Source: a bacterium (GTDB lineage: Bacteria; Patescibacteriota; Minisyncoccia; UBA6257; JAGOQP01). Taken from it: a stretch of DNA of 64,000 nt. Below the pieces are notes generated by a model. That model saw only the letters and a list, made by a program, of their open reading frames with translations. It was not told where the DNA came from and did no database searches. Of the stretch, positions 1 through 64,000 are shown piece after piece. How positions within the stretch are numbered: the first letter of the stretch is position 1; each line of letters begins with the position of its first letter. The DNA is taken from positions 8,920-72,919 of the forward strand of contig JAKAHY010000002.1 in the NCBI GenBank assembly GCA_021814695.1, read 5' to 3'. The position numbers and the translations under genes are program-made.

Positions 1-705
1 AAAATAATAACTATTGAAGATCCAATTGAATACCATCTGGAAGGGATAGAACAAACTCAAGTTGACGAAGAGGCGGGATATACGTTTGCCGGAGGTTTGC
101 GTTCGCTGATGAGACAGGACCCGGACGTAATACTCGTTGGTGAAATCAGAGACAGAGAAACTGCCGAGATATCTGTCCAAGCGGCTCTTACGGGACACTT
201 GGTCCTTTCAACTATTCACGCCAATGAAGCTTCCGGAGCCATTCCTCGGCTTTTGGATTTGGGAGTGAAAAATGTCAGTCTTGCTCCTGCGTTAAATCTT
301 TTGATTGCCCAACGTTTGGTGAGGCGTTTGTGCAAATATTGTAAAACGGAATCCGAAATATCCGATGAATTAAGAAAAAATATCGAAACTTTTGTAAATG
401 CAATGCCCGATAGAGTCGATAAAAAACATTATCTGGAGAACATGAAGACGTACAAAGTGGTCGGGTGTGAAAAATGCAACATGACCGGATATAAAGGCAG
501 GGTTGGAATTTATGAATTATTGGAGATAAGCAAAAAAATGCAGGACATGATAGTCCAAGGTTCGGGTCAGCTGGCGATAGAAGAGGAGATAAAAAATACC
601 GATTTTGTAAACGTGCAGCAGGATGGGGTATTGAAATTTATTTCGGGAATAACCACTCTTGAAGAAGTTGAAGGGGTGGCGGGTAAAATAAACTGGAAGG
701 CATAA
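1..705 (+). CDS. pilB: Type IV pilus / type II secretion ATPase (GspE/PilB family), C-terminal fragment; the 5' end lies outside the window
   Basis: Frame 1 is open from base 1. Motifs seen: IEDPIEY, LVGEIRD, TGHLVLSTIHAN, and a C-terminal Cys tetrad (CKYC...CEKC) typical of the GspE zinc site. Confidence 0.85.
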   Translation, partial: KIITIEDPIEYHLEGIEQTQVDEEAGYTFAGGLRSLMRQDPDVILVGEIRDRETAEISVQAALTGHLVLSTIHANEASGAIPRLLDLGVKNVSLAPALNLLIAQRLVRRLCKYCKTESEISDELRKNIETFVNAMPDRVDKKHYLENMKTYKVVGCEKCNMTGYKGRVGIYELLEISKKMQDMIVQGSGQLAIEEEIKNTDFVNVQQDGVLKFISGITTLEEVEGVAGKINWKA

Positions 706-736
706 AAAAATCCCGACTTTCGTCGGGATTTTTTAT
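704..736. terminator. Bidirectional rho-independent terminator between the convergent pilB fragment and rplT
   Basis: Hairpin ATCCCGAC-tttcg-TCGGGAT flanked by an A-run and a T-run. Confidence 0.6.
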
Positions 737-1077
737 TTGACAGCCTTTACTATTTCGGAGAAAACTTTCGGATACTTATTGGCAATTTCGGCCAACACTT
801 TTCTGTCCAGAGCGATGTTGTTTTTCTTTAGGGCATCTATAAATTTACTGTAAGTTGTTCCTTCGGCTCTGACTGCGGCGTTAAGCTGGGTTTGCCATAA
901 TGCGCGGTAGTTCCTTTTGTTTTCTTTTCTTCCTTTGAACATCCGGCTTTGAGCGTGCAGCAAAGCCTCTTTTGCCGCGCGTTCTTTTGACTTGCGGCCC
1001 CATCGGTACCCCTTAACTTTTTTTAGCAGCTTCTCTCTCTTTTTATGGGCGAGAGCTCCTCTTTTGACTCTTGTCAT
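733..1077 (-). CDS. rplT: 50S ribosomal protein L20
   Basis: 114 aa; MTRVKRG...ALAHKKR...RNYRALWQ...LNAAVR is a classic bL20 sequence. Confidence 0.95.
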   Translation of the reverse strand: MTRVKRGALAHKKREKLLKKVKGYRWGRKSKERAAKEALLHAQSRMFKGRKENKRNYRALWQTQLNAAVRAEGTTYSKFIDALKKNNIALDRKVLAEIANKYPKVFSEIVKAVK

Positions 1078-1103
1078 AGCGTTTAGTAATTAGTAAATAA
1101 AAA

Positions 1104-1286
1104 TTATAAACTTCCGGGCTTTTTGAAAATTCTTTCCGAAATGGCGCGAGCTGCCGGATTCATTCCTTGCAATCTGTGAATCTGAGTTGAACTCTTTTTT
1201 GAGCGAAAATGGCACTGTGCCATAGTGCGTCTCATTACCTTTCCGTTTTTTGTTACCCTGAATCTGGTTGTAATTGATTTTTTCAT
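1104..1286 (-). CDS. rpmI: 50S ribosomal protein L35
   Basis: 60 aa, basic; sits between infC and rplT in the conserved infC-rpmI-rplT operon order. Confidence 0.85.
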   Translation of the reverse strand: MKKSITTRFRVTKNGKVMRRTMAQCHFRSKKSSTQIHRLQGMNPAARAISERIFKKPGSL

Positions 1287-1289
1287 ATT

Positions 1290-1778
1290 CTATTTTCCTT
1301 TCATTATTTGCATTATGAGGCCTCTTCCTCCCGGTCTTATTGTTGTTGTAACCTGATAATCTGCACTGATCATTTTTATAAAATCGTTGAATCTTTTTCT
1401 GGCCCAATCCTGATTGTATTTCTCCCTGCCCCTTAAGGCCATCATTATTTCAACTTTATTTCCTTTCTCAAGAAATTCTTCCGCCTGGAGTGCTCTGATT
1501 TTAAGATCGTTATCGGCAGCTCTTGGAGTTATTCTTACCTGTTTTAACTCTCCGGTTGGTTTGTGCGCACGCTTCTTCTCCTCTTTTCTTTGTTGATATC
1601 GGAATTTATCGTAGCTGATTATTTTTACTACCGGCGGTTTGATATTAGGTGCGATTTCAACCACATCCAGCCCTTTTTCTTCGGCTAGTGCAAGTGCCTC
1701 AGAGAGTTTCATAACGCCCAAATTAGCTCCTGCTTCGTCAACCACGCGCACTTCTGATGCCGTAATTCTTTGGTTGAT
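1290..1778 (-). CDS. infC: Translation initiation factor IF-3
   Basis: EVRVVDEAGANLGVM...LDVVEIAP...EIMMALRGRE matches IF-3. The track ORF begins at GTG 1751, but homology continues upstream (RINQRITASEVRVV), so a non-AUG start is likely (ATC at 1778 or 1796, or ATT at 1766). The 5' end is uncertain. Confidence 0.85.
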   Translation of the reverse strand: MNQRITASEVRVVDEAGANLGVMKLSEALALAEEKGLDVVEIAPNIKPPVVKIISYDKFRYQQRKEEKKRAHKPTGELKQVRITPRAADNDLKIRALQAEEFLEKGNKVEIMMALRGREKYNQDWARKRFNDFIKMISADYQVTTTIRPGGRGLIMQIMKGK

Positions 1779-1873
1779 TCTGACGTAGTTATCGATGGTG
1801 AGTGGCGTTACTGTTTTTAACGTCCATTAGATTAACACACAAATAAGCCGTTTGCAATACTTTTGCGGCTGAT

Positions 1874-1904
1874 AAAAAAAGCCCACCGGTGTTCTGGTGG
1901 GGCG
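1874..1904 (-). terminator. Rho-independent terminator of the small GC-rich ORF
   Basis: On the minus strand, CCCACCAG-aacac-CGGTGGG followed by TTTTTTT. Confidence 0.55.
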
Positions 1905-1930
1905 CCTCGTTGGAGGCGGTTGGGAAGCGC

Positions 1931-2152
1931 TTAGCCGCGCTTCGCTTTGGAGGATGCCGAGACCTTGTGAGTCCCGGCGACGGCCACGCCGCGGTTGGCG
2001 GTGGCCAGGTCGGCCTGAGTCCTCCGCTTGGCCGCCCGGTTCGCGTGCTTGACGCTGTGACGGTCCTTGGGCGCGGTCTTGCCGCAGCGCCCGTTGGGGT
2101 GGCGGTTGCCGCCACCCGAAACCCGACAGTGACACAGTTCGCACACGGCCAT
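1931..2152 (-). CDS. Small (73 aa) highly basic Cys/His-containing protein encoded with strongly GC-rich codons; weak N-terminal resemblance to ribosomal protein bL28 (MxVCxxC...GGNRH), otherwise unknown
   Basis: ATG with strong SD GGGAGGTG 4 nt upstream, its own sigma70-like promoter and a terminator. About 68% GC with GC3-rich codons (AAG, AAC, GAC, CAC) in a roughly 40% GC genome. Confidence 0.55.
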   Translation of the reverse strand: MAVCELCHCRVSGGGNRHPNGRCGKTAPKDRHSVKHANRAAKRRTQADLATANRGVAVAGTHKVSASSKAKRG

Positions 2153-2190
2153 ATTACACCTCCCTTGTCGTTTGATTTACCGCTTTTTAT

Positions 2191-2219
2191 AACATAGCAT
2201 AACTAACTACATTTGTCAA
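2191..2219 (-). promoter_or_regulatory. Sigma70-like promoter for the GC-rich small ORF
   Basis: Minus strand: TTGACA, 17 nt spacer, TATGTT, then GGGAGGTG and ATG. Confidence 0.5.
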
Positions 2220-2231
2220 TATTTATGGGAA

Positions 2232-2266
2232 AACAAAATCACCCGCAAGGGGTGATCTTATTTTTG
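2232..2266. terminator. Bidirectional terminator (downstream of the GIY-YIG gene)
   Basis: ATCACCC-gcaa-GGGTGAT with T-runs on both sides. Confidence 0.55.
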
Positions 2267-2290
2267 TGGAGATGGGAGAGTTGGCTCCGA

Positions 2291-2530
2291 CTAAACTAAA
2301 TGCTTGTTTCTAAAAGCTATTCCCGAACCACTTTTCAGATATTTTTCAAAGTTGATCGCCTGTTCCTTGTTATGAAAAGTGCAGTGCCAAGCAATAATAA
2401 ATGGCGCTCTACTTGAGCTATATTTGGAACCATAACTATTATGTTCCAATAGTCTTTTCTTAATATCAATTGTGATGCCCGTATAGAAACTCCCATCTTT
2501 TAAACTGCGAAGAATATAGACAAAATACAT
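2291..2530 (-). CDS. GIY-YIG nuclease-domain protein (small stand-alone UPF0213/YhbQ-like)
   Basis: 79 aa; the YFVYILRSLKDGSFYTGITIDIKKRLLEHN motif matches the GIY-YIG core. Confidence 0.85.
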   Translation of the reverse strand: MYFVYILRSLKDGSFYTGITIDIKKRLLEHNSYGSKYSSSRAPFIIAWHCTFHNKEQAINFEKYLKSGSGIAFRNKHLV

Positions 2531-2597
2531 ATTATCTATAATTATATGGCCCTCCTTCGCATAAAGCTACGGAGGACTCACTACTCGCACCATAAAA

Positions 2598-2626
2598 CTC
2601 CCCAGATGGGGAGTTTTATTGCAATG
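2598..2626 (-). terminator. Terminator downstream of tmRNA
   Basis: AAAACTCCCCA-tc-TGGGGAGTTTT, perfect 11 bp stem followed by TAT. Confidence 0.5.
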
Positions 2627-2672
2627 CTTCTTGTGCAAGGAGTGCTTGCACTACGAAGCCTTGGCGAAGTAG

Positions 2673-2988
2673 TGGAGATGGCGAGAGTTGAACTCGCGTC
2701 CAGAAAGAGGGATTGAAAGCGTCTACGGGCGTATCTTCTTTTGGAAGCTGATTTGCTTTCTGATTGTCCCTACGGATACGAAAGCGCTTTCCGTGGGTAA
2801 GCCTCAAATATAACACCGGCGATTTCCCCATGAGACATCGGGAGCCGATGGCTTACGCACGAACTAAAAAGTTCTTAAGCGTATGCAAGTGCTACATTTC
2901 TGTTAGCAGATTTGTTTTGGCGGATTTACAAGTCGCCGCTTGACCCGCAACTTTCAAAGAACTCTATCTGTCAAAGCCCAGCATCCCC
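2673..2988 (-). ncRNA. ssrA: tmRNA (SsrA)
   Basis: Minus strand: 5' GGGGATGCTGGGCTTTGACAG... and 3' ...GGACGCGAGTTCAACTCTCGCCATCTCCA (T-arm plus acceptor, CCA not encoded). Immediately downstream of smpB. Putative tag ORF GCT AAC AGA AAT GTA GCA CTT GCA TAC GCT TAA, giving ANRNVALAYA. Confidence 0.85.
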
Positions 2989-3426
2989 TTAGGCAATATG
3001 TTTTCTTACTTGGCGCTCGGTTTCCCTTTTTTTAATCGTTTCTCTCTTATCCGTTTTCTTCTTGTGAACGCCCAGTCCTATTTCAAGCTTTATTTTACCG
3101 CGCTTGTTATACAGCTTAAGGGGCACCAGAGTCAAGTTTTTGGATGATGCTTGACCGACAAGAGCGATAATTTCCGACTTTTTTGCCAAAAGTCGGCGCG
3201 ATCGGCGAGGATCGAAATCTTTGGGTGTATTTTTCTCCTGGTAGGGGCCAATTGTTGCGCCAACCAGCCAAAGCTGTCCTCCATAAATTTTAACCAACGA
3301 CCCGACAACACTGGCTTTACCGGAGCGGATAGCTTTAGCCTCATGGCCCAAAAGTTCAATTCCGGCATTTAAAGTGTCGGAAATTTCGTAATCAAAATAG
3401 GCTTTTTTGTTTTGGATTGATTCCAT
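2989..3426 (-). CDS. smpB: SsrA-binding protein SmpB
   Basis: 145 aa; KAYFDYEI...GIELLGHEAKAIR...VPLKLY is a typical SmpB sequence. Confidence 0.95.
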   Translation of the reverse strand: MESIQNKKAYFDYEISDTLNAGIELLGHEAKAIRSGKASVVGSLVKIYGGQLWLVGATIGPYQEKNTPKDFDPRRSRRLLAKKSEIIALVGQASSKNLTLVPLKLYNKRGKIKLEIGLGVHKKKTDKRETIKKRETERQVRKHIA

Positions 3427-3470
3427 CTGTTTATTTATGATAGTGCCTTGTGGGATTTTTTTGCAAGCGA

Positions 3471-3481
3471 TGTGATATAAT
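3471..3481 (+). promoter_or_regulatory. Extended -10 promoter TGTGATATAAT. The same element precedes the genes at 5697, 8397 and 52626, all with short SD-less leaders
   Basis: Identical 11-mer at 3471, 5688, 8367 and 52583; variants at 10652 (ileS) and 18999 (ppsA). Confidence 0.5.
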
Positions 3482-3498
3482 GAAACAAATAAAAAACT

Positions 3499-5643
3499 AT
3501 GAAAAAATCTTCATTAATCGTGGTCATTTTGCTTGTTGTGGCAAGCGTAGGAATGACCGTCATCTTTTCAAATCAAGTGTCGATAAAGGGATTTCTATCG
3601 AGCGTTTATTCTACTGCATCAGGCAGAAATCATATACAGCTGGCAAACGCTCAGTCCTTGGGACAGGGGGTTGTAGTTTTTAAAGCGCAATTTGGCCATT
3701 TGGAAGCAACCGGCCAAGTTGTCTCCGGTATTTCCGGACTAGCGGGGCTGCCGGTGACAAAATTTGTTCCCGACAGAGACCTTTCGGATTCTGAAAAAAA
3801 GCAGGTTGAAGTAAACATCACCGAAGAGAACACCGTTTTCGGATTTATTGTGGCAAAAAACGTTTCATTAGGGCAGGGAATCGGTTTTAACATTCCCCAA
3901 GGAGAAGTTTATAACTACGGTTTTTATGTGAATTCCGACATCCTTCCTCAAGGATGGACATATAACTCTTCTTGCGTAGAGACGGGAGGAAATATTAAAT
4001 TATCTGCCGGCCAACAAAGCGAATGCACGATAGGTTTTTATCTGAAACCAACGCCTGCGCCGGTTACTCCTCCCGCTTCGACGTCCACTCCCGTCTCACC
4101 TCAGGAAGGAGCGTCAGGTACCGTTATTAGTGAAGATTCCGGTTCTGGATCGCTGCAGTTTGTAAAAAATATTTTGGACTTAAGTACGGGGTGGAAAAAC
4201 CCCGGATCGGATAAAATATTGGACGCAAAAATCGTTGAATTATACGGAAAGAAATTTCTTATTGTTTCGACTCAAAACAAACATTTGCTTGTTTACGATG
4301 CTTCAAACCAGTTTTCGCCGGTTCTTTTGAAAGATAATGATTTATCAGGCAGTAACGTGTCGGCGTTTTATCTTGTGGTTTTAGATAATTTCAATTACGT
4401 ATTTGCCTGGGGAGGAAACTCTGCCAACTACGGATCTTTTAAGATTGAACAAGACGGATCTGCGTCTCTGGTAAAAAGTTACAAACCTGACCAATATAGC
4501 GTTACTCAACCGAATTTGGTTTTCGGGTTGTTTAGAGGGTTAGACGGTAAAGCGTATGGATTTGGAGGGAACGGGGGCGATGGATGGCTAACTATTTATG
4601 ACGTGTCCGATCCGGCAAACATCAGCGAAATTGGATCATATCAAGATGGCTTAGTCGGGAATCACTGCGGCAATTATGGTCTGATTGGATTGGACAGGCC
4701 GCTTCAATGGAATACTTCTCAACAAGGGAACAAGCTTTATCTGGTAACTCATGCGGACCAGTGCGTCCAGCGGCTGCATACTTCCGGAGACGCCAGAATT
4801 TATATTTTTGACGTTTCTGATCCAAAAAATCCGCAGCTTTCCCATCAATATGAGCTTTCCGGTTCTTTTAACCACATACCTTCGGACGCGACTAAGGCCG
4901 AACAGACATTTCTTTTTGGCGGGATCGCCGACATTGCCGTTGATTCAAATTCGGGTAAGGTTTTTGATTTTTACAGGACGGTTTTTGATTGGCAGGGGCC
5001 ATCCTGGTCTCAGATAGCAAACATAGTGCATGGTACTTTGTTTAGATACAGAACCGGACTGGTCACTCTTTCACTGCAATCGGACGGTTCTCTAAAAGAA
5101 TTGTCGCGGGCTTTATTGTGCGAACAAAAGGGCCCAATGTATGATGGTGGCGGTCCGCAATATTATCGATGCGGCGACGTGGATGGAAACGACAAAAATA
5201 CCCAAGGCGGATATGATTATTCGGCAAGAAATTCTCAACAAAATTACAACGGAGTTTTTCTCCTCAGTGGGCCGGGAAATAGCGGTCAGGTGGGCTTACT
5301 AAGGAGTGATAATAGTTTTGTTGTCATTCCCGATACCGCCGGAGAGATGACTAAATTTAAGACGGCTATTAAAGATTCATCTTATTATTCGAATATCTAT
5401 AATCCCGCTATCAATGGTGTTGTGACCCAGGTTGACAGTAAAACATTTGCCATCTATCAATTTGATAGTTATTCGTTAAGCGTCGTTAAGGTTTTGTTGT
5501 CGCAATCTCTTGTGGGGGGATCGAAAAATCCCTCTCCTCCAGTGACCGGAGTTGCGCCTTCGGCAAACGTACCACTAACATCACCCGCATTTTCATTTAA
5601 TGCGCTCCTGAACATCTTCAGAAGGATACTTAACAACTACTAA
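3499..5643 (+). CDS. Secreted/surface LVIVD-repeat (beta-propeller) protein, paralog 1
   Basis: N-terminal signal/TM segment; repeated (Y/I)xDVSDPxNP LVIVD-like motifs; Pro/Ser/Thr linker; conserved C-terminal tail AFSFNALLNIFRRILNNY. Confidence 0.7.
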   Translation: MKKSSLIVVILLVVASVGMTVIFSNQVSIKGFLSSVYSTASGRNHIQLANAQSLGQGVVVFKAQFGHLEATGQVVSGISGLAGLPVTKFVPDRDLSDSEKKQVEVNITEENTVFGFIVAKNVSLGQGIGFNIPQGEVYNYGFYVNSDILPQGWTYNSSCVETGGNIKLSAGQQSECTIGFYLKPTPAPVTPPASTSTPVSPQEGASGTVISEDSGSGSLQFVKNILDLSTGWKNPGSDKILDAKIVELYGKKFLIVSTQNKHLLVYDASNQFSPVLLKDNDLSGSNVSAFYLVVLDNFNYVFAWGGNSANYGSFKIEQDGSASLVKSYKPDQYSVTQPNLVFGLFRGLDGKAYGFGGNGGDGWLTIYDVSDPANISEIGSYQDGLVGNHCGNYGLIGLDRPLQWNTSQQGNKLYLVTHADQCVQRLHTSGDARIYIFDVSDPKNPQLSHQYELSGSFNHIPSDATKAEQTFLFGGIADIAVDSNSGKVFDFYRTVFDWQGPSWSQIANIVHGTLFRYRTGLVTLSLQSDGSLKELSRALLCEQKGPMYDGGGPQYYRCGDVDGNDKNTQGGYDYSARNSQQNYNGVFLLSGPGNSGQVGLLRSDNSFVVIPDTAGEMTKFKTAIKDSSYYSNIYNPAINGVVTQVDSKTFAIYQFDSYSLSVVKVLLSQSLVGGSKNPSPPVTGVAPSANVPLTSPAFSFNALLNIFRRILNNY

Positions 5644-5656
5644 AAATTTAAAATAA

Positions 5657-5686
5657 AGCCCCCTGTAAATACAGGGGGCTTTTTGA
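5657..5686 (+). terminator. Rho-independent terminator
   Basis: AGCCCCCTG-taaata-CAGGGGGCT followed by TTTTT. Confidence 0.6.
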
Positions 5687-5696
5687 ATGTGATATA

Positions 5697-8321
5697 ATGA
5701 AACAAATGAAAAAAACATTACTCATCGGGTTTATTGTGGTCGGCATTGTAAGCTTTTCGGCATTTACCGCGCATGCTCAGTCGGTCAATTATCTTAGTAA
5801 ATTTTTTGCAGATGTCTACGGAGCGTTTTTTGGGAATTCCCAAACGCAAAAAGTTGACGCCCAAACAGTGGGTAATGGAACACTTACTATTCATGCTCAG
5901 ATATGTCAGACGCTCGGGAATTTCGAAAATCCAAGCAGTGCGACCTGTTCTGGTACTCCTCGCGACCCCAATTCTACGGAGTCTCCGTTATTTGTTTATG
6001 ATGTCCAGCGCATAGTTGGGAATGGAGCGAGCGCTCAAGTTACCACAGTTCTTTCAGGTATCGGTCCCGGACAAAGTTATTCGTTACCGGCGAATACTCC
6101 AAACGCTAGTAATAATAACAGAGATGAGTACGTGATTGTGTTTAAGGGGGCACCGACAAATTATTTGTACGTGAGACAAGGAGGAAATTTTGATTTGCCC
6201 TATAAATTTTCAATTTCTTCCGGACAAAATACTCAAGTAAATATTCCTTATGTTATTTATACGGCGATTGAATCAACGGGTCCTGTTGGCACTACTGTTA
6301 CCGCCGATATTGTTGATGGCAATGGAAATTTTGTCAGAGCGCTGACGGCTTCAGAAATTCAATCGGTATCCTTTGACATCCAGCATTCGGTTCCGGCCAC
6401 CGGAGGATATGTCGGATCGCATGCGAACAATTTTGATACTCAAGTTTCTTCGGGAAAATTAAATACTTCATATCAGCTTGCGACCTATGTCCATTCCGGT
6501 TCAATTTTGACAAATATTAAGCCACCATCCGGTTACGTAGTCAGATCAATTAAGCCGGGAACATATTTTGATCCTACTGATGACGTTACTATTCATTTTA
6601 CCAAGTCTCCTGTTTCGTCTCAGGTTCAAAAAGTTGATCAAATGCTCTATGTTCCTAATGGAATTAGCTATGTAAAAAAAATAGCTCAAACATATTCGGA
6701 CAATGAATACAAATATTCGAATCTTGACGTTGATTTATTTGCTTATTATGGAAACAATAATCGTCCTTTTCCCTTGAACTGGACAGTTGCCAAATATTCG
6801 GGAGTTCCTTATTTGTTTATGAATGGAGCAGGAAAGATAGTTATTTATAATATTTCCGATCCTAAAAATCCCAAACAAGTTAGTGAATATGTTCTTTCCG
6901 GTTTGGAAAAATTTAATCAATACAAAGATCGTCAGGGAAATACTTATGGACAGTGTTCTCCTAACCAAGAAGGTACTCATGATTTTATAACTGGAGCCGG
7001 TAAAGTTTTTGCTCTTGATGATTCCCCTTATCTTTTGATTGACATTCAGAGACCGGGTGGGCCAGGCCCTGGAGGGACGGCAGTTTTGTCCTTAGATCCT
7101 TCAACTATGGCCATAACCGCCTATCCTCAATGGACCGAGTGTAACAGTGGTCAAGATACTCCCGGAACCGCTTTCGGAATGTATAAAGGAAGTGACGGAA
7201 ATACTTATTTTATTTCCCAATTCCCGAATAATGCATATGATACGGGTGGAGTAGATACCGGGAATATTGGTATTTACACAATCAATTCTGCTGGTATTGC
7301 CAATAAAGTTGTCGTTCTCAGCGGAATGTCCGGGATTGCTCCGAGTTTGGATTATTCTAATGGAACAATCTCTGTTGTTTCCGTTGGAAGTAAAAAATAT
7401 CTTATTGGTAATGGAAAATCATCTATCGCAAACATAAATTCGACCAGTGCACCAATTTATATTTACGATATTTCCAATCCAAAAAATATAATCAAAATCA
7501 ATCAACAGATCACGGTGTCTACGTCTGGGTCCGGCAGATTAAAAATTGACGAACAAGCCAATCGTATGTATGTTCAGTCATCCATTCCAAATCCTGCCGC
7601 AACATCAACTTCGTACACCATCCCCAAAACATTACCTATTTGGCAGGTATATGACTTGAGTGTTTTGCCCAGTACTCCAAAATTAATTGCTACTTATAAC
7701 AAACCAACCGACCTACTTAATTCAAGTCAAGTGAATGCTGATTTTTCTCAAATTACCAAGAGATTAAATATTGCATCGTCAGGTAATCTTGTGGATATAA
7801 ATAATTCTTCTTTCACTTACGGCGCCTACGGATATTCTTCTTCACTCCAGTTGATAAATGTTTCAAATAATTTAGCTTATATATCACTGTATACAAACGG
7901 AAAAAACCCTTGGGATACGATTGCCAATCAAGCCGGAGTAACGGACGGAAGCGAATACGGGACCAATGCTATTCAATTTATAGTTGACGTGTCCAATGCG
8001 TCCAGTCCCAAAATACTTGGAATGATATTCGGGCATACGGAATATTCTGCTTACGGACTTTCCGCCGGCGGATGGTTTGATGTTCCTCTTTACGGAAGTA
8101 TCTATAACTATAACGGATATATTTACCGAGCCAATTTCCGCATCGCTGATGTATGGAAATTGGGGAATCCTCCGGCCCAAAGTACGGGAGGTGCTGGAAG
8201 TGGGGCTGGTGCGAGCGGCACTGGAACTACCGAAGGAGGATCTGCGCCATCATCAGTTCAATCTCCATTTTCTTTCAGTTCTCTTTTGAAGATATTCCAG
8301 AGAGTGTTTAATAATCAATAA
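5697..8321 (+). CDS. Secreted LVIVD-repeat protein, paralog 2 (874 aa)
   Basis: Signal peptide; IYNISDPKNPK and IYDISNPKNI repeats; Gly/Ser/Thr linker; tail PFSFSSLLKIFQRVFNNQ. The likely start may be the second ATG at 5706, which would make the mRNA leaderless. Confidence 0.65.
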   Translation: MKQMKKTLLIGFIVVGIVSFSAFTAHAQSVNYLSKFFADVYGAFFGNSQTQKVDAQTVGNGTLTIHAQICQTLGNFENPSSATCSGTPRDPNSTESPLFVYDVQRIVGNGASAQVTTVLSGIGPGQSYSLPANTPNASNNNRDEYVIVFKGAPTNYLYVRQGGNFDLPYKFSISSGQNTQVNIPYVIYTAIESTGPVGTTVTADIVDGNGNFVRALTASEIQSVSFDIQHSVPATGGYVGSHANNFDTQVSSGKLNTSYQLATYVHSGSILTNIKPPSGYVVRSIKPGTYFDPTDDVTIHFTKSPVSSQVQKVDQMLYVPNGISYVKKIAQTYSDNEYKYSNLDVDLFAYYGNNNRPFPLNWTVAKYSGVPYLFMNGAGKIVIYNISDPKNPKQVSEYVLSGLEKFNQYKDRQGNTYGQCSPNQEGTHDFITGAGKVFALDDSPYLLIDIQRPGGPGPGGTAVLSLDPSTMAITAYPQWTECNSGQDTPGTAFGMYKGSDGNTYFISQFPNNAYDTGGVDTGNIGIYTINSAGIANKVVVLSGMSGIAPSLDYSNGTISVVSVGSKKYLIGNGKSSIANINSTSAPIYIYDISNPKNIIKINQQITVSTSGSGRLKIDEQANRMYVQSSIPNPAATSTSYTIPKTLPIWQVYDLSVLPSTPKLIATYNKPTDLLNSSQVNADFSQITKRLNIASSGNLVDINNSSFTYGAYGYSSSLQLINVSNNLAYISLYTNGKNPWDTIANQAGVTDGSEYGTNAIQFIVDVSNASSPKILGMIFGHTEYSAYGLSAGGWFDVPLYGSIYNYNGYIYRANFRIADVWKLGNPPAQSTGGAGSGAGASGTGTTEGGSAPSSVQSPFSFSSLLKIFQRVFNNQ

Positions 8322-8330
8322 TAATTTGAA

Positions 8331-8360
8331 ACAATCCCCCTAGCTGGGGGATTTTTTTGC
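8331..8360 (+). terminator. Rho-independent terminator
   Basis: ATCCCCCTAG-CTGGGGGAT followed by TTTTTTT. Confidence 0.6.
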
Positions 8361-8396
8361 AAGCAATGTGATATAATAAAACAAATAAAAATAACC

Positions 8397-10580
8397 ATGA
8401 AAAAATATTCATTAATTGTGATTATCTTACTTGTTGTTGCAAGTATAGGGATTACCGCTATCTTTTCAAGTCAAGTGTCGATAACCGGATTTCTTTTGAG
8501 CGTTTACTCAACTGTTTCGGGGAGCAATCAAATACAGAGAGTAAATGCACAAACGACAGGCCAAGGAACCATATTATTCCAAGGCCAATTCGGTCATCTT
8601 GAATCGACCGGAAAGGTCACTACCGGAATTTCGGGCTTATCCGGACTTCCGGTGATGAAATTTGTTAAAGACCGTGACCTATCTAGCGATGAAAAAAATC
8701 AGATTAGAGTGGATGTTATTGAACATAACACTCCTTTTGAATTTGTAGTTGCAAAAAATATTTCGCTTGGAGAGGGTGTTAATTTTAATATTCCCGTAGG
8801 TTCGACATATAGATATAGTTTTTATGTTCACCCCGACTCGATTCCCTCCGGATGGGTTTATTATTCCGGTTGTTTAGAGACCGATGGGAATGTTTCGGTA
8901 CTGGCCGGTCAGCAAAGTACTTGCAGCATAGGATTTTATTTAAAGCCCGAAACAATCTCACCCCCTCCGGTCACATCAACATCTACGATCACGTCTACTC
9001 CTTCGGTAGGTGTTTCGGGAACTGTTGTCGGTGAAGATGCCAGCGCAGGATCGTTGCAGTTTGTAAAAAACGTTTTGGATTTAAGCTCACAAAGAAAGGG
9101 CATTATTTATGGAGTTTTGGACGCAAGAACCGTTAATTTGTATGGAAAAAATCTTCTGATAGTTGCTAGAGGTGGAGCTTACTCTGCTACCACTCCAACC
9201 TGGCATATGCTTGTTTATGATATAACCGATCCGCTTGCCCCGGTTCTTTTGAAGGATAATGATATGTCCGGAAGTGGCATAATCTATAGTTCTCCAATGA
9301 CCGGTTTGGCAGTGCTTGATGGCTTTAATTATGTATTTGTCCGTGGAAATGTCGGTTACGGTTCGTTTAAAATTAATCAGGACGGAACTGCGTCTCTTGT
9401 GAAAAGCTATAAATATTCTGAAGTTCAGCAGATACAGACAGATTTAATCAGGGGATTGTTCAACGGTCTGGATGGAAATATATACGGCTACGGAGGGTTT
9501 GTGCAGGATGGAGGACTCGTGCTTTATAACGTTTCCGATCCCGCTAATATTATTCAAGTTGGAACGTATACTAATGGTCTTGAACCAGCGATTGCCATCT
9601 ATGGACAAATTGGATTGAATCGCCAGAGCACTTGGGGCGTTGTTAAAGAAGGAGGCAAACTTTATCTTATTGCTCATGCGGACCAGTTGGTTCTGCGCCT
9701 TCATACGGATTATGATGGAATGATTTATGTTTTTGATGTGTCCAATCCGGCAAGTCCGCAGCTTTCACATATCTATAAAATGTCCAGCTCCTTTAATCAC
9801 CTTCCTTCCGATATGACTTCGTATGAGAAGATGTTTCTTTACGGAGGAGAAGCTAATATATCGGTTGATCCAATATCAAATAGAGTATTTGATTTTTACA
9901 GAACGGTTTTTGATTGGCAGGGACCCAATCAGCTTAAGATAAAAGACATTCCTAAAGGAGCCTTGTTTCGTTATAGAAATGGAATAGCCGTTCTTTCAAT
10001 AGGAATCGATGGTTCTTTGAAATCAAGTTCCAGTAACATATTATTGTGCGAAAGAATAGCCATTCAAGATAATGGGACGTCAGGCGAAGATAAATGTGAT
10101 ACAAAGAGTCCCGAAACGGTTGGGGGATATTATAGTTCCAGTCTTTATGGAAACAGGAATCCTCAAGAAAATTATAACGGAGTATTTCTTCTTGGCGACG
10201 TGAATAATGTCGGACATGTAGGGCTGTTAAAAAGCGATGGTAGTTTTGTTATCATACCCGATCCAACCGGAGAAATGCTTAAATTCAAATCTGTCTTGGC
10301 TGACCCGTCGTATTATTCCGATCCTGGTTTTCGTTCGTCTCCAATCAATGGCATTGTCACTCAAGTTGATAGCAAAACCTTTGCAATATTTCAGATTGAT
10401 AATTATTCCATAAGTGTTACAAAGCTAAATCTATCACAATCCATAACGAGCGTAACACAAAAATCTTCGCCACCTACCACAAATGCCCCTAGTTCATTAA
10501 ATACATCATCTCCTACTCAGACTCCATTTTCCTTCAGCTCGCTCCTGAGAATATTTCAGAGGGTGTTCAATAGTCAGTAA
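8397..10580 (+). CDS. Secreted LVIVD-repeat protein, paralog 3 (close duplicate of paralog 1)
   Basis: The N-terminal 100 aa are nearly identical to the 3499 protein; tail PFSFSSLLRIFQRVFNSQ. Confidence 0.7.
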   Translation: MKKYSLIVIILLVVASIGITAIFSSQVSITGFLLSVYSTVSGSNQIQRVNAQTTGQGTILFQGQFGHLESTGKVTTGISGLSGLPVMKFVKDRDLSSDEKNQIRVDVIEHNTPFEFVVAKNISLGEGVNFNIPVGSTYRYSFYVHPDSIPSGWVYYSGCLETDGNVSVLAGQQSTCSIGFYLKPETISPPPVTSTSTITSTPSVGVSGTVVGEDASAGSLQFVKNVLDLSSQRKGIIYGVLDARTVNLYGKNLLIVARGGAYSATTPTWHMLVYDITDPLAPVLLKDNDMSGSGIIYSSPMTGLAVLDGFNYVFVRGNVGYGSFKINQDGTASLVKSYKYSEVQQIQTDLIRGLFNGLDGNIYGYGGFVQDGGLVLYNVSDPANIIQVGTYTNGLEPAIAIYGQIGLNRQSTWGVVKEGGKLYLIAHADQLVLRLHTDYDGMIYVFDVSNPASPQLSHIYKMSSSFNHLPSDMTSYEKMFLYGGEANISVDPISNRVFDFYRTVFDWQGPNQLKIKDIPKGALFRYRNGIAVLSIGIDGSLKSSSSNILLCERIAIQDNGTSGEDKCDTKSPETVGGYYSSSLYGNRNPQENYNGVFLLGDVNNVGHVGLLKSDGSFVIIPDPTGEMLKFKSVLADPSYYSDPGFRSSPINGIVTQVDSKTFAIFQIDNYSISVTKLNLSQSITSVTQKSSPPTTNAPSSLNTSSPTQTPFSFSSLLRIFQRVFNSQ

Positions 10581-10668
10581 AAATTAAAAATAAAATTGCT
10601 CCCATTTTAACGGATGGGGGCTGTTTTTTTATCTTTAAATCTCAAAAAAATTGTGATAAAGTAACTTA

Positions 10669-13600
10669 ATGTTGAGAAATCTTAAACACTTTAATCCGCC
10701 GGAAATTGAGGAAAAAGTTTTACAGCTTTGGAAAGAAAAAGGGATATTTCAAAAAACACTCAAAGTTCCAAAAGGAAAAAAGGCCCTGCCTACCGGCAGG
10801 CAGGCAAAAATATTTCGGTTTTGGGAAGGTCCACCGACAGCCAATGGCCGTCCCGGAATTCATCATATTTTAGCCCGTTCTTTTAAGGACGTTGTTTTGC
10901 GTTTTAAAACGATGCAAGGGTATACGGTTCCCCGTAAGGGTGGTTGGGATACTCATGGATTGCCCGTTGAAATCCAGGTTGAAAAGCAGCTCGGATTTAA
11001 AACAAAAAAAGATATAGAAGATTACGGAATAGCCGCATTCAACCAAAAATGTAAAGAATCAGTCTGGCTTTATCAAAGCGAATGGGAAAAATTGACCGAA
11101 CGCATGGGTTTTTGGCTGGATTTGAAAAATCCTTATGTCACATACCACAAAGATTACATAGAGTCGCTTTGGTGGATCATCAAACAAGTTTGGGATAAAG
11201 GGTTGATGTATCAAGGGCATAAAGTGGTTCCTTGGTGTACTCGCTGCGGGACAGCTCTTTCTTCCCATGAATTGGCTCAAGGATACAAAGAGCTTACCGA
11301 TACTTCTGTTTACATAAAATTTAAACTTCTTCCAAAACAAAAAATCGGTTCTTTTATAACCGATGATAAAACATACATCTTATCCTGGACGACGACTCCT
11401 TGGACTTTGCCCGGAAACGTCGCTTTGGCAGTCGGAAATAAAATCAAATATATTGCGGCAAAAATCGGAGGAGAGACTTTTATTATTGCGGAAGATCTTG
11501 CCGGATCGGTTTTGGGATCGGAAAATCATAAAGTTATCAATGAATTTAAAGGCGAGTCGATTTCAGGGAAAGAATACGCCCCACTTTTTGAAATTGCGGC
11601 ATTAAAAAAACCGGAATCGTACAAGGTATATCCGGCTAAATTTGTGACAACCACCGATGGAACGGGGGTGGTGCACACGGCCGTAATGTACGGAGAGGAC
11701 GATTATAACCTGGGAAAAGAAGTCGGACTTCCTCAGCATCATACGGTTACCGAACAAGGAACTTTCACAAAAGACGTTAAAGGATTTGAAGGGATGTACG
11801 TCAAAGCCAAGGAGACCGAGGATAAGATACTAGATTATCTAAAGAAAAATAATTTCCTTTTGCAAACACAGGCTTATACCCATGAATATCCTCATTGCTG
11901 GAGATGTGGAACTCCGCTTTTGTATTACGCGCGCAGTTCATGGTTTGTAGCGATGTCGAAACTGAAAGATAATCTGATCGAAAGCAACCAGGGAACCAAC
12001 TGGGTTCCGGCACATATCAAAGAGGGCAGATATGGAGAATGGCTCTCCGAAATTAAAGATTGGAATTTTTCACGGGAAAGATATTGGGGCACCCCACTGC
12101 CGATCTGGACGTGCGAGAATTGTGGAAACCATAAAGCTGTTGGAAGTTATAAAGAGCTTTCGGAACATCTTCCTTCTAGTACCAACAGATATATTCTTGT
12201 CCGTCATGGAGAAGCGGGGCAAAATGTTTCCAATATAATCAACTGCGACCCCAAAGATAAGGATAAATACCCGTTAACAACCAATGGAATAATCCAGGCG
12301 AAGAGAACTTCCCTGAGCCTCAAGAAAAAAATAAAAAAAATAGACGCGATTATCTCGTCGGATTTTATTCGGACAAAGGAAACCGCAAAAATTATCGGCG
12401 ATGAATTTGGAATAAAGAAAATAATCACCGATCCGCTTTTGAGGGAAGTTAACATGGGAGATTTTAACGGGGACAATGTTTCTCGTTACCACGAGTACTT
12501 TTCTTCGCTTGAAGAAAAATTTATGAAACGGACCCCTAACGGAGAAAACCTCAGAGATCTGGCCGCAAGAAGCTACGATTTTATACAAAAATGTGAAAAA
12601 AAATACAGCGGGAAAACTATTGTTGTGGTAGGGCATGAATATCCGCTGTGGATGGCGGAGACCGTTCTTTCTGGATGGAGTCAGGAAGAATCGGTGTCGG
12701 AAAAAGAAAAAAGAGGTCCCGATTTTATAGAAGTCGGAGGATTTGATTCCGTTACTTTTGTTCCGGCATCAAGAGATGAACAGGGAATCTGTGATTATCA
12801 TAAGCCATATGTGGATTCAATCAGCATCCCTTGCGAAAAATGCGGAAAAAAGATGAATCGAGTTAAAGAAGTTGCCGACGTATGGTTTGATTCGGGGTCA
12901 ATGCCATTTGCCCAAGATCATTATCCTTTTGAGAAGGGTGATAAAGTCGGGAAAGCGCCCCAATCGTTTCCGGCCGATTATATCTGTGAGGCAGTCGATC
13001 AGACCCGCGGGTGGTTTTACACTCTTATGGCCGTCTCTACATTATTGGATTATGAAACGCCGTATAAAAACGTCGTTTGCCTAGGGCATATAAACGACAA
13101 GCATGGACAGAAAATGTCCAAATCAAAAGGGAACATTGTTGATCCATGGATGATAATAGATAAATATGGCATTGATGCCGTTAGGTGGTATTTTTACACC
13201 GTTAATGCTCCGGGGGAGCCGAAGAATTTTGACGAGAATGAGGTTGCTAAAGTACTGAGAAAATTCAGCATGACTCTTTATAATTCGTTCGCGTTTTTGG
13301 CGCTTTATGGAAAACAGAAGGTAAGTATCCAAAAGAAACCTTCATCGCCGAATATTTTGGACAGGTGGATTTTGGCAAGGCTAAATCAAACAACTGTCGG
13401 AGTTTCGGACAAAATGGACGCATATGATTTCTTGGCTACCGGACAAATAATAGAATCGTTTATTGACGATCTTTCCAGATGGTACATTCGCCGATCGAGA
13501 AAGAGATTCCAAAAAATTTCGGATAAATCGGATTGGGGTACGGCGACCGGTGTTTTGGCGTATGTTTTGGCCGAATTTTCAAAAGTGATCGCTCCCTTTA

Positions 13601-14223
13601 CTCCATTTTTCGCCGAAGCTCTTTACAGATCCATAGCCGAATTTTGTTCGTTTAGCGCAAAAGAATCCGTTCATCTCGAATCATGGCCGGAGGGCAGGGT
13701 TTTTAATGACGATGCGGTTATGTCGGAAGCCATGAAACAGATAAGAGACTACGCCAGTGCTGTTTTGGCAAAAAGAGCCGAAGTTGGAATCAAAGTGCGG
13801 CAGCCTTTGAGCTTGTTGAAAATAAGAAGCATTAAGTCTAAAGAAAAAGACTCTAAACAATTATTAGAAGTGTTAAGGGATGAAGTTAACGTCAAAGAAG
13901 TTGTGATTGATCCAAAAATAGAAAATGAATTTGAGTTGGATATCAACATCACTCCGGAACTTAAAGCCGAAGGAATTTTGAGGGAAATAGCCCGGACAAT
14001 TCAGGAATTGAGACAAAGTTCGGCATGTGTTCCCAAGGATAAAATAGAAGTTCGCATTTCCGGACCTGCCGACATTGAAGCGGTGGTCAAAAACGGACAA
14101 GCCACGCTTTGCCAATACGTTAACGCCAAAAATATTCTTTTCGGTAAGAGCGGTAAATTTGATTCCGAAATTGAAACCAAAATTGATTCGTCAAAAATTT
14201 GGATAGGTTTAAGAAAAATATAA
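10669..14223 (+). CDS. ileS: Isoleucyl-tRNA synthetase (type 2-like) carrying an inserted histidine-phosphatase (PGAM-like) domain
   Basis: HIGH-like GRPGIHH, KMSKS, WCTRCGT and CENCG/CEKCG zinc knuckles. Residues about 505-690 (nt about 12180-12730) contain LVRHGE...VVGHE. Confidence 0.95.
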   Translation: MLRNLKHFNPPEIEEKVLQLWKEKGIFQKTLKVPKGKKALPTGRQAKIFRFWEGPPTANGRPGIHHILARSFKDVVLRFKTMQGYTVPRKGGWDTHGLPVEIQVEKQLGFKTKKDIEDYGIAAFNQKCKESVWLYQSEWEKLTERMGFWLDLKNPYVTYHKDYIESLWWIIKQVWDKGLMYQGHKVVPWCTRCGTALSSHELAQGYKELTDTSVYIKFKLLPKQKIGSFITDDKTYILSWTTTPWTLPGNVALAVGNKIKYIAAKIGGETFIIAEDLAGSVLGSENHKVINEFKGESISGKEYAPLFEIAALKKPESYKVYPAKFVTTTDGTGVVHTAVMYGEDDYNLGKEVGLPQHHTVTEQGTFTKDVKGFEGMYVKAKETEDKILDYLKKNNFLLQTQAYTHEYPHCWRCGTPLLYYARSSWFVAMSKLKDNLIESNQGTNWVPAHIKEGRYGEWLSEIKDWNFSRERYWGTPLPIWTCENCGNHKAVGSYKELSEHLPSSTNRYILVRHGEAGQNVSNIINCDPKDKDKYPLTTNGIIQAKRTSLSLKKKIKKIDAIISSDFIRTKETAKIIGDEFGIKKIITDPLLREVNMGDFNGDNVSRYHEYFSSLEEKFMKRTPNGENLRDLAARSYDFIQKCEKKYSGKTIVVVGHEYPLWMAETVLSGWSQEESVSEKEKRGPDFIEVGGFDSVTFVPASRDEQGICDYHKPYVDSISIPCEKCGKKMNRVKEVADVWFDSGSMPFAQDHYPFEKGDKVGKAPQSFPADYICEAVDQTRGWFYTLMAVSTLLDYETPYKNVVCLGHINDKHGQKMSKSKGNIVDPWMIIDKYGIDAVRWYFYTVNAPGEPKNFDENEVAKVLRKFSMTLYNSFAFLALYGKQKVSIQKKPSSPNILDRWILARLNQTTVGVSDKMDAYDFLATGQIIESFIDDLSRWYIRRSRKRFQKISDKSDWGTATGVLAYVLAEFSKVIAPFTPFFAEALYRSIAEFCSFSAKESVHLESWPEGRVFNDDAVMSEAMKQIRDYASAVLAKRAEVGIKVRQPLSLLKIRSIKSKEKDSKQLLEVLRDEVNVKEVVIDPKIENEFELDINITPELKAEGILREIARTIQELRQSSACVPKDKIEVRISGPADIEAVVKNGQATLCQYVNAKNILFGKSGKFDSEIETKIDSSKIWIGLRKI

Positions 14224-14224
14224 A

Positions 14225-15139
14225 ATGACTCCATTTTTTATATCGGTTCCCGTATTCCTGGTGATAATAGCCGGGTGGTTGTTTAAGAAGTACAAAATAG
14301 TAGACGAAGTCTGGATTCATGTTTTAAACCGATTTGTCTATCACGTTTCTCTTCCGGCGCTTATCATTGCCAGTTTTTGGAGTATCAATTTTAGCGACAA
14401 AATTTCATTAATGACCGTTGTATGGAGCGCGTCCTTTATGATTGCTTTTATGATATTAGTCGCAATCGTTTTGTCTTTTTTAAGTCTTCCTCATAAAACA
14501 AAAGCGGCCGCATTTCTAATTATTTGCACAGGAAATACTATTTACATGGGCTTTCCGATAATATCGGATGCATTCGGTGGTGGAGCGATGCCGATGGGGT
14601 CGTTAATAGCCGTTCTATATCTCATTTTACCGATATTGGCGTCGATTTTCATGATCAGAATTTGGGCCAACAGCCATCTTTCGTTATCATCCCAATTTAT
14701 TGAATTTATAAAAAATCCACTTATGATTTCGGCTGTTGCCGGGGTGATGGCAAGTTTTATTCCAAGACAGGCAGTTGGCGTGGAGTTGCTTTATAAAGCA
14801 TTGATTTTGGTTGGAGCGACGGCCTCACCGGTGGCGCTTTTTGCACTGGGGAGCTTTTTGTATAAAAGATTTCTAAAAAGTAATTTTAAACTGGTTTTTT
14901 GGTCGTCTTTTTCAAAAGTTGCCGTATTTCCGGTTGCGGTATTTATTGCAGGAAAACTAATGGGAATTGCCAAGCCGGACTTTGGGCTGATGGTCTTGCT
15001 TGCGGTCATGCCCTCTGCAGTGACTACCTTTATTATCGCCGAGAAATTTTCATTAGATGAAATAGCCGTAGGGAACGCTATATTGCTTTCAACAATCCTT
15101 TCGTTTTTTGTGATTCCTCTGGCGGCTTTAATTATTTAA
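14225..15139 (+). CDS. AEC-family (auxin efflux carrier-like) membrane transporter
   Basis: 304 aa with about 10 TM segments; composition resembles PF03547. Confidence 0.55.
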   Translation: MTPFFISVPVFLVIIAGWLFKKYKIVDEVWIHVLNRFVYHVSLPALIIASFWSINFSDKISLMTVVWSASFMIAFMILVAIVLSFLSLPHKTKAAAFLIICTGNTIYMGFPIISDAFGGGAMPMGSLIAVLYLILPILASIFMIRIWANSHLSLSSQFIEFIKNPLMISAVAGVMASFIPRQAVGVELLYKALILVGATASPVALFALGSFLYKRFLKSNFKLVFWSSFSKVAVFPVAVFIAGKLMGIAKPDFGLMVLLAVMPSAVTTFIIAEKFSLDEIAVGNAILLSTILSFFVIPLAALII

Positions 15140-15142
15140 CAG

Positions 15143-16384
15143 ATGTTTTTGAGATTTCCAAAAGATTTTTTTTGGGGAACAGCCACTTCCGCTCATCAGG
15201 TGGAGGGAAATAACCGCAACGACTGGACCGAATGGGAAAAAGATAATGCTTCTTGCCTTGCCGATGAGTCTCATAGAAAGTGGCAATCTTGGCAGCAAAA
15301 AAAATTTCCGGAAATGTTTAATCCGGACAATTATATTTCGGGAAAAGCCTGTGACCATTACAATCTTTTTGAGAAAGATTTCGATATTGCAAAAAAATTG
15401 GGCCATAATGCCCATAGATTTTCCATTGAGTGGTCTCGGATAGAGCCGGAAGAGGGGAGGTTTAACGAAAAAGAGATTGAGCATTACCGCAAGGTTATTA
15501 CTGCTCTAAAAAAAAGAGAAATGGAGCCGTTAGTAACTTTGTGGCAATTTACCCTGCCGATGTGGATCGCAAATAATGGCGGAGTCAGCCACAGAAAATT
15601 TACGTCGTATTTTGCTCGATATGCGTCAAAAATTGCCAGCGCCTTTCCGGAGGTTAAGTTATGGATTACTTTAAATGAACCAGACGTCTTTGCCGGCCGC
15701 GCCTATCTTAAAGGGTTTTGGCCGCCCGAAAAACATAACGCCTTCTCATATCTGAGGGCGCTTAACAATCTTGTACAAGCTCACAAAGCGGCGCATAAGG
15801 AAATAAAAAAGGTGAATTTGTCGGCGAGGGTTGGGATTGCTAAACACAACGTCTATTTCGAGATGGCAAAAGATACGGCACTGAACCGAATTTTAAAATT
15901 TGGGGCGGATTTATGGTGGAACCGGTACTTCCTGTGGCGGATAAAAAATTATCAGGATTTTATCGGGCTTAACTATTACAATCGTAACCTGATTAATAAC
16001 GGATATTACAAAAATAAAAATATAAAATTAACCGACTTCGGTTGGGAATATTGGCCCTCATCTTTGTACGGCGCTCTAATGGATTTAAAGATGTATAATC
16101 TTCCCGTGTATATAACCGAGAATGGAATTGCCGATTCCGACGACAACCAACGGTCCGAGTTTTTATCAATCACTCTTGAGTCAGCGGCAAAAGCCATTCG
16201 GGACGGAATTGACGTCCGCGGATATTTTTATTGGTCTTTATTGGATAATTTTGAATGGGACAAAGGTTTTTGGCCGAGGTTCGGGTTGGTTGAGGTTGAT
16301 TATAAAACTCAAAAGAGAACTATTCGCAAAAGCGCCGCGTACTATAGAGACATAATTTTAAAAAATGGAGTAGAATTGGGATAA
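15143..16384 (+). CDS. GH1 beta-glucosidase
   Basis: FFWGTATSAHQVEG N-terminal signature and ITENG nucleophile motif. Confidence 0.9.
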   Translation: MFLRFPKDFFWGTATSAHQVEGNNRNDWTEWEKDNASCLADESHRKWQSWQQKKFPEMFNPDNYISGKACDHYNLFEKDFDIAKKLGHNAHRFSIEWSRIEPEEGRFNEKEIEHYRKVITALKKREMEPLVTLWQFTLPMWIANNGGVSHRKFTSYFARYASKIASAFPEVKLWITLNEPDVFAGRAYLKGFWPPEKHNAFSYLRALNNLVQAHKAAHKEIKKVNLSARVGIAKHNVYFEMAKDTALNRILKFGADLWWNRYFLWRIKNYQDFIGLNYYNRNLINNGYYKNKNIKLTDFGWEYWPSSLYGALMDLKMYNLPVYITENGIADSDDNQRSEFLSITLESAAKAIRDGIDVRGYFYWSLLDNFEWDKGFWPRFGLVEVDYKTQKRTIRKSAAYYRDIILKNGVELG

Positions 16385-16385
16385 T

Positions 16386-17696
16386 ATGATAATTCGTAAT
16401 TACAAATCTCTGGCAACAACGAAACTTCGCAGAGACGGGCTAAAAATTATCGAGAGCGCTTATGAGGCGATTGATATCGAAAAACTTATTAAAAGACGTT
16501 TTTTGCTCAATGGACGAACTCTCGAGGTAAGGGACTTGGCCCAAAAAAACAAAATATTATTGGATAAATATAAGCGGGTTTTTGTAATTGGTTTTGGAAA
16601 GGGGTCATACGCGGCGGTTTCCAAAATGTCGGATATTTTGGGAAAGAAACTTTACGGAGCGATATCGCTTGATATTAATTCTTCGTACAAACCAAAAAGA
16701 CCAAATAAAAAAGTTACAGCTTTTTGGGGGACTCATCCTACGCCATCTAAGGAAAATGTAGAGGCGACAACGACAATAACTTCAATTGCCAGAGATGCGA
16801 ATAAAGACGATTTGATAATTTATTTTATAGGAGGGGGAGGCTCATCTCTTTTGTGCGGTTCTTTGGGAGAGTTGGATTATTCAGGATGGCTTTTTAAAAA
16901 ACTAACCAAGAAGGGAGCGACGATAGAGGAAATCAATACGGTCAGAAAACACATCTCGGAGGTTAAGGGCGGTAATCTGGCCAAGCTTACATATCCGGCA
17001 GACTCCTTTTCACTCATAGTTTCCGATGTTTGCGGCAATTCTTTGGGAACGATCGCTTCGGGCCCCACAATCTATGATAAATCAAAAGTTGAAGATGCTC
17101 TGATGGTGTTGAAAAAATATAAAATACCTGTCGGAAATATCATTTTCACAAAAACTCCCAAAGAAAAGAAATATTTTTCTAAATGTAAGTATTTTCTTCT
17201 GGCTTGTAATCAAGACGCTGTTTTAGCGATGGTAAATACGGCGAGAAAAATCGGATACGATGCTTCCATAGGCTCTCTTCTTGTTAATGGTGAGGCAAGG
17301 AAAGCTATTTTCCCTTTCATTAAAAAAACTAAAGTTGGTCAGGCAACAATTCTTGCCGGTGAAACAACGGTAGTGATAAGAGGAAGGGGAAAGGGCGGCA
17401 GAAATCAGGAGTTGGTACTTTCGGTTATCGCGGCGGCAAGTGATAAAAAAATAGATATGACAGGAACGTTTCTGGCCAGCTTTAATTCGGATGGATTTGA
17501 TAATACTCCGGTTGCCGGAGCGATTGCCGACGATGTTTCGTTTAAAAATTGTAAAAAAAGGAAACTTAATCCTGCCAAATATTTGAATAATAACGACTCG
17601 TTTACTTTCTTCCAAAAAACCGGAGATTTCATCCGGACAGAGAGGAGAGCATTTAATGTTGCCGATTTGATGCTGATTTTGATATCAGATAAATAA
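16386..17696 (+). CDS. Glycerate kinase (MOFRL family)
   Basis: GFGKGS, IGGGGSSLL, VRKHISEVKGG and GRGKGGRNQE motifs. Confidence 0.85.
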   Translation: MIIRNYKSLATTKLRRDGLKIIESAYEAIDIEKLIKRRFLLNGRTLEVRDLAQKNKILLDKYKRVFVIGFGKGSYAAVSKMSDILGKKLYGAISLDINSSYKPKRPNKKVTAFWGTHPTPSKENVEATTTITSIARDANKDDLIIYFIGGGGSSLLCGSLGELDYSGWLFKKLTKKGATIEEINTVRKHISEVKGGNLAKLTYPADSFSLIVSDVCGNSLGTIASGPTIYDKSKVEDALMVLKKYKIPVGNIIFTKTPKEKKYFSKCKYFLLACNQDAVLAMVNTARKIGYDASIGSLLVNGEARKAIFPFIKKTKVGQATILAGETTVVIRGRGKGGRNQELVLSVIAAASDKKIDMTGTFLASFNSDGFDNTPVAGAIADDVSFKNCKKRKLNPAKYLNNNDSFTFFQKTGDFIRTERRAFNVADLMLILISDK

Positions 17697-17980
17697 AAAA
17701 ATCGCTTAGTTCCGTGGACAACTGTGTGGATGTGAGACCTTTGCCAACAGCAAAGGAGTTCAGAATCTTTCAGAGGTGCACCTCAGCCGGAACCGAGATA
17801 TCCTATGCGTAGAAAAATTCCAAGATTGTCCACGAAACCAAACGATCTTCTATAAGCTAAATATTATCATAAATAATGGAATTTGTCAAGCATGGGAACA
17901 TTCCATTATCTTTAAAATATTTACTTTTATAATGAGCTCTTTTTTGATACAGTTAGGAATAATAGTGGCATAAGTAAATC

Positions 17981-18979
17981 ATGTCAAGTGGAAAAACTGT
18001 GAACAATTCAACACTTCTGTCAAGAGATGAAACTGTAGATTCGGCATTGAGGCCGCTTAATTTTGGCGATTATATAGGACAGGATAGGGTGAAGGGAAAT
18101 CTTAGGATGATGATAGAAGCGGCCAAAAAAAGAACCGAGCCGATAGATCACCTGCTTTTTTACGGTCAGGCGGGGCTTGGCAAAACTACGCTGGCAATGA
18201 TTGTTGCCAAAGAAATGAATGCAAATATAAAAGTTACTTCTGGTCCCGTTCTGGAAAAAACCGGAGATTTGGCAGCGATTCTGTCGACTTTGGACGAAGG
18301 GGATATTCTTTTTATAGACGAAGCTCATAGAATAAACAGAACTATTGAAGAGATGCTTTATCCGGCGATGGAATCAAGAAAGCTTCACTTGGTTATTGGT
18401 AAGGGTCCGGCAGCTCGGATGATGACTCTGGATTTACCGCAATTTACTCTTATTGCGGCGACGACTCGGGTTAATCTTTTAACGTCTCCGCTTCGTTCCC
18501 GATTCGGGGGATTGTTTAAGCTTGATTACTATAATCCGGTAGATATCGAAAAAATTATCGAACGTTCGGCCAAGATATTGGGAGTTTCTATTAGCCCGGA
18601 GGCGATTACCATACTCGCGTCTGCGTCGCGATTTACGCCAAGAATAGCAAACCGTCTTTTAAAACGCGTTCGCGATCTGGTTGAGGTAAGCGATCGAAGA
18701 GTGGTCGACGAAAATGCGGCGCACAAAGTCCTTTCCATGTTTGAGATAGATGAGCTCGGACTCGAAGAGCATGACCGAAAGCTTCTTTACACTATTATAG
18801 AAAGATTTAATGGAGGCCCTGTCGGTCTGGGGTCAATCTCGGCGGCTTTAGGCGAAGACAGGGGGACTATAGAAGACGTCTACGAGCCCTATCTGCTTAA
18901 AATAGGACTTCTCTCCAGGACTTCTCAGGGAAGGATAGCTACAAAAGAGGCTTATAATCATTTAAAAAAAGACAGATAA
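17981..18979 (+). CDS. ruvB: Holliday junction helicase RuvB
   Basis: LRPLNFGDYIGQ...LFYGQAGLGKTTLA Walker A, sensor regions and a winged-helix C-terminus. Confidence 0.95.
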   Translation: MSSGKTVNNSTLLSRDETVDSALRPLNFGDYIGQDRVKGNLRMMIEAAKKRTEPIDHLLFYGQAGLGKTTLAMIVAKEMNANIKVTSGPVLEKTGDLAAILSTLDEGDILFIDEAHRINRTIEEMLYPAMESRKLHLVIGKGPAARMMTLDLPQFTLIAATTRVNLLTSPLRSRFGGLFKLDYYNPVDIEKIIERSAKILGVSISPEAITILASASRFTPRIANRLLKRVRDLVEVSDRRVVDENAAHKVLSMFEIDELGLEEHDRKLLYTIIERFNGGPVGLGSISAALGEDRGTIEDVYEPYLLKIGLLSRTSQGRIATKEAYNHLKKDR

Positions 18980-19041
18980 TTCCCCGTTCGAGGCCTCTTG
19001 TGATACAATATAAGCGTTATTAATAACGTTTTTTATTTATT

Positions 19042-21477
19042 ATGGCAAAACCTTTTATTCGTGAGATGGCTTCATTAACAATTAAAGATGTTCCTGAAGC
19101 AGGAGGGAAAAATGCATCACTTGGAGAAATGCTTAAGGTCTTGAGGCCCAAAGGAGTTAACATTCCCGATGGCTTTGTGGTTACAGCCACGGCTTATAGG
19201 CATTTTATAAACGAAGGGATGGTTGTAACCAACGGAGAAAAAGTTAACTTAAAGAAATTTATCAAGGATACCCTTAAAGGACTGGACACTAAAAATGTCA
19301 GGGATTTGTATGCTCGTGGAAAATCAATCAGACAAGCAATTGTTTCGGCGGAACTACCTAAAGATCTACAGCGCCAGATTGTAAATTTTTACAGAAAAAT
19401 GGAAAAACAGTATTTTCCCAACGTCGACGTTGCTGTTCGTTCTTCGGCCACGGCCGAAGATCTTCCAGGGGCATCCTTTGCCGGACAGCAGGAAACTTAT
19501 TTGAACGTAGTCGGAGATGAGAAGTTGCTTGAGGCTGTTAAAAAATGCATCGCTTCTCTTTTTACCGACAGAGCCATATCTTACAGGCAGGATAAGGGAT
19601 TTGATCATCTTAAAATTGCGCTCTCGGTCGGGGTTCAAAAAATGGTTCGTTCGGACAAGGCGGCGTCGGGAGTTATGTTTACTGTCGACACCGAATCGGG
19701 GTTTAAAGACATAGTTATTGTCACGGCTACCTTTGGTTTGGGCGAGTTGATTGTTCAGGGAGAAATAGTCCCGGACGAATATCTGGTACACAAATCTTTT
19801 TTGGGCAAAAAAGACATCGTCCCGATAATCAGCAAAAAACACGGCTCAAAGGACAGAAAAATGATTTATTCGTTTGGCGGAAATAAATCCACAAAAATTA
19901 TCGATACGACTCCTAAAGAGAGAGACTCGTACGTCTTGACCGACGAAGAAATCCTAACTCTTTCAAAGTGGGCAACTCTTGTGGAAGAACATTACACGCG
20001 CGTCAGGAAAACGTGGACGCCCATGGACCTTGAGTGGGCCAAAGACGGCAAAAGCGGGAAACTTTATATAGTTCAGGCAAGGCCCGAGACGGTTCAGGCC
20101 GGGAGAGACTTTTCTAAAATTAAGGAATTTGAACTGTTGGGAAAAGGAAGTTTGCTTTGTAAGGGAACTTCCGTGGGAAGCCAAATTGCATCAGGCAAGG
20201 CCCAGATTATTCTTGATGTAAAACATATTGAATCGTTCAAAGCGGGGGAGGTATTGGTAACGGACATGACCGATCCGGACTGGGAGCCAATAATGAAGAT
20301 TGCGTCGGCAATAATTACGGATAAAGGCGGGCGTACTTCGCATGCGGCAATAGTTTCCCGGGAACTAGGAATTCCCTGTATTGTCGGGACGGAAAATGCC
20401 ACTAAAAAAATAAAAACTGGGCAAGCCGTAACGGTGGATACTACCGGAGGCGAGGGGTATGTGTATGATGGATTGATTAAATTTAAAGTTATCGAGCATG
20501 ACGTAAAACACATCCCTAAACTTAAAACGAAGATAATGATGAACATAGCTACTCCTGATACTGCTTTTGAAAAATCATTTTTACCCAATAGCGGGGTAGG
20601 ATTGGCTCGTGAAGAATTTATTATAGCTTCCGATATCGGAATTCATCCGATGGCCCTGCTCGAATTTCCGGAATTGGAAAAAAGAGCCAAGCGGGATCCA
20701 AAAATAAAGAAAATAGTGACGGAAATAGAAAAGCGGACTCGGGGATGGAAAGATAAAAAGAAATATTATGTTGAGAATTTGGCTTATGGGATTGCAAAAA
20801 TCGCCACAGCTTTTTACCCCAAGGATATTATTGTCAGATTCTCGGATTTTAAGACCAATGAGTATAGGCAACTTGTGGGCGGAGAATTATATGAACCACA
20901 CGAAGAAAATCCGATGATAGGATGGCGCGGAGCTTCCCGATATTATAATCCTTCGTTTGCCCCGGCATTTGCTCTTGAAGTAAAAGCCATAAATAAAGTC
21001 AGGGAGGAAATGGGACTCTCTAATGTCCAGGTGATGATTCCTGTATGCCGAACTGTGGATGAGGGTAAAAAAGTTGTTGCGTTGATGGCAAAATACGGCC
21101 TCAAAAAACACGATGGATTTAAAATCTACGTAATGTGTGAAATTCCATCAAATGTTATCTTGGCGGATGATTTTCTGGATATTTTTGATGGTATGAGCAT
21201 TGGCTCCAACGATCTCACCCAAATGACTTTGGGTCTGGACAGAGACGGAAATGAGCGCATCAGAGGTATTGGGAATGAAAAGAACGAAGCGGTAAAGACT
21301 CTGATTTCTCAGGTAATAAAGCGCTGCAATGCCAGAAAAAAATATATAGGCATCTGCGGACAAGCCCCCAGCGATTATCCTGATTTCGCCAAGTTCCTGG
21401 TGGATGAAGGAATTCAAAGCATGTCACTTAATCCCGACTCAATCGTAAAAACAATTTTGTATTTGGCCAAAAAATAA
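19042..21477 (+). CDS. ppsA: Phosphoenolpyruvate synthase (pyruvate, water dikinase)
   Basis: 811 aa; N-terminal ATP-grasp, central GGRTSHAAIVSRELGIPCIVG phosphohistidine domain and C-terminal PEP-utilizing domain. Confidence 0.9.
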   Translation: MAKPFIREMASLTIKDVPEAGGKNASLGEMLKVLRPKGVNIPDGFVVTATAYRHFINEGMVVTNGEKVNLKKFIKDTLKGLDTKNVRDLYARGKSIRQAIVSAELPKDLQRQIVNFYRKMEKQYFPNVDVAVRSSATAEDLPGASFAGQQETYLNVVGDEKLLEAVKKCIASLFTDRAISYRQDKGFDHLKIALSVGVQKMVRSDKAASGVMFTVDTESGFKDIVIVTATFGLGELIVQGEIVPDEYLVHKSFLGKKDIVPIISKKHGSKDRKMIYSFGGNKSTKIIDTTPKERDSYVLTDEEILTLSKWATLVEEHYTRVRKTWTPMDLEWAKDGKSGKLYIVQARPETVQAGRDFSKIKEFELLGKGSLLCKGTSVGSQIASGKAQIILDVKHIESFKAGEVLVTDMTDPDWEPIMKIASAIITDKGGRTSHAAIVSRELGIPCIVGTENATKKIKTGQAVTVDTTGGEGYVYDGLIKFKVIEHDVKHIPKLKTKIMMNIATPDTAFEKSFLPNSGVGLAREEFIIASDIGIHPMALLEFPELEKRAKRDPKIKKIVTEIEKRTRGWKDKKKYYVENLAYGIAKIATAFYPKDIIVRFSDFKTNEYRQLVGGELYEPHEENPMIGWRGASRYYNPSFAPAFALEVKAINKVREEMGLSNVQVMIPVCRTVDEGKKVVALMAKYGLKKHDGFKIYVMCEIPSNVILADDFLDIFDGMSIGSNDLTQMTLGLDRDGNERIRGIGNEKNEAVKTLISQVIKRCNARKKYIGICGQAPSDYPDFAKFLVDEGIQSMSLNPDSIVKTILYLAKK

Positions 21478-22746
21478 ATGATTCTTTCGGAAACAAAAAT
21501 CGTAGCCATTAAAGATTCAAGAGGCAGTCAAACGCTTGAAGCGCACATCACAGCCCATGAAGGCGATAGTAAGGAAATTTCCGTTGTGGCAAGCGTTCCT
21601 GCCGGGAAAAGTACCGGAATTCACGAAGTAAAGTCGTTGAGTCCGGCTCTTGCATTTGAACAGTTTGAAAAAATAAAACGCAATATCATCGGAGTTAACT
21701 TTCATGACCAGCAGGAATTTGATGCTTTGTTGATCGCATTAGACGGAAGTTTGGATAAGCATGTTTTGGGAGGTAATTTAATCCTTGTTTTGTCGGAAGG
21801 ATTTGCGCGGGCTTTTGCTGCAACCCGAGATCTAGGGCTTAACCAATACCTTCATCAGCTGCTTGGGTCAAAACATAAAATTCCGGACCGGTTTCCCAGA
21901 CCTTTATTTAATATAATAAACGGAGGGGCTCATGTGACGATTCCCTCGGACTGGGATAAAAAATTCGGAGTTTCAAAATCTCTGGATATCCAGGAATTTC
22001 AGGTGGTTCCAGCGACAGATGATTTTGCTTTAGGATTAAGTGTGGGAAAAGAATTTTATTCAAAACTTGGATATGAGCTTGGAAAAATATATGGAGCAGA
22101 AAATGTAATCTTAGGGGATGAGGCGGGATATGTCTGTCCGTTTAAAACAAATGAAGAAGCGCTCGAAATTATCCAAGAGCTGATTAATCGGTATTTATAT
22201 CCACTCAAAATAGGGCTGGATGCGGCAGCATCCCAATTTCATAATGATGCCGACGATTCTTATATGATAGAAGGAGCCGAAAGGACCCCAGAAGAGTTGA
22301 CGATGCTTTATTACGACCTTGCTCATGCTTACGAATTGATATCGCTTGAGGATCCTTTTAACGAAGAGGCATTTGATGATTTTGCCGGTCTTCAAGAAAA
22401 AATTCCCAAGACTATTCTTATTACCGACGATCTTACGACAACCAATCCCGAAAGATTATCCAAGGCGATTTCTAAAAAATCGGCCAATGCCATACTTATT
22501 AAACCCAATCAAATCGGAACAATAACAGAAACGATTGATGTTATTTCTATGGCTTATGAAAACGGATGGAAGACAATAGTCAGTCACCGGAGCGGTGAAA
22601 CCAAAGATGATTTTATCGCCGACTTAGCTGTTGGTGTCGGAGCTTGGGGATTAAAATCCGGAGCGCCGGCGACAGAATACAGAATGGCAAAATATTCCAG
22701 GGCTCTCGATCTATGGCAAAAAATTAACCCTTCCGGCCCCTTTTAA
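21478..22746 (+). CDS. eno: Enolase
   Basis: DSRGSQTLEA...SHRSGETKDDFIADLAVG matches enolase; the start abuts the ppsA stop. Confidence 0.9.
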   Translation: MILSETKIVAIKDSRGSQTLEAHITAHEGDSKEISVVASVPAGKSTGIHEVKSLSPALAFEQFEKIKRNIIGVNFHDQQEFDALLIALDGSLDKHVLGGNLILVLSEGFARAFAATRDLGLNQYLHQLLGSKHKIPDRFPRPLFNIINGGAHVTIPSDWDKKFGVSKSLDIQEFQVVPATDDFALGLSVGKEFYSKLGYELGKIYGAENVILGDEAGYVCPFKTNEEALEIIQELINRYLYPLKIGLDAAASQFHNDADDSYMIEGAERTPEELTMLYYDLAHAYELISLEDPFNEEAFDDFAGLQEKIPKTILITDDLTTTNPERLSKAISKKSANAILIKPNQIGTITETIDVISMAYENGWKTIVSHRSGETKDDFIADLAVGVGAWGLKSGAPATEYRMAKYSRALDLWQKINPSGPF

Positions 22747-22788
22747 ATATTTTCAGGTATGAGGCGACGGATTTCTGCCCTAGCTTTT

Positions 22789-24330
22789 TTATTGCAAAAG
22801 CTGTTTTATCAGGCTCTCTCCGGTCATGTCTTGAGGTTTAGGAAGTTCCATTAGTTCAAGAATTGTCGGTCCTATATCGGCCAACATTCCGGACATAAAA
22901 CGCTCCCTTTCTTTTACATCAAATGGATTTTGGGGTTTTTTGTATTTGCTTCCCACTAAGTAAATCGGCACCGGACTCGTGTCATGTTTAGTCTCCGGCT
23001 CTCCGGTAAGAGGATTAAAAAGCCGTTCTATGTTGCCATGGTCGGACGTTATAATAGCCGTTGAATTGTGCTGAAGTATCGTTTGGACGATTTTTCCTAT
23101 TTGCTCATCAATTACTTCGATAGCTTTCATAGAGGCGTCAAAATTTCCGGTATGTGCAACCATATCGGCATTGGCATAGTTAACCAATATAAAATCGAAA
23201 GTTTCTTCTTCAATTGCCTGTAGCAGGCGAGTTGTTATTTCGGGAGCCATCATTACCGGATCCTGGTCCTGCTGAGGGACGATTCTCGATGGAATCAAAA
23301 TTCTATATTCATTTTGAAACGCCTTATCGTTAAGACCATTGAAAAAGAAAGTAACATGAGCATATTTTTGAGTTTCGGCCATTCTGAGCTGGCTTTTCTG
23401 GTTGTCAGCGATAACTTTTCCTACGGGATTATTCACTCGTTGGGGTGGAAAAGCTACGGGGATGGTAAAATCTTCCCTGAGCTGAGTCATGGAAGCGACC
23501 AAAAGATTATCGAACTTTTTTATAGGAAATTGGGTAAATGACGGATTAATAAACCCTTCGGCCAGTTGTCTGGTTCGGTCTTCCCTAAAATTAAAAAAGA
23601 AAATCGAATCTCCGTCTTTGATGGCATTGTCGGCCGAACCAATAAGCGCCGGTAATATAAACTCATCATCCAATTTTTTATCGTAGGCTTGTTGAAGATG
23701 GTTTTTTATCTCCGTAATAGGCATTATTGTTCCGTTACCGACAAGCATTTCATAAGCCCGCTGGGTCAGGTCCCACCTGCTGTCTCTGTCCATTGCATAA
23801 AATCTTCCCGCAATACTTCCGATTTTATCTTGGGGAAGTTTTTCTATAAGTGAAAAGGCCGATTGGGGAGCGCTGTCACGACCGTCGGTTATGACATGAA
23901 TTCTGTAGTCAATTTTGCGCCTATTTGCCAGATCTATTAAAGCTTGGAGGTGTTCCATTGAAGAATGAACATTGGCTTCTCCAACGAGGCCTATTAAATT
24001 TATTTTGGAGTTGTTTTTTTGGGCATGGTCAAAAGCGCCGTTAATCGTCGGATTAGAAAAAAAAGAACCGTCCCGAATCGCCAAGCTTATGCGGGGATAG
24101 TGTTGGTAAATTATTTTCCCCGCCCCCATTGTCAAATGGCCCACTTCGCTGTTACCCTCCTCTCCCCAAGGGAGGCCTACGGCAATGCCGGATGCCTGCA
24201 AGGCTCCGGAAGGAAAGTTGTTTTTTACATATTCTATATTTTTAGGCTTGGCAACATGAATCGGGTTCGAGTCGCCCTCCACTCCAATTCCCCAGCCATC
24301 AAGAACTATAAGAACTACGGTATTTCGCAT
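22789..24330 (-). CDS. gpmI: 2,3-bisphosphoglycerate-independent phosphoglycerate mutase
   Basis: LIVLDGWGIG N-terminus, 513 aa. Confidence 0.9.
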   Translation of the reverse strand: MRNTVVLIVLDGWGIGVEGDSNPIHVAKPKNIEYVKNNFPSGALQASGIAVGLPWGEEGNSEVGHLTMGAGKIIYQHYPRISLAIRDGSFFSNPTINGAFDHAQKNNSKINLIGLVGEANVHSSMEHLQALIDLANRRKIDYRIHVITDGRDSAPQSAFSLIEKLPQDKIGSIAGRFYAMDRDSRWDLTQRAYEMLVGNGTIMPITEIKNHLQQAYDKKLDDEFILPALIGSADNAIKDGDSIFFFNFREDRTRQLAEGFINPSFTQFPIKKFDNLLVASMTQLREDFTIPVAFPPQRVNNPVGKVIADNQKSQLRMAETQKYAHVTFFFNGLNDKAFQNEYRILIPSRIVPQQDQDPVMMAPEITTRLLQAIEEETFDFILVNYANADMVAHTGNFDASMKAIEVIDEQIGKIVQTILQHNSTAIITSDHGNIERLFNPLTGEPETKHDTSPVPIYLVGSKYKKPQNPFDVKERERFMSGMLADIGPTILELMELPKPQDMTGESLIKQLLQ

Positions 24331-24513
24331 TCATTAAGTATAACAAATAAAGACTATTTTTCATTATATTGACGTCGCTATTCCACAATAGTATTATAGA
24401 TTTGTGAAACTAAATTAACTTTTGACTTGAGATGAATTCTCGGATTTTATTTGGTCAGCCAATTTCAAAACTGAATAAAGCAGAAGGGAAGAGTCTGCAA
24501 GCCAGCAAAACGT

Positions 24514-26040
24514 ATGAACACGATAGATTTTATGTATCTTGGAATAGCCCTACTTGCGGGAGCGGTAGTCGGCTACATTGTTAGGCAAAACGTCGTTTCA
24601 AAACAAGCGGCGTCGGTCGAAGAAAAAATAAAGCATCAACTTGAGGAAAGTAGGGCCAAATCGAAAGAGGTCATCTTGGAGGCACAGCAAAAATCAGCTC
24701 AAATTCTTGAAGATATAAAACGCGACGAGCGTGACAGGAAGTTGCAGCTGGATAAAGTAGAAGAGAGACTTTTAAAAAAAGAAGAACTCTTGGAACGCGA
24801 AGGGCTTGAGTTGAAGGACAAGGAAAAATCCATACAGACGGATGTCCAAAAATTAATCGACGCCAAAGCTCATATTGAAGAGCTTAAGTCGAATGTTATC
24901 AAGGAGTTGGAAAAAGTATCCGGTCTCAGCGCTGAAGAGGCTAAAAAAATCATTTTAAAGGACGTTGAACAAAAATATCAGCAGGATTTGGCCGAATACG
25001 TCAAAAAAATGATGGGCGAAAGACGGGAAGAAATCGAAAAACAGGCAATCGGAATTTTATCCACGGCAATCCAGCGCTACAGCCGCTCATCGGCAGCTGA
25101 ATTGACAACTACCACCGTTCAGTTACCCGACGAAGAATTTAAGGGTAAAATTATCGGAAAAGAGGGCAGAAACATCCGGACGTTCGAAAAAGTTACGGGC
25201 GTTGAGCTCGTTATCGACGAAACTCCAGATAGTATAGTTATTTCTTCGTTTGATCCGGTCAGAAGAGAAGTGGCCAGGATGGCATTGGAGAAACTTATAA
25301 AAGACGGAAGAATCCAGCCGGCAAAAATCGAGGAAAAAGTGGAAGAGGCTACTCAGGAAATAAACAAAAAAATCGGAGAAGCCGGAGAAGCGGCAGCTTA
25401 TGAAGTCGGAGTTTATGACTTACCCAAAGAAATAATCCAACTTCTCGGTCGGCTTAATTTCAGAACCAGCTATGGTCAAAATGTTCTCAGGCATTCAACG
25501 GAAGTTGCTCATTTTGCCGGAATGATTGCCGAAGAGCTTGGTCTTAATGCCGATATCGCCAAAAAAGGAGCGCTTCTGCATGATATCGGAAAATCGATTG
25601 ACCACGAGGTTGCCGGAAGCCACGTAGACATAGGAAGAAAAATCTTAAAAAAATATGGAGTCAGTGATGTCGTTATCCAGTCAATGGAGGCTCATCATGA
25701 GGAATATCCTTTTGCAATACCCGAAGCGTATGTAGTAGCTGCAGCTGATGCATTATCTGCGGCCAGGCCGGGAGCCAGAAGGGATACTCTTGAAAACTAC
25801 ATCAAACGCCTGGGAGATTTGGAAAATATCGCTTCCGGATTTGAAGGAGTTAAGAATGCATATGCCATTTCTGCGGGAAGAGAGCTTAGGATATTCGTCA
25901 CTCCGGAAAAAATAGACGATTTCGGATCACTCCAATTGGCCCGTGAAATCGCAAAGAAAATAGAGTCGGAATTGAAATATCCCGGAGAAATCAAGGTTGT
26001 AGTTATGAGGGAGACCAGGGCGGTAGAATACGCCAAATAA
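24514..26040 (+). CDS. rny: Ribonuclease Y
   Basis: N-terminal TM segment, coiled coil, KH domain (GKIIGKEGRNIR) and HD domain (LLHDIGK). Confidence 0.9.
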   Translation: MNTIDFMYLGIALLAGAVVGYIVRQNVVSKQAASVEEKIKHQLEESRAKSKEVILEAQQKSAQILEDIKRDERDRKLQLDKVEERLLKKEELLEREGLELKDKEKSIQTDVQKLIDAKAHIEELKSNVIKELEKVSGLSAEEAKKIILKDVEQKYQQDLAEYVKKMMGERREEIEKQAIGILSTAIQRYSRSSAAELTTTTVQLPDEEFKGKIIGKEGRNIRTFEKVTGVELVIDETPDSIVISSFDPVRREVARMALEKLIKDGRIQPAKIEEKVEEATQEINKKIGEAGEAAAYEVGVYDLPKEIIQLLGRLNFRTSYGQNVLRHSTEVAHFAGMIAEELGLNADIAKKGALLHDIGKSIDHEVAGSHVDIGRKILKKYGVSDVVIQSMEAHHEEYPFAIPEAYVVAAADALSAARPGARRDTLENYIKRLGDLENIASGFEGVKNAYAISAGRELRIFVTPEKIDDFGSLQLAREIAKKIESELKYPGEIKVVVMRETRAVEYAK

Positions 26041-26258
26041 AATAATAAGAAAATAAGCCAATTTTGTGTGAATAACCAAAAAACCGGACATTAATTCCGG
26101 TTTTTTGTTATAAAAAAGTGAGTATTTAAGCGGTTTTTTGCTATTTCACAGGAAATGCACAAAACACCGCATATTTGCTTGTTTTTTTAAAACAGTATCT
26201 GCTACAATTATCTAAAGTAATAAAAGGTCGTTTATTTAGCGCGTAAAATGTGTTTAAT

Positions 26259-26534
26259 ATGAAAAAGCCAGAATTAGTAGAAGCAGTAATGAAAGCGGCT
26301 GGACTCGAAGTGAAAAAGCAAGCGACAGAAGCCGTTGAAGCTGTATTCGATACTATCTCAAAGGTTTTGAGCAAGGGAGAAGAGGTTGCTATTTCGGGAT
26401 TTGGAACTTTTAAAGTCGCCAAGAGAGCGGCTCGCGAAGGAATCAATCCTCGAACCGGAGAAAAAATCCAGATTGCAGCTTCAATCAAGCCCAAGTTCAG
26501 AGCAGCAAAAGCACTTAAGGAAGCTGTCAAATAA
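26259..26534 (+). CDS. hup: DNA-binding protein HU
   Basis: MKKPELVEAV...GFGTFKV...RTGEKIQIAAS. The track ORF starts 9 nt upstream at 26250. Confidence 0.9.
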   Translation: MKKPELVEAVMKAAGLEVKKQATEAVEAVFDTISKVLSKGEEVAISGFGTFKVAKRAAREGINPRTGEKIQIAASIKPKFRAAKALKEAVK

Positions 26535-26643
26535 TCGTTTCTATAGAAATATAAAAATAACCCTAAGGTGAGGTCTTTGGGGTTATTTTTTATATACAAA
26601 GACAAACAAAAAACCGCTTTCAGCGGCTTTTTAGAAAAGATGT

Positions 26644-27585
26644 TTATTGAAGATATTTTTTAACGTTGACGCTCATATTGATGAATGTATCGTAAGCGTT
26701 CTTTATGTTGTTGTATGCTTCCGAAACGGTGTTTGCGATGTAAGAATCTATATCATCCTGGGTAACTCTAATGGTTGAGGTGTCCGTAAGGGGATACTGA
26801 GCTTCAATTGAGGATATTTTTTGGGAAAGTATTTTTTCCTTAAGTGTAGCCACAAATTCGTCAGTTGAGGTGGTGGTTGTGCTCGTATAAAGATTCAGTA
26901 TTGCCTGGCTTGAATCGTCGTTGAGTGCGTGGGCATTCTTTAGATTTTCGGCCGCTTGATTATAAAGGTTTCTGAGCGCCTGATTTTGGGTCAATTTATT
27001 CGAATAAATTCTATTAACGTCGATTCCTACCTTGGACAATCTGTCATCGGCCACCGAAAGGACGCTATTTATATTAACTGCCGCCAAGACATTGTTGGCT
27101 CTCGCTACGTCTTTGTCTATGTTGTTGGATTTCATCGCCTCAAGAGCTCTGGCAAAGCTTTTCAGATCCGCAGCCGTCATATCCTGATTATCTTGGAGTG
27201 AGGATTGGGTATTGTCGTAGTAGGATGAGTCTTGATTTAAAATGTTCAAAAGGTAATTACGAACGTTATTCCATTCGTCGTTTTTCGGAAGAGTGCTGCT
27301 GGAAAGTTGATTCTGGACATCTGAAAGTTGGGATTGAGCGACATCAATTACATTGGATATGATTTCGCGCCTGAGATCAATTTCCATCTTTTGTTTAGGT
27401 CCCGTGGGGATAGTCATGTCGTCCTGAATCTTGAGAAGCTTGGCTACATCATCTTTAGTCTGGGAAAGCTTTGCGTTTATTGAGTCGTCGGCAAACGCCG
27501 ATTTTGTACCGGCTAAGGTCGTTAAAATTAATACTGTCACGAACAATACGACCAGGACATGTTTTGTTTTATAAAAAATTTTCAT
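26644..27585 (-). CDS. Hypothetical secreted protein (signal peptide, coiled-coil-rich); last gene of the ECF sigma operon
   Basis: 313 aa with an N-terminal hydrophobic signal; no recognizable domain. Confidence 0.45.
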   Translation of the reverse strand: MKIFYKTKHVLVVLFVTVLILTTLAGTKSAFADDSINAKLSQTKDDVAKLLKIQDDMTIPTGPKQKMEIDLRREIISNVIDVAQSQLSDVQNQLSSSTLPKNDEWNNVRNYLLNILNQDSSYYDNTQSSLQDNQDMTAADLKSFARALEAMKSNNIDKDVARANNVLAAVNINSVLSVADDRLSKVGIDVNRIYSNKLTQNQALRNLYNQAAENLKNAHALNDDSSQAILNLYTSTTTTSTDEFVATLKEKILSQKISSIEAQYPLTDTSTIRVTQDDIDSYIANTVSEAYNNIKNAYDTFINMSVNVKKYLQ

Positions 27586-27587
27586 AT

Positions 27588-28133
27588 TTATTTAGTAATT
27601 GAATTTAAAATATCATTCACGTCGCTTGTAGTAGATGACGTCGAATCGGATGGATTTGCCGAATTTATCTTTGTTTGCTCCCCTTTAATCACGGACTCGC
27701 TTAAATGAGCGGGGGTGTTGGCAGCTACCTCTTTAAGGGCTGACGCGCTTTCGCTCGCGTCTTGTTCAAAGCGTTGTATATGTGAAAGTTGAACGTCTAT
27801 TGATGCGTTTATCATATCGGCCTCCGCTACAACTCCGCGCTGGTTTAATCCGGGCAAAAATAGGGGAGAAAGCTGGGAGGTGGCCAAATAAATTATTATA
27901 AATAAGCCGACGGTTGCAGTTGCAACGGCTAATCCGCGCCACACATTTTGGAACAAAGAAGTGAATGAAATCGTTCTCAAATCTGCGGTAGCAGCGGCAA
28001 ATGACGGGCTTTCCTGGATAGTGGGTGTAAATGGAGTAGCCAGAATTATATTTTTGGAACGCTCCGAATACGCCTTATCGGGCGTTATGGTTCTGAATTG
28101 TTCCAATATTTTTATAATTTGATTATGCTTCAT
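27588..28133 (-). CDS. Putative anti-sigma factor (single-pass membrane protein)
   Basis: Overlaps the stop of the sigma gene; has a central TM helix and sits immediately downstream of the ECF sigma. Confidence 0.4.
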   Translation of the reverse strand: MKHNQIIKILEQFRTITPDKAYSERSKNIILATPFTPTIQESPSFAAATADLRTISFTSLFQNVWRGLAVATATVGLFIIIYLATSQLSPLFLPGLNQRGVVAEADMINASIDVQLSHIQRFEQDASESASALKEVAANTPAHLSESVIKGEQTKINSANPSDSTSSTTSDVNDILNSITK

Positions 28134-28683
28134 ATTTTTCCAGTTCCTTTTTCAGTTGCCGGAGCGCCCTGAATTGCAGCACGCGTACGGCGCCATGGTT
28201 TTTTCCGGTGATTTTAGCTATTTCTTTGGGAGATAGTCCTTCTACGAACCTCATAAGTATAATTTCCTGATAATCCGATGGTAGTCGCTTGATTGTTTTG
28301 TAAACCGTTTCCACCTCTAATTTATTGGAGAGCATTTCCTCGCTGCTTTTTGTGGTCAGTGACAAAACTTCATCGGGGATATCATCAATGTTGGTTATTT
28401 GTTTTTTTGTCCTATAAAAATCAATGACCTTATTTCTGGCAATTTTATATAACCAACTTGCCATAGGAAGGCCCTGATCCTGAAACATCTCAATGTTCTG
28501 CCAAGCACTTAAAAATACCTGATGGGTGAGGTCCTCAGCTTCCTCACGCTGGCTTACTTTTAGGAATATAAACCGAAATAGTTTCGGTTGATATTTGTCG
28601 TAAAGCAAGCCAAAAGCCGAGGCCTCACCCCGGATAGCGCGCTCTAGTAAGTCTCTTTCGTTGTCTATGCGCTCATCTTTCAT
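28123..28683 (-). CDS. ECF-family RNA polymerase sigma factor (sigma-70 regions 2 and 4)
   Basis: LYDKYQPKLFRF...DLTHQVFLSAW region 2; EIAKITGKNHGAVRVLQFRALRQL region 4 helix-turn-helix. Confidence 0.85.
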   Translation of the reverse strand: MKDERIDNERDLLERAIRGEASAFGLLYDKYQPKLFRFIFLKVSQREEAEDLTHQVFLSAWQNIEMFQDQGLPMASWLYKIARNKVIDFYRTKKQITNIDDIPDEVLSLTTKSSEEMLSNKLEVETVYKTIKRLPSDYQEIILMRFVEGLSPKEIAKITGKNHGAVRVLQFRALRQLKKELEKYEA

Positions 28684-28897
28684 AATAAACGAATAAGAAT
28701 GCCTTGTGTTTCAGTTGTTTTAGCAGGCATTCTCGTAGTTTTAAGCCCCCTTTTCTGGGGGCATACCACATTATGGCATATATCCTTGAGAAAGGGAAGG
28801 AATATTCAAAGGATGGCTACTTTAGTAACCGAACGGAATAGTAGTATTGACTAATATGTTATATTATGTTAATATTATGGCAGAAAGGAGATTGCCC

Positions 28898-29116
28898 ATG
28901 AACAGCACGAATAAGCGGAGGGGTTGGATCGGCGTGATCGGGGCGGCGGGGTTGGCGGTTCTGTTATACGCCAACACTCTCAATGTTGTGGCTCATATGG
29001 CCAGCGGCCGCGGCTCGTTGGGTTTGGGCATCCCGCTCGCCCTCATATTCGGTGGCGGGACCTACTTCTTCGGGGACATCGCGCTCAAGAAGGCGAGGTA
29101 TCTCGCCAGCCACTAG
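28898..29116 (+). CDS. Small (72 aa) two-TM membrane protein encoded with GC-rich codons
   Basis: ATG with SD AAAGGAG; promoter TTGACT-17-TAATAT at 28847-28875; terminator hairpin at about 29135-29165; about 62% GC. Confidence 0.5.
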   Translation: MNSTNKRRGWIGVIGAAGLAVLLYANTLNVVAHMASGRGSLGLGIPLALIFGGGTYFFGDIALKKARYLASH

Positions 29117-29233
29117 CAGTTCTTTGTTTCGTTCGACGTGAACGGTTCTACGGAGCCGTTCCTTTTTTTATCCCACACCTTTTATTTGCAAATAAAAGAT
29201 GCGGGATTTTATAAACCCTGGTAATATGAGGCA

Positions 29234-30157
29234 ATGCTTTTTTCGCGAATAACAAAAAAAGATATTTTGATATTTATCGTCGTTTTCCTGGTTTTGGGCG
29301 CTATTTTTGTTTTACATAAGCCCACATCGTTTATCGGAGATAATTATGCCGTTGTGGAAAATTCGAGCATCCCCAAACTTCAGGTGGCTACCTCATTTCC
29401 ATTGGCGGCTGATTGGATAAATTCCGTCGGCAAAGACCGGGTTCAGGTACAGGTTTTTGCATCACCCACGGATGATGGGCTGATTCAGTGGCTAAAAAAG
29501 CCCTCTTCGGATGCTCCACAGGAGACCAAAGTTTTTGTTTCTATGGGAAATAATTTTGACCAATGGGCCCAAGAACTGTCCGGGGGAGATCCCAAAATAA
29601 AAATTGATGTTATGATTTTGAGTAATTTTGCGTCTCCGGTTAAAACATATCCTACTTTATCGGGTTCTTCTAAGAACGCTGAAAATTCCTCACCTTACTA
29701 TTGGCTTTCACTTGAGAATGTCCGGGAGTCAGTTCAGGGCATTGCCCGGGAATTTGGAAAAGTTGATGCTGCCGATAGGGAATATTTTATAAACAATGCA
29801 TATGAATATTCTGTCAGACTCGATTCGCTGCTGCACGAAACTGTGGATGTTTTGGGAAGTATCAGAAATACCGCAGTGGCACTTGATGGCGCCAGATGGG
29901 CTCCTTTTGTAGACAGTTTGCAGTTGCGGGTTGTCGGGTTGTTTGATTCAAACTCCACAGAAGACATCAAGGCTATTCTTAAAAAAAATAAAATCACCAC
30001 AGTTGTGACCGATAGCGATTCGAACGGCCGATTTTTGGAACCGGCATTATCCGGGACGACCGTATCGGTTGCTGTCATAGATCCCTGGGGACTTAATAGC
30101 AATAACTACGTGGATTTTATGCGCTCTAATATTTCGGAACTGATGAAAGCGCTTTAG
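29234..30157 (+). CDS. TroA/ZnuA-like periplasmic solute-binding protein, divergent. The metal-ligand His residues found in the znuA at 43054 appear to be replaced
   Basis: VATSFPLAADWINSVGKD..VQVFASPTDD and SPYYWLSLENV align to the ZnuA IATTIFPV...VVPPGASPH and DPHYWLALNN. Confidence 0.45.
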   Translation: MLFSRITKKDILIFIVVFLVLGAIFVLHKPTSFIGDNYAVVENSSIPKLQVATSFPLAADWINSVGKDRVQVQVFASPTDDGLIQWLKKPSSDAPQETKVFVSMGNNFDQWAQELSGGDPKIKIDVMILSNFASPVKTYPTLSGSSKNAENSSPYYWLSLENVRESVQGIAREFGKVDAADREYFINNAYEYSVRLDSLLHETVDVLGSIRNTAVALDGARWAPFVDSLQLRVVGLFDSNSTEDIKAILKKNKITTVVTDSDSNGRFLEPALSGTTVSVAVIDPWGLNSNNYVDFMRSNISELMKAL

Positions 30158-30227
30158 TTTTTATAAAAAAGTTTATTAACATGATGGACTTTTTTTAAAA
30201 ATCACGATAACATAAACTCACAAATTT

Positions 30228-30299
30228 GCGGGTATCGTATAGCGGCTATTATACTTCCTTGCCAAGGAAGAGATACGGGTCCGACTCCCGTTACCCGCT
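30228..30299 (+). tRNA. tRNA-Gly(GCC)
   Basis: Cloverleaf: acceptor GCGGGTA/TACCCGC, anticodon loop TTGCCAA, discriminator T, CCA not encoded. The T-loop TCCGACT is unusual because position 55 is C. Confidence 0.7.
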
Positions 30300-30340
30300 C
30301 AAAAACAAAAATTACCCAAACGGGTAATTTTTGTTTTGGG

Positions 30341-30466
30341 TGTTGACGGGGTAGGATGCGGGGTGGTCGAGGGGCTGCAAGCCCCTCGTGTTGGAAATTA
30401 TTCAAAACCGAGGGTTTTGAAGGAGCGAATATAATGAGCGACGTCCGATTTCCCGTTACCCGCTCA
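30341..30466 (+). repeat. tRNA-trailer mini-element copy E1 (ends with a duplicate of the tRNA-Gly(GCC) 3' end)
   Basis: Contains hairpin CGAGGGGC-tgcaa-GCCCCTCG, then tgttggaaatt, then aaaccgagggtttt, ending in tcccgttacccgctca. Confidence 0.6.
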
Positions 30467-30502
30467 AAAACAAAAAGCACCACAAGGGTGTTTTTTGTTT
30501 TC

Positions 30503-30650
30503 TGTCCGCCCGGAAGGGAGTCTCACGTCGCTCCGACATTGCGTCGGAGCTCCCAAGACACCCTCGGTTTCTTGACGCTCCTCCGGAGCTTTTTCCTACA
30601 CGGGAGATTAAGCATCTCCCGACCCCTCTCTATTCAATTCCTTGTTGACG
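30503..30650 (-). repeat. tRNA-trailer mini-element copy E2 (minus orientation; ends with a tRNA-Lys 3' end duplicate)
   Basis: Minus strand: aattgaatagagaggggtcgg, hairpin GGAGATGCTTAATCTCC, cgtgtaggaaaaag, cgtcaagaaaccgagggtgtcttggg, then gtgagactCCCTTCCGGGCGGACA. Confidence 0.6.
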
Positions 30651-30689
30651 AACAAAACAAAAAATATTCACAAAGGATATTTCTTATTT

Positions 30690-30826
30690 TGTCCGCCCGG
30701 AAGGGAATCTCACGTCGCTCCGACCTTGCGTCGGAGCTCCTTAAAACCATTCGGTTTTAATATTTCCTCCACGGAAAACCTTCGGTTTCCCGACCCCATC
30801 CGATTTGATTCCTTTACTGACGAATA
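30690..30826 (-). repeat. tRNA-trailer mini-element copy E3 (minus orientation; ends with a tRNA-Lys 3' end duplicate)
   Basis: Minus strand: ggaatcaaatcggatggggtcgg, hairpin GGAAACCgaaGGTTTTCC, gtggaggaaatat, hairpin TAAAACCgaatGGTTTTA, then gtgagattCCCTTCCGGGCGGACA. Confidence 0.6.
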
Positions 30827-30865
30827 TAAAACAAAAAGCACCACAAGGGTGTTTTTTGTTTTCTG

Positions 30866-30938
30866 TCCGCCCGGAAGGGATCGAACCTTCGACCGTCTCC
30901 TTAAGAGGGAGCTGCTCTACCAGCTGAGCTACGGGCGG
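30866..30938 (-). tRNA. tRNA-Lys(CTT)
   Basis: Minus strand: CCGCCCGTAGCTCAGCTGGTAGAGC...CTCTTAA...GGTTCGATCCCTTCCGGGCGGA; anticodon CTT. Confidence 0.85.
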
Positions 30939-30978
30939 TACGAAACCATTCTGCCATCAAAAAAATAATTTTGCAATC

Positions 30979-31920
30979 TTATGGCTGAAAAATCGGTTGG
31001 GTTTGTCCATCAATTGAAAGCGTTATGGATTTTATTGTTGGAAATTGAAGGAGTGTTTGTTTTATTTGTGCCACACGCATTGCCATGGAACATGAACCGC
31101 CCCCAGATTCTGTTAGCGAATTAAAATCGGCATGCGCATTGTCGTTGCTGTCTATGGAAAGAGAATTTAAATCAGAACCTGGTGGCAAGGAGCTTGTATA
31201 TCCGGAATCACTTTCGTCTTGAGTTGGCCCGGCAAAAAGCAATTCCAGTGCTGCCGTCGCTATTTTGGGAGTGGTTATTATCTGTCTTTCTACGGGAACA
31301 ACTTCTTTGCAGGTTTTTTCCGGCTTTATTTTATTGTTGGCAAAATAAACCTTGATTGAAACGAATTCCGGCATGGACGATTTGGAAGAGCTTACTTGTA
31401 AAGATTGGATAATTTTTAATGATTCATCAACCGGTTTCTTCAGATGAGCAATGACAAAACCGGGTGTTTGGGCAAAAATTATCCATTCGTCGGTAATATT
31501 TGAATAAGTAGCAACATCATTCGTCTTATAAGAAAAATTATTTAAAGAAGGTAAACAATCCGGACATTGTGACTTATATTGATTTTCCCAAAAATCTTTT
31601 GCCGAAGGGAAACCGGCAGCACCGTTATAGAAAAAAGAAACCGTATTTATCTGATTATTTGAAAGATTTTCTATGGTAACAAGCGATGGCAATGTAACTT
31701 TTGACTTAAGAGAAAATTTATCTTTGGGGTATGAAAATTGGTAAGCGATATTTTGAAAATCGCCTTCATATCCGACAACGTAAGAGTTTGAGAAGGTTGC
31801 CAGTTCCGGAGAAGGAGATGGGGCATTAACGGTTGAAATGGGATTATTTTTTATGAATCCAAAATAAGCGGCTATTGTCGCCAATAAAAATAATAAAATA
31901 AAAATAATTGTTTTCTTCAT
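30979..31920 (-). CDS. Secreted GerMN-domain protein (lipoprotein-like)
   Basis: Signal peptide; the C-terminal region VYFANNK...VPVERQI...AALELLFAGPT resembles a GerMN domain. Confidence 0.45.
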   Translation of the reverse strand: MKKTIIFILLFLLATIAAYFGFIKNNPISTVNAPSPSPELATFSNSYVVGYEGDFQNIAYQFSYPKDKFSLKSKVTLPSLVTIENLSNNQINTVSFFYNGAAGFPSAKDFWENQYKSQCPDCLPSLNNFSYKTNDVATYSNITDEWIIFAQTPGFVIAHLKKPVDESLKIIQSLQVSSSKSSMPEFVSIKVYFANNKIKPEKTCKEVVPVERQIITTPKIATAALELLFAGPTQDESDSGYTSSLPPGSDLNSLSIDSNDNAHADFNSLTESGGGSCSMAMRVAQIKQTLLQFPTIKSITLSIDGQTQPIFQP

Positions 31921-31925
31921 TGTTG

Positions 31926-31997
31926 TGCCCCCGCCAGGATTTGAACCCGGAATTCATGGTTCGAAGCCATGCGTGATATCCATTTCACTACAGGGGC
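31926..31997 (-). tRNA. tRNA-Arg(TCG)
   Basis: Minus strand: GCCCCTGTAGTGAAATGGATATCACG CATGG CTTCGAA CCATG ... TTCAAAT ... CGGGGGCA. Confidence 0.85.
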
Positions 31998-32149
31998 AAA
32001 TTTCGGCGGGCAGGGAAGCCAGATATTCTACCTGCCCCGTTAAAATTGCTATGCAATTTTTTCGGGGTCCGTTGAAATAAGGGGGCTTATTTTTTTCAGT
32101 AATTTTACTATGCCAGTATGGTATGATTTAATCAATACCTCTTATTAAT

Positions 32150-33643
32150 ATGGATACTAACCTGAAAATTCCCAAAGAAATTTTAGAAATAGTAGGAACG
32201 CTCGGAAAAGCGGGTTTTGAGGCATATCCGGTAGGAGGATGTGTTAGGGATTTACTTATTAAAAAAGAACCTAAAGATTGGGATGTTGCCACCAATGCCA
32301 GACCAGAGGAAATCCAAAAAATATTTCCGGATAGTGTTTATGAGAATAATTTTGGCACTGTTGGAATCAAAACCAGATCCGATGAATCATCCTTAAAAAT
32401 CGTTGAGGTTACTACATTCAGAATTGAAGGGGGGTATAGCGATAGCCGTCACCCGGATTTGGTTAAATTTGCGGACAATTTACAAGACGACCTTTCCAGG
32501 CGTGACTTTACAATAAATGCGCTTGCATTGGAAATTCAAAATGAAAATATCAGAAATAAAAATAGTAATCAAAAATTCAAAATTATTGATCCGTATGAAG
32601 GGGGGACGGATATAAAGAATAAAATCATTAAAGCCGTAGGAGACCCGAATAAAAGGTTTGGAGAGGATGCTTTAAGAATGCTTAGAGCTGTCAGACTTGC
32701 TTGTCAGCTTGAGTTTGATATAGAGAAAAAAACGGAAGAAGAGATAAGGGAAAATGCTCACCTACTCAAAAAAATATCTAAAGAAAGAATAAGGGATGAA
32801 TTTTCTAAAATCATAATGACCGATTATGCCGAGCGGGGAGTTCGAATGCTCCAAAATCTTGGATTGATGAAATTTATTATCCCCGAGTTAATTGAGGGCG
32901 TCGGCGTTGCACAAAATAAACACCATATTTATACGGTTTGGGAACATAACGTTTTGGCATTGGGATACTCTGTTGCCAAGAGATATTCGTTTGAAGTCAG
33001 ATTGGCATCTCTTTTGCACGATGTCGGCAAACCGAGAACAAAACAAGGAGAGGGGCCCGATTCCACTTTTTATCAGCATGAATATGTCGGGGCCAAGATG
33101 ACAAGAAAAATTTTGGAAGATCTTAAATTTCCAAAACACATTGTTGATTATGTAACTCATCTGGTTAAATCACATCTTTTTTATTACAATGTCGGCGAAG
33201 TAACCGAGGCCGGAGTCAGAAGATTTTTGGCCAGAGTTGGACCGGAAAATGTTGACGACCTTATAAAGGTCAGAGAGGCGGACAGAATCGGTTCGGGCGT
33301 CCCCAAAGCATTCCCTTATAAATTGAGACATCTCCTTTTTATGATAGACAAGGTTAGACGGGACCCGATTTCTCCAAAAATGCTTAAAATAAACGGCAAT
33401 GATTTGATGAAAATCCTATCAATCGATCCCGGACCAAAAATCGGCCACATTCTCAATGCTCTTTTGGAAGAAGTTATTGAAGACCCGGAAAAAAACTCAA
33501 AAAAATATCTGGAAAAAAGAGCCGGAGAGTTAAATCGGCTTTCTGTTAAAGAACTTGAAAATTTGAGAAAAAGAGCAGAGAATGCCAAAGAAGAATTTGA
33601 GACGGGTATTGAAAAGGAAATGAAGCGCAGACATCACGTTTAA
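32150..33643 (+). CDS. cca: CCA-adding tRNA nucleotidyltransferase with HD domain
   Basis: GGCVRDLLL nucleotidyltransferase head and LLHDVGK HD domain. Consistent with the tRNA genes here lacking an encoded CCA. Confidence 0.85.
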   Translation: MDTNLKIPKEILEIVGTLGKAGFEAYPVGGCVRDLLIKKEPKDWDVATNARPEEIQKIFPDSVYENNFGTVGIKTRSDESSLKIVEVTTFRIEGGYSDSRHPDLVKFADNLQDDLSRRDFTINALALEIQNENIRNKNSNQKFKIIDPYEGGTDIKNKIIKAVGDPNKRFGEDALRMLRAVRLACQLEFDIEKKTEEEIRENAHLLKKISKERIRDEFSKIIMTDYAERGVRMLQNLGLMKFIIPELIEGVGVAQNKHHIYTVWEHNVLALGYSVAKRYSFEVRLASLLHDVGKPRTKQGEGPDSTFYQHEYVGAKMTRKILEDLKFPKHIVDYVTHLVKSHLFYYNVGEVTEAGVRRFLARVGPENVDDLIKVREADRIGSGVPKAFPYKLRHLLFMIDKVRRDPISPKMLKINGNDLMKILSIDPGPKIGHILNALLEEVIEDPEKNSKKYLEKRAGELNRLSVKELENLRKRAENAKEEFETGIEKEMKRRHHV

Positions 33644-33677
33644 ATCTTTTTATTAAATTAAATACAAAATATAGATT

Positions 33678-33956
33678 ATGAAATATGCCAGGCATTTTAT
33701 AGTTACATTGTTGATTTTTTTGGCTCTTTTGGTTGCCGGAATTTTTCTGACCAACCAACCGTCAGTTAGTTATTCCATGTCGCCTGTTTATTCAAAACCG
33801 GTAACAATTGATGTTTGTAATCAAAATATTACAAGGAGCTGGACTGGGGCTTATGAATCGCAAGGATGCGCTACCACGGTTGGTCACGATTGGAACTATT
33901 ATTATCAAAGCACCGTAAACAACGGTTCCGGAACTTATGTTCCGTATATGAATTAA
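33678..33956 (+). CDS. Hypothetical small secreted protein
   Basis: 92 aa with an N-terminal TM/signal segment. Confidence 0.3.
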   Translation: MKYARHFIVTLLIFLALLVAGIFLTNQPSVSYSMSPVYSKPVTIDVCNQNITRSWTGAYESQGCATTVGHDWNYYYQSTVNNGSGTYVPYMN

Positions 33957-34022
33957 TGACCGCTCCGGCGGTCTTCTTTTTTTGATCTTTAAATTTTAAA
34001 CTTTCCGCCCTATACTTTATCT

Positions 34023-34340
34023 ATGTTTGATTTTCTTAACTTTCACATTGCTCAACAATGGAGTGAATTTAACTTCATAACTGCAATGCTGGTGTTTGTC
34101 GTCTATATTTTTATTGACGCGCTTTATTCGGGCTATACTTTGAGTGTTGCCGGACACAAACCTTACGCCGCTGCTACTATGGGCTCTTTAATTTATTTTT
34201 TTACCGCGCTCGGAGTAATAAGTTACACACAAAATTATTTGTATATTATTCCCATAGCTGCTGGTTCATGGGTCGGTACGTTTGCGGTAGTATACAACGC
34301 CAGAAAGCATTCAATCAAAAAGAATATAACTGAAAAATAA
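34023..34340 (+). CDS. Hypothetical membrane protein
   Basis: 105 aa with 3 predicted TM segments. Confidence 0.3.
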   Translation: MFDFLNFHIAQQWSEFNFITAMLVFVVYIFIDALYSGYTLSVAGHKPYAAATMGSLIYFFTALGVISYTQNYLYIIPIAAGSWVGTFAVVYNARKHSIKKNITEK

Positions 34341-34341
34341 C

Positions 34342-35154
34342 ATGCTGGGATTTTTTGATTCGGGACTTGGGGGACTGGCGGTTTTAAAAGAGGTTGAAAA
34401 AGCAATGCCGCAGTATTCGTATATTTATCTTGGAGATAATGCCAGGACTCCTTATGGTTCACATAGCCACGACACGATTTATAAATTTACCAGGCAAGGG
34501 GTGGCTTATTTATTTAAAAAAGGGGCCGAAGTCGTGATATTGGCGTGTAACACGGCATCCTCATCGGCGCTGAGAAGAATCCAGCAGGAATTTTTGCCGA
34601 AATATTATCCCAAAAATAAAGTATTGGGAATTATTATACCGACAGCAGAAGAGGTAATATCCAAAACCAAAACCGGAGAAATCGGAATTTTGGCGACCGA
34701 AGCAACAGTCCACTCCTTTGCTTATCCGAAAGAAATAACCAAGATGGACGAATCTTTAAGAGTTCATCAGCAAGCCGGAACTTTGTTGGTCCCTATAATT
34801 GAGGCGGGAGAATTGGATTGGGACGGACTTGATTCGATTATAAAAAAATACCTAAACGAATTATTTGAAAGAAGTAAAAAAATAGATACTTTAGTTTTGG
34901 CTTGCACTCACTACGCTTTAATTGAAGATAAAATAAGAAAGCATACGCCATCCAAAGTCCAAATTATATCCCAAGGCCAAATTGTTGCACAAAAATTGAA
35001 AGAATATCTTGAAAGGCATCCGGAAATTGAATCCCGATTAAAAAAAAGTAACAGGAGAGATTTTTATTCTACCGAAGATTCCTGGAGAGTAAGAAATCTT
35101 TTTAAGCTTTTTTACGGCAGGCCGGTTGAGATAAAAAAGATTTCTCTTGAGTGA
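34342..35154 (+). CDS. murI: Glutamate racemase
   Basis: FFDSGLGGL, ILACNTAS and ACTHY motifs. Confidence 0.9.
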   Translation: MLGFFDSGLGGLAVLKEVEKAMPQYSYIYLGDNARTPYGSHSHDTIYKFTRQGVAYLFKKGAEVVILACNTASSSALRRIQQEFLPKYYPKNKVLGIIIPTAEEVISKTKTGEIGILATEATVHSFAYPKEITKMDESLRVHQQAGTLLVPIIEAGELDWDGLDSIIKKYLNELFERSKKIDTLVLACTHYALIEDKIRKHTPSKVQIISQGQIVAQKLKEYLERHPEIESRLKKSNRRDFYSTEDSWRVRNLFKLFYGRPVEIKKISLE

Positions 35155-35438
35155 TTTGATATTTGACGAAGTCAATATATTCTGTTTTTATATTCTTTCG
35201 GACTGGTAATGTGGACAGTTTTCTGAAACAATAAATATGACACTGTGTGGGTGTCGAGCGTTCACGTTCTTTGTTTTAATTATCTATCGGTCTTGAGCCG
35301 AAGAGTTTTTTACACGCATTTATTTGTTTATTTGAATTAAAATTGGAAATTGGTATTTTTTCTTGTATTTCACCCGTGGTGAGGCATAGTATGTCGGTAG
35401 TACGTGCATTCGTTACGTTAGATAAATATCGGGCTGTA

Positions 35439-35509
35439 GTATACCGGTAGTACGTGCGCTTCGGGTGCGTAAAGACCGGGTTCGATTCCCGGCAGCCCGA
35501 CTAAAATAG
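35439..35509 (+). tRNA. tRNA-Pro(CGG)
   Basis: CGGGCTG acceptor, anticodon loop TTCGGGT (G37), T-arm CCGGGTTCGATTCCCGG. Preceded by a TTGTAT-17-TAGTAT promoter. Confidence 0.85.
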
Positions 35510-35544
35510 AAATCCCATTCGGGATTTTTATTTTTGCTTGGACT

Positions 35545-35681
35545 CCGGAAATTGAATCAGAAGGGGTCGGGGAACCTGTGGTTCCCCGTGTAGGAAAAAG
35601 TCCGCCCTGGGCGGACGTCAAGAAACCGAGGGTGTTTTGGGAGGAGTGAAACGACGACGTGAGATTCCCGGCAGCCCGACG
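35545..35681 (+). repeat. tRNA-trailer mini-element copy E4 (ends with a tRNA-Pro 3' end duplicate; followed by a second terminator and a 5' fragment of another copy at 35730-35748)
   Basis: ggaaattgaatcagaaggggtcgg, hairpin GGAACCtgtGGTTCC, cgtgtaggaaaaag, hairpin GTCCGCCctgGGCGGAC, cgtcaagaaaccgagggtgttttggg, ending gtgagATTCCCGGCAGCCCGAC. Confidence 0.6.
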
Positions 35682-35772
35682 AAAATAAAATTCCCCTTTA
35701 GGGGAGTTTTATTTATGTTTGGGTTTCAGGGGAATTGAATCGGAAGAAAAATGTTCTTAAATTTGATATACT

Positions 35773-36822
35773 TTGTTTATGTCTTCGAATAAATCTCAAT
35801 CTATTCTGATAGTTCTTTTGCTGGTTTTTTTGCTGGCTATTTCTTTTTTTGTTATTGAACCATATTTAACCTCTATAATATTGGCAACGGTTTTTGCCAT
35901 TGTTTTTTGGCCGGTTTACAGACGGCTTTCTGGAATTATCAAGCTCGGGGGATTTGATGCGTTGATAATGGTCTTTCTTGTACTTGTCGTTTTTTTAATA
36001 CCTCTTACTTTTGTCGGTTCGAGGGTTTTAAGTGAAGCTTACAGCGCCTATAATTCAATTTTTAATGCAAACGGAAATGCTCAAATAACCTCCACTATCA
36101 GCTGGCTAAATCAAAAGATAAATGAATCAGCCCCGACTTTTATCGGTCCAATTGATTTGACTGGATATGCCAAGTCAATATTGGAATGGTTTTTGGGAAA
36201 TCTTGGCACAATCTTTACTGGAGTTGCCAGGGGATTATTTACTTTTGTTCTAAGCTTGTTTATGCTCTTTTATTTTTTCAGGGATGGAAACAAAATAAAA
36301 AAATTTCTTATTGAACATAGTCCGCTGAACGAACCTTACAATACCCGGCTTATAGAAAAAATACGGGAAGCAATTAATTCGGTAGTGAGAGGATCGCTTA
36401 TTGTGGCTTTGCTTCAAAGTATCGTGAGCGGAATCGGATTTTATATATTTGGAGTTCCCAATCCGTCTTTATGGGGAGGTCTGACTTTTGTTGCCGCTTT
36501 CGTTCCAACACTCGGGACTTCTTTAGTAATCGTTCCGGTGATTGTTTATATGTTTTTTGCATCAAACACTCTGATGGCCTTAGGTCTTGCCGTCTGGGGA
36601 ATACTTGCCGTTGGTTTGATAGATAATACTTTAGGGCCGATACTTGTCGGAAGGGGAATGAAAATCCATCCCTTGGTTGTCTTTATTGGAGTTTTGGGAG
36701 GAGTCAGTTTGTTTGGGCCGATAGGTTTTATTGTGGGACCGATAGTTTTTGCTCTTCTATACGCAGTATCGGATATTTATTTTGAATTTATAAAAAAAGA
36801 CAATCAATCCTCCGAAACTTGA
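35773..36822 (+). CDS. AI-2E family transporter (UPF0118, PerM-like)
   Basis: 349 aa with about 8 TM segments; LFMLFYFFRDG-type motif. Confidence 0.65.
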   Translation: MFMSSNKSQSILIVLLLVFLLAISFFVIEPYLTSIILATVFAIVFWPVYRRLSGIIKLGGFDALIMVFLVLVVFLIPLTFVGSRVLSEAYSAYNSIFNANGNAQITSTISWLNQKINESAPTFIGPIDLTGYAKSILEWFLGNLGTIFTGVARGLFTFVLSLFMLFYFFRDGNKIKKFLIEHSPLNEPYNTRLIEKIREAINSVVRGSLIVALLQSIVSGIGFYIFGVPNPSLWGGLTFVAAFVPTLGTSLVIVPVIVYMFFASNTLMALGLAVWGILAVGLIDNTLGPILVGRGMKIHPLVVFIGVLGGVSLFGPIGFIVGPIVFALLYAVSDIYFEFIKKDNQSSET

Positions 36823-36855
36823 TTTTGCCCTTAAATTCAATAGAATTGAAACGTT

Positions 36856-37200
36856 ATGATAAATTATGAAACTTTTAAACAAGTTGAGTTAAAAGTCGCT
36901 AAAGTTTTAGAGGCCGAAAGAGTTGAGGGTTCCGAGAAGCTTTTAAAACTCAGGGTGTCTTTGGGAGCGGAGGAAGAAGCGGACCTGCCTGCCGGCAGGC
37001 AGGTTATTGCCGGTGTCGGAATCAAGTATCAGCCGGAAAATTTGGTCGGCAAAAACATTATTATTGTCGCCAACTTGGAACCGAGAAAGCTTATGGGATT
37101 GGAAAGCCAGGGGATGCTTTTGGCGGCAAGCAACGAAAATGAAGGGCCGATATTGTTGACGACAATGGAAGATATTTTGCCCGGTTCAAATATAAATTGA
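36856..37200 (+). CDS. tRNA-binding protein (CsaA/Trbp111-like EMAP domain)
   Basis: VAKVLEAERVEGSEKLLKLRV...VANLEPRKLMGLESQGMLLAA. Confidence 0.8.
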   Translation: MINYETFKQVELKVAKVLEAERVEGSEKLLKLRVSLGAEEEADLPAGRQVIAGVGIKYQPENLVGKNIIIVANLEPRKLMGLESQGMLLAASNENEGPILLTTMEDILPGSNIN

Positions 37201-37281
37201 TCCAGAAATTACTAAATTCCGATTATAAAAATTTTGGTATTTGAATATTGAAGTTTGGAATTTGCCACATTTGTGGCTTTT

Positions 37282-37355
37282 GGGCCTGTAGTAAAACGGT
37301 ATTACGCAGCATTCGCATTGCTGAAGTAGGGGTTCAATTCCCCTCAGGTCCACCA
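37282..37355 (+). tRNA. tRNA-Ala(CGC), with CCA encoded
   Basis: G3:U70 identity pair, anticodon loop TTCGCAT, ends ACCA. Confidence 0.85.
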
Positions 37356-37462
37356 AAATTATAGTGACATTGCATGAGTGTGGGTTCGGTTCTCGCTGGA
37401 TCTACCAAAAACAAATCCCCCCTTAGTTATCTAGTTGACTTTCGGATAACTTTTGATTACTA

Positions 37463-37482
37463 TATCAATATAAATTGATATA
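37463..37482. promoter_or_regulatory. Candidate ArsR/SmtB operator (perfect inverted repeat ATATCAAT-ataa-ATTGATAT) overlapping the promoter of the arsR-like gene
   Basis: Palindrome 10 nt upstream of the ATG; a TTGATT -35 box lies just upstream. Confidence 0.4.
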
Positions 37483-37491
37483 GTTTATCAT

Positions 37492-37833
37492 TTGCATATG
37501 AATAAAATAAAAAAATTAACTTCTGCGACAGTCATGTCGGAATGCTGCCTTCCTGGAAAAACTTTAAAAAAAGTCAAAAAAACATCCGATCTTTTGAAAA
37601 TAATTTCCGAAGCCAATCGTCTGAAGATTCTGTGTATTCTAAAAAGGGGTGAGCGATGTGCCTGCGATATTGCTCGTGATATTGGTGTTTCTCAAAATCT
37701 GGCATCGCACCACTTAAAGACATTAAAAGAAGGGGGGGTGGTTGAATCGCGTCGAAAGGGTCTCGAAATTATTTATCGCTTAAGAAAAGAATCACTAAAC
37801 AAATTTAATTCAATATTAAACAATCTTTTTTAA
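37492..37833 (+). CDS. ArsR/SmtB-family metal-sensing transcriptional repressor
   Basis: Helix-turn-helix LKILCILKRGERCACDIARDIGVSQNLASHHLKTLKEGGVV plus an N-terminal CC pair. Confidence 0.8.
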   Translation: MHMNKIKKLTSATVMSECCLPGKTLKKVKKTSDLLKIISEANRLKILCILKRGERCACDIARDIGVSQNLASHHLKTLKEGGVVESRRKGLEIIYRLRKESLNKFNSILNNLF

Positions 37834-37837
37834 TTTT

Positions 37838-38086
37838 ATGGAAAATAACATTATTCAGGTTCTGGGTTCCGGTTGTCCCACTTGCCAAAAACTTTATGAA
37901 ATAACTAAAAAAACAGTAGGCGAGCTTGGGCTGAATATAGAAGTTGATTATATTACCGACGTTCAAAAAATATTGGATATGGGGCTTATGCAAAGTCCGG
38001 TTTTGGCGATAAATGGCAAGCCGGCTATGGTTGGCTTTACACCCGATATGGCGAAAATAAAAAAAATAATTAAGGACAACCTATAG
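37838..38086 (+). CDS. Thioredoxin-fold redox-active disulfide protein (Thioredoxin_3 family)
   Basis: 82 aa with a GSGCPTCQ CxxC motif. Confidence 0.7.
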   Translation: MENNIIQVLGSGCPTCQKLYEITKKTVGELGLNIEVDYITDVQKILDMGLMQSPVLAINGKPAMVGFTPDMAKIKKIIKDNL

Positions 38087-38090
38087 TTTT

Positions 38091-38990
38091 ATGGAAAATC
38101 ATAAACACACATCTTCTCCAAAAAATCTCGTTGTCGCAATCGTCATAAATGCTGTAATTGTTGTGACAGAAATCATCTTCGGTGTAATTGCCAGAAGCAT
38201 GGCTTTAATTTCCGAAGCACTGCACAATTTTACCGATATCGGTTCTATGACCTTAAGTTGGTATGGTGAAAAGGTGACTAACAGGCCAAAAACAAGCACA
38301 AAAACTTACGGCTATAAACGTGCGGAAGTTATTATTGCTTTTGTTAATGGTGGCGTACTTTTGGGGGTGAGTGGCTGGGTTTTGATTGAATCGGTCATGA
38401 GAATATTTAACCCGGAACCGGTTGGCGGATTTATTATGCTCGTCGTGGCCATTATATCGCTTTTAGGCAACGGTCTGGCCGCATATATTCTTGAGAGAGA
38501 TTCTAAAAAGAACCTGAATCTAAAAAGTACCTGGCTTCATTCATTGCAAGACGCTCTGTTTTCACTTGGCGTTGTCATGGCGGCCGTTATTATCTACTAC
38601 ACCGGATGGAATATTGTTGACCCCATTGTTTCCATCGTGGTGTCGCTATTTCTGCTCAAGGAGGTTTACAAAATTTTGTCAGAGTCGGTTAGTATGCTTT
38701 TGGACTCGGTACCGGACGATTTGGATTTTGAGGAGATTAAAGAAGCCCTGAAAAAATTTGATGGAGTGACAAATATCAATGATTTACATATATGGCAGAC
38801 GGGATCGCATGATCGTTTTTTGAGCGTGCACATGGTCATTAGCGAAATGCCGGAAGCGGAAAGAGTAAAAATTCTGGCTAAGGTCATGGTTTTACTAAAA
38901 GATAAATACAACATCCAACATCCAACGCTTCAGATGGTATCGGCACGGGAAATAAAAGAGATCGGACTGGAACGTGAGCATTGCAATTAG
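38091..38990 (+). CDS. Cation diffusion facilitator (CzcD/ZitB-like) transporter
   Basis: 6 TM segments, HNFTD motif and a C-terminal cytoplasmic domain. Confidence 0.85.
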   Translation: MENHKHTSSPKNLVVAIVINAVIVVTEIIFGVIARSMALISEALHNFTDIGSMTLSWYGEKVTNRPKTSTKTYGYKRAEVIIAFVNGGVLLGVSGWVLIESVMRIFNPEPVGGFIMLVVAIISLLGNGLAAYILERDSKKNLNLKSTWLHSLQDALFSLGVVMAAVIIYYTGWNIVDPIVSIVVSLFLLKEVYKILSESVSMLLDSVPDDLDFEEIKEALKKFDGVTNINDLHIWQTGSHDRFLSVHMVISEMPEAERVKILAKVMVLLKDKYNIQHPTLQMVSAREIKEIGLEREHCN

Positions 38991-39019
38991 AATTAACATT
39001 AATTTGACTGATAAGGATT

Positions 39020-39799
39020 ATGTCTCTTATTACAATTATTATTTTAAGCTCAATCGTTGGTATTATCACCGCCGGTCTTTCTATTAGATTTGACCGATTT
39101 TTTGTCATGCTTCTGCTATTGTTTTTGGCTGGTGTGGAAATAAAAAATGCAGTTAATATTTTTTTGATAATTATTTTTTTGGGTGCGGCGATGATCTTAG
39201 TTGAAAACAAGGAAAATTTAAGAAAAATACCGGCTGAAAATATAACTAAATTTTTGACAATTATACCAATGCTTACATGGCTCTTCTCTTTTTTAGGGAC
39301 GTGGGCATTTATGAGCGTTTCCTCGGTAACATTAATCGCAACGTTTGGTGTGCTGACTTTTTTTTATGGCCTGCGCATGACTCTCATACATTTCAAGGAG
39401 GAAGAAAAAAATCACATACACGGAATGCCGGTAATGCAAAAATTTTGCGGATTGGCTGGACCTATGATCAGCGGATTTTTTGTGGGTTTTATTGGCACCT
39501 CGCTTAAATCGCTTAAGATCCCATTTGCGGTAAAGTTTGGGAAAATGAATTTGTCGCAAGTATATATCGGAAACGCTATTACGGCTGCATATGCGTCTTT
39601 GTTTGCTATTATGTGGCGTTTTGTTTTTGGTATTGGCAATGTTTTATTTCTGTTATATGGCGTGGCGATTTGGGGTACGATCCATGGAGTTTCGGATTTA
39701 GTCTCGCCGGTATTCCCAGGGCGTTGGAAAAAGGGTTTTCAAATTATCGTCGGTCTAGCTTTGTTAATCGCGGCAGTTAAGGTTTTCAAACTGATATAA
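39020..39799 (+). CDS. Hypothetical polytopic membrane protein (possibly a TauE-like exporter)
   Basis: 259 aa with about 7 TM segments. Confidence 0.3.
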   Translation: MSLITIIILSSIVGIITAGLSIRFDRFFVMLLLLFLAGVEIKNAVNIFLIIIFLGAAMILVENKENLRKIPAENITKFLTIIPMLTWLFSFLGTWAFMSVSSVTLIATFGVLTFFYGLRMTLIHFKEEEKNHIHGMPVMQKFCGLAGPMISGFFVGFIGTSLKSLKIPFAVKFGKMNLSQVYIGNAITAAYASLFAIMWRFVFGIGNVLFLLYGVAIWGTIHGVSDLVSPVFPGRWKKGFQIIVGLALLIAAVKVFKLI

Positions 39800-39813
39800 A
39801 ATTAAAAATAACT

Positions 39814-40239
39814 ATGGAAAAGATATTTAATGTAAGAGTAAGGCAAATAAATGGAGGTCGAGTCGAATCCGAAGCGCATGGACAGAAAATAATTCTTTCT
39901 ACAAATGGCAATGATCCAAATTTGGGGATTACAGCTCCGGAAACTGTTTTGGCGGCTTTGGGAACTTGTATTGTCTCTAATATAAATAAAATTGCCAGTG
40001 AGTTGGGATTAAAAATTGACGACGTAGTCATTACGTTTGAGGCAAAAAAACGTTTGGATCCTTTGGGAATTAAAGATTTATACTACACGGTTAAAATTCA
40101 AAGTCCGGAACCGGTAGAAAAATTGCAGACATTGTATGAAATGGCGACTACTAATGGGACCGCTACCAATGCTCTCTTGGAGGGGATTGAGCCTATTGGA
40201 AAATTATTAATAAATGTAGCAAGTAATGCCGTGCAATAA
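39814..40239 (+). CDS. OsmC/Ohr-family protein
   Basis: PETVLAALGTCIVSNI motif. Confidence 0.65.
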   Translation: MEKIFNVRVRQINGGRVESEAHGQKIILSTNGNDPNLGITAPETVLAALGTCIVSNINKIASELGLKIDDVVITFEAKKRLDPLGIKDLYYTVKIQSPEPVEKLQTLYEMATTNGTATNALLEGIEPIGKLLINVASNAVQ

Positions 40240-40254
40240 TAGCACAACGTAGTT

Positions 40255-41457
40255 ATGAAAAAACCAACCCTATCGGAACTTTTTAAAACAGCTCTTTATA
40301 TAGGTGCTATCGGCTACGGCGGAGCAGCAAATTTGGCACTGATGAAAAAGACCTTTGTACATGAAAAGGAATGGATCTCAGAAAAGGATTTTATGGAAGC
40401 GCTTAGTTTATCGCAGATTATTCCAGGTTCTACGGGGGTTAGTTTGATGGGAAATATTGGATTTAGATTTCACCGCATATTGGGTGGCATTTTAATCCCA
40501 CTTGCATTTATGTTCCCGGCAACTATCGCGATTCTTATTCTTTCGTGGGCATATTTTTATTTTGGCAACACTTCATTTGTTCAGTCGTTATTTCTCGGTT
40601 TGGGCGCGCTGGTAGTAGCGCTTCTGGTTAATGCGACGTGGATGTTGGGTAAATCGGTTTTTAAAAAGGTATCTATTAATGATTGGAAAGGTTTCTTTAT
40701 TACTATAATTACCTTTGTTGGTGTTTTTTTTATTAAGGTTAATGTGATTTATCTTATTCTAACCGCTGGATTGTTGGGTTTTGTATTTTATTATTTTACT
40801 AAAGAATTTGAAGGTGAAAAGACAAAAGAGGGAAAATCAATTTTATCCGAACCGACGATATCGGCATGGAAATTAATGAGTGTTGAAGATTGGGGTGCGT
40901 TGTCCATATTACTCATTCTTGTTGTTATTGGATTTATCTTTCCATTAGTTAGTAAATTGTTTGCGACATTCGTTAAAATCGGGCTCTTTGCTTTTGGTGG
41001 AGGATTTGCGGTTATCCCTCTTATTCAGAATCAGGTTGTTGCCGTTCATGGCTGGATGACCACTAAAGAATTTATCGACGGAATCGCGCTGGGACAAGTA
41101 ACGCCGGGACCGGTATTGGTAACCGCAACGTTTGTGGGGTATCGCGTGGCCGGAATTTTGGGTGCGCTGTTTTCTACATTGGCTATATTTTTGATTCCGA
41201 TTCTTTCAGTGATCGCTCTCGCCGATATTCATGCAAAAGTCCGTAATTTAAAAGCGGTAAAAGTTGTCGTAAAGGGATTTTTGTCTGGTTTTATTGGATT
41301 ATTGATTGCCATAACTTTACAATTTGCCTCCAAATCTTTATTGGGTTGGCAAACGTGGCTAATTTTTATCGCGTCATTGGTGTGGATCATGTATTTAAAA
41401 AAAGATTCCATTTGGGCGATATTGGGAACGATCGCGCTATCGTTATTAATATTTTAA
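40255..41457 (+). CDS. chrA: Chromate transporter ChrA (two fused halves)
   Basis: IGAIGYGGAANLALM and IPGSTG in the first half, repeated (FGGGFAV, VTPGP) in the second half. Confidence 0.8.
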   Translation: MKKPTLSELFKTALYIGAIGYGGAANLALMKKTFVHEKEWISEKDFMEALSLSQIIPGSTGVSLMGNIGFRFHRILGGILIPLAFMFPATIAILILSWAYFYFGNTSFVQSLFLGLGALVVALLVNATWMLGKSVFKKVSINDWKGFFITIITFVGVFFIKVNVIYLILTAGLLGFVFYYFTKEFEGEKTKEGKSILSEPTISAWKLMSVEDWGALSILLILVVIGFIFPLVSKLFATFVKIGLFAFGGGFAVIPLIQNQVVAVHGWMTTKEFIDGIALGQVTPGPVLVTATFVGYRVAGILGALFSTLAIFLIPILSVIALADIHAKVRNLKAVKVVVKGFLSGFIGLLIAITLQFASKSLLGWQTWLIFIASLVWIMYLKKDSIWAILGTIALSLLIF

Positions 41458-41467
41458 AAATAATTTT

Positions 41468-42436
41468 ATGGACATTTTTTATCCTTTACAGGCGCTTGCC
41501 GATTGGCTGACTTATTCGGTTTTCGGTATTATTCCCAAAACGCTTCTGGCCAGCGCGGTAAATTTTTTTATTTTTGACACGACAAAGATATTAGTTCTTT
41601 TGTCGGTGATTATATTTTTTGTTTCAATTATCCGCTCATATCTGCCACCGGAAAAAATCAGGGCTGTTTTGGCACACAAAAATGAATTTGTTGGGAATAT
41701 TTTAGCGTCTCTCTTGGGGATAATTACTCCGTTTTGTTCCTGCTCGGCCATCCCGCTTTTTTTGGGATTTGTTCAGGCTGGAGTTCCATTGGGGACAACT
41801 TTTTCTTTTTTGGTTTCTTCGCCTATGGTCAACGAGGTGGCCTTGGTAATGCTTCTTGGACTTTTTGGCTGGAAAATTGCCCTAATTTATATTATCAGCG
41901 GACTGATTATTGCCATTTTTTCCGGAATTGTTATTGGAAAAATGAAAATGGAAAATTTAGTTGAGCCATTTGTTTATCAGAACGCTCTTAGTGGTGACAG
42001 CATTGATTTTCCGAGAATGTCTTGTAAGGAAAGAATAATTTACGCCAAAGATTACACGTTGGATATTTTAAAAAAAGTTTGGTTGTATGTTTTAATCGGT
42101 ATTGGTATGGGAGCTTGGATACATGGTTATGTGCCAGCAGATTTTTTGGCACAATACGCCGGATCGGGAAAGTGGTATGCAGTTCCATTGGCGGTACTGA
42201 TTGGCATTCCGCTTTATTCCAATGCCGCCGGAGTAATTCCACTGGTTAGTGCTTTAACCGAAAAAGGAGTGGCAATGGGAACAACGTTGGCTTTCATGAT
42301 GTCGGTAACGGCACTTTCGTTGCCGGAGTTTATGATTTTAAAAAAAGTTATGAAAGTCAGGTTAATTTTGATTTTTGCTGGAATTGTTGGTATTGGAATT
42401 ATGCTCATCGGATTTTTGTTTAACTGGATTTTGTAA
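41468..42436 (+). CDS. Predicted permease (DUF318/YraQ family)
   Basis: ITPFCSCSAIPLF motif, 8 TM segments; commonly linked to thioredoxin-like genes. Confidence 0.6.
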   Translation: MDIFYPLQALADWLTYSVFGIIPKTLLASAVNFFIFDTTKILVLLSVIIFFVSIIRSYLPPEKIRAVLAHKNEFVGNILASLLGIITPFCSCSAIPLFLGFVQAGVPLGTTFSFLVSSPMVNEVALVMLLGLFGWKIALIYIISGLIIAIFSGIVIGKMKMENLVEPFVYQNALSGDSIDFPRMSCKERIIYAKDYTLDILKKVWLYVLIGIGMGAWIHGYVPADFLAQYAGSGKWYAVPLAVLIGIPLYSNAAGVIPLVSALTEKGVAMGTTLAFMMSVTALSLPEFMILKKVMKVRLILIFAGIVGIGIMLIGFLFNWIL

Positions 42437-42519
42437 TTTAATTAAATTTTAAACCCTTGCCAGTCGTTCATTTTTGACGTATTGTTTGGTTAGTATTTTT
42501 CAAACGAAAGGAGACAATA

Positions 42520-43005
42520 ATGGACGCCGACGATGTTGTTATCAATGATAGTATGGAAGTCGTTTATGAAGATGATTATCACATCAAGAAATGCCCGACT
42601 GATGGATTTATCCAATTCAGCGAAGTGGTTGAATTAGAAGACCAGAAAATTTACAGATCGGTTCTTTTGGATGAATCTAAAAAAGAGATAGCGGTCGGAT
42701 TTTTCCACCGTTCGGAAATTAAACCATTTGATGCGGTTTATGTAAAAATCATGGACGAAAAAAAGGGTGGATATTTGGTTTATTACAATGCCACATCCCA
42801 AAGCTATGGGTTTATGCAGGGGGGCGCTGTCTGGATTCCCAAGGATTTGTTATCGGTAATGACAAATCGCACAATCAGAGGTATTGTCGATGGCAGAATG
42901 GTAACTCTCAAGTGCAAATGCGGGGAAGAACTGGTGATGGCTGCTGGCCTGCCGAGAACTTTGGCCGCGTGTCCCAAGTGCAAACGTGCTGATCATGTTG
43001 TTTAA
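42520..43005 (+). CDS. Hypothetical protein with a C-terminal Cys4 zinc ribbon
   Basis: CKCGEE...CPKCKRA. Confidence 0.4.
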   Translation: MDADDVVINDSMEVVYEDDYHIKKCPTDGFIQFSEVVELEDQKIYRSVLLDESKKEIAVGFFHRSEIKPFDAVYVKIMDEKKGGYLVYYNATSQSYGFMQGGAVWIPKDLLSVMTNRTIRGIVDGRMVTLKCKCGEELVMAAGLPRTLAACPKCKRADHVV

Positions 43006-43053
43006 TTAATATATTTTTGGGCGCGAAGCGCCCTTTTTTGTTACAATAAAATA

Positions 43054-43938
43054 ATGAGAAAAACATTTTATATTATCTTAATCATACTGCCGGTTGTATT
43101 CGCAGTAGCCATTTATTTATTTTCAAGAAGTTCCACTTCAAAAGAAAGCGGATTAAAAATAGCGACGACTATTTTCCCTGTTTTTGACATCGCAAGAAAT
43201 ATTGTTGGCGATAAAATTCAGGTTATTCAGGTAGTTCCTCCGGGAGCCAGTCCGCATACTTTTGAGGTAACTCCCCAAACGGCATTGGAACTGCAAGGCG
43301 TCAAGGCGATATTTAAAATAGGAAATGGGCTTGATGACTGGATTGACGGCGTTGCCCAAAGCGGCGCCCCAAACGCTCGGATTTTTACGCTCTCGCAAGG
43401 AATAGATTTGAGGAAATTTTCAGACGGCAGTGTTGATCCTCACTACTGGCTGGCGTTAAATAATGCGCAAATAATCGCTCAAAATATTTTTCAGGATGTT
43501 TTGGAAATTGATCCTGCCAATAAAGATTATTATCAATCTAATCTGGATGCTTACTTGAAAAAACTTGATACTGCCGACAAAAAGATATCGGCAACTTTGG
43601 CCGACGTTTCTCAAAAAAACATCGCCACTTTCCATGATGCTTGGTATTATTTTGCCCAAAGATATGGACTTAACGTTATCACCGCTTTTGAGCCGTTTCC
43701 CGGAAAAGAACCCACCCCCCAATATCTTTCGCAATTTATAAACGATATAAAAAAATATAATTTGAAAGTTGTTTTTATAGAACCTCAATTTTCGTCTCAA
43801 AGTTTGGAACAAATCGCTAAAGACCAGGGAGTTAATTTGGTCTTAATCAATCCGGCTGATGGCGGAGCTTCGGGAAATGACGATTTGATAACGCTGCTTG
43901 AAAATGATGCTCAAATAATGGCTTCCGTGCTAAAATAG
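43054..43938 (+). CDS. znuA: Zinc/manganese ABC transporter substrate-binding protein
   Basis: IATTIFPVFDIARNIVGD...PGASPHTFE...DPHYWL. Confidence 0.85.
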   Translation: MRKTFYIILIILPVVFAVAIYLFSRSSTSKESGLKIATTIFPVFDIARNIVGDKIQVIQVVPPGASPHTFEVTPQTALELQGVKAIFKIGNGLDDWIDGVAQSGAPNARIFTLSQGIDLRKFSDGSVDPHYWLALNNAQIIAQNIFQDVLEIDPANKDYYQSNLDAYLKKLDTADKKISATLADVSQKNIATFHDAWYYFAQRYGLNVITAFEPFPGKEPTPQYLSQFINDIKKYNLKVVFIEPQFSSQSLEQIAKDQGVNLVLINPADGGASGNDDLITLLENDAQIMASVLK

Positions 43939-43942
43939 AAAA

Positions 43943-44653
43943 ATGGATCCGCTACTGGATGTTAAAAATTTATCGGTAAAATTTGGTGATGTTTCCGTCT
44001 TGGAAAACGTCAATTTTTCTTTGAACAAGGGAGATATCTTGACGATTATCGGTCCTAACGGAGCCGGCAAAACGGTATTGGTAAAATCCATACTCGGATT
44101 AATTAGTCACGAGGGAATAGTTGAATTTAACGGCCGACCGGTTTTGTCCCAACTTTCAAAAATAGGTTATGTTCCTCAGCGGCTTGATTTTGACCGGACA
44201 TTTCCGATTACCGCCAAAGAATTACTGGATTTGGTTTCAAAAAAAACAACTTCCGAAGAAACAAAAACCGTTTGTCAGCATCTTGAAATAGAAAATATTC
44301 TTTCAAAAAAGATTGGAACGCTTTCAGGTGGTCAAATGCAAAGAGTTTTAATCGCTCGGGCGGTTATGGGTGGTCCCGAACTTTTGATTATGGATGAGCC
44401 GACGGCGGGAGTGGATATCGGCGGCGTTAAAAATTTTTACGACATAGTCGGTCATTTAAACAAAGAACACGGGATGACGATTATATTAATATCCCATGAA
44501 ATAAATATGGTCTATTCGCTGGCAAGCAAGGTTTTGTGTTTGAATAAACAAATGCTTTGCGTTGGAACTCCCAAGCAGGCGATTACCAGAAAAATTTTGG
44601 ATAAGCTTTATGGAGGAAGTGTCGGCCCCAGGGAACATAATCACTTAAATTAG
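43943..44653 (+). CDS. znuC: Zinc ABC transporter ATP-binding protein
   Basis: GPNGAGKT, LSGGQMQR and LIMDEPTAGVD motifs. Confidence 0.9.
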   Translation: MDPLLDVKNLSVKFGDVSVLENVNFSLNKGDILTIIGPNGAGKTVLVKSILGLISHEGIVEFNGRPVLSQLSKIGYVPQRLDFDRTFPITAKELLDLVSKKTTSEETKTVCQHLEIENILSKKIGTLSGGQMQRVLIARAVMGGPELLIMDEPTAGVDIGGVKNFYDIVGHLNKEHGMTIILISHEINMVYSLASKVLCLNKQMLCVGTPKQAITRKILDKLYGGSVGPREHNHLN

Positions 44654-44677
44654 CAAGCAATAATCGATATTCGATAA

Positions 44678-45487
44678 ATGGAAAACATAATCAATCTAAT
44701 TTCATATCCGTTTGTTTTGAGGGCAATATTTGCCGGAATTGTTACTGCGGCACTGCTGGCTTTCTTAGGGGTTTTTGTGGTGTTAAGAAAAATGTCTTTT
44801 TACAGCGACGGTATCGCGCATGCGTCTTTGGCCGGAGTGGCGGCGGGAATTTTGCTTTCCAGCCAGCCGCTTTTGTGGGCAATGATTGTTGGAATTATTT
44901 TTGCGATTTTGGTTTTTTGGCTGGAAAAAAGAACTTCGGTTTCGGTTGATGCGATTATCGGAGTTTTGTTTACCGCTAGTTTGGCCTTGGGTGTGGTTTT
45001 GATGAATTTCAAATCGGGATATCAGCCAGATTTAATCAGTTTTCTTTTTGGAAATATTCTGACGATTCAATATTCGGATATCTGGCTTATTTTAATTATC
45101 GCTTTAATTACCGGAATTTTTATGACAATTAATTACAAAAAATATTTGCTTTTATCGTTAAATAAGGACTTGGCTTATCTTTCGGGAATAAATCTTTCTT
45201 TATATCAATTGTTGTTTTATATCGCCTTATCGGTTTCGGTTATTTTGGGAATAAAAATTGTAGGAGTGGTTTTGGTTAGTGCTTTAGTGATTATTCCCGT
45301 TTCTATCGCGAAACTTTTTTCGGTCTCAGCAAAGTCCTTGGTAGTTTGGAGCATTGTCTTATCGGAAATAATTATGCTTTTAGGCGTAATGCTGTCTTTA
45401 ATATTTAATTTGCCTACCGGAGCGACAATCGTTCTTGTTGGAGCAGTTATATTTTTTGGAGGAGTTTTAATTTTAAAAAAATTATAA
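44678..45487 (+). CDS. znuB: Zinc ABC transporter permease (ABC-3 family)
   Basis: 269 aa with 8 TM segments, following znuC. Confidence 0.85.
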   Translation: MENIINLISYPFVLRAIFAGIVTAALLAFLGVFVVLRKMSFYSDGIAHASLAGVAAGILLSSQPLLWAMIVGIIFAILVFWLEKRTSVSVDAIIGVLFTASLALGVVLMNFKSGYQPDLISFLFGNILTIQYSDIWLILIIALITGIFMTINYKKYLLLSLNKDLAYLSGINLSLYQLLFYIALSVSVILGIKIVGVVLVSALVIIPVSIAKLFSVSAKSLVVWSIVLSEIIMLLGVMLSLIFNLPTGATIVLVGAVIFFGGVLILKKL

Positions 45488-45539
45488 TTTTAACCGGCTG
45501 GAAATGCCGGAGCACAAGTGTATAATCAAGTTAATTTTT

Positions 45540-46055
45540 ATGAATAAGAAAAAATTTTTACCGGCAGCTATAGTGGCTTTTTTTGTGGGAATTTTCTGGG
45601 CATTTCCCGCTCAAGCCGTATGTCCCGTTTGCACCGTTGCCGTTGGGGCGGGCGTGGGATTGGCGAGGTATCTTGGAGTTGACGATACAATTACCGGAAC
45701 TTGGATAGGAGGATTAATGATTTCGTTAATATTTTGGACTCTCAGTTGGTTTGATAAAAAAAAGATATTCTTTAAAGGCAAAGTCGCACTAACGGTAGTC
45801 TTGTATTACGGATTGGTTGTCGTTCCTCTCGTCTGGATAGATGTCATTGGCCACCCTCTCAATAAATTATGGGGTTTTGACAAATTATTGCTTGGGATAA
45901 CATTCGGCAGCGCGGTATTTCTCGCGGCGAATTATTTGTACGAAATATTAAAAAGAAAAAACGGAGGGAGGGCTTGGTTTCCATTCCAAAAAATAATTAT
46001 GCCTGTTTTAGCTCTTATAATAACAAGCGGAATATTTTATTTTATAACCAAATAA
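45540..46055 (+). CDS. Hypothetical membrane protein with a CPVC motif. The track ORF starts at 45504; the ATG at 45540 is the likely start
   Basis: Signal/TM segment, AVCPVCTVAV, 4 TM segments. Confidence 0.35.
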   Translation: MNKKKFLPAAIVAFFVGIFWAFPAQAVCPVCTVAVGAGVGLARYLGVDDTITGTWIGGLMISLIFWTLSWFDKKKIFFKGKVALTVVLYYGLVVVPLVWIDVIGHPLNKLWGFDKLLLGITFGSAVFLAANYLYEILKRKNGGRAWFPFQKIIMPVLALIITSGIFYFITK

Positions 46056-46059
46056 ATCT

Positions 46060-46590
46060 ATGAATAATCCGATAAAAAACGTTGACGAGTTCATAAAAAA
46101 AGTCGGTGAAATGAAAAAACAAGACAAGTTCGATTTGTCTTCGGACGAAGACCTGTCTATTGCGGTCATGAATCTGGTTAGTATAGAGGAGCATTTTTTC
46201 TTTACGGCCGAGAAAACCGGCAGGAGTGAATATTTTGACCTGCTCAAGGAGGTGAGAGAAATGCGCAAAGAACTCCTTAAGAAATTAATAAAAGAATATG
46301 AAGGCGAAGTCTGGTGTATTTCAAAACATTTATTGGCTGCTTCTATGCGATTAATGGAGGTTGGCACAAAACAGCTTGGGGCCGGAAATAAAAAGGAGGC
46401 AAGAGAACTTTTTGAAAAGGCCTACAATCTTTATTCGTTGTTCTGGGGAGTAAATATGAAATTAATCGGTTCCAAGGATTTGAAAAAAATAGACGATAAC
46501 GCCTTAAATCGTCATGATTCCAAAAAAAGCGGATTCATGGGCAAACTAGGAGAATTGGTCAAAAAAGCGATTGATTGTTGCATTGAATAA
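46060..46590 (+). CDS. Hypothetical cytoplasmic protein
   Basis: 176 aa, no recognizable motif. Confidence 0.35.
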   Translation: MNNPIKNVDEFIKKVGEMKKQDKFDLSSDEDLSIAVMNLVSIEEHFFFTAEKTGRSEYFDLLKEVREMRKELLKKLIKEYEGEVWCISKHLLAASMRLMEVGTKQLGAGNKKEARELFEKAYNLYSLFWGVNMKLIGSKDLKKIDDNALNRHDSKKSGFMGKLGELVKKAIDCCIE

Positions 46591-46672
46591 AACCTCCAGT
46601 GAGTAGCCACAGATAAATACGGATTAAACAGATTTATGCGGATAATAAAAAAGAGTCGCTAACAGCGATTCT

Positions 46673-46993
46673 TTATTTTTTGGATTTATTTGCGGCTCGG
46701 CGCAGCTGCCAATTGATGTGACGGTAAAAACGGGGAAGGTGCTTACGATCAGTTGCGCGAAGCAAGGATTCCAACCCCCGTTTATCAAGAGACAATCCCA
46801 AGCATCTGAATTTATTCAGCAAAGCGGCATCTTCCTTATAGCCGCACGGATAAAAATTTAATACGCGCTTGAATTGTTTAAATGTTTCAACAAGTTCAAT
46901 GAGCCGTATGATTCTTGGGTCGTTTTTGTCCAATAACGGGATTTGGCTTGTGTGGATATTGCGCAGTTGTTTTCCGAAGGCAGTAGGAACCAC
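46673..46993 (-). CDS. Hypothetical basic protein (106 aa)
   Basis: The ORF has a terminator on each side; no confident family assignment. Confidence 0.3.
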   Translation of the reverse strand: MVPTAFGKQLRNIHTSQIPLLDKNDPRIIRLIELVETFKQFKRVLNFYPCGYKEDAALLNKFRCLGLSLDKRGLESLLRATDRKHLPRFYRHINWQLRRAANKSKK

Positions 46994-47125
46994 AAGACCT
47001 CCTTGTGATAAGTTCTAACGGGTAGTATCTGATATTTTTGGATATGAATCAAGTATTTGGTCCAATTGTTTATCGGGATAATTATTGACATTATTCTTTT
47101 ATAGTGGTATAAAATAATCAGCAGC

Positions 47126-47791
47126 TTGATTCAAATACGGCTGCGGAAAAGGACGGACATACACATGTCCGAAGAAGCTATCCGCATCAGCAACACCGCA
47201 GGGATTTTTCTGGTTATTCTTCCATCTTCAGGCGAGACGGAAGTGAAGACGGTATTGGTATTGGGAAAGTCTGAATTGGTAGAGCAGAGCAACGGCACTG
47301 TTTTTTCCAAGCCGCGCATGTGGGGATTGCCCAAGGGAAGGATGAAGTCCGATACGGATGAAGACGTTGTCACAACCGCCCTCCGAGAGTTTCAGGAGGA
47401 AACCGGAATCACCGAGATTTCCAAGGGTATGATCAATTGGGAGTTGTCCGTAACGGAGAAGGAATGTTCACTCCGTCCGGGCTCAGACGAACATCACAAG
47501 ACGTTTTTCCTGGTGGTTATGAAGAAAACGCCCAAGATCGGAATTCCTGTCGATCCCAAGATTGAGAAAGCCCAGATTTTTTCCATCAGCGAACTTCCCA
47601 TCACGGGCGGAACAAAGTTGGCCAAAAGTCATGCTCGGGCCATGAGCGCACTTCTGGAAAAGTGCCGGCCACAGCTTTTGGCAGAAGGCGTCCATCCCAT
47701 GGTTTTGGCTATGTGCGAGGTAGGCCTGTCCCACAAGCCGGGAGAAAATAAACCCGATGACGAAAAGAACAATTTCCGCAATCAGCGGTAA
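47126..47791 (+). CDS. NUDIX hydrolase (GC-richer than its surroundings)
   Basis: Nudix box GLPKGRMKSDTDEDVVTTALREFQEETGI. The start may be the ATG at 47164. A TTGACA-17-TATAAA promoter lies at 47089-47117. Confidence 0.75.
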   Translation: MIQIRLRKRTDIHMSEEAIRISNTAGIFLVILPSSGETEVKTVLVLGKSELVEQSNGTVFSKPRMWGLPKGRMKSDTDEDVVTTALREFQEETGITEISKGMINWELSVTEKECSLRPGSDEHHKTFFLVVMKKTPKIGIPVDPKIEKAQIFSISELPITGGTKLAKSHARAMSALLEKCRPQLLAEGVHPMVLAMCEVGLSHKPGENKPDDEKNNFRNQR

Positions 47792-47839
47792 CTCCGAGCA
47801 TGTCTCGGAGATTTTTTTAATCAAAAAATAATATTTGAA

Positions 47840-47960
47840 AATATCCCGACAAGTGAGGGGATTTTGTATAGTCCTTCTTCGCATAAAGCTTCGAAGGACA
47901 CTTTTCGTCTGGCTTGCACTTCGTAGCTCGCCAGGGCGAAGAAGTGAGCGGGTAAGGGGA
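47840..47960. repeat. Perfect about 121 bp direct repeat, copy 1 (duplicate of the tRNA-Gly(TCC) 3' end plus about 105 nt of trailer)
   Basis: Identical to 48069-48188. Confidence 0.8.
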
Positions 47961-48068
47961 AGTCTTACGCTCACCCCCGACCCCCGCTTAAGAAACCTTC
48001 GGGTTTCTTACGTCCCTATTTTCCAACACGGGGGTTCGCATTCGACTCCCAAACTCACCCACAAAAAA
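47961..48068 (-). repeat. tRNA-trailer mini-element copy E5 (rearranged family member) sitting between the two 121 bp direct repeats
   Basis: Minus strand carries gtgttggaaaatagg, hairpin GACGTAAGAAACC-cgaa-GGTTTCTTAAGC and gggggtcggggg modules. Confidence 0.5.
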
Positions 48069-48188
48069 ATATCCCGACAAGTGAGGGGATTTTGTATAGT
48101 CCTTCTTCGCATAAAGCTTCGAAGGACACTTTTCGTCTGGCTTGCACTTCGTAGCTCGCCAGGGCGAAGAAGTGAGCGGGTAAGGGGA
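48069..48188. repeat. Perfect about 121 bp direct repeat, copy 2 (overlaps the true tRNA-Gly(TCC) 3' end and trailer)
   Basis: Identical to 47840-47960. Confidence 0.8.
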
Positions 48189-48245
48189 GTCGGACCCCTC
48201 TCATCAGCTTGGAAAGCTGAGGTAATACCGATATACGATACCCGC
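48175..48245 (-). tRNA. tRNA-Gly(TCC)
   Basis: Minus strand: GCGGGTATCGTATATCGGTATTACC TCAGC TTTCCAA GCTGA TGAG AGGGG TCCGACT CCCCT TACCCGC T. Same unusual T-loop as tRNA-Gly(GCC). Confidence 0.7.
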
Positions 48246-48307
48246 TTAATGTGAATAAAGGTAACAAATTTTCTTGATTTTTTCAATAACTCAGGTAATC
48301 TGAGCGT

Positions 48308-48922
48308 ATGTTTTTGGACAGGTTCGATAGATTGCCTAAAAAAATTAGAAGGACCGCATGGGTTGTTATCGGATTGGTGGTTTTGATGTTGATTGCATAT
48401 TTGGCGTGGAGTTACTTCGGTTCCCATGTGCCGGGAGATTTCAACGAGGCCAGGATAGCGGCGTCCGTGGAAGCTAAAACGATTGCCGATACCCTGAAAG
48501 ATTCTCCTGAGAATCTTCAAAAAATACAACAACTTCAGGAAAAGTGGAAAGACGATCAGGCGCTGACACTTTTGGTTGCGGAGTTCCAAAAAAACCAGGC
48601 AGCCAGAGATGCATCGGTTAAACTTGCGGGAGAACTGGAAAGAATGGCTCAGGCCATTCCCGACATTCGTCCCAAAAAATCCGCCGAAAATGCTTTAGTT
48701 GCAATAACTACCGAAACTCAGTTGATTTATAAACTGGTCTCGTTTAATGATGATATGAGTCAGTTGCTTAAGTTGATGCAGGATAAAATTACGAATAAAA
48801 TCTACGGGGTGGATAAAGTAAATCAATTAGTGGATGCCATTAATTCCGAAGTCGATTCGATAAATCAGCTCAATAATCAGTTTGAAGATTATCTGAAAAC
48901 GTTTGACGGGTCGTTTAATTAA
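48308..48922 (+). CDS. Hypothetical membrane-anchored coiled-coil protein
   Basis: N-terminal TM segment; Q/E/K-rich. Confidence 0.4.
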   Translation: MFLDRFDRLPKKIRRTAWVVIGLVVLMLIAYLAWSYFGSHVPGDFNEARIAASVEAKTIADTLKDSPENLQKIQQLQEKWKDDQALTLLVAEFQKNQAARDASVKLAGELERMAQAIPDIRPKKSAENALVAITTETQLIYKLVSFNDDMSQLLKLMQDKITNKIYGVDKVNQLVDAINSEVDSINQLNNQFEDYLKTFDGSFN

Positions 48923-48941
48923 TTTAGGTTTTTATAAAATT

Positions 48942-49014
48942 GGGCCGTTAGCTTAGTTGGTAGAGCGCCTCGTTTGCAACGAGGAGGTCACCGGTTCGAA
49001 TCCGGTACGGTCCA
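48942..49014 (+). tRNA. tRNA-Ala(TGC)
   Basis: GGGCCGTTAGCTTAGTTGGTAGAGC... anticodon loop TTTGCAA, G3:U70, T-loop TTCGAAT. Confidence 0.9.
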
Positions 49015-49060
49015 CATAACAAAAAAATTGCCTAGCGCAATTTTTTTGTTATGATGAATC

Positions 49061-49184
49061 AGGGTCGGTTTGAATATTTAGGGGTCGGGGTATTTGTAAA
49101 TACCCCGAGTAAGAAAATTTGAGAAACCGTGGGTTTCTCACGAACGAATGAAATGAGTGAGGTGAGATTCCGGTACGGTCCACA
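49061..49184 (+). repeat. tRNA-trailer mini-element copy E6 (ends with a tRNA-Ala(TGC) 3' end duplicate)
   Basis: tttgaatatttaggggtcgg, hairpin GGTATTtgtaAATACC, cgagtaagaaaatt, hairpin TGAGAAACCgtgGGTTTCTCA, ...ggtgagaTTCCGGTACGGTCCACA. Confidence 0.6.
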
Positions 49185-49188
49185 AAAT

Positions 49189-49500
49189 ATGAAAAAATCA
49201 GAATATCTTTTGAGAAGTTTTATAAATGCGGCTGGAGTATTTGTTTATGTAGCATTGATTGCCTGGCTGGGTTTTAACAGCAAAACAATTTTTGGAGAAG
49301 CTCCAAGTTTTATTGCGCCATTGTTTATGCTTCTTTTGTTTGTCGTGTCGGCTTGTATAACGGGCCTATTGGTCTTGGGTAAGCCAATTCTTATGTATTT
49401 GAACAATCAGAGAAGAGAGGCCATTGTTTTATTTTCGGTTACTCTTAGCTGGCTCGTATTGTTTTTGGCGATTATCGCGACTGCTCTTGCCTTAAGATAA
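49189..49500 (+). CDS. Small hypothetical membrane protein (3 TM segments)
   Basis: ATG immediately after element E6. The track ORF from 49129 would read through the repeat and is unlikely. Confidence 0.4.
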   Translation: MKKSEYLLRSFINAAGVFVYVALIAWLGFNSKTIFGEAPSFIAPLFMLLLFVVSACITGLLVLGKPILMYLNNQRREAIVLFSVTLSWLVLFLAIIATALALR

Positions 49501-49569
49501 ATTAATATAGAAGGCGGTTAATTTGCATTTGGAAAAAAGTGCGCTATTTTATAACCAGAACGCAAAGAG

Positions 49570-50097
49570 GTGAGCGTGCGCGCTCTTTCCCATCCGATAT
49601 CCGTTTTTGTTTGCGGTTTTGAGGAACTGGACGAACAGGAGCAGGCGTTACTGCTTGTAGCGGCGGATGCTATGACTAAGGCTCAAGCGCCGTATTCGCA
49701 TTATCTGGTTGGTGCTGCCGTGTTGGATGGTGACGGCCACATAACTGCCGGATGTAACGTTGAGCGGTGTACGTATACGCAGACGACGCATGCGGAACAG
49801 GCGGCCGTGGATGCGATGGTTGTTCATGGCAAATCCAGAAAAATTCAAGCGGTTGCGGTTGTCGGGGGACCGGATGGCACGATCAATGGACCCATTGAGA
49901 GATTTCCCAAAGGAGAAGTTGTTGCTTCTTTTGATGAAATTCCGGCGCCATCTTGCGGGCATTGCCTTCAGATTATCTGGGAGAATTGCCGGGGCGATAA
50001 CAAGGTTAAGTTGTATTCCTGGGCCGATGGCTGGGTTTACATCACGACCATTGGTGATGCGCTTCCGATGAAGTTCGGGCCCAATGATTTGTTGTAA
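49570..50097 (+). CDS. Cytidine/deoxycytidylate deaminase-fold zinc deaminase (CDA-like), GC-rich
   Basis: APYSHYLVGAAVLDGDGHITAGCNVE, HAEQAAV and PSCGHCLQ motifs; GTG start near 49570-49576 with SD AAGAGGTG; about 56% GC. Confidence 0.7.
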   Translation: MSVRALSHPISVFVCGFEELDEQEQALLLVAADAMTKAQAPYSHYLVGAAVLDGDGHITAGCNVERCTYTQTTHAEQAAVDAMVVHGKSRKIQAVAVVGGPDGTINGPIERFPKGEVVASFDEIPAPSCGHCLQIIWENCRGDNKVKLYSWADGWVYITTIGDALPMKFGPNDLL

Positions 50098-50171
50098 TTT
50101 GCGAGTGCTCTTGTTTGGAGCACTTTTTCTTTGACTGAATTTCGGGTATCGTGTATAAAAGTAACATTACT

Positions 50172-50258
50172 GGAGGGGTGTGTGAGTGGTTGAAACAAAC
50201 GGTCTTGAAAACCGTTATGCCCGCAAGGGCATCGCGAGTTCGAATCTCGCCCCCTCCG
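50172..50258 (+). tRNA. tRNA-Ser(TGA)
   Basis: Long variable arm; anticodon loop CTTGAAA; preceded by a TTGACT-17-TATAAA promoter. Confidence 0.85.
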
Positions 50259-50342
50259 CTTTGTGCGGAAAATAAAATATCACCATTTTTTTGACAGTTG
50301 TATTTTATATGATATCTTTTTGTCAGTACTAAAAAACATGGA

Positions 50343-50960
50343 GTGACCGTGCCTGACAACTGCGTGTTTTGCGATCGGGTGAAGGTTGAAGAAAGAATCG
50401 TCGGAGAGACTGCCGATTTCTTTATTGTTGCAACTATTGGCCAGATCAGTGACGGGGGATATCTTCTTTTGATCCCCAAGCGTCATGTGGCATGCATTGC
50501 CGCAATGAGTGAACCGGAAATTCGTCTTGCTTATTACGCGATTCAAGAAGTGCGCACGGCAGTTTCATGGGAATATTCATTCGCGCCAGTGACGATTTTT
50601 GAACATGGGATTGTCGGACAAACGGTAGAGCATGCGCACATTCATTTTGTTCCTGCTGCGTGCGACATTACCGCCAGAGTTAGAAAGGATTTTCCGGATT
50701 GCAGAATCATCTCTCCGATAACGCTGGAGGAAATCCGACATTCTTATTTGATTGATCCTCGTCCGTATTTGATGTGGCGGGACCAGAATTTTAACATCAG
50801 TGTTTGCTGGAATCCTCCTGCTCCGCCAATGTACTTTAGGATTGTTGTCGCCGAAGCGCTTGGGCGTCCCGAAAGAGCCAACTGGCGCACGATGGACAGG
50901 GAAGTCGATAATCGTCTGGTCTCTGAAACTATTGCCCATTTGAAGCCGTATTTTTCATAA
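50343..50960 (+). CDS. HIT-superfamily (histidine triad) nucleotide hydrolase/transferase-like protein
   Basis: CVFCD N-terminus and HAHIHFVP HxHxHxx motif; GTG start. Confidence 0.65.
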   Translation: MTVPDNCVFCDRVKVEERIVGETADFFIVATIGQISDGGYLLLIPKRHVACIAAMSEPEIRLAYYAIQEVRTAVSWEYSFAPVTIFEHGIVGQTVEHAHIHFVPAACDITARVRKDFPDCRIISPITLEEIRHSYLIDPRPYLMWRDQNFNISVCWNPPAPPMYFRIVVAEALGRPERANWRTMDREVDNRLVSETIAHLKPYFS

Positions 50961-51099
50961 GCCCGCATATTTGGGGCTTTTATTTTAGAGCCATAATATT
51001 TGACAAAAATATAAATATGTATTATCTTATAAATATCTTTAGTGAGAATCCTGCACATAGTAGCAATAAAAGGTTCTTACCCGAGGATTTTTTATTTCT

Positions 51100-52479
51100 A
51101 TGAACAACAGATTCGGCAACAAAAGGCCCGTTCACGGGCACAGTAATCACGCAGGCTCGTCTCATTCTTCCAGCTCATATCCGCAGCATAATGCCGGCGG
51201 CAGTTCGAGGCGGAGAAATTTCGGTCGTGGCCGCGGCGCATCGTCAAAAAGCCAAAGGATCAATGAAACGCGATTTATAAACAAATCAAGCGTTGTAAAC
51301 TCGACTCTTGCTTATGAACCCAAAAATTCTTTTGCCGATTTTGAAATCGACGGCCGCTTAAAAGAAAATATTGCCAAAAAAGGATTTACAAAACCGACTT
51401 CAATCCAGGACAAAACCATCCCGGAGATTTTATCCGGCAAGGATGTTGCGGGACTGGCAGATACCGGCACCGGAAAAACCGCAGCTTTTCTTATTCCATT
51501 AATAAATAAAATACTTAAAGATAAAAACCAGAGAATATTGATTTTGGCTCCGACAAGAGAGTTGGCGTTACAGATAAATGCCGAGTCAATGGATTTTTGC
51601 AGAGGGTTGGGAATTTATTCAGTTGAGGCTGTGGGAGGCGAAAGCATCCGCGAACAAATATACCAGATAAGGAGGGGATTCAACCTGCTTATAGGCACTC
51701 CCGGAAGACTTCGGGATTTGGCCGACCGCAAAGCGGTGAACTTGGGAATTTTTCAAAACGTTGTATTGGATGAAGCCGATAGAATGTTGGATATGGGATT
51801 TTTGCCGGATGTTAAATTTTTACTCGGCTTATTGAGAAAGGAGCGGCAAACCGTATTTTTCTCGGCGACATTTTCTCAGGAGATTAGCGACCTGACCAAA
51901 CAATTTTCTCAAAATCCGATAAAGATAGAAACCAAGATCAGAGATACCTCATCCGATGTTGACCAGGATATAGTACGTGTCGGGCTTTCTGATAATAAAA
52001 TAGAGATATTGGAAGAATTATTGAACAAGAAAGAATTTCAAAAAGTTCTGATCTTCGGAAAAACAAAAGTCGGCGTTCAGCACGTGGCCGATGAATTGAA
52101 AAAACATGGATTTGCTGCAGAGGCTATTCATGGAGATAAGTATCAGGCCAGTAGAGAAAAAACCCTCCGCGCCTTCAAGCAGGGGAGATTTAACATTCTT
52201 GTAGCAACCGATGTGGCCGCCAGAGGACTGGATATTCCCGATGTCACTCATGTAATAAACTATGACATTCCATCGACATATGAAGATTATATTCATCGTA
52301 TCGGTAGAACTGGGCGTGCGGGTAAGAAAGGAATGGCGCTCACTTTTATCGGCGGGAAAGAGCATCGTCACGATCTAAGGGCTCAAGGGGGAAATAAAAA
52401 GTTTTTCGGATCAAGTCACGGGCATCCGGGAAGGCGGCCGTTTTCCAAAAGAGGCCGCAGAGATAGAAGGGGAAGATAG
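51100..52479 (+). CDS. DEAD-box ATP-dependent RNA helicase with RG-rich N- and C-terminal tails
   Basis: Q motif, DTGTGKTAAF, DEAD, SAT and HRIGRTGRAG motifs. Confidence 0.9.
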   Translation: MNNRFGNKRPVHGHSNHAGSSHSSSSYPQHNAGGSSRRRNFGRGRGASSKSQRINETRFINKSSVVNSTLAYEPKNSFADFEIDGRLKENIAKKGFTKPTSIQDKTIPEILSGKDVAGLADTGTGKTAAFLIPLINKILKDKNQRILILAPTRELALQINAESMDFCRGLGIYSVEAVGGESIREQIYQIRRGFNLLIGTPGRLRDLADRKAVNLGIFQNVVLDEADRMLDMGFLPDVKFLLGLLRKERQTVFFSATFSQEISDLTKQFSQNPIKIETKIRDTSSDVDQDIVRVGLSDNKIEILEELLNKKEFQKVLIFGKTKVGVQHVADELKKHGFAAEAIHGDKYQASREKTLRAFKQGRFNILVATDVAARGLDIPDVTHVINYDIPSTYEDYIHRIGRTGRAGKKGMALTFIGGKEHRHDLRAQGGNKKFFGSSHGHPGRRPFSKRGRRDRRGR

Positions 52480-52625
52480 GCGCAAAGCCTTGCTGCGGGA
52501 GTCAGTATACCAAGGGTGGCGGGAATTTTTCCGCCACTTGTTTTTATCGGATGAATTTTGACCTAAGCTATTAAGGCAATAATGTGATATAATAATAACT
52601 TAGGATAATAATTAAAAAAACAAAC

Positions 52626-53384
52626 ATGAGAAACAAATTATTTGTATTATTCGTAGCAGTGGCTCTTGTTTTCGGTGGAATATACTATGCTTTCGCTCAA
52701 GAAAGCGGAGGAGCAAAAGTCCAACTACAAGGACAAGTCGAGACCCAAAACAGTGGGGGAGAAGTCCAGGTTCAGGTCCAATCCCGGAACGAGGTACAAA
52801 GTGGGAATGACAGCGAAAAGAATTCTACCGGCACCGAGTCCGAGATGAACCAGAAAAACGAAATTCAAGGCCAGAATGAGATTAAGGGAGAAAATGAAAT
52901 TGAAGCAACGAGCTCACAGGAAGGAACGAGCAGCGATCAGGAAGTCGAAAAAACCGAGCCGGTAAAAATGGCCGAGCAAACCAGAAGCGAAGTCGCTAAC
53001 GCAGTTCAGGAAATGCTTAGCGTTGCCGACAGAGCCGGAGGAATCGGAAGCGAAATCAAAGTTATTGCACAAGCCCAAAATGAAAATCAGCTGAAAATAG
53101 AAAACAGCATAAAAAATATTGAAGGGCGAAACGGCTTCGTTAAATTTTTGATAGGTCCGGACTACAATGAAGTTGATAATGCCCAAAAGGCCTTGAGCCA
53201 AAACAAGGAACAAATTACCCAACTCAACCAAATTAAGGCTAAAATTACCAATCAGGCCGATCAGCAGGTGTTGGCTAACCAAATCTCCATTCTTGAAAAA
53301 GCCAACGTGAATATTGAAACGTCTCTGAATCAATCGCAAGGAGGTTTTAGTCTTTTTGGCTGGCTGTTTAGGATAGTTAAATAA
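52626..53384 (+). CDS. Secreted low-complexity protein whose C-terminal hydrophobic tail (GGFSLFGWLFRIVK) is reminiscent of the LVIVD-protein tails
   Basis: Signal peptide; TGTGATATAAT promoter at 52583; terminator at about 53395-53435. Confidence 0.45.
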   Translation: MRNKLFVLFVAVALVFGGIYYAFAQESGGAKVQLQGQVETQNSGGEVQVQVQSRNEVQSGNDSEKNSTGTESEMNQKNEIQGQNEIKGENEIEATSSQEGTSSDQEVEKTEPVKMAEQTRSEVANAVQEMLSVADRAGGIGSEIKVIAQAQNENQLKIENSIKNIEGRNGFVKFLIGPDYNEVDNAQKALSQNKEQITQLNQIKAKITNQADQQVLANQISILEKANVNIETSLNQSQGGFSLFGWLFRIVK

Positions 53385-53765
53385 TAGCGAACAAAAAAGC
53401 CGCGAAAGATAAATGTCCGAGCGGCTTTTTGTTTTATCGGCGGGTATTGTAATGAATATATGAAAAATATAATTATAAGCGTTGTTATAACGCCGTTGGT
53501 TGTGGCAGCGGGTTTTTCGCTTGGCAGTATTTTACAAATAAAAACCAAGCGCCGTTTATGATATAAACTCAAAAACTTATCAGACGCCAGAAACGTCATT
53601 TCCGATGGAACTTAAGACGGGGGCAATATCGGATGTGGTACTTTGTCCCAGCAGGTGGGAGTATATGAATACAAATTATATCTGGACAATATTCTCGTGG
53701 AGATTATTCCGTTTCGGGTTAAATAGATTATAATAAGCAAAAGGTCATAAAATTAGAAAAATAAT

Positions 53766-54158
53766 ATGAGTATTACAGATGCGATTTTTCTTATCGGCCG
53801 GATAATTTACGGCGGGTATCTTATAAAAAGTTCCTGGAACCATTTTGCCCATCATAAAGATTTGGTCGGATACGCTTCGTCAAAAAATGTCCCGATGCCA
53901 AATATTTCTGTCTTGTTAGCGGGGATATTTTTACTACTTGGTGGATTGGGAATAGTATTTGGGGTTTATGTGCAATGGGCGGTTATCTCTATCGCATTAT
54001 TCTTTATTCCGGTGACATTTATGATGCACCAATATTGGAAAGAGCAGGATGGCCAAAGAATGTCGGATAATGTCAATTTTTACAAAAACTTGGCATTGCT
54101 TGGAGCAGCGCTGATATTTTTGGCGATTCCGCTCCCTTGGCCGTTGGCGTTATTTTAA
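53766..54158 (+). CDS. DoxX-family membrane protein
   Basis: 130 aa with 4 TM segments; GGYLIKSSWNHF motif. Confidence 0.7.
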   Translation: MSITDAIFLIGRIIYGGYLIKSSWNHFAHHKDLVGYASSKNVPMPNISVLLAGIFLLLGGLGIVFGVYVQWAVISIALFFIPVTFMMHQYWKEQDGQRMSDNVNFYKNLALLGAALIFLAIPLPWPLALF

Positions 54159-54261
54159 AGCTGTCAGTTATCAGGATATTATGCGGATAAAAACACCCCA
54201 AATAATTTGGGGTGTTTTCCACTTTTTATTTTGTATAAAAAGGTACAATTAAAGGAAAACT

Positions 54262-54495
54262 ATGTCTACTAAAAAAACAACAATTGTGATTATTCTCCTG
54301 GTTATACTGGTGGCAGCAGCCATTCTTGCATATTCCTGGTATACAAAGAAAGCTTCGGTTTCTACTACAGAAACATCTACCGCGCCCACATCCGGATTGG
54401 GTAGTCAATTATATCAGCAGACAGGAGCTCCGGCAGCCAGCCCGCTTCAAAATACCAACCCCTTCGACAAGGTAAAAACTAATCCTTTTGAGTAA
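54262..54495 (+). CDS. Small membrane-anchored hypothetical protein
   Basis: 77 aa with an N-terminal TM segment; overlaps the next gene's start. Confidence 0.3.
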   Translation: MSTKKTTIVIILLVILVAAAILAYSWYTKKASVSTTETSTAPTSGLGSQLYQQTGAPAASPLQNTNPFDKVKTNPFE

Positions 54496-56239
54496 TATGA
54501 AAAAAAATATCTTACGGCACCTTCCTCATTTGATTATTTTTTCCGCAATCATTATTTCGGGGATAATTATCGGAGGGGCTGCTTATGCTCAACAAGTAAG
54601 TTCGACATCGACATCAAATATAACTTTTCCGATAGCGGAATTGGGAAATTGTACTGATCAGGTAGCTTGTAAGGCGTATTGTGATATTGATGCCAATAAG
54701 ATTGCCTGCGTCAATTACGCTCAATCTCATGGACTAATGTCTTCTGATGATACCAATCGTGCCAAAAAATTTCTGCAGGCCGGTCCGGGACCGGGAGGCT
54801 GTACCGATGCCCAAACTTGTCGTTCGTATTGTTCCGATATTAATCATATCGATGAATGTTTAGCTTATGCCAAGAAAACGGGAATCCTTTCGAGTAGTGA
54901 ATTGGACGAAGCCCAAAAAATCGCCAGCGCACTTTCTCAAGGCGCACAACTTCCGGGCGGGTGCACCACTAAGGATCAATGCGAGGCTTATTGTAAAGAC
55001 TCGTCTCATTTAACCGAATGCGTTGCCTTTGCCGAAAAGGCGGGAATGATTTCCCAGCAAGAGGCCGACATAGTCCGTAAAACCGGAGGCAAGGGTCCCG
55101 GCGGATGTGATTCACAACAATCGTGTGATGCCTATTGTAACAATAAAGATAATGCCAATACGTGTTTCGCATTTGCCCAGGAACACGGATTGATATCACA
55201 AGATCAGATTGACCAAATGAAAGAAGGAATGACTCGTCTACGAGCGGGATTAACTCAGGCTCCTGAGGAAGTTGTCCAGTGTCTAAAAGATGCTTTGGGC
55301 TCGGATATTATAGGGAAAATAGAGTCGGGAAATTTTACTCCGACACAATCGGACGGACAGACAATCCAAAATTGCTTCAATCAGTTTAAGAGTCAATCAA
55401 CACAAAAAATGTTGGAAGGATTTAATCAGGTTCCTGGCGCTGAGGCGTGTATTCAAAATAAATTAGGCACCAGCACTCTTGACCAAATAAAACAGGGGAA
55501 TATGCCAAATGACCCCAATATTGGAGATCAAATCCGATCCTGTTTTGAAGAAAATGCAAAAGAGGCCCAACAAAAAGGATTGGAGCAGATAAAAAATGCC
55601 CTTGAAAACGCTCCCGAATCGGTCAAGGCGTGTCTTCAAGATGCGATAGGAGCTGACGGTCTTGCCAAAATTCAACAGGGAGATTCATCGGTTTTAACTC
55701 AAGATTCGGAAAATAAAATCAAACTGTGTTTTTCCCAGATGCAGCAACAGGGAGTTAACCAACTACAAAGCGCCCCCGCCGAGATTCAAAGTTGCCTCAA
55801 AGAACAAATGGGTAGTGAGAGATACGGCAGAATTATAAGCGGCCAGGGAACAGCCGAAGACCAAAAAGAAATGCCTCAGGCAATCCAGGAATGCACAAAA
55901 AAATATCAGGAACAAATGCAGAATCAGATTCAGGAAAGAATGCAGCAAATCCCCGGATCCGGAGAGGGATTGCCGGGAATGCCGATTAACGGACTTAATG
56001 TTATTCAGAATCAGGGAGGGTCCGGCACTCAGGGAATGATGCCTCCGCAAGGACAGCAAGGAATAACCGGCCAGCAAGTTCCTTCGTTTCCCAGTGGTGT
56101 AAAAGATTGTTTGGAACAAGTATATGGAAGCGATATAGTGGATAAAATTCAAAGCGGACAGTCTCAACTTCCGGCTGATTATATGCAAAAGATAGGCTCT
56201 TGCATGGCTCAAAAAATGGGAGCTCCGAGCGGTAATTAG
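54488..56239 (+). CDS. Secreted Cys-rich repeat protein (four about 45 aa CxxxC...YC...EC repeats followed by five about 38 aa C..G..KI..G...C repeats)
   Basis: Signal peptide; the internal tandem repeats are visible in the translation. Confidence 0.5.
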   Translation: MSNMKKNILRHLPHLIIFSAIIISGIIIGGAAYAQQVSSTSTSNITFPIAELGNCTDQVACKAYCDIDANKIACVNYAQSHGLMSSDDTNRAKKFLQAGPGPGGCTDAQTCRSYCSDINHIDECLAYAKKTGILSSSELDEAQKIASALSQGAQLPGGCTTKDQCEAYCKDSSHLTECVAFAEKAGMISQQEADIVRKTGGKGPGGCDSQQSCDAYCNNKDNANTCFAFAQEHGLISQDQIDQMKEGMTRLRAGLTQAPEEVVQCLKDALGSDIIGKIESGNFTPTQSDGQTIQNCFNQFKSQSTQKMLEGFNQVPGAEACIQNKLGTSTLDQIKQGNMPNDPNIGDQIRSCFEENAKEAQQKGLEQIKNALENAPESVKACLQDAIGADGLAKIQQGDSSVLTQDSENKIKLCFSQMQQQGVNQLQSAPAEIQSCLKEQMGSERYGRIISGQGTAEDQKEMPQAIQECTKKYQEQMQNQIQERMQQIPGSGEGLPGMPINGLNVIQNQGGSGTQGMMPPQGQQGITGQQVPSFPSGVKDCLEQVYGSDIVDKIQSGQSQLPADYMQKIGSCMAQKMGAPSGN

Positions 56240-56279
56240 TGATGAGTAAAAAATATCCCGAATCGATTCGGGATATTTT

Positions 56280-56978
56280 TTATGCCTTTGCCACCACTAA
56301 GCCGATTATTTTTTGGGCGCCATATTTTTTAAGAAGAAGAGAAATTTCGTTAAGCGTTGCCCCTGATGTTGAAACGTCATCTATCAGGATAATGTTTTTG
56401 CCCGAAACCGACTCCGGGCCGGTAATTTGAAAACATTCGGAAATATTTTTTATTCTTTCGGAAAAATCTTTGGTTTTGGCCTGGGGTGGATTATTTTTTA
56501 CTCTTTTCAGGACATCAAGACAGGGGAGAGAAAAATAATCCGAAACAACAGAGGCAATAATTTGCGCCTGATTGAATCCTCGGGCGCGAAATTTGGATTT
56601 ATGAAGGGGAACGAATGTTATAACATATCGGCTCAAATCGATTCCGGTTTCTTTAAGATATGAAATTAACATGGCACATAATATTGTTCCTATGCCCTCT
56701 ATTTTTTTATATTTAAATGTATGGATCAGGGACGGTATGGGTGCTTCAAATCTGCTTGCGGGCGCCAAGACATAGCTTGTGTCGTGGCATTTATCTGTCC
56801 CCGGCAGGCGGGACATACACTTCGGGCAATAAAGAGCCGAGTTGAGACGTATTTCATCAAAGCATGATTGGCAAAGAAATTGTTTCTGATCGGGAATGGA
56901 GGATTTGCAGTTTACGCATACAGGAGGAAAAACGGTGTCCGAGGCTAATTTATTCAATTGAGCGATGATTTTTATCAT
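56280..56978 (-). CDS. comFC: ComF-like competence protein (phosphoribosyltransferase domain plus N-terminal zinc finger)
   Basis: CxxC pairs at the N-terminus; PRTase motif IILIDDVSTSGATL. Confidence 0.75.
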   Translation of the reverse strand: MIKIIAQLNKLASDTVFPPVCVNCKSSIPDQKQFLCQSCFDEIRLNSALYCPKCMSRLPGTDKCHDTSYVLAPASRFEAPIPSLIHTFKYKKIEGIGTILCAMLISYLKETGIDLSRYVITFVPLHKSKFRARGFNQAQIIASVVSDYFSLPCLDVLKRVKNNPPQAKTKDFSERIKNISECFQITGPESVSGKNIILIDDVSTSGATLNEISLLLKKYGAQKIIGLVVAKA

Positions 56979-57062
56979 AAATTCGGATATAATAATTATA
57001 AAAGATAGAGGTTACCGGTTTCCAGATCTTCGTGATCGGCAATCTTTTTGTCTTATACGACC

Positions 57063-58142
57063 ATGTTTGATCTCTTAAAAAAAATTATTCCCGGACGATC
57101 TTCTTATCTTGGCGTTGATATCGGGACTACCTCAATTAAAGCTGTCGAACTTACCAAAGGAGCGCAAAATCCGACTCTGACGAATTACGGACTTTTGGAA
57201 AGTTATGGCCACTTTGAGCGTGCTAATAATGTCATACAGGCCAACGCCCTTAAGCTTTCAGAAAAAGAGACAACGTTTATGCTTAAGACTCTTGTAAAAC
57301 AATCGGGATTTAAAACCAGCGCGGCGATTGCATCCATTCCTTCGTTTGCTTCTTTCATAACAATGATTGAAATGCCCTCCATGTCAGAAGAAGAGACTAA
57401 TAAAGCTATGGGATTTCAGATAAGACAGAGCGTTCCTCTGCCCCTATCGGAAATTGCCGTAGATTGGATTAGGGTCGGCGAACGCAATGATGAAAACGGG
57501 TTTGCTAAACAGCAGATGGTTCTCATCGCAATTCCAAACGAAACGGTTTCCAGATATAAATCTATTTTCAAGGGAGCGGGACTTTCTTTAAAAGCGCTCG
57601 AAGTGGAAAGCCTGTCCTATATACGATCGGTTATTGGAGGAGATAAAACTCCTTCGATGATTATTGATATCGGTGCGCGCTCCACAAACATCACTGTCGT
57701 TGACCAGGGATTTTTGAAACATAATTCTCAGATAGATTATGCCGGAGATTCTTTAACGCAAGCGATTACCAAGGGACTGGGTATAAGCTACAAGAGAGCC
57801 GAGGAGCTCAAGAAACAACGGGGCATAAGCGGAGGGTCCGGAGAATATGAGTTATCCACATTGGAACTACCTTTCATAGATGTTATAATTAGTGAGGTAA
57901 ATAAGGTTAAGGACAATTTTGAGTCCAATTTTGGCTTAAAAATTCAGCGGGCCATACTCATAGGGGGAGGCTCAAGCTTGATAGGAATAGATAAATATTT
58001 TGAAAGCCAAATGCAAATAACCTCAGTGTTGGGCAATGGATTACTTTTTGTGAATACTCCAAGTCAGTTGAACGTTGTTGAAAAAGAGTTGCAGGTAAGA
58101 TTTGCGACAGCGATAGGGCTTGCGATAAAGAATTTCGTTTAG
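57063..58142 (+). CDS. pilM: Type IV pilus assembly protein PilM (actin-like ATPase)
   Basis: YLGVDIGTTSIKAVEL and IDIGARSTNI motifs. The track ORF begins at TTG 57048. Confidence 0.8.
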   Translation: MFDLLKKIIPGRSSYLGVDIGTTSIKAVELTKGAQNPTLTNYGLLESYGHFERANNVIQANALKLSEKETTFMLKTLVKQSGFKTSAAIASIPSFASFITMIEMPSMSEEETNKAMGFQIRQSVPLPLSEIAVDWIRVGERNDENGFAKQQMVLIAIPNETVSRYKSIFKGAGLSLKALEVESLSYIRSVIGGDKTPSMIIDIGARSTNITVVDQGFLKHNSQIDYAGDSLTQAITKGLGISYKRAEELKKQRGISGGSGEYELSTLELPFIDVIISEVNKVKDNFESNFGLKIQRAILIGGGSSLIGIDKYFESQMQITSVLGNGLLFVNTPSQLNVVEKELQVRFATAIGLAIKNFV

Positions 58143-58155
58143 TTTTAAATTTTTC

Positions 58156-58719
58156 ATGGCAGATTTAAATACAACAGTAAATCGAGCGCGAGCGGCAGGA
58201 GCGGCATCCGCCGGTTTTCCTTGGCGGCTTTTAATTATATCTTTCGTTGTGTTCGGGCTGACGATTCTTGTCTGGGCCGGAATTCAATTTGGATACATTC
58301 CGTTTTTGAATTCCCAGTTATCGAACGCTATGGCTAATTTTAATTCCCTTTCCGGAAAAATCAGCGAGCAACAGCAGAAAGACCTGACCGGTTTTTATTC
58401 TCAGCTCTATAATATTCAGTCTTTGCAAGCGTCACATATTTATTCCGCGAAACTGTTTGATTTTTTGGAGAAAAATATTTATCCCAACGTTGTTTTAACC
58501 AGTTTTCAGGCGAGCCTTACCGGAGGAAGTATCCGTTTTGATGGAATTGCTTCCGACTACTCTACCCTAACTAACGAGCTGGCAATACTTAAATCCGATC
58601 CGAACGTAACTTTGGTAACGCTGGATTCGTCGCGCCAAAAAGATGTTAAAGAAGGAGGGGGAGTGGCATTTACAATAAGCGTATCCATTTCGCCAAAATT
58701 ATTTGATTCCGCCCAATAA
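58156..58719 (+). CDS. pilN: PilN-like pilus assembly protein
   Basis: Single N-terminal TM segment followed by a coiled coil; position after pilM. Confidence 0.5.
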   Translation: MADLNTTVNRARAAGAASAGFPWRLLIISFVVFGLTILVWAGIQFGYIPFLNSQLSNAMANFNSLSGKISEQQQKDLTGFYSQLYNIQSLQASHIYSAKLFDFLEKNIYPNVVLTSFQASLTGGSIRFDGIASDYSTLTNELAILKSDPNVTLVTLDSSRQKDVKEGGGVAFTISVSISPKLFDSAQ

Positions 58720-59305
58720 TATGAAAACAAGCTCCAGAAGAATTCTATTTGTCATATTATCTCTAACCTTGGTTATTGCGGCTGCTTTTGTATATTCCTC
58801 TTTTATTTCTCCGGCCTATGACAATGTCATGACTTTAAGAAGCCAAATTGCGTCCCAGAACTCCGTTATTCAGAGATTCCAGATTACATTCGGAAAGGTG
58901 CAAAAACTTTTATCGGATCTTCAGACCGCTCCGGATGTCCAAAAACAGGTATCTCTGATTCTCCCGACGTCCCGTGACGTGAGTTATTTGGTCGGCCAGA
59001 TTTCAGGACTTGCCGAAGCAAACGGAATGACGCTTTCGCTTCTTTCAACAAATGTTCTTCCGGTTCAGCCGGCACAATCCAAAGTTATTCAGTCTGTGGG
59101 AAAATTGCGAGCGGATATCAAGTTGAACGGAAGTTATGCCGGATTCAAATCTTTTCTGAGGCAATTGCAATCAAATATTCTTCTGCTTGATGTGACGGAT
59201 ATTAAAATAGACAGCAGCGTGGTCAGTGGCACTACCGGTAGGGCCGGCTCAACATCTTTATCGTATTCCATATCTGTAAATAGTTATTATCAAACGAGTC
59301 AATAA
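58703..59305 (+). CDS. pilO: PilO-like pilus assembly protein
   Basis: N-terminal TM segment; position in the locus. Confidence 0.45.
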   Translation: MIPPNNMKTSSRRILFVILSLTLVIAAAFVYSSFISPAYDNVMTLRSQIASQNSVIQRFQITFGKVQKLLSDLQTAPDVQKQVSLILPTSRDVSYLVGQISGLAEANGMTLSLLSTNVLPVQPAQSKVIQSVGKLRADIKLNGSYAGFKSFLRQLQSNILLLDVTDIKIDSSVVSGTTGRAGSTSLSYSISVNSYYQTSQ

Positions 59306-59308
59306 TTT

Positions 59309-59605
59309 ATGGCAATTTTTATTGAAGAAGAAAAAAAGGGAGGTGGCAGGTGGTTTGGTTTCGGGATAATATTTATTTCCCTCATAATTGTTGGGGCAGC
59401 GGTTTATTATCTGTTTTTTGTACAGACTCAATTATTCAACGTAGTCCTTCCGATAAAACTTCAATCCATTGACGAACTGACAAAGATCGCGAATTTTGAC
59501 CCTCAGACGGTTATCAACAGCGATTTTTATAAAAGTCTAAGACAGGTGATTCCGCCGCCGAGTCCTCCTCCGGCCGGCAACGCATCCCCATTTAATGTTT
59601 TTTAG
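59309..59605 (+). CDS. Small membrane protein within the pilus locus
   Basis: 98 aa, one TM segment, Pro-rich C-terminus. Confidence 0.3.
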   Translation: MAIFIEEEKKGGGRWFGFGIIFISLIIVGAAVYYLFFVQTQLFNVVLPIKLQSIDELTKIANFDPQTVINSDFYKSLRQVIPPPSPPPAGNASPFNVF

Positions 59606-59607
59606 AT

Positions 59608-61344
59608 ATGGAGAACAAAGTTCTCATTGACAAGTTAATTGCATCGGGCGCACTGAGTCAGGATAACGGGCAGAAGCTTCTTCAAGAAGCTTCTTTTGCC
59701 AAACGACCAGTGGAAGAACTCATGTACGAAAGGAGAATTATTCCCGAACAAGCGCTGATGGATGCAAAGAGCCAGCTTCTTAAAGCGCCGTATAAAAAAA
59801 TTGACCCGCAGTCTATTACCGACCAAGTTTTGAAAACAATTCCGGAAACTACCGTAAGAAATTTTAAAGTTGTTCCGATTGAGTTAAAAGAAGATCTGTT
59901 AGTTGTCGGTATGGTTAATCCCGACGATGAGAAGGCCCAGGATGCGCTAAAATTCATAGCCAGGCAACTGAGGGTGAATCTTGGAATATATCTTATTCCC
60001 ATGTCTTTGTGGGACACGATCCTGAGAAGATATTCTCCATACCGGAGTGAAGTTGAAGCGGCAGTGAAATCTATTTCGGCTTTTGGTAAAAAAATGACGC
60101 CGGCATCCCAGATTGTTCAATTGGAAGCTGGCCAGACCGGAGCGGAAGATGCTCCAATCATCCGCATAGTGGCATCAACTTTAAAAGAAGCGGTTTTTGA
60201 GCAGGCGTCAGATATACATATAGAGCCTCAGCGTAATCGACTGCGTATTCGTTTCAGGCTTGATGGGGAATTGAGGGAAGTGGCCTCAATGCCTCTTGAG
60301 CTTTATCAGCCAATCGTTTCGCGCATAAAAGTCCTTTCGGATTTGAAAATAGACGAGACTCGTGTTCCTCAAGATGGGCGCTTTAGGACAATGTTAATGG
60401 GAAGGGATATAGACTTTCGTGTTGCGACATTTCCGACTCCGGTAGGGGAAAAAGTAGCAATACGTGTTTTGGACCCGACTGTCGGGCTGAAGGGGCTTAA
60501 GGAGCTGGGGCTTATGGGAAGAAATTTGGATATTATTCAGCAGGGAATAGAAAAGCCTTACGGCATGGTACTTATCACCGGACCAACCGGTTCGGGTAAA
60601 ACAACGACGCTGTATGCTTTGATGCAGGGACTTAACAACGATTCGGTTAATATCGTCAGCTTGGAAGATCCTGTGGAATATTATATGGACGGATTAAACC
60701 AGTCCCAAGTACACCCCGAAATAGGATACGACTTTGCTTCCGGACTCAGACAGATTCTAAGACAAGATCCCGATATTATTATGGTCGGTGAAATTCGCGA
60801 TAATGAAACTGCGGCACTGGCCGTTCATGCGGCTCTGACCGGACACATTGTTCTATCGACGCTGCACACCAATAACGCAGTCGGAGTTATTCCTCGTCTT
60901 TTGGATATGAAAGTCGATTCATTCCTTATCCCGGCATCGCTAAACTTGATGGTTGGCCAGCGCCTGATTCCAAAACTTTGCCAGCAATGCAAAGAAGAGA
61001 AGCAACTCACTCCGGATTTAACCAGAGAAATGGAAGCTACTCTTAAGGAAATATCCGAAGAGGACAAAAAATCTTTTGGTATAGAAGCTCCTTATAAAGT
61101 TTACGAATCCAAGGGTTGCTCCGCGTGTAAGGGCAAAGGAATTTCCGGACGTATAGCAATGTTTGAAATATTAAGAATGACTCGGGAATTGGCGGAAGTC
61201 ATCAGTCGTAAGGGAACCGAGGGCGATATTGTTAAGGAGGCGGAGCGACAACATATGATTACTTTGCGCCAGGATGGGGTGATGAAGGCGGTTAAAGGTT
61301 TGGTATCTTTGGAAACCGTTCTTCGTGAAACGGAATTGATGTAA
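59608..61344 (+). CDS. pilB: Type IV pilus assembly ATPase PilB (GspE family, full length)
   Basis: N-terminal GSPII_E_N-like domain, Walker A GPTGSGKTTT and a C-terminal Cys tetrad. Confidence 0.9.
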   Translation: MENKVLIDKLIASGALSQDNGQKLLQEASFAKRPVEELMYERRIIPEQALMDAKSQLLKAPYKKIDPQSITDQVLKTIPETTVRNFKVVPIELKEDLLVVGMVNPDDEKAQDALKFIARQLRVNLGIYLIPMSLWDTILRRYSPYRSEVEAAVKSISAFGKKMTPASQIVQLEAGQTGAEDAPIIRIVASTLKEAVFEQASDIHIEPQRNRLRIRFRLDGELREVASMPLELYQPIVSRIKVLSDLKIDETRVPQDGRFRTMLMGRDIDFRVATFPTPVGEKVAIRVLDPTVGLKGLKELGLMGRNLDIIQQGIEKPYGMVLITGPTGSGKTTTLYALMQGLNNDSVNIVSLEDPVEYYMDGLNQSQVHPEIGYDFASGLRQILRQDPDIIMVGEIRDNETAALAVHAALTGHIVLSTLHTNNAVGVIPRLLDMKVDSFLIPASLNLMVGQRLIPKLCQQCKEEKQLTPDLTREMEATLKEISEEDKKSFGIEAPYKVYESKGCSACKGKGISGRIAMFEILRMTRELAEVISRKGTEGDIVKEAERQHMITLRQDGVMKAVKGLVSLETVLRETELM

Positions 61345-61382
61345 ATTAGCCAATAAATATTCGATAAGTTATACTTAAATAT

Positions 61383-62453
61383 ATGACTGACTACAAACAG
61401 AAACTGAACGATCTTTTGTTGATGTGCGCCAAACAAGATGCTTCCGACCTGCATATTGCCGTTGGGCGCCACCCGACTTTGCGTATAGACGGAGCATTGG
61501 TTCCGCTGACAAAAGAATTAATATTGACACCCCAGGATGCCGAAGGCCTTGTTTTGGCTTTATTGACCGAATCTCAGAAGGGCGAACTTGCCTTGAAAAA
61601 ACAAGTCGACTTTTCTTATTCCTATGAAGACAAAGCGCGGTTCAGGGTAAATACTTATTATCAGCGCGGATATATGGCTGCGGCTTTGCGTTTAATTCCG
61701 GCCCAAATCAGAACAATTGAGGAACTTAAATTACCTCCGATACTGCATGATTTTGCCAATCTGTCACAGGGATTCGTGCTTGTTGTGGGTCCGGCGGGAC
61801 ACGGCAAGTCAACGACGCTGGCCGCCGTTTTGGATGAGGTAAACCATAATCGCACGGAACACATTGTCACCATTGAAGATCCGATAGAATATATTTTCGT
61901 TCAGGATAAAAGTATCGTTTCCCAAAGAGAGGTGCGGACCGATGCTATGGATTTTTCGCAGGCATTGAGATCGCTTCTCAGACAGGACCCGGACGTAGTT
62001 ATGATAGGAGAAATGCGCGATACGGAATCTATTGCAACTGCCTTAACCGCAGCCGAAACCGGACACTTGGTTCTTTCAACTCTTCACACCAACTCCGCTT
62101 CTCAAACAATCGACAGAATCATAGACAGCTTTCCGGCCGAACAGCAAAGTCAGATAGCTTCTCAACTTGCGGCAACGCTTGTGGGAATCGTTTCCGAGCG
62201 TCTTATTCCACGAATCGAAGGAGGCCGTGTTCCGACTTGTGAAATTATGATAGCCAATCCGGCCATAAGAAATTTAATTCGGGAAAGAAAAACCTATCAG
62301 ATAGATTTGGTTATAGAAACTAATGCTCAAGAAGGAATGATCACGCTCAATCGTTCGTTGGCGGATTTGGTGCGCCGCAGGGAAATAAGCTTGGAAAATG
62401 CCGAGTTGTACTCTCTCAATCCTTCCGAGTTAAGAATCCTTTTGGAAAAATAA
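61383..62453 (+). CDS. pilT: Twitching-motility retraction ATPase PilT
   Basis: GPAGHGKSTT and LVLSTLHTNSA motifs. Confidence 0.9.
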   Translation: MTDYKQKLNDLLLMCAKQDASDLHIAVGRHPTLRIDGALVPLTKELILTPQDAEGLVLALLTESQKGELALKKQVDFSYSYEDKARFRVNTYYQRGYMAAALRLIPAQIRTIEELKLPPILHDFANLSQGFVLVVGPAGHGKSTTLAAVLDEVNHNRTEHIVTIEDPIEYIFVQDKSIVSQREVRTDAMDFSQALRSLLRQDPDVVMIGEMRDTESIATALTAAETGHLVLSTLHTNSASQTIDRIIDSFPAEQQSQIASQLAATLVGIVSERLIPRIEGGRVPTCEIMIANPAIRNLIRERKTYQIDLVIETNAQEGMITLNRSLADLVRRREISLENAELYSLNPSELRILLEK

Positions 62454-62459
62454 ATAGAA

Positions 62460-63674
62460 ATGAAGTTCAAATATCAAGCCAGAAATAAAACAGGGGAATT
62501 ACAGGTGGGATTTGTTGAGGCTACCACGAGAGATGCGGCTTCCAACACCCTTACTTCCCATGACCTCTACGTTCTTAGCATTGAATCGGCGGAGAAAAAG
62601 AGCGTCTTTGACGCACTAACCAAAGTTTTCAAGAGAGTAAAAACAAAAGACCTGATGATATTTACCAGACAGCTGGCGACTCTTTTGGAATCCCAAATGC
62701 CTCTTAATAATGCACTGCAATCTTTGTATCAGCAGACTAATAACGAAACACTCAAAGAGTCGGTTTTTTTGATACTTCAGGACGTAGAAGCGGGACTTTC
62801 TTTGTCACAAGCTCTTGAGAGGCAGCGGCCGATATTTTCCGAATTTTATGTGAGCATGGTACGTTCGGCCGAAGTCACCGGACGTCTTGAGGAGGCGATG
62901 ACTTTTTTGGCTTATTACATAGAACGCGAAGCTAAATGGAAAGGAAAAATCGGCAATGCTCTTATTTATCCGGCAGTTCTTTTGGGTATGTTTGTCATAG
63001 TTGCCGGAATTATGGTTGCGGTGGTATTTCCTAAAATTCAGCCTGTTTTTACCGAAAGCAATGTCCAGCTTCCGTTTGTCACCCAGGCTTTAATGTCCGG
63101 GGGACAGTTAATTAGCAATTGGTGGTGGTTGGTGATTTTGGTTATGGCGGGCATAGTTTTTATTATCGTCGACTATCTTAGGAGCAATGAAGGAAAGGCG
63201 GTGGGCAACCAGCTGATATTGGTCATCCCCGTATTTGGAGAGCTTTTTAAAAAAATATATATCGCCCGTTTTTGCCAATCCCTTAGCGTTTTAATCAAAG
63301 GAGGCATTCCCATAACTCAGGCAATCGAAATAGCATCTTCTACTATTAACAACGTTATATACGAAGAAGTATTAAAACAAATAGCCGAAGGCGTCAGAGG
63401 TGGCGCGCTGTTTTCCCAGCTTCTGGGGGACAACATTAAATATTTTCCGATAATGGTCAGTCAAATGGCGGCAGTAGGAGAAACTACCGGCAGAGTGGAC
63501 GAAATGATGAATAAAATCGCGGATTTTTATGACAGCGAAGTAAACGATATGATGGCCAATCTTTCGGAATTAATTCAACCTATTTTAATTCTTATTATCG
63601 GCGTATTAATTGCCCTGCTATTTGCCGCCATTCTTCTTCCTATTTACAATATGGCCCAAACATTTAAAATATAA
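62460..63674 (+). CDS. pilC: Type IV pilus platform protein PilC (GspF family)
   Basis: Two GspF repeats and 3 TM segments. Confidence 0.9.
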   Translation: MKFKYQARNKTGELQVGFVEATTRDAASNTLTSHDLYVLSIESAEKKSVFDALTKVFKRVKTKDLMIFTRQLATLLESQMPLNNALQSLYQQTNNETLKESVFLILQDVEAGLSLSQALERQRPIFSEFYVSMVRSAEVTGRLEEAMTFLAYYIEREAKWKGKIGNALIYPAVLLGMFVIVAGIMVAVVFPKIQPVFTESNVQLPFVTQALMSGGQLISNWWWLVILVMAGIVFIIVDYLRSNEGKAVGNQLILVIPVFGELFKKIYIARFCQSLSVLIKGGIPITQAIEIASSTINNVIYEEVLKQIAEGVRGGALFSQLLGDNIKYFPIMVSQMAAVGETTGRVDEMMNKIADFYDSEVNDMMANLSELIQPILILIIGVLIALLFAAILLPIYNMAQTFKI

Positions 63675-63709
63675 TTATAAATTTATAAATAAAATAAGTA
63701 TGAAAAAAA

Positions 63710-64000
63710 TATTTTTATCGGCATCGGGATTCACTTTGATCGAAATGATGGTCGTTATCGCAATTATCGCAATTTTGGCGTCCATCTTCCTGGTGGGACT
63801 GGGAGGATTTAGAAGCAGCGCTTACGACACCAGAAGGATTTCCGACTTACAACACGTCCAAAGCTATCTTGAGCTTTATTATAATAGCGCTCATCATTAT
63901 CCGTCATCTGTGGACTATACGGCTCTTGGCACGGATTTGATTGGGGCCGGAATTGGAGTTACGGCATTGCCTCAAGATCCTCAATACAGTAATGGAACCG
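63710..64000 (+). CDS. Type IV (pseudo)pilin with class III signal (GFTLIEMMVVIAIIAILAS); the 3' end lies outside the window
   Basis: N-terminal methylation motif. Confidence 0.8.

Follow-up and report, generated by a model that had tools for sequence, protein, structure and literature searches.

What keeps one short open reading frame (ORF) so rich in G and C within a genome of 41% GC, and what might its product do? The window, i.e., the whole stretch of 64,000 nucleotides that was analysed, has a mean GC content of 41.3% (sd 4.3%), from which positions 1881–2170 stand out at 68.6%, the highest 290-bp value in the 64 kb (z 6.3); the second-highest peak is 57.9%. As the first-pass annotation had it, this patch of ~290 bp lies on a 73-residue ORF plus its terminator. 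The edges of the patch are the start codon and the terminator, and the promoter and 5′ UTR are AT-rich. The ORF itself (2152..1931, minus strand) has a GC content of 69.4%, with values of 0.64, 0.60 and 0.85 at the first, second and third codon positions (GC1, GC2 and GC3), against a GC3 of 0.34–0.48 in the neighbouring genes and 0.40 in the background. G or C is the last base of 63 of its 73 codons, whereas the same amino acids drawn with the codon usage of the window would give 30.2 ± 4.1 (z 8.1), and the simulated count never exceeded 48 in 200,000 simulations. The preference is visible in individual codon pairs (AAG:AAA 6:1, AAC:AAT 4:0, GAC:GAT 2:0, CAC:CAT 5:0), for which the background fractions of AAG, AAC, GAC and CAC in the window are 0.23–0.35. 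The codons are indeed unlike those of the neighbours, and the ORF is foreign to the genome in its composition.

The patch is an autonomous cassette of ~330 bp, made of a promoter, a Shine-Dalgarno (SD) sequence, an ORF and a terminator. Its elements and boundaries, in the direction of transcription, are as follows.

2238..2256, minus strand: terminator hairpin of the upstream unit, the left boundary of the cassette (a copy of the tmRNA 3′ end plus terminator, which the cassette promoter directly follows)
2191..2219, minus strand: sigma-70-type promoter (-35 TTGACA at 2219–2214, 17-nt spacer with TG, -10 TATGTT at 2196–2191)
2157..2164, minus strand: SD sequence GGGAGGTG, ending 4 nt 5′ of the ATG
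1931..2152, minus strand: coding sequence of the basic 73-residue protein, stop included (from the ORF list, frame-specific pN/pS, family alignments and an AF2 model)
1903..1918, minus strand: 3′-UTR hairpin CGCCUC-CAAC-GAGGCG, read from the sequence, whose CCUCC might pair with the SD instead
1874..1901, minus strand: intrinsic terminator (stem CCCACCAG/CCGGTGGG at 1901–1882, then a T7 run at 1880–1874)
1829..1857, minus strand: infC promoter TTGCAA-17-TAATCT, the right boundary of the cassette, read from the sequence and conserved in orthologs

The promoter and the SD sequence, both set in AT-rich sequence, had been annotated before and are present at these places; TTGACA-17-TATGTT, with 10 of 12 matches, is the top promoter-like site in the 3 kb scanned. 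In four aligned orthologs the -35 element is conserved and the -10 element reads TATGTT or TATATT. The G-rich SD is kept in all orthologs, and likewise at other family loci, and a terminator stands at the equivalent place in all orthologs. The left boundary, with the copy of the tmRNA 3′ end as terminator and then the cassette promoter, is arranged in the same way in one ortholog (L003), whereas the infC-promoter segment on the right is conserved even in a relative in which the site is empty (L048). A promoter and an intrinsic terminator of its own surround the single ORF in L078, L044, L045 and L036 as well. The ORF is not a leader peptide of infC, since the terminator and the separate infC promoter lie between the two. 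We note that TATTGCAAAC in the infC promoter echoes TATTGACAAA at the -35 element of the cassette.

The 73-residue ORF is a real gene. Across five syntenic orthologs, pN/pS is lowest in the ORF frame (0.33–0.62), and is ~1 or inconsistent in the other five frames, for which reason antisense or overlapping ORFs in the patch were rejected. In addition, dN/dS among orthologs is 0.25–0.59, serine codons switch between TCN and AGC at three codons, indels in the family alignments are whole codons, and the ORF shows a codon-position periodicity of GC3 > GC1 > GC2. Conservation in related genomes, which had been in question, is thus borne out by five syntenic orthologs under protein-level selection.

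The protein is highly basic (pI 11.3, net charge +13), and its conserved parts are an N-terminal knuckle, C4-x2-C7 … H18-x4-C23, and a C-terminal motif, RGVAVAGTHKVSASSK, with a predicted basic helix at approximately residues 31–52. The CxxCxC cluster pointed out in the first-pass annotation (C4-x2-C7-x-C9) is present in the window protein, although its last cysteine is not conserved in the family. C4 and H18 do not vary across 41 family sequences, C7 is kept in at least 90% of them, and position 23 is Cys or, in some members, His; because H18 and C23 are conserved and C9 is not, the likely ligands are C4, C7, H18 and C23. The earlier description of a small basic Cys/His protein, probably zinc-binding, agrees with this conserved C-x2-C-x10-H-x4-C pattern and with the expression signals of the gene. 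The AF2 model is of low confidence overall (pLDDT 63.6), with moderate confidence for the N-terminal knuckle (~77), one helix, and an unstructured remainder, a picture familiar from small proteins whose folding takes place on nucleic acid. Foldseek searches of the model against PDB and BFVD returned nothing significant. Most likely, the product is a zinc-knuckle protein that binds nucleic acid and folds on its target, for which RNA or the ribosome would be the leading candidate. Other assignments were considered and rejected: a secreted effector, as signal peptide and transmembrane segment are both absent; a type I toxin, as the protein is not hydrophobic; a RiPP precursor, as modifying enzymes are adjacent in none of the contexts; and MazF-type ACA avoidance, as ACA is present in the ORF (checked by eye).

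On sequence grounds, the window protein is one of a small unnamed family whose members have 64–98 residues and share the motif C-x2-C-x3-V-x-GGG[ND]RH-x4-C … RGVAVAGTGKxSASSK. An exhaustive HMMER search of 1.84 billion proteins found the family in 14 clusters (50% identity), and a profile search gave 38 proteins, every one of them unnamed or 'hypothetical'; identity to relatives outside the clade of the window is 49% at most. The members in genome and metagenome collections were found by a hand-made DNA pattern whose hits were filtered with the family HMM. In the GTDB species-genome collection they belong to Saccharibacteria (three), Niyogibacteria (one) and Paceibacterota (one), and one family entry in NCBI carries the label Parcubacteria. 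The L20 of the window is closest to named proteins of Paceibacterota (83%) and Wolfebacteria (80%), by which the host is a bacterium of Paceibacterota/Wolfebacteria type. All taxonomically labelled members are thus Patescibacteria (CPR bacteria), to which the family appears to be nearly confined. One unlabelled member (L011) lies on a phage-like contig of 72% GC; it shows that the family does cross into high-GC mobile DNA, but L011 is a distant member and not a close donor. Such patchy and rare occurrence argues against a core ribosomal role.

None of Pfam, NCBIfam, PHROG, PADLOC, PDB and Rfam matches the 73-residue ORF. For the 41 members, Pfam and PHROGs gave no known family and the PADLOC models no match at E ≤ 10^-1, and the family profile found nothing at E ≤ 10 among all PDB chains. 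For the gene itself, Rfam at gathering and permissive thresholds yielded sub-threshold chance matches only. Two motif patterns found no true member in IMG/VR, a tblastn search with the L011 member had no match in a phage collection, and full-text literature searches returned nothing on the family.

In the window, the cassette is flanked by the tmRNA, a GIY-YIG gene and infC, with the infC-rpmI-rplT operon next. Two relatives, L048 (84% identical in L20) and L049, lack both the gene and any GC patch in their smpB-tmRNA-infC region, so that insertion is the parsimonious reading; judged from these two relatives, the gene was probably gained, not lost, at the site. Other lineages carry it at unrelated sites, in L078 between rpsJ and rplC of the S10 operon. 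A translation-gene setting is therefore found in two of ~13 independent contexts (upstream of infC in the window, and rpsJ-rplC), which by a rough estimate would occur by chance ~5–10% of the time, most contexts being unrelated. Mobile DNA is nearby in several cases, as a tmRNA insertion hotspot with a GIY-YIG gene (window), an IS481-type transposase (L001) or DUF932 (L069). A search for a recombinase, repeats or a target-site duplication bounding the cassette found none.

The high GC3 is not peculiar to the window. GC3 is above the local expectation at 20 of 20 family loci, with a mean excess of +0.21 over local background codon usage taken from crude long-ORF sets; the excess tracks the background with an offset, and in the clade of the window it is larger than elsewhere in the family (+0.30 to +0.42). 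The five syntenic orthologs have GC3 values of 0.77–0.86, and their synonymous changes run both from A/T to G/C (W→S) and from G/C to A/T (S→W). Against L002, dS is 0.82–1.5 for the neighbours and 0.55 for the GC-rich gene; against L003, it is 2.0 for smpB and 0.66 for the GC-rich gene. Since orthologs with a flanking dS of 0.8–2.0 keep a GC3 of 0.77–0.86 where neutral decay would lead toward ~0.4, a residue of import is disfavoured. Synonymous sites of the gene and of its neighbours are alike saturated in two other clades, where both copies nonetheless retain the GC3 excess. The GC-rich codons thus look to be kept by a persistent directional force acting across the family, and not to be left over from a recent import.

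One such force would be GC-biased gene conversion, accompanied by frequent recombination or exchange of the cassette among Patescibacteria and requiring no selection on the message. The cassette-like build, the variable locations, the presence or absence between relatives and the mobile-DNA contexts (IS481 in L001, DUF932 in L069, the phage-like contig L011, the tmRNA hotspot) are all compatible with exchange, as the background-plus-offset behaviour of GC3 and the absence of a specific conserved RNA helix are with conversion. However, the orthologs diverge in the same order as their flanking genes, L002 being closer than L003, so that nothing points to a recent exchange inside the clade, and the cassette lacks a bounding recombinase, repeats or target-site duplication. 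In addition, the coding sequences of the family fold somewhat better than codon-shuffled versions of themselves, which conversion alone does not predict. We regard conversion and exchange as an unlikely account, albeit one to be taken seriously.

The annotation itself had proposed acquisition from a high-GC donor, in which case the gene would be a recent xenolog whose codons have yet to ameliorate. Two observations agree with the proposal, namely the foreign composition, which is extreme for this genome, and the empty site in L048 and L049. The gene also adjoins mobile features (the tmRNA hotspot with its GIY-YIG gene, and the IS481-type transposase in L001), one family member sits on the 72%-GC phage-like contig, and the larger GC3 excess of the clade would agree with a gene that arrived later, out of a Patescibacterium of higher GC. 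The unameliorated signature and the high-GC donor, however, find no support in the comparison: the five orthologs remain at a GC3 of 0.77–0.86 although their neighbours have a dS of 0.8–2.0, W→S synonymous changes occur alongside S→W changes, and the excess extends to all 20 loci, saturated pairs included. The labelled relatives are all Patescibacteria, with 40–57% GC, and no close high-GC relative was found among 5.8 billion and 1.84 billion proteins. A recent high-GC import is therefore improbable.

Selection at the RNA level is suggested by the folding of the message. The coding sequence folds at approximately -107 kcal/mol per 222 nt, roughly twice the value of neighbouring genes, and the transcript folds better than its dinucleotide shuffles (z -3.6). 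With codons shuffled, the mean z is approximately -1.2 for family coding sequences (n = 20) vs -0.27 for control genes of the window (n = 17), a modest effect in which the family sequences are not independent and the controls are slightly negative too. In the consensus fold of the five orthologs, four pair the SD columns 49–55 with the 3′-UTR element; covariation does not support this pairing, and sequestration of the SD by the CCUCC of the 3′ UTR is a lead only. RNAalifold returned an unfavourable covariation term (+5.68), with compensatory changes in 5 of 68 pairs, and supported no specific helix. The GGGNRH codons can form a GGUGGCGG/CCGCCACC hairpin, which is not a conserved element of the family: it is limited to the subclade, and the family-wide mean z is -0.5.

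GC-rich islands of AT-rich genomes are usually structured RNAs, and the same folding (z -3.6), together with the possible pairing of SD and CCUCC in four of five orthologs, could be taken to mean that a structured non-coding or dual-function RNA is primary here, and the ORF incidental or secondary. Such an RNA should not leave the frame-specific pN/pS, the switches between serine codon families and the GC3 > GC1 > GC2 periodicity described above, nor Cys/His and C-terminal motifs that are conserved down to 24% identity with the window protein. Covariation support is absent among the five orthologs (RNAalifold), and Rfam gives chance-level matches alone, both at the gathering threshold and at E ≤ 10. 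This alternative is accordingly very improbable.

Still less probable is a divergent or truncated paralog of bL28 or of another small zinc ribosomal protein. The first-pass annotation had remarked on a weak likeness to the N-terminus of bL28, and a local resemblance (C-x2-C … G-N-x-H) does exist, in a protein that is small, basic and of zinc type, and whose gene precedes infC-rpmI-rplT in the window and, in L078, lies within the S10 operon. The resemblance is at chance level: hhalign against four bL28 sequences, with the E. coli query verified against PDB, gave a probability of 4.4% over 20 columns, and tblastn with bL28 queries gave E values of 2.7–4.7, the 64-kb window being without rpmB. 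The Pfam family Ribosomal_L28 matches neither the ORF at E ≤ 10 nor any of the 41 members at E ≤ 1, none of which matches any ribosomal Pfam family at the latter threshold; the PDB profile search (E ≤ 10) and Foldseek were both empty. Moreover, bL28 is near-universal with one copy per genome, whereas the family is rare and missing from the syntenic site of close relatives. Finally, an assembly chimera or contaminant fragment, which the abrupt switch of composition at the ORF borders might suggest and which the annotation had singled out for a check, is excluded for practical purposes, as independent assemblies (ENA, Logan and NCBI) of different samples, made with different assemblers, yielded 13 contigs that encode the identical 73-residue protein, and the same AT-rich/GC-rich junctions recur, with conserved AT-rich flanks, in four further diverged orthologs.

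Taken jointly, the observations are probably best explained by a cassette with maintained GC3, selection at the RNA level, and a zinc-knuckle protein that binds nucleic acid. The ancestor of one subclade would have acquired the cassette by insertion between the tmRNA region and the operon infC-rpmI-rplT, with vertical inheritance ever since. The force most likely to act on GC3 would be RNA-level selection for a very stably folded message, which may provide a long-lived, constitutively expressed transcript; the predicted zinc knuckle would act on nucleic acid, RNA or the ribosome leading. A more far-reaching version, in which a ribosome- or RNA-associated zinc-knuckle protein specific to Patescibacteria and a functional mRNA move together, as a recombinase-less cassette, from lineage to lineage and also to phages that infect high-GC bacteria, is decidedly doubtful. 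If the message is functional, the mRNA would be exceptionally stable, or self-regulating or dual-function, perhaps via the 3′-UTR CCUCC that would sequester the SD.

A large part of bacterial diversity belongs to Patescibacteria, whose genomes and ribosomes are reduced and whose lineage-specific proteins are mostly uncharacterised. The family described here is a new and testable one for the group, with a small predicted zinc-knuckle protein, strong expression signals and, in some cases, a place inside ribosomal-protein operons. It also offers a natural case of synonymous sites far from mutational equilibrium (GC3 ~0.85 in a 41% GC genome), usable for telling biased gene conversion apart from selection for mRNA folding, and a caution for horizontal-transfer screens, since a compositional island is not necessarily a recent import. 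Should a tractable, cultivable Saccharibacteria strain carry a member, it would allow direct tests of the partners of the protein and of the consequences of recoding.

Among known systems, bL28 shares with the window protein small size, basicity and an N-terminal Cys followed by Gly-Asn-x-His (the hhalign match spans MAVCELCHCRVSGGGNR-HPN), and differs in the register of the motif; the basic helix and the RGVAVAGTGKxSASSK tail have no bL28 counterpart. The ribosomal proteins bL36, bL31, bL33 and uS14 are small, of very high pI, built on four Cys/His ligands, disordered off the ribosome and equipped with strong expression signals. The window protein resembles them in size, pI, its predicted four-ligand site and predicted disorder, its gene has strong expression signals too and adjoins translation genes in two lineages, but there is no detectable homology, the family is patchy and rare where they are universal, and the gene is a cassette, not an operon member. 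Weak zinc-finger matches in NCBIfam for two of the 41 members (best E 2 × 10^-4; HVO_2753-type NF041909 and PRK14890) point to the zinc-finger micro-proteins of the HVO_2753 family, which are likewise very small and built on C-x2-C knuckles; these are archaeal and have four CPxCG motifs, whereas the pattern here is C-x2-C-x10-H-x4-C and the window protein itself has no match. The retroviral CCHC knuckle (C-x2-C-x4-H-x4-C) is similar in ligand order, basic context and presumed binding of single-stranded nucleic acid. Unlike in that knuckle, 10 residues and not 4 separate the second Cys from the His, and they hold the invariant V-x-GGG-[ND]-R loop; Pfam zf-CCHC matches none of the 41 members.

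As a genetic unit, the cassette is closest in build to the 'morons' of lambdoid phages, which are autonomous promoter-gene-terminator units of deviant base composition. Like these, it has its own sigma-70 promoter and intrinsic terminator, an odd composition, and presence or absence between relatives, and it can be lodged among the genes of a conserved operon. It differs in that it resides in a bacterial chromosome and not in a prophage, L011 alone being phage-like, and in that its deviant composition appears to be long-lasting and not the transient signature of an import.

The GC-rich patch of the window extends from the ATG of a 73-codon ORF to its terminator, inside a cassette of about 330 bp. 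The cassette and its borders are arranged as follows:

2256-2238, minus strand: terminator of the upstream unit, with the cassette promoter directly after it
2219-2191, minus strand: near-consensus promoter TTGACA-17-TATGTT
between promoter and Shine-Dalgarno sequence, minus strand: AT-rich leader
2164-2157, minus strand: Shine-Dalgarno sequence GGGAGGTG
2152, minus strand: start codon ATG
2152..1931, minus strand: 73-codon ORF, ending at 1931
1918-1903, minus strand: small hairpin
1901-1882, minus strand: stem of the intrinsic terminator, followed by T7, the unit reaching 1874
1857-1829, minus strand: infC promoter TTGCAA-17-TAATCT, after the cassette terminator

Positions 1881-2170 form the best 290-bp segment of the whole 64 kb, with 68.6% GC (mean 41.3%, sd 4.3%, z 6.3); the runner-up reaches 57.9%. 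The ORF is 69% GC (GC1/2/3 of 0.64/0.60/0.85), and GC3 is 0.34-0.48 in the neighboring infC, rpmI, rplT, smpB and GIY-YIG genes. G/C-ending codons are used at 63 of the 73 positions, whereas the codon usage of the window would give these amino acids 30.2±4.1 (z 8.1), and the count stayed at 48 or below in all 200,000 codon simulations. Amino-acid content (expected GC 0.54) explains about half of the GC excess of the ORF, and codon choice the rest. Composition, coordinates and codon simulation thus bear out every detail of the patch, ORF and promoter described in the first-pass annotation.

Two other features of the window stand out. The second-highest GC peak (28873-29162), which is unrelated to this gene, covers an ORF of 89 amino acids (28847-29116, plus strand), hydrophobic and Gly/Ala-rich in the manner of a small membrane protein, with a 307-residue ORF just downstream. 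At 3499-8321 (plus strand) lie genes for two large secreted or surface proteins that look like paralogs (714 and 874 amino acids), which have a weak LVIVD repeat match, share the C-terminal tail …SPFSFxxLLxIFxRxxNN, and adjoin type IV pilus genes (T2SSE, 97-705; PilC-like, 62460-63674).

Sequence comparison shows that the ORF is a real coding gene and not an artefact. The identical protein occurs on 13 contigs from different samples (ENA, Logan and NCBI assemblies), and four diverged syntenic orthologs share 63-82% identity. The AT-rich promoter, Shine-Dalgarno sequence, terminator and downstream infC promoter are common to the window and three of these (L001, L002 and L003), and the fifth ortholog, L047, has the Shine-Dalgarno sequence and terminator in common with them; all ortholog coding sequences are 68-69% GC within DNA of 41-46% GC. 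Of the six frames, the annotated one has the lowest pN/pS (0.33-0.62), with values close to 1 or inconsistent in the remaining five, dN/dS is 0.25-0.59, and serine codons switch between TCN and AGC at three positions with the residue retained; these patterns show protein-level selection on the window ORF. Rfam gave no match at the gathering threshold and chance-level matches only at E<=10.

The L20 protein of the window is closest to named Candidatus Paceibacterota (83%) and Wolfebacteria (80%) proteins, and the host is therefore a Patescibacterium. Two relatives, L048 (L20 84% identical; same smpB/GIY-YIG/tmRNA/infC-rpmI-rplT neighborhood) and the Wolfebacteria-like L049, have neither the family gene nor the GC patch at this site, and in the alignment a segment of about 330 bp, flanked by the tmRNA-type terminator and the infC -35 element, is cleanly present or absent. 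The sole echo between the cassette ends is TATTGACAAA versus TATTGCAAAC, and no bounding repeats or recombinase were found at the cassette in the window. In other lineages the gene occupies unrelated sites, most strikingly in L078, where it separates rpsJ from rplC within tuf-rpsJ-rplC-rplD-rplW-rplB and again has its own TTGACA-17-TATCAT promoter, GAGGAGG Shine-Dalgarno sequence and terminator. This S10 operon of a Patescibacterium is split at 3760-4660 (minus strand) by two independent mini-cassettes, each with a TTGACATATCT... promoter and its own terminator:

L078 4514..4293, minus strand: 73-residue protein with two transmembrane segments, first mini-cassette
L078 4172..3963, minus strand: family gene, second mini-cassette

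In L001, an IS481-type transposase gene (rve domain) replaces the tmRNA side of the cassette, its end falling about 120 bp before the cassette start codon (4000-4881). Several contexts touch mobile DNA, namely this IS481-type gene, DUF932 in L069, the phage-like L011 and the tmRNA insertion hotspot of the window.

At that hotspot (2266-2690, minus strand), the tmRNA 3′ end CAACTCTCGCCATCTCCAC recurs as CAACTCTCCCATCTCCAC immediately behind the gene for the GIY-YIG nuclease:

2988..2670, minus strand: tmRNA
2690-2672 and 2283-2266, minus strand: copies of the tmRNA 3′-end repeat
2530..2291, minus strand: GIY-YIG gene

The unit of about 390 bp therefore looks like an ssrA insertion that regenerates the 3′ end, and the tmRNA-type terminator (2256-2238) comes with the copy. 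At the same place, relatives have an insert of about 170-190 bp that lacks GIY-YIG, with the tmRNA 3′ end on one side of it and the copy on the other (L003, 1374-1440 and 1583-1635; L048, 2911-2933 and 3108-3131; L002, ~1000-1125). Because GAGATGGAGG stands at its start and CCATCTCCAC at its end, the insert could form an acceptor-stem-like pairing between its two ends, and it may represent either a small tRNA-like RNA or an element that has decayed.

The composition had been attributed to xenologous acquisition from a high-GC donor. At each of 20 loci we compared GC3 with the value that local codon usage would give the same amino acids, and the family gene exceeded expectation in 20 of 20 (mean +0.21, range +0.02 to +0.42), even in a phage-like contig of 72% GC (GC3 1.00). 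Among the five syntenic orthologs GC3 is 0.77-0.86; codons of unchanged residues comprise 15 with invariant G/C, none with invariant A/T, eight that vary between G and C only and 15 with W/S variation, where the minority states are spread across different lineages and in both directions. Between the window and L002, dS is 0.82-1.5 in flanking genes and 0.55 in the cassette; against L003, it is 2.0 in smpB and 0.66 in the cassette. Cassette dN is at least that of the neighbors, and the synonymous sites are therefore constrained; neutral ones would have relaxed to a GC3 of ~0.4 over the same time. In pairs from two further clades the cassette is synonymously saturated, as are its neighbors, yet the GC3 excess is retained by both copies, with 0.58/0.70 versus 0.33-0.41 (L045/L060) and 0.62/0.80 versus 0.50/0.53 (L036/L052). 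An unameliorated import fails on all four counts: the 20-locus excess, ortholog GC3, low dS and the saturated pairs. The excess therefore characterizes this gene family at equilibrium. The finding is real and of more interest than a routine horizontal-transfer island. The gene remains foreign-looking and inserted, and its product a zinc-type basic protein, as first described, but not a fresh import from a high-GC donor. Later arrival from a GC-richer Patescibacterium could be a minor component, accounting for why this clade is extreme.

Selection for a globally stable message is the explanation we favor for the persistently high GC3, and it would act through RNA folding. The transcript folds at -150 kcal/mol (z -3.6 versus dinucleotide shuffles), and the coding sequence alone at -107 kcal/mol, versus -35 to -60 for equal lengths of neighboring genes. 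Shuffling synonymous codons within the coding sequence gave a mean z of about -1.2 over 20 family genes (18 negative; best -3.5) and -0.27 over 17 control segments of the window; the effect is modest but consistent and points to codon order as a further contributor to folding. No individual helix is conserved: a hairpin over the GGGNRH codons is restricted to this subclade, RNAalifold found no covariation support among the orthologs, and a candidate pairing of the Shine-Dalgarno sequence with a 3′-UTR CCUCC occurs in only four of the five orthologs. The main rival to message stability is biased gene conversion or recurrent exchange, which would likewise keep GC3 high.

Pfam and NCBIfam models gave no match to the ORF. 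Scanned exhaustively by HMMER with the profile of the orthologs, 1.84 billion representatives yielded 14 clusters, and a profile search of 5.8 billion proteins gave 38 members, every one unnamed or 'hypothetical'. Members (64-98 residues) share an N-terminal motif, C-x2-C-x3-V-x-G-G-G-[ND]-R-H-x4-C, with His as the final ligand in some, a Lys/Arg-rich middle and a C-terminal R-G-V-A-V-A-G-[TV]-[GH]-K-x-S-A-S-S-K. Because H18 and C23 are conserved and C9 is not, the predicted metal site is likely C4/C7/H18/C23; the Cys/His character noted at first pass holds, with the third Cys (C9) giving way to H18 and C23. The window protein has a pI of 11.3 and a charge of +13, and its AlphaFold2 model (41-sequence alignment; pLDDT 63.6 overall) combines a moderately confident knuckle (~77) with a single helix (31-52) and is otherwise unstructured. 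The family profile matched no PDB chain at E<=10, Foldseek found nothing significant in PDB or BFVD, and ribosomal, HNH, zf-CCHC, PHROG and PADLOC models matched none of 41 members; archaeal zinc-finger micro-protein models matched two, weakly. The suggested resemblance to the bL28 N-terminus is local (20 columns), and no test supports homology (hhalign probability 4.4%; tblastn E 2.7-4.7). By these searches the unnamed family is without detectable relatives among known families, although its general kind, a small basic zinc-knuckle protein in a moron-like cassette, is already known.

A degenerate DNA pattern of the N-terminal motif gave 17 matches in one genome for each of 185,579 species, of which the family HMM confirmed five, in Saccharibacteria (three), Niyogibacteria (one) and Paceibacterota (one), and it gave nine additional distinct members in metagenomes; one NCBI member is labeled Parcubacteria, and the motif-pattern search of IMG/VR found no member. 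The L011 member (GC3 1.00) lies among small genes of phage type in a stretch of 72% GC (contig 1-4860), where a 336-residue neighbor shares 42% identity with a protein from Myxococcus phage Mx4; the carriers of the family therefore include a phage or prophage from a high-GC bacterium. The small overlapping genes around it include HTH_3 and HTH_17.

The distribution is patchy and rare, the gene behaves as a cassette, and one relative lies in a phage early region; all three points favor an accessory over a core role. We give about an even chance to a nucleic-acid-binding protein of the zinc-knuckle type, with RNA or the ribosome as its most likely partner, DNA binding or regulation being the alternative function. 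Small zinc-binding ribosomal and RNA-binding proteins have high positive charge, a four-ligand knuckle, disorder and strong expression signals. The family protein is like them in its charge, its predicted four-ligand knuckle and its disorder beyond knuckle and helix, and likewise in its strong constitutive expression signals and two placements among translation genes.

Follow-up and report, generated by a model that had tools for sequence, protein, structure and literature searches.

The window (the whole stretch of 64,000 nucleotides analysed here) carries smpB and ssrA side by side on the minus strand, followed by a hairpin at the tmRNA 3' end (H1), an inverted-repeat segment that includes the last bases of the tmRNA and is closed by a long-range pairing (P1), a second hairpin (H2), a gene for a 79-residue GIY-YIG nuclease and a second tmRNA 3' end (Table 1). 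The same order of H1, inverted-repeat segment and H2 is found in the trailer of tRNA-Gly(UCC), where the H1-H2 module has no nuclease gene. Rather than characterising tRNA-like RNAs as such, H2 is one module of this small composite insert.

Table 1. Features of the tmRNA and tRNA-Gly(UCC) loci in the window.
Feature	Position	Strand	Basis and remarks
smpB	2989-3426	-	directly before ssrA
ssrA (tmRNA)	2672..2988	-	ARAGORN; Rfam RF00023, 114.6 bits
H1, tmRNA trailer	2649..2674	+	cactac GAA GC CTTG GC GAA gtagtg; letters cactacGAAGCCTTGGCGAAgtagtg
P1-closed domain	2579..2674	-	long-range inverted repeat, CACTACTTCGCC (2663-2674) x GGTGCGAGTAGTG (2579-2591)
Terminator-like hairpin	2593..2617	-	AAAACTCCCC-ATCT-GGGGAGTTTTA; within P1 domain, upstream of H2; sequence and fold
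H2, tmRNA trailer	2549-2577	-	GTCCTCC / GUA / GC UUUAU GC / GAA / GGAGGGC; model R1 48.8 bits, E 2e-10
TATAAT box	2541..2546	-	2 nt after H2, 10 nt before GIY-YIG ATG
GIY-YIG nuclease gene	2291..2530	-	79 aa; UPF0213/SLX1-like; C-terminal FEKYLKSGSGxAF
TCGGAGC and second tmRNA 3'-end copy	2266..2290	-	copy CAACTCTCCCATCTCCAC at 2266-2283
Terminator-like hairpin after duplicate tmRNA end	2230..2265	-	stem 2238-2256; plus-strand call by scan
tRNA-Gly(UCC)	48175..48245	-	ARAGORN and Rfam
H1, tRNA-Gly trailer	48145..48174	+	cacttcGTAGCTCGCCAGGGCGAAgaagtg; model R1 23.2 bits, E 8e-4
H2, tRNA-Gly trailer	48099-48127	-	stem GTCCTTC/GAAGGAC; model R1 47.1 bits
Terminator-like hairpin and T run after H2	48063..48093	-	sequence and fold
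Non-coding mini-element core	47961..48065	-	homologous to four others in the window (alignment)
123-nt perfect repeat	47838..47960	-	tRNA 3' end, H1 (47917-47946), H2 (47871-47899), terminator
H2, third copy	47871-47899	-	stem GTCCTTC/GAAGGAC; inside the 123-nt repeat

Two hairpins in the tmRNA and tRNA-Gly trailers

H2 is the hairpin singled out by an earlier, sequence-only reading of this DNA. Its search pattern, GTCCTYCG-N-AGCTTTATGCGAAG-RAGGRC, matched three times in the window with zero matches expected. Exact matches to GTCCTYCGNAGCTTTATGCGAAG, all on the minus strand, span 2555-2577, 47877-47899 and 48105-48127, and allowing up to 3 mismatches gave no further match in the window (0 expected from 100 shuffles). 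All copies adopt the predicted structure on folding, at -18.1 and -14.3 kcal/mol with z-scores of -4.5 and -4.1, so that pattern matches and folds together confirm the proposed hairpin common to both trailers. The T-A to C-G change between the window stems was likewise confirmed, and the tmRNA copy shows an additional change of a U-A pair to U-G. The hairpin reported as a repeat copy at 47871-47899 is present, but 47838-47960 and 48066-48188 form a direct repeat of 123 nt with 100% identity; the independent H2 copies in the window therefore number two, not three. No U tract directly follows H2, the next letters being CCAUAUAAU at tmRNA and UAUACAAAAU at tRNA-Gly, and the terminator scan gave no call there. 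A coding fragment was rejected as an explanation, given that the plus-strand ORFs 2546-2716 and 47835-48254 only translate the repeat. None of the seven remaining tRNA genes in the window carries H2, as judged by tRNA prediction and a scan with covariance model R1.

The upstream block that had been described as shared by the two trailers does exist, with its letters corrected to CGTAGTGCAAGC (tmRNA trailer) and CGAAGTGCAAGC (tRNA-Gly trailer), and represents a second hairpin, H1, with an H2-like architecture read on the other strand. At the tmRNA, H1 was found by architecture scan and fold (model R1: 14 bits, E 0.19) and begins, on the tmRNA strand, at the last bases of the tmRNA; its stem changes are compensatory in relatives L083 and L200-L206. 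At tRNA-Gly, it begins immediately 3' of the discriminator base, and its letters cacttcGTAGCTCGCCAGGGCGAAgaagtg are also found at 47917-47946 on the plus strand. A REPIN-like doublet was rejected because the stems of H1 and H2 differ and are not mutual inverted copies.

At the tmRNA, the P1 domain encloses GTGCAAG..CTTGCAC together with a terminator-like hairpin, and the minimum free energy fold of 2531-2674 reaches -64.8 kcal/mol (z -7.9). P1-equivalent pairing of at least 11 bp was found in 8 of 21 related loci versus 3.7% in the control, and the counterpart preceding tRNA-Gly H2 pairs 48165-48173 with 48128-48135. Because the terminator scan did not flag the minus-strand trailer hairpins, they are called merely terminator-like here. 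Counted downstream from the last stem base of the tmRNA H2 (2549), the ATG of the GIY-YIG gene (2530) comes after 18 nt rather than the 20 nt stated previously. The intervening TATAAT box is possibly the promoter of this gene; scanning revealed no -35 box.

A covarying hairpin family and the sites of its copies

The 21-nt core of H2 was found in at least 119 species genomes by exact-pattern scanning, in agreement with the earlier expectation of conservation beyond this genome; because the scan fixes the H2 loop by construction, loop conservation is overstated. Among the matches listed, about 75 labelled hosts are Patescibacteria and 33 belong to other phyla, with labels as deposited for metagenome-assembled genomes (MAGs). 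In the 119 listed copies, the Y/R stem pair is C-G in 95, T-A in 16 and mismatched or wobble in 8, whereas only 3.3 T-A pairs are expected by independence. Stem cells are paired in 81% versus 43-52% with slid partners, and the observed pairing, double-change count and covariation score were reached in 0 of 500 shuffles. While the two window copies alone prove little, stem covariation is strongly supported by the 119 genomes, and the compensatory stem changes claimed from the window are thus confirmed both there and across the listed genomes.

In members of the family, which are 29-37 nt in size, a covarying stem of 6-10 bp leads to an invariant 3x3 internal loop (5' G-N-A opposite 5' G-A-A), followed by a second stem of two pairs (GC/GC) and the apical loop. 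The apical loop is UUUAU in the window variant and UUUA, CUUG or a longer insert in relatives. Rfam at gathering threshold identified only tmRNA and tRNAs in the whole window, and E-value scans of both trailers returned no hairpin or mini-element family. A full-text literature search with the DNA, RNA and peptide strings of the hairpin retrieved no paper, and keyword searches combining GIY-YIG with palindromes or tRNA retrieved mostly fungal mitochondrial papers plus one on SegB. H2 thus apparently exposes a very widespread and previously undescribed family of DNA hairpins of about 30 bases. In some copies (e.g. L021, L060 and L073) the hairpin caps a terminator stem, and in L040 it is nested within another hairpin.

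Nineteen of the 119 listed copies (16%) have a tRNA or tmRNA gene no more than 300 nt away, on any side and any strand, a 4.5-fold enrichment over the 3.6% expected. The idea that the motif specifically follows tRNA-like 3' ends fails, since 84% of listed copies lie elsewhere, including protein genes and one position inside RNase P RNA at its 5' end. Scattering away from tRNA-like genes, named earlier as an observation that would count against that idea, was found in part. A related proposal, wider than the earlier one of a 3'-processing or anti-termination signal, is that the hairpin serves as an RNA signal in tRNA-like 3' trailers for 3' processing, exonuclease protection, termination or anti-termination. 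The enrichment is in line with it, and H1 and the P1 pairing covary and take in the final tRNA bases, tRNA-Gly H1 and H2 precede a terminator-like hairpin and would be transcribed, and a similar module lies behind tRNA-Gly in a Jacksonbacteria MAG (L039). However, most copies are not near a tRNA, those nearby occur on both sides and both strands, and the mRNA bears the opposite strand where the hairpin lies within ORFs. Moreover, the tmRNA genes of the closest relatives have neither H1 nor H2 downstream, the tmRNA-trailer H2 sits beyond a terminator-like hairpin and directly before TATAAT, and the window's other seven tRNA genes do without the hairpin. A processing or anti-termination role is thus disfavoured, and we consider a trailer RNA signal very improbable.

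Copies inside ORFs of at least 120 aa make up 22 of the 119 listed (~18%), and all are antisense and in a single frame that encodes (P)PSHKA(S/T)(E/D)G. Their hosts include UvrA, LeuRS, TypA, GatB, MurC (Mur ligase), UvrD, a radical-SAM enzyme and FemAB. The unit inserted is about 33 nt (11 codons) and appears as a gap upon alignment to solved structures (11 aa for BipA and 6 aa for GatB). At the TypA site, 97 of 117 closest homologues are without insert while 20 possess this or a related one. Recurrent insertions of 7-11 residues in essential proteins of Patescibacteria (TypA, LeuRS, UvrA, GatB, MurC and UvrD) derive from a DNA hairpin, which bears on loop gain in proteins of reduced genomes and on gene calling in MAGs. 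The TypA-site inserts of L003 and L047 are nucleotide-identical despite diverged genomes, which could reflect selection on function instead of recent insertion.

The GIY-YIG gene, its hairpin and the insertion signature

The 79-residue product matches Pfam PF01541 over residues 1-67 (5.4e-14), and no DNA-binding domain was found in it. Its closest solved relatives in a PDB profile search are the UPF0213 proteins 1zg2 and 1ywl, and SLX1, whereas the NCBIfam group I intron endonuclease model covers only residues 2-39 and stays below cut-off. Residues Y5, Y16, G18, R26, H30 and E62 are invariant in the subfamily alignment. An exact protein look-up of the product gave no match because the publicly deposited annotation of this genome leaves the ORF uncalled.

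Among 78 GIY-YIG loci sampled independently from metagenomes, no fewer than 52 lie 30-600 nt (mostly within 340 nt) downstream of a tRNA or tmRNA gene on the same strand, and the cassettes sit behind about 20 tRNA identities. A sense hairpin is present within 150 nt upstream of the ATG in 34 of 72 loci, whereas shuffled sequences give 2 of 72. Model R1 gave 51 hits in 193 kb of GIY-YIG loci, distributed over 37 of 80 loci, with some hits immediately behind the stop codon. GIY-YIG is the sole non-housekeeping family to recur within 1.5 kb of the listed hairpins, and no transposase or integrase family recurs within that distance of the 119 listed copies. These results indicate a systematic and strong link between hairpin and GIY-YIG gene, with about 111 of the 119 listed copies having no such gene within the 8 kb examined.

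We reasoned that the hairpin might instead be a cis-regulatory element of the GIY-YIG gene, with copies elsewhere as by-products, acting either at the RNA level, where the stem might mask the ribosome-binding site or lend stability to the 5' end of an mRNA released from a tRNA co-transcript, or at the DNA level as an operator over the -35 region of the gene's own promoter. In 24 of the 34 hairpin-bearing loci, 3-34 nt separate its 3' end from the ATG, its 3' strand often presents GGAGG about 5-13 nt from the ATG (L092, L126 and L130), TATAAT follows 2-12 nt past the hairpin in the window, L083, L122, L200 and L205, and many cassettes are promoterless at 30-150 nt behind a tRNA. GGAGG at Shine-Dalgarno distance in one subset and TATAAT in others thus make a regulatory role possible for gene-proximal copies. 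By contrast, stems covary away from GGAGG (gggtggc, ggcgggc, gtagggc and agatagc), the window stem lies 18 nt from the ATG, and no explanation is provided for the roughly 90% of copies that have no GIY-YIG neighbour, for inserts read in frame, for the RNase P copy or for the post-stop copies. Shine-Dalgarno sequestration was rejected as a general role, being true of a minority of loci only, and so was an own promoter as a general feature, with TATAAT ahead of the start in only 7 of 76 loci, which is nevertheless an enrichment over the 1.6% background. Cis-regulation is therefore an unlikely account of the hairpin.

Comparison of relatives across the smpB-ssrA-infC interval reveals a presence/absence polymorphism. 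H1, H2 and the GIY-YIG gene occur together in the window, L215/L216, L200 and L204-L206, while all of them are missing between tmRNA and infC in L212/L213 (87% SmpB identity) and L214 (79%). In the window, the duplicate tmRNA 3' end begins in the T-loop and closes the inserted segment; the same ...TTTAGTC(A/G)GAGCC plus duplicate terminates a non-coding insert in L212, L214 and L215. A tRNA 3' end (at least 15 of 20 nt matching) is duplicated after the GIY-YIG stop in 10 of 46 loci (22%) versus 1.4% in the control, and such duplicates always begin in the T-loop.

Repeats starting in the T-loop are reportedly the classical signature of tyrosine integrases that target it. With tRNA or tmRNA 3' ends directly repeated on either side of the inserts, the hairpin could be what an integrase-mobilised island uses as its attachment site, or what such an island has left behind. 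However, the T-loop-anchored brackets span only 0.2-0.45 kb with no integrase gene inside, the roughly 0.4 kb of the window encodes the GIY-YIG protein alone, no integrase family recurs near the listed hairpins, and about 20 tRNA identities would each need a matching attP. The hairpin also lies outside the repeated junction, which equally speaks against its being the attachment site of the mini-elements, as had been proposed, since their direct repeats start in the tRNA T-loop. An integrase island is thus extremely improbable, the T-loop-starting repeat (2266-2283 in the window) being shared with such islands but the integrase gene missing.

Another explanation dispenses with a dedicated enzyme and regards the hairpin as the binding site of a conserved host factor (a nucleoid or replication protein), or as a neutral stable cap in RNAs and terminators, spread by recombination. 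Near invariance of both internal-loop strands and the apical loop across phyla is consistent with this, as are its use as a terminator tip, its position at the 5' end of RNase P RNA and the identical TypA-site inserts between diverged flanks. It offers no known candidate factor, however, and leaves unexplained both why the hairpin so strongly and specifically adjoins one GIY-YIG subfamily and why its occurrence in close relatives is patchy; we judge it quite improbable.

A possible mobile hairpin system and its known relatives

Most likely, the hairpin family spreads across lineages and acts at the DNA level. We give an even chance to H2 being a mobile hairpin, similar to REP and RPE elements, of a tRNA-flank GIY-YIG cassette, and perhaps a substrate of its nuclease. 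SLX1 is a structure-specific endonuclease that cleaves branched and stem-loop DNA, making a hairpin substrate plausible. The GIY-YIG cassette would then be a selfish element landing at tRNA and tmRNA genes, with hairpins that mark its boundaries and are recognised or cleaved for their structure. Solo hairpins in intergenic DNA, in RNase P RNA and as 33-nt in-frame inserts would be non-autonomous copies, as REPs are to RAYT genes. We infer both the mobility of the hairpin and the action of the nuclease upon it. For annotation, a hairpin that would otherwise be taken for a tRNA or tmRNA processing signal points to a selfish-DNA architecture behind tRNA-like genes.

A broader proposal, which we advance only tentatively and hold to be more doubtful, is that a minimal SLX1/UPF0213-type nuclease and hairpins of about 30 nt constitute a new mobile system, a RAYT/REP analogue with a different enzyme, in Patescibacteria and several other phyla. 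Its cassette would home to the T-loop/3' end of tRNA and tmRNA genes, and solo hairpins would be mobilised in trans into intergenic DNA, structural RNAs and essential genes (33-nt in-frame).

Like REP/REPIN elements with their RAYT transposases (reviewed in PMC3184786), the hairpins measure about 30 nt, are imperfectly palindromic, keep certain unpaired bases conserved, exist as many dispersed copies in both orientations and form inverted pairs flanking a small nuclease gene, the presumed mobilising enzyme. By contrast, this gene encodes a 79-aa GIY-YIG nuclease instead of a Y1 HUH transposase (IS200/IS605-like), and the hairpin has no fixed GTAG head. It is also found inside ORFs and structural RNAs and has a sequence common across phyla, and its density is low, the 64 kb of the window containing two independent copies of H2 besides those of H1, whereas REPs are species-specific and their families extragenic with hundreds of members per genome.

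Rickettsia palindromic elements (RPE-1 to RPE-8, ~105-146 bp; Ogata et al. 2000, as recounted in PMC3184786) are, in that account, palindromic selfish DNA lying in-frame in housekeeping genes, where they add a surface peptide, and also in RNA genes and intergenic DNA, much as here. The same account confines them to Rickettsia and links them with no associated gene, unlike the ~33-nt unit found mainly in Patescibacteria plus other phyla. DNA uptake sequences, dif and attC sites were rejected for too low a density and no sequence resemblance.

UPF0213 proteins (1zg2 and 1ywl) and SLX1 are the nearest sequence relatives of the nuclease, the subfamily having its own C-terminal FEKYLKSGSGxAF motif. 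To our knowledge, bacterial UPF0213 proteins (YhbQ/YazA) have no documented function, hairpin or tRNA-gene association. The present results provide a lead by tying one subfamily to insertion behind tRNA and tmRNA genes, T-loop-to-3'-end duplication and a candidate substrate; a mobile GIY-YIG/hairpin system, if true, would be the first function for these proteins.

GC clusters and other mobile hairpins of fungal mitochondria are likewise small, GC-rich and found alongside GIY-YIG homing endonuclease genes, and they spread through AT-rich genomes and into genes there. They differ from the present family in being organellar and unrelated in sequence. Viral contigs yielded a single match, without tRNA or GIY-YIG gene, and thus no evidence for a phage vector.

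SegB, a free-standing homing endonuclease of T-even phages, is about three times longer than the 79-aa protein and possesses a DNA-binding domain. It is phage-borne with no conserved hairpin modules described, whereas the present gene is chromosomal and encodes the catalytic domain alone, with the catalytic Tyr, Tyr, Arg, His and Glu conserved. SegB is also a GIY-YIG enzyme whose gene co-localises with those of tRNAs of many isotypes, and its cleavage motif within them is RAWTSGAAC (PMC13096335), which we read as probably the T-loop region. Similarly, the present gene follows a tRNA or tmRNA gene on the same strand in at least 52 of 78 loci, with many isotypes represented, and is absent from relatives with 87% and 79% SmpB identity. 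The account in PMC13096335, citing Brok-Volchanskaya 2008, attributes to SegB tandem duplications of tRNA-containing segments by microhomology, and the window holds T-loop-anchored duplicates together with a 228-nt tandem unit.

Hairpin copies in the two trailers

The hairpin that the sequence-only reading had described in the tmRNA and tRNA-Gly(UCC) trailers (H2) was matched exactly at three sites in a window scan, and no further match to its pattern was found in the window at up to 3 mismatches, with a chance expectation of none. Given that one of these copies lies inside a 123-nt perfect repeat, the independent H2 copies in the window number two. All copies share one fold: a 7-bp stem, then a 3x3 internal loop with G-N-A opposite G-A-A, a GC stem of 2 bp and a UUUAU loop. 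The T-A to C-G stem difference between copies is present as described. The upstream block thought to be shared by both trailers is a second hairpin (H1), of H2-type architecture on the opposite strand. Scanning the 64 kb with the generalised architecture yielded exactly six sites, the H1 and H2 copies, versus 0.14 expected, and an unfiltered covariance-model run over the window added none. The hairpin had no match in Rfam scans of the whole window and both trailers, and a full-text literature search found no paper with its DNA, RNA or peptide strings.

Features of the window (window positions)
Feature	Position	Strand	Remark
tmRNA gene	2672-2988	minus	directly after smpB
tRNA-Gly(UCC)	48175-48245	minus	one of 8 tRNA genes in the window
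H2	2555-2577; 48105-48127; 47877-47899	minus	exact pattern matches; last copy inside the 123-nt repeat
H1	2649-2674; 48145-48174; 47917-47946	opposite to H2	begins right after discriminator base
Perfect direct repeat	47838-47960; 48066-48188		123 nt
Terminator-like hairpin	2593-2617		tmRNA trailer
GIY-YIG ORF	2291-2530	minus	79 aa
Mini-element cores	30337-30466(+); 30690-30834(-); 30503-30655(-); 35524-35682(+); 47947-48062(-)	as marked	non-coding, homologous
73-aa ORF	1931-2152	minus	between GIY-YIG cassette and infC
Promoter-like block	3449-3499; 5686-5716; 8345-8395		TTGCAAGCGATGTGATATAATGAAAC
Secreted-looking proteins	3499-5643; 5697-8321; next ORF		large paralogs
Pilus ATPase gene fragments	97-705; 60745-60810; 61965-62030		GspE/PilB-like, paralogous

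A dispersed and covarying hairpin family

The hairpin represents a conserved, covarying family scattered over many contexts, including in-frame positions in essential genes. An exact scan with TYCGNAGCTTTATGCGAAGRA, using one genome per species, gave at least 119 loci. Judged by record title, about 75 of the 119 matches listed belong to Patescibacteria (all major classes), 11 are unclassified and 33 come from other groups (Gammaproteobacteria MAGs, Babeliales, Flavobacteriaceae, Balneolaceae, Planctomycetota, Verrucomicrobiota, Rickettsiales and others), with at least two of these 33, in a Brucella ABC-F gene and an Actinomycetota ORF, seeming to be chance matches without the stem. A single viral contig carries a hairpin pair in a spacer. 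The Y/R stem pair is C-G in 95, T-A in 16 and otherwise in 8 of the listed matches. The stem outside the fixed pattern also covaries in the 119-sequence alignment (81% of cells paired versus 43-52% with partners slid), and none of 500 shuffles matched the observed pairing or covariation. The loop invariance is partly a product of the search pattern.

A tRNA or tmRNA lies within 300 nt of 19 of the 119 listed copies, on either side and either strand, a 4.5-fold enrichment over the 3.6% that local tRNA density would give (p about 5e-8). Despite this enrichment, 84% of the listed copies are elsewhere, and the proposal that the motif follows tRNA-like 3' ends specifically fails. The earlier observation is confirmed and its interpretation supported in part: covariation, conservation and association with a GIY-YIG gene all hold, a role in 3'-processing or anti-termination is disfavoured, and one as an attachment site is unsupported.

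ORFs of 120 aa or longer host 22 of the listed copies, always antisense and in a single frame, translating as (P)PSHKA(S/T)(E/D)G. The host ORFs encode UvrA, LeuRS, Mur ligase, a radical-SAM enzyme, FemAB, UvrD helicase, TypA/BipA and GatB, among others; in alignments the hairpin peptide faces an 11-residue gap in E. coli BipA and a 6-residue gap in GatB. An insertion hot spot in TypA, seen in two loci (L047 and L003) and in Patescibacteria TypA/BipA proteins (P0121-P0240), lies between KNTSIFY and TKINIVDTPGH. Among the 117 closest homologues, 97 possess a plain four-residue linker, YKDT, and 20 an insert there, of +11 aa (PPSHKASEGQ, also in decayed form), +7 aa (PSxxSGRxxT) or another kind, indicating that the site is polymorphic among close relatives. 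Three different hairpin sites were found across four TypA-carrying genome loci. Truncation affects many gene calls for these TypA proteins, long contigs included. Other contexts were seen too. In a Gracilibacteria MAG (locus L010), the RNase P RNA (1975-2392) has an exact copy at 1997-2017, immediately before the conserved GGAAAGUC strand. Terminator stems are capped by copies in loci such as L021, L060 and L073, and in another locus (L040) one copy is nested within another hairpin.

Association with a GIY-YIG gene behind tRNA and tmRNA genes

One small GIY-YIG subfamily, itself systematically placed behind tRNA or tmRNA genes, shows a strong association with the hairpin. The nearest solved relatives of the GIY-YIG domain protein of the window are the UPF0213 proteins BH0048 and EF2693, plus SLX1, a structure-specific endonuclease. 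Only one non-housekeeping family, GIY-YIG, recurred within 1.5 kb of the 119 listed hairpins (at 8 loci); transposase and integrase families did not. Around most listed copies, the 8 kb read contains no nuclease gene. The hairpin-adjoining GIY-YIG copies form a subfamily with a C-terminal FEKYLKSGSGxAF motif, which was sampled independently in metagenome contigs (80 loci). Of 78 loci, at least 52 carry an upstream tRNA (about 20 identities) or tmRNA (7 loci), always on the same strand and 30-600 nt, mostly within 340 nt, from the gene start. A sense hairpin of H2 architecture was found within 150 nt of the ATG in 34 of 72 loci, usually ending 3-34 nt before it, and an opposite-orientation hairpin in 32 of 72, versus 2 of 72 in the shuffled control. 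The covariance model gave 51 matches in 193 kb of these loci (37 of 80 loci), some directly after the stop codon.

The spacer recurs in the order tRNA 3' end, H1, CAAGC, variable hairpins, GCGAAG-nn-TG, H2 and ATG. The tRNA's last bases and the first bases after it pair with the GCGAAG-nn-TG block (pairing P1), reaching 11 or more uninterrupted pairs at 8 of 21 loci versus 3.7% in the control; its variable positions covary, and both window trailers fold according to this plan (z of -7.9 and -4.4). The H2 stem could, at some loci, double as a sequestered ribosome-binding site or overlap a promoter. At the tmRNA locus, H2 follows the terminator-like hairpin; a TATAAT box comes 2 nt after H2 and stands 10 nt from the GIY-YIG ATG. 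This local arrangement favours a DNA-level role.

The window is identical to contigs of GCA_027423305.1 over 1676 nt. Both the GIY-YIG gene and, between tmRNA and infC, H1 and H2 are absent from relatives L212/L213 (SmpB 87% identical; no model match, E ≤ 1) and L214 (79%), which possess a non-coding insert that in L212/L213 finishes with a duplicated tmRNA 3' end; the L214 insert is of the same kind. Gene and both hairpins are present in L215/L216 (SmpB 74% identical), with three H1 copies, and in L200 and L204-L206 (GIY-YIG 70-73% identical), which preserve the H1-P1-H2-TATAAT-GIY plan in full, their stems showing compensatory changes; L205 and L206 also carry a second H2-like hairpin and a tmRNA-end duplicate after the stop codon. 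The family is patchy among close relatives, and this pattern indicates that H1 and H2 accompany the nuclease gene rather than the tmRNA. After the GIY-YIG stop codon, the window carries TCGGAGCC plus CAACTCTCCCATCTCCAC, matching the 3' end of the non-coding insert in L212-L215, which places the cassette (hairpins and GIY-YIG gene) within such an insert or as its replacement, the junction being a common TTTAG. A tRNA 3' end is duplicated 4-74 nt past the stop codon in 22% of GIY-YIG loci versus 1.4% in the control, the duplicate always beginning in the T-loop.

Two further arrangements were seen in these relatives. In L214, smpB and ssrA are separated by an AT-rich insertion (490-640, about 150 nt) with an antisense hairpin (GCCCTCCTTCGCACAAGGCTTCGGAAGGGC), an insertion missing from the window and L212; the L214 tmRNA was not called by ARAGORN. 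In L215/L216, the region downstream of the tmRNA (2360-2990) comprises repeated units in the order tmRNA, H1, non-coding core, 21-nt tmRNA-end duplicate, H1, terminator, H2, GIY-YIG, H1 and terminator, which suggests serial segmental duplications.

Known systems and other features of the window

The hairpin resembles palindromic elements of the REP and RPE kind as well as free-standing GIY-YIG cassettes located at tRNA genes; it belongs to none of them, because defining features of each were tested for and not found in it. The closest precedent for a nuclease gene with dispersed flanking hairpins is REP/RAYT; in-frame palindromes have theirs in the Rickettsia RPEs (PMC3184786). Among GIY-YIG enzymes that act at tRNA genes, phage SegB comes closest; it co-localises with tRNA genes, cuts inside them at RAWTSGAAC and drives tandem amplification (PMC13096335). 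We propose that the hairpin family may be selfish and mobile at the DNA level, that gene-proximal hairpins would serve as boundary or recognition elements of the GIY-YIG cassette, and that the nuclease, with SLX1 among its relatives, might act on the hairpin and/or the T-loop region of tRNA genes.

Five mini-element cores sit after tRNA-Gly(GCC), tRNA-Lys (two, in tandem), tRNA-Pro and tRNA-Gly(UCC), have no Rfam match and share the blocks GGGGTCGGG-hairpin-CCCGTGTAGGAAA, AAACCGAGGGT and GAGCGACGTGAGAYTCCC. Each has its own terminator-like hairpin and ends in a tRNA 3'-end copy beginning in the T-loop; possible identities are small tRNA-like RNAs and non-autonomous insertions. L212-L216 carry a different core in the same layout after the tmRNA, its 5' end (GTGGAGATG) being complementary to the duplicated CATCTCCAC.

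The tag peptide EAYPRKALSYP that ARAGORN assigned to the tmRNA is probably a mis-call, judging from the reading GCT AAC AGA AAT GTA GCA CTT GCA TAC GCT TAA (ANRNVALAYA*; ANYNLAPAYA* in relatives). The 73-aa ORF (69% GC in a 41% GC window) encodes a basic product with a Cys-rich N-terminus, has no Pfam match and looks L28-like by eye only; it is kept in L214 and annotated as a gene in the same genome's public record. A conserved promoter-like block precedes three secreted-looking paralogs that share 70-76% DNA identity across long stretches. Finally, the secretion/type IV pilus ATPase gene fragments would presumably fit a Patescibacteria genome dependent on pili and DNA uptake.

Follow-up and report, generated by a model that had tools for sequence, protein, structure and literature searches.

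LVIVD-repeat proteins were first described among the surface proteins of Methanosarcina acetivorans, and exported members carry the blade signature hydrophobic-x-hydrophobic-hydrophobic-D-[IV]-S-[DN]-P-x-x-P (PMC2447325). In Escherichia coli, PBP5, PBP6 and DacD are Sec-exported and held on the outside of the cytoplasmic membrane, without a processing enzyme, by an amphipathic helix of roughly their last 18 residues; PBP5 is released from the inner membrane's outer face once its C-terminal 18-amino-acid amphipathic helix is removed (PMC2909392). Other exported surface proteins bear a signal at the extreme C-terminus, past a low-complexity linker, as in the LPXTG/sortase, PEP-CTERM/exosortase, PGF-CTERM/archaeosortase, GlyGly-CTERM/rhombosortase and T9SS CTD systems. 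Finally, the Mycoplasma vlp/vsp lipoproteins and the Campylobacter fetus sap S-layer genes are multigene surface families whose ends are conserved and whose bodies vary, in which clustered paralogs have promoter/signal-peptide and terminal blocks in common and divergent members undergo conversion.

The locus analysed here resembles each of these in part. It lies in a 64-kb stretch of DNA (the window) from an uncultivated bacterium, in a variable slot flanked by smpB/tmRNA on one side and ileS on the other, and the paralog sets that occupy this slot differ between genomes. Its three tandem genes are best explained as independently transcribed paralogs of an exported LVIVD-type beta-propeller family that is rare, being found in a handful of metagenome-assembled genomes. 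A and B denote two deep, distantly related subfamilies.

3499 to 5643, + strand: gene 1, 714-amino-acid open reading frame, subfamily A
5706 to 8321, + strand: gene 2, 871 amino acids (874 if counted from the upstream ATG), subfamily B
8397 to 10580, + strand: gene 3, 727 amino acids, subfamily A, paralog of gene 1

An identical 20-nt extended −10 block, TGTGATATAATRAAACAAAT, precedes all three genes and occurs exactly three times in the window, once on the 5′ side of each gene (chance expectation 0.01). The promoters are near-consensus extended −10 elements followed by leaders that are very short or absent, the distance from the −10 box to the ATG being 17, 7 and 19 nt for genes 1, 2 and 3, respectively.

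3449 to 3495, + strand: gene 1 promoter block, with T-run/GCAAGCGA, extended −10 TGTGATATAAT at 3471-3481 and an A-rich 17-nt leader
5686 to 5705, + strand: gene 2 promoter, extended −10 TGTGATATAAT at 5688-5698, 7 nt before the ATG at 5706
8345 to 8391, + strand: gene 3 promoter block, with GCAAGCAA, extended −10 TGTGATATAAT at 8367-8377 and an A-rich 19-nt leader

The gene 1 block also contains an apparent relic half-terminator (GGGATTTTTTT). An earlier, sequence-only reading of this DNA described much of the same anatomy, and its genes, promoters, terminators and tails hold up, as do its starts at 3499 and 8397; several details do not. The start that it gave for gene 2, at 5697, is an ATG that falls within the TATAAT box. 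Public gene calls place the start at 5706 (871 amino acids), so close to the −10 box that the gene 2 mRNA is probably leaderless. The GCAAGCRA element reported ahead of all three genes precedes genes 1 and 3 and not gene 2. No Shine-Dalgarno sequence was found in the 17-nt leader of gene 1, and the absence noted for all three genes is real; it is not peculiar to them, because an SD-like 5-mer match is present in only 4 of the 49 genes of the window.

A hairpin and T-run follow each of the three stop codons. Together with a promoter for every gene, these terminators bear out the view of the array as independent units.

5655 to 5687, + strand: gene 1 terminator, GCCCCCTG..CAGGGGGC + TTTTT, 12-pair stem, −23.2 kcal/mol, z-score −6.3
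8333 to 8360, + strand: gene 2 terminator, hairpin, −15.5 kcal/mol, z-score −3.2
10598 to 10630, + strand: gene 3 terminator, hairpin, −16.1 kcal/mol, z-score −3.9

The T-run of the gene 2 terminator overlaps the upstream portion of the gene 3 promoter block, and the gene 3 terminator stands upstream of a leaderless-looking ileS promoter. Unlike in vlp/vsp/sap-type families, all three genes have complete promoters and terminators, and the array showed no invertible promoter, phase-variable repeat or silent cassette.

The encoded proteins share a modular order, and each starts with an N-terminal Lys-Lys and a hydrophobic export segment. In gene 1, the hydrophobic export segment is followed by a second amphipathic segment, a beta-sandwich, an LVIVD-type propeller, a Pro/Ser/Thr/Gly linker and a C-terminal tail. 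Gene 2 has a signal peptide carrying AHA|QS, an amphipathic segment, two beta-rich domains, a propeller with LVIVD-like blades, a Gly/Ser/Thr linker and the tail. Genes 1 and 3 are 54% identical in protein sequence. Each gives one Pfam LVIVD match (27.1 and 21.3 bits, respectively) above the cut-off of 20.2 bits, and gene 1 also matches Beta_propel below its cut-off. Gene 2, likewise described as an LVIVD-repeat protein by the sequence-only reading, has no Pfam hit, and hence no LVIVD match above cut-off, although it bears LVIVD-like IVIYNISDPKNP blades; a Foldseek search with its model returned beta-propellers, with the SBP56 homolog 2ECE first. In a low-confidence AF2 model of gene 3, a transmembrane helix (residues 2-22) and another helix (29-41) come before the beta domains, and residues 713-725 form a C-terminal helix. 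A profile of the present family reaches LVIVD and Beta_propel surface proteins (PF08309, PF09826), but the similarity is very distant (24-31% identity over 12-32% of the query), and the description of the LVIVD family does not include the N-terminal beta-sandwich domains, the second amphipathic N-terminal segment or the tail.

The linker and terminal motif of about 18 residues that had been claimed are seen in all three proteins. Pro, Ser, Thr and Gly make up 56-72% of the linker, compared with 31-35% of the whole proteins, forming a stalk of 10-35 residues ahead of a C-terminal helix of 17-18 residues.

5587 to 5640, + strand: gene 1 tail, AFSFNALLNIFRRILNNY, immediately before the stop codon
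8265 to 8318, + strand: gene 2 tail, PFSFSSLLKIFQRVFNNQ, immediately before the stop codon
10524 to 10577, + strand: gene 3 tail, PFSFSSLLRIFQRVFNSQ, immediately before the stop codon

By sequence, the tail is an amphipathic helix, cationic and rich in Phe, in which acidic residues are almost absent. Its hydrophobic moment is 0.41-0.72 at 100 degrees per residue and 0.10-0.34 at 170 degrees, which argues for a helix rather than a strand; the last 16 residues of gene 1 give 0.65 with a net charge of +2. When 15 tails are compared column by column on a helical wheel, heptad positions a, d, e and g prove to be hydrophobic almost without exception. The hydrophobic face is wide and made of Phe, Leu and Ile, the polar face consists of Lys, Arg, Asn, Gln and Ser with one Asp in all 15 tails, and net charge ranges from +2 to +4. 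In terminal amphipathicity, the three tails rank above all other exported proteins of the window. Both AF2 models (n = 2; mean pLDDT 50-54, tail itself below 50) place a helical tail after a disordered linker.

These properties suggest, as the most likely reading, that the tail may serve as an in-plane membrane anchor borne on a flexible stalk, much as the C-terminal helix does in E. coli PBP5; we assign this reading a probability of roughly 0.45. After Sec export, the helix would lie flat in the outer leaflet of the cytoplasmic membrane and retain the protein there, and the stalk would allow the propeller to extend through the wall. In length, position, hydrophobic moment and dearth of acidic residues, the tail is comparable to that of PBP5, whose anchor, with the sequence that we take it to have, gives a moment of 0.43 by the same script. 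The analogy does not extend to homology in sequence or fold: the passenger is a propeller rather than a DD-carboxypeptidase, a long Pro/Ser/Thr/Gly stalk precedes the helix, and the helix is rich in Phe and Asn with some invariant polar positions. If the N-terminal hydrophobic segment stays in place as a signal anchor, a second anchor would be less needed.

The polar positions bear on another reading, in which the tail, extended by LQxLQQ in relatives, forms a short coiled coil that would either gather several propeller subunits in a stalked surface complex or dock them on a lineage-specific S-layer, wall or pilus partner. Ser2 of the tail is invariant and Asn8 and Asn15 are almost so, with Asn at f positions; this conservation exceeds the need of lipid binding and hints at a specific protein contact. 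In the extended tails of relatives (LQxLQQxLFSFQNLLNIFKRI), a clean 3-4 heptad pattern is also compatible with a coiled coil, the 3-4-3-4 hydrophobic spacing reaching up to 3.5 heptads in four proteins (P0003, L001b, P0013 and P0014). However, in the window's three genes a Pro directly before FSF (two residues upstream in gene 1) leaves about 2.4 heptads, too few to hold a stable coiled coil by themselves; the core is rich in Phe, and e/g salt bridges would lack their acidic residues. Co-evolution with a shared partner would make deep paralogs of one genome resemble each other more in tail than in body, as they do (88% for genes 2 and 3, 100% for P0013 and P0014), but this likeness is explained by DNA-level gene conversion in at least one case, and no conserved candidate partner was found nearby. 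We consider this reading unlikely.

The sequence-only reading had proposed a C-terminal sorting or anchoring signal that could mark cargo for an uncharacterised attachment or secretion pathway. As a sorting signal, the tail would be recognised by the machinery of that pathway and might be cleaved. The architecture does resemble that of sorted surface proteins, and distant LVIVD proteins bear C-terminal sorting modules (a T9SS tail, PF18962, in P0019 and choice-of-anchor D in P0017). When 1.84 billion representative proteins were searched exhaustively with a profile of the tail (E ≤ 0.001), eight matches were obtained, all at the extreme C-terminus and all in the same propeller family, divided between subfamilies A and B, with no unrelated cargo; nor does the tail occur in any other open reading frame of the window or in about 150 kb of related loci. 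The tail is thus in substance confined to one paralogous family, and a dedicated pathway would have just one to five client proteins per genome. The looked-for processing enzyme did not emerge either, no neighbouring gene being conserved as a candidate in any of four genomic contexts. As had been claimed, no classical signal is present: NCBIfam and Pfam sorting models fail to match the tails even at E ≤ 1. In contrast to sortase-type and T9SS signals, the tail lacks a signature motif, a transmembrane helix with an Arg/Lys cluster, a beta-sandwich domain of about 80 residues, a multi-family cargo set and a partner enzyme. What survives of the proposal is its architecture: because export segment, propeller, low-complexity stalk and conserved extreme C-terminus all hold, an anchoring role is plausible, whereas a cargo signal for an uncharacterised pathway is improbable. 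Anchoring by a membrane-surface helix would dispense with a processing enzyme, in agreement with finding neither other cargo nor a conserved partner gene.

Judged from its codons, the tail peptide is under purifying selection, which would also suit a sorting signal. Over their last 20 codons, genes 2 and 3 specify the same residue at 17 positions despite synonymous differences at 10 of these 17, and their terminators are unrelated in sequence, which indicates constraint on the peptide. Between paralogs, tail identity is 50-100% where body identity is 0-30%, the exception being the L001 pair (38% and 26%, respectively). Simple duplication is therefore too weak an account of the restriction to one family. 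Between orthologs, the tail evolves at about the rate of the body (50-65% versus 63-70% identity; gene 2 orthologs are 61-67% identical in similarity searches and 63-70% across bodies). This pattern is to be expected if the constraint is biophysical and not strictly sequence-specific.

Conservation could alternatively lie mainly at the DNA level, with tail, terminator, promoter and signal-peptide blocks acting as homology arms; unequal crossing-over or gene conversion between them would shuffle and homogenise a variable array of surface proteins, and the peptide would have little function. In a related contig (L011), two genes, of subfamilies A and B, that show no BLASTP match between their bodies share a 135-nt block at 97% identity. 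It takes in the final ~94 coding nucleotides together with the stop codon and terminator. Their promoter/start blocks are 96% identical, and gene conversion has homogenised the tail there. In the window, positions 3449-3495 and 8345-8391 are 94% identical across 47 nt, whereas coding repeats are 70-76% identical, and the varying content of the smpB-ileS slot is in keeping with shuffling. Under the membrane-anchor reading, the 5′ module (promoter and signal peptide) and the 3′ module (tail and terminator) would double as homology blocks through which gene conversion lets paralogs swap ends. As a sole explanation, the DNA-level account is improbable: the synonymous differences between genes 2 and 3 speak against it, and the tail is retained by orthologs that stand alone in another genomic context (L007-L010).

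The smpB–ileS interval of the window holds three propeller genes whose products each end, immediately before the stop codon, in a tail of 17–18 residues that follows a Pro/Ser/Thr/Gly-rich linker. The array is inserted between the smpB/tmRNA pair (2670–3426, minus strand) and ileS, and this slot has different occupants in L012, a related contig.

2670–2988, minus strand, tmRNA (Rfam RF00023, 114.6 bits), directly adjoining smpB
2989–3426, minus strand, smpB, one flank of the array
3499–5643, plus strand, gene 1, propeller paralog of 714 amino acids
5706–8321, plus strand, gene 2, propeller paralog of 874 or 871 amino acids, depending on the start codon
8397–10580, plus strand, gene 3, propeller paralog of 727 amino acids
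10669–14223, plus strand, ileS, the other flank of the array

The LVIVD repeat (Pfam PF08309) is known from the cell-surface proteins of archaea and bacteria in which it was defined (PMC2447325). By Pfam's own gathering threshold of 20.2 bits, the products of genes 1 and 3 belong to this family, with one repeat each at 27.1 and 21.3 bits, respectively. Gene 2 matches neither LVIVD nor Beta_propel in Pfam at E ≤ 1 and is not a member, though it is a distant relative with LVIVD-like blades recognizable by regular expression (for example, IVIYNISDPKNP and IYIYDISNPKNI) and weak BLASTP links to genes 1 and 3. The sequence-only reading, which had described three LVIVD-repeat paralogs, is therefore right for genes 1 and 3 and goes too far for gene 2. 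Full-length homologs are few: genes 1 and 3 find each other and one 26%-identical protein, gene 2 finds six orthologs, and a combined family profile adds solely distant LVIVD proteins among the matches listed, which leave out subfamily B, the branch of gene 2. Some of these distant relatives end in other C-terminal modules, namely a T9SS tail in P0019 and a choice-of-anchor D domain in P0017.

All three proteins begin with MKK followed by 18–20 hydrophobic residues, a putative export segment. Genes 1 and 3 then encode a second, amphipathic segment (VSIxGFLxSVYST) and AxA|Q[ST] just ahead of the first beta domain, and gene 2 encodes a canonical AHA|QS, a related segment (NYLSKFFADVYGAFFG) and VDA|QT, at which a signal peptidase may cut. 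This conserved second N-terminal module (GFLxSVYST or YLSKFFADVYG; window positions 3499–3660, 5706–5860 and 8397–8560) follows the hydrophobic export segment and precedes the AxA|Q site, and its composition is similar to that of the C-terminal tail. Across genomes it is swapped between subfamilies A (genes 1 and 3) and B (gene 2), two distantly related branches of the propeller family, and it is absent from some orthologs. Specifically, P0005, P0006 and P0010 join a gene 1-type N terminus to a gene 2-type body, and the orthologs P0007 and P0008 lack the amphipathic segment.

AF2 models (mean pLDDT of 50.5 for gene 3 and 54.0 for gene 2) are too weak for detailed conclusions. At this low confidence they place an N-terminal helix (residues 2–22 in gene 3, one continuous helix at 4–41 in gene 2) before one or more beta-sandwich domains, propeller-like four-strand units, a disordered linker and a terminal helix. 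Foldseek matches to the gene 2 model are exclusively beta-propellers, the best being the SBP56-family structure 2ECE, with TM-scores of 0.47 or less; a sequence search of the PDB returned no relative. The linkers contain 56–72% Pro, Ser, Thr and Gly, compared with 31–35% for the whole proteins.

The tail had been taken for a C-terminal sorting or anchoring signal that could mark cargo for an uncharacterised surface-attachment or secretion pathway, a proposal that turns on whether other proteins carry it. A tail HMM built from eleven tails was run on all 1,353 ORFs of at least 50 amino acids in the window and ten related loci; only family members match (28.7–35.2 bits), and the next best score is 7.6 bits. 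A search of 1.84 billion representative proteins with a 21-position tail profile, run with no word index, gave eight matches at E ≤ 0.001, each at or within two residues of the C terminus, with divergent tails below roughly 36 bits being missed by this search. After carriers were stripped of their tails and N termini, all-against-all BLASTP assigned every one to subfamily A (genes 1 and 3, P0003, P0014, P0015 and the second gene of locus L001) or subfamily B (gene 2, P0005–P0010, P0012, P0013 and the fragments P0011 and P0016), which are themselves joined by weak links such as 24% identity over 173 amino acids. Thus, within the reach of searches that miss tails below about 36 bits, the tail is private to one rare, deep paralogous family, and no carrier outside it was found in the window, the ten loci or the 1.84 billion representatives. 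A scan of genome contigs yielded one locus, the P0005 contig; its tblastn confirmation step passes no tail-only match, so this outcome concerns homologous carriers alone. In metagenome contigs the tail alignment gave 600 pattern matches, and with so short a query none was confirmed. A degenerate DNA pattern, FSFxxLLNIF[KR], had at least 120 matches; it gave only AT-rich, out-of-frame noise among the listed matches that were inspected, did not recover the known JGI loci and is thus uninformative.

The tail also matches no described signal. As the sequence-only reading had noted, classical sortase, PEP-CTERM and GlyGly-CTERM signals are missing: the NCBIfam and Pfam sorting-signal models have no match at E ≤ 1. 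A sortase signal comprises an LPXTG motif, a hydrophobic transmembrane stretch and a basic end, whereas the last 18 residues here lack LPXTG, have K, R, Q and N throughout, and match no Pfam or NCBIfam sortase model. Exosortase, archaeosortase and rhombosortase signals combine a motif, a transmembrane helix and an Arg-rich cluster on many unrelated cargos, features that the propeller tail lacks; PEP-CTERM, PGF-CTERM and GlyGly-CTERM-type models in NCBIfam are unmatched at E ≤ 1, the cargo is a single family, and no cognate enzyme is present in the sequenced neighbourhoods. The T9SS C-terminal domain (PF18962 or TIGR04183), a beta-sandwich of about 80–100 amino acids, likewise gives no match to this tail of 18 residues, which is predicted to be helical.

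Nor does the genomic context of relatives point to a partner. The L012 contig, from JGI, is syntenic for the smpB–array–ileS slot and carries two B-type genes within it, and contig L011 has the order partial gene, A gene, B gene. Four other assemblies hold a lone gene 2 ortholog between RNase H and IMPDH genes, and GCA_900175155.1 has two A-type genes between a copper-ATPase cluster and glyA. These array contexts have no neighbour in common and no candidate processing enzyme occurs in the sequenced neighbourhoods. A 163-amino-acid ORF beside the arrays of L001 and L011 was considered as a conserved partner and rejected as coincidence, the two proteins being unrelated. With neither another cargo nor a partner enzyme found, the proposed new sorting pathway lacks support and one candidate of this kind comes off the list; that the tail is nonetheless a dedicated sorting signal, as its strict C-terminal position might suggest, is very unlikely.

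The physical character of the tail suggests a simpler function. The last 17–18 residues of genes 1, 2 and 3 are FSFNALLNIFRRILNNY, FSFSSLLKIFQRVFNNQ and FSFSSLLRIFQRVFNSQ. Hydrophobic moments of the 17-residue tails in the window are 0.47–0.54 at 100 degrees per residue versus 0.24–0.34 at 170 degrees, and reach 0.41–0.72 at 100 degrees across all family tails. By this measure the tail is helical rather than strand-like, as in the low-confidence AF2 models. Over the last 16 residues, the three window proteins have moments of 0.58–0.65, mean hydrophobicity near 0 and a net charge of +2; they contain no acidic residue in the tail and show the highest terminal amphipathicity among the exported proteins of the window. 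In 15 family tails the hydrophobic residues F1, F3, L6, L7, I9, F10, I13 and that at position 14 are nearly invariant and, at heptad positions a, d, e and g, make up a wide apolar face. The polar face bears K or R at 11, 12 and 16 and Asn at 8 and 15, and Ser2 is invariant.

A C-terminal helix of 15–20 residues with a high moment, moderate hydrophobicity and net positive charge is what characterizes PBP5-type anchors, and the window's tails agree with this profile, their helix being predicted at low confidence. Escherichia coli PBP5 is held by its C-terminal 18 residues, and their deletion renders the protein soluble and mislocalised with impaired function (PMC2909392); anchors of this in-plane type form an established class (PMC1564421). 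The likeness is one of mechanism only, and the class is mechanistic and not a homology family. We propose, at a probability of roughly 45%, that the tail holds the protein to the outer face of the cytoplasmic membrane as an in-plane anchor. This reading fits best because the proteins combine a putative export segment, a stalk and a predicted helix, have no transmembrane stretch at the tail, and have no other cargo or partner gene. After use of the export segment, a flexible stalk ending in a cationic, Phe-rich amphipathic helix of about 18 residues would bind the membrane in plane and could thereby display the propeller at the cell surface. A short coiled-coil or docking helix could also account for the invariant polar positions and for the heptads seen in extended relatives, but in the window's genome a proline truncates the helix, and the composition is Phe-rich and free of acidic residues, which makes this alternative unlikely.

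Two processes contribute to the conservation of the tail, and in the window it is selection on the peptide. Between orthologs from different genomes, tail (50–65% identity) and body (63–70%) change at about equal rates. Between paralogs, tails are 50–100% identical versus 0–30% for bodies, the exception being the L001 pair (38% versus 26%). Of the last 20 codons of genes 2 and 3, 17 specify identical residues, yet 10 of these 17 differ synonymously, and the terminators downstream are unrelated in sequence. These differences rule out recent gene conversion as the source of the window's tails and show the peptide to be under selection.

A different process is evident in L011, where an A gene and a B gene share a 135-nt block at 97% identity (3324–3458 versus 5622–5756) that spans roughly the final 94 coding nt, the stop codon and the terminator. 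A second block of 48 nt covering promoter and start (1147–1194 versus 3451–3498) is 96% identical, and the two gene bodies have no BLASTP match to each other. Such sharp-edged tracts between otherwise unalignable paralogs are the product of recent gene conversion. They are also the evidence from which one might regard the tail as mainly a DNA-level recombination arm, a very improbable account given the synonymous divergence between genes 2 and 3. Another reading, a long shot, takes the tail for a lineage-specific peptide of docking or sorting function that evolves in step, within each genome, with a so far unseen surface partner; the promoter/signal-peptide and tail/terminator blocks would then serve as a recombination system to shuffle and replace the displayed propeller 'heads' of an ultra-small, possibly host-attached bacterium and so vary its surface or host range; in a related form, the cationic Phe-rich helix would enter the membrane of a partner cell rather than its own. 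What looks like a relic half-terminator precedes gene 1 (GGGATTTTTTT) and recurs in L012; it suggests that the duplication unit took in the intergenic junction.

What is new here is an undescribed, family-private C-terminal amphipathic tail in a propeller family that is very rare and whose conserved ends can be exchanged. These conserved ends with swapped bodies are a compact case of concerted evolution in surface-protein arrays. If the tail is indeed an in-plane anchor, it would provide simple, enzyme-free stalked surface display in poorly understood uncultivated bacteria, and an 18-residue tag that is a candidate for tethering exported proteins.

Upstream of each gene stands a 20-mer, TGTGATATAATRAAACAAAT, with a perfect extended −10 element (TGnTATAAT); the 64-kb window has exactly these three copies (0.01 expected by chance). 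Genes 1 and 3 additionally share a 47-nt block with a T-run and GCAAGCRA at 94% identity, a value above the 70–76% identity of their coding DNA in repeat families; the GCAAGCRA element attributed to all three genes is absent upstream of gene 2. The promoter TGTGATATAAT is kept in L011 and L012, and more distant loci have TGnTATAAT 7–9 nt from the ATG. Behind each of the three stop codons come a GC-rich hairpin and then a T-run, with folding energies of −23.2, −15.5 and −16.1 kcal/mol for genes 1, 2 and 3 that no shuffled sequence equals. Since each has its own terminator hairpin as well as its own extended −10 promoter, the genes look like separate transcription units, in agreement with the sequence-only reading.

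That reading had placed the gene 2 start at 5697, an ATG that falls within the TATAAT hexamer (5693–5698) and has to be abandoned. Public gene calls on identical contigs give 871 amino acids and hence a start at 5706; in alignment this codon falls opposite the MKK starts in genes 1 and 3. Just 7 nt separate the −10 box from this ATG, and the gene 2 mRNA is therefore probably leaderless; spacings of 17 and 19 nt for genes 1 and 3 imply leaders of about 10–12 nt. Shine–Dalgarno sequences are missing and leaders are short, as had been claimed, but this is a property of the genome and not of these genes. Among 49 likely genes in the window, four have any 5-mer Shine–Dalgarno-like match at −20 to −4 (one of them convincing), and 14 have a TATAAT match of at least 5/6 ending no more than 12 nt from the start. 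Judged from these spacings, this genome seems as a rule to make mRNAs with no leader or a very short one, and this general scarcity of Shine–Dalgarno matches rules out the leader as a special mark of the propeller genes. Boxes close to start codons are found, for example, at 10640–10671, 43040–43056 and 61368–61385, and ileS looks leaderless (TGTGATAAAGT, 7 nt, then ATG). The ileS product has a histidine-phosphatase domain (His_Phos_1) inserted in the middle of tRNA-synt_1, according to the precomputed Pfam list for an identical protein.

A second, unrelated exported protein of 252 amino acids is encoded on the plus strand at 52626–53384 (element span 52583–53428). Its gene has an exact TGTGATATAAT extended −10 at 52583–52593 and its own terminator, its signal peptide ends AFA|QE, and its C terminus is short, basic and hydrophobic/amphipathic, preceded by a Gly-rich segment (...SQGGFSLFGWLFRIVK). 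The protein has no match to the tail HMM; this organism may more generally use short amphipathic tails at the C terminus for anchoring. Elsewhere in the window, GC-rich stretches at 47835–48254, 1789–2200 and 30356–30760 carry spurious overlapping ORFs on both strands, and one contains a unit of about 40 codons twice (KISRQVRGFCIVLLRIKLRRTLFVWLALRSSPGRRSERVRG) adjoining a tRNA gene (48175–48245). Rfam at gathering thresholds reports only tRNAs and the tmRNA in the window, and these stretches may be repeated structured-RNA or tRNA-associated elements.
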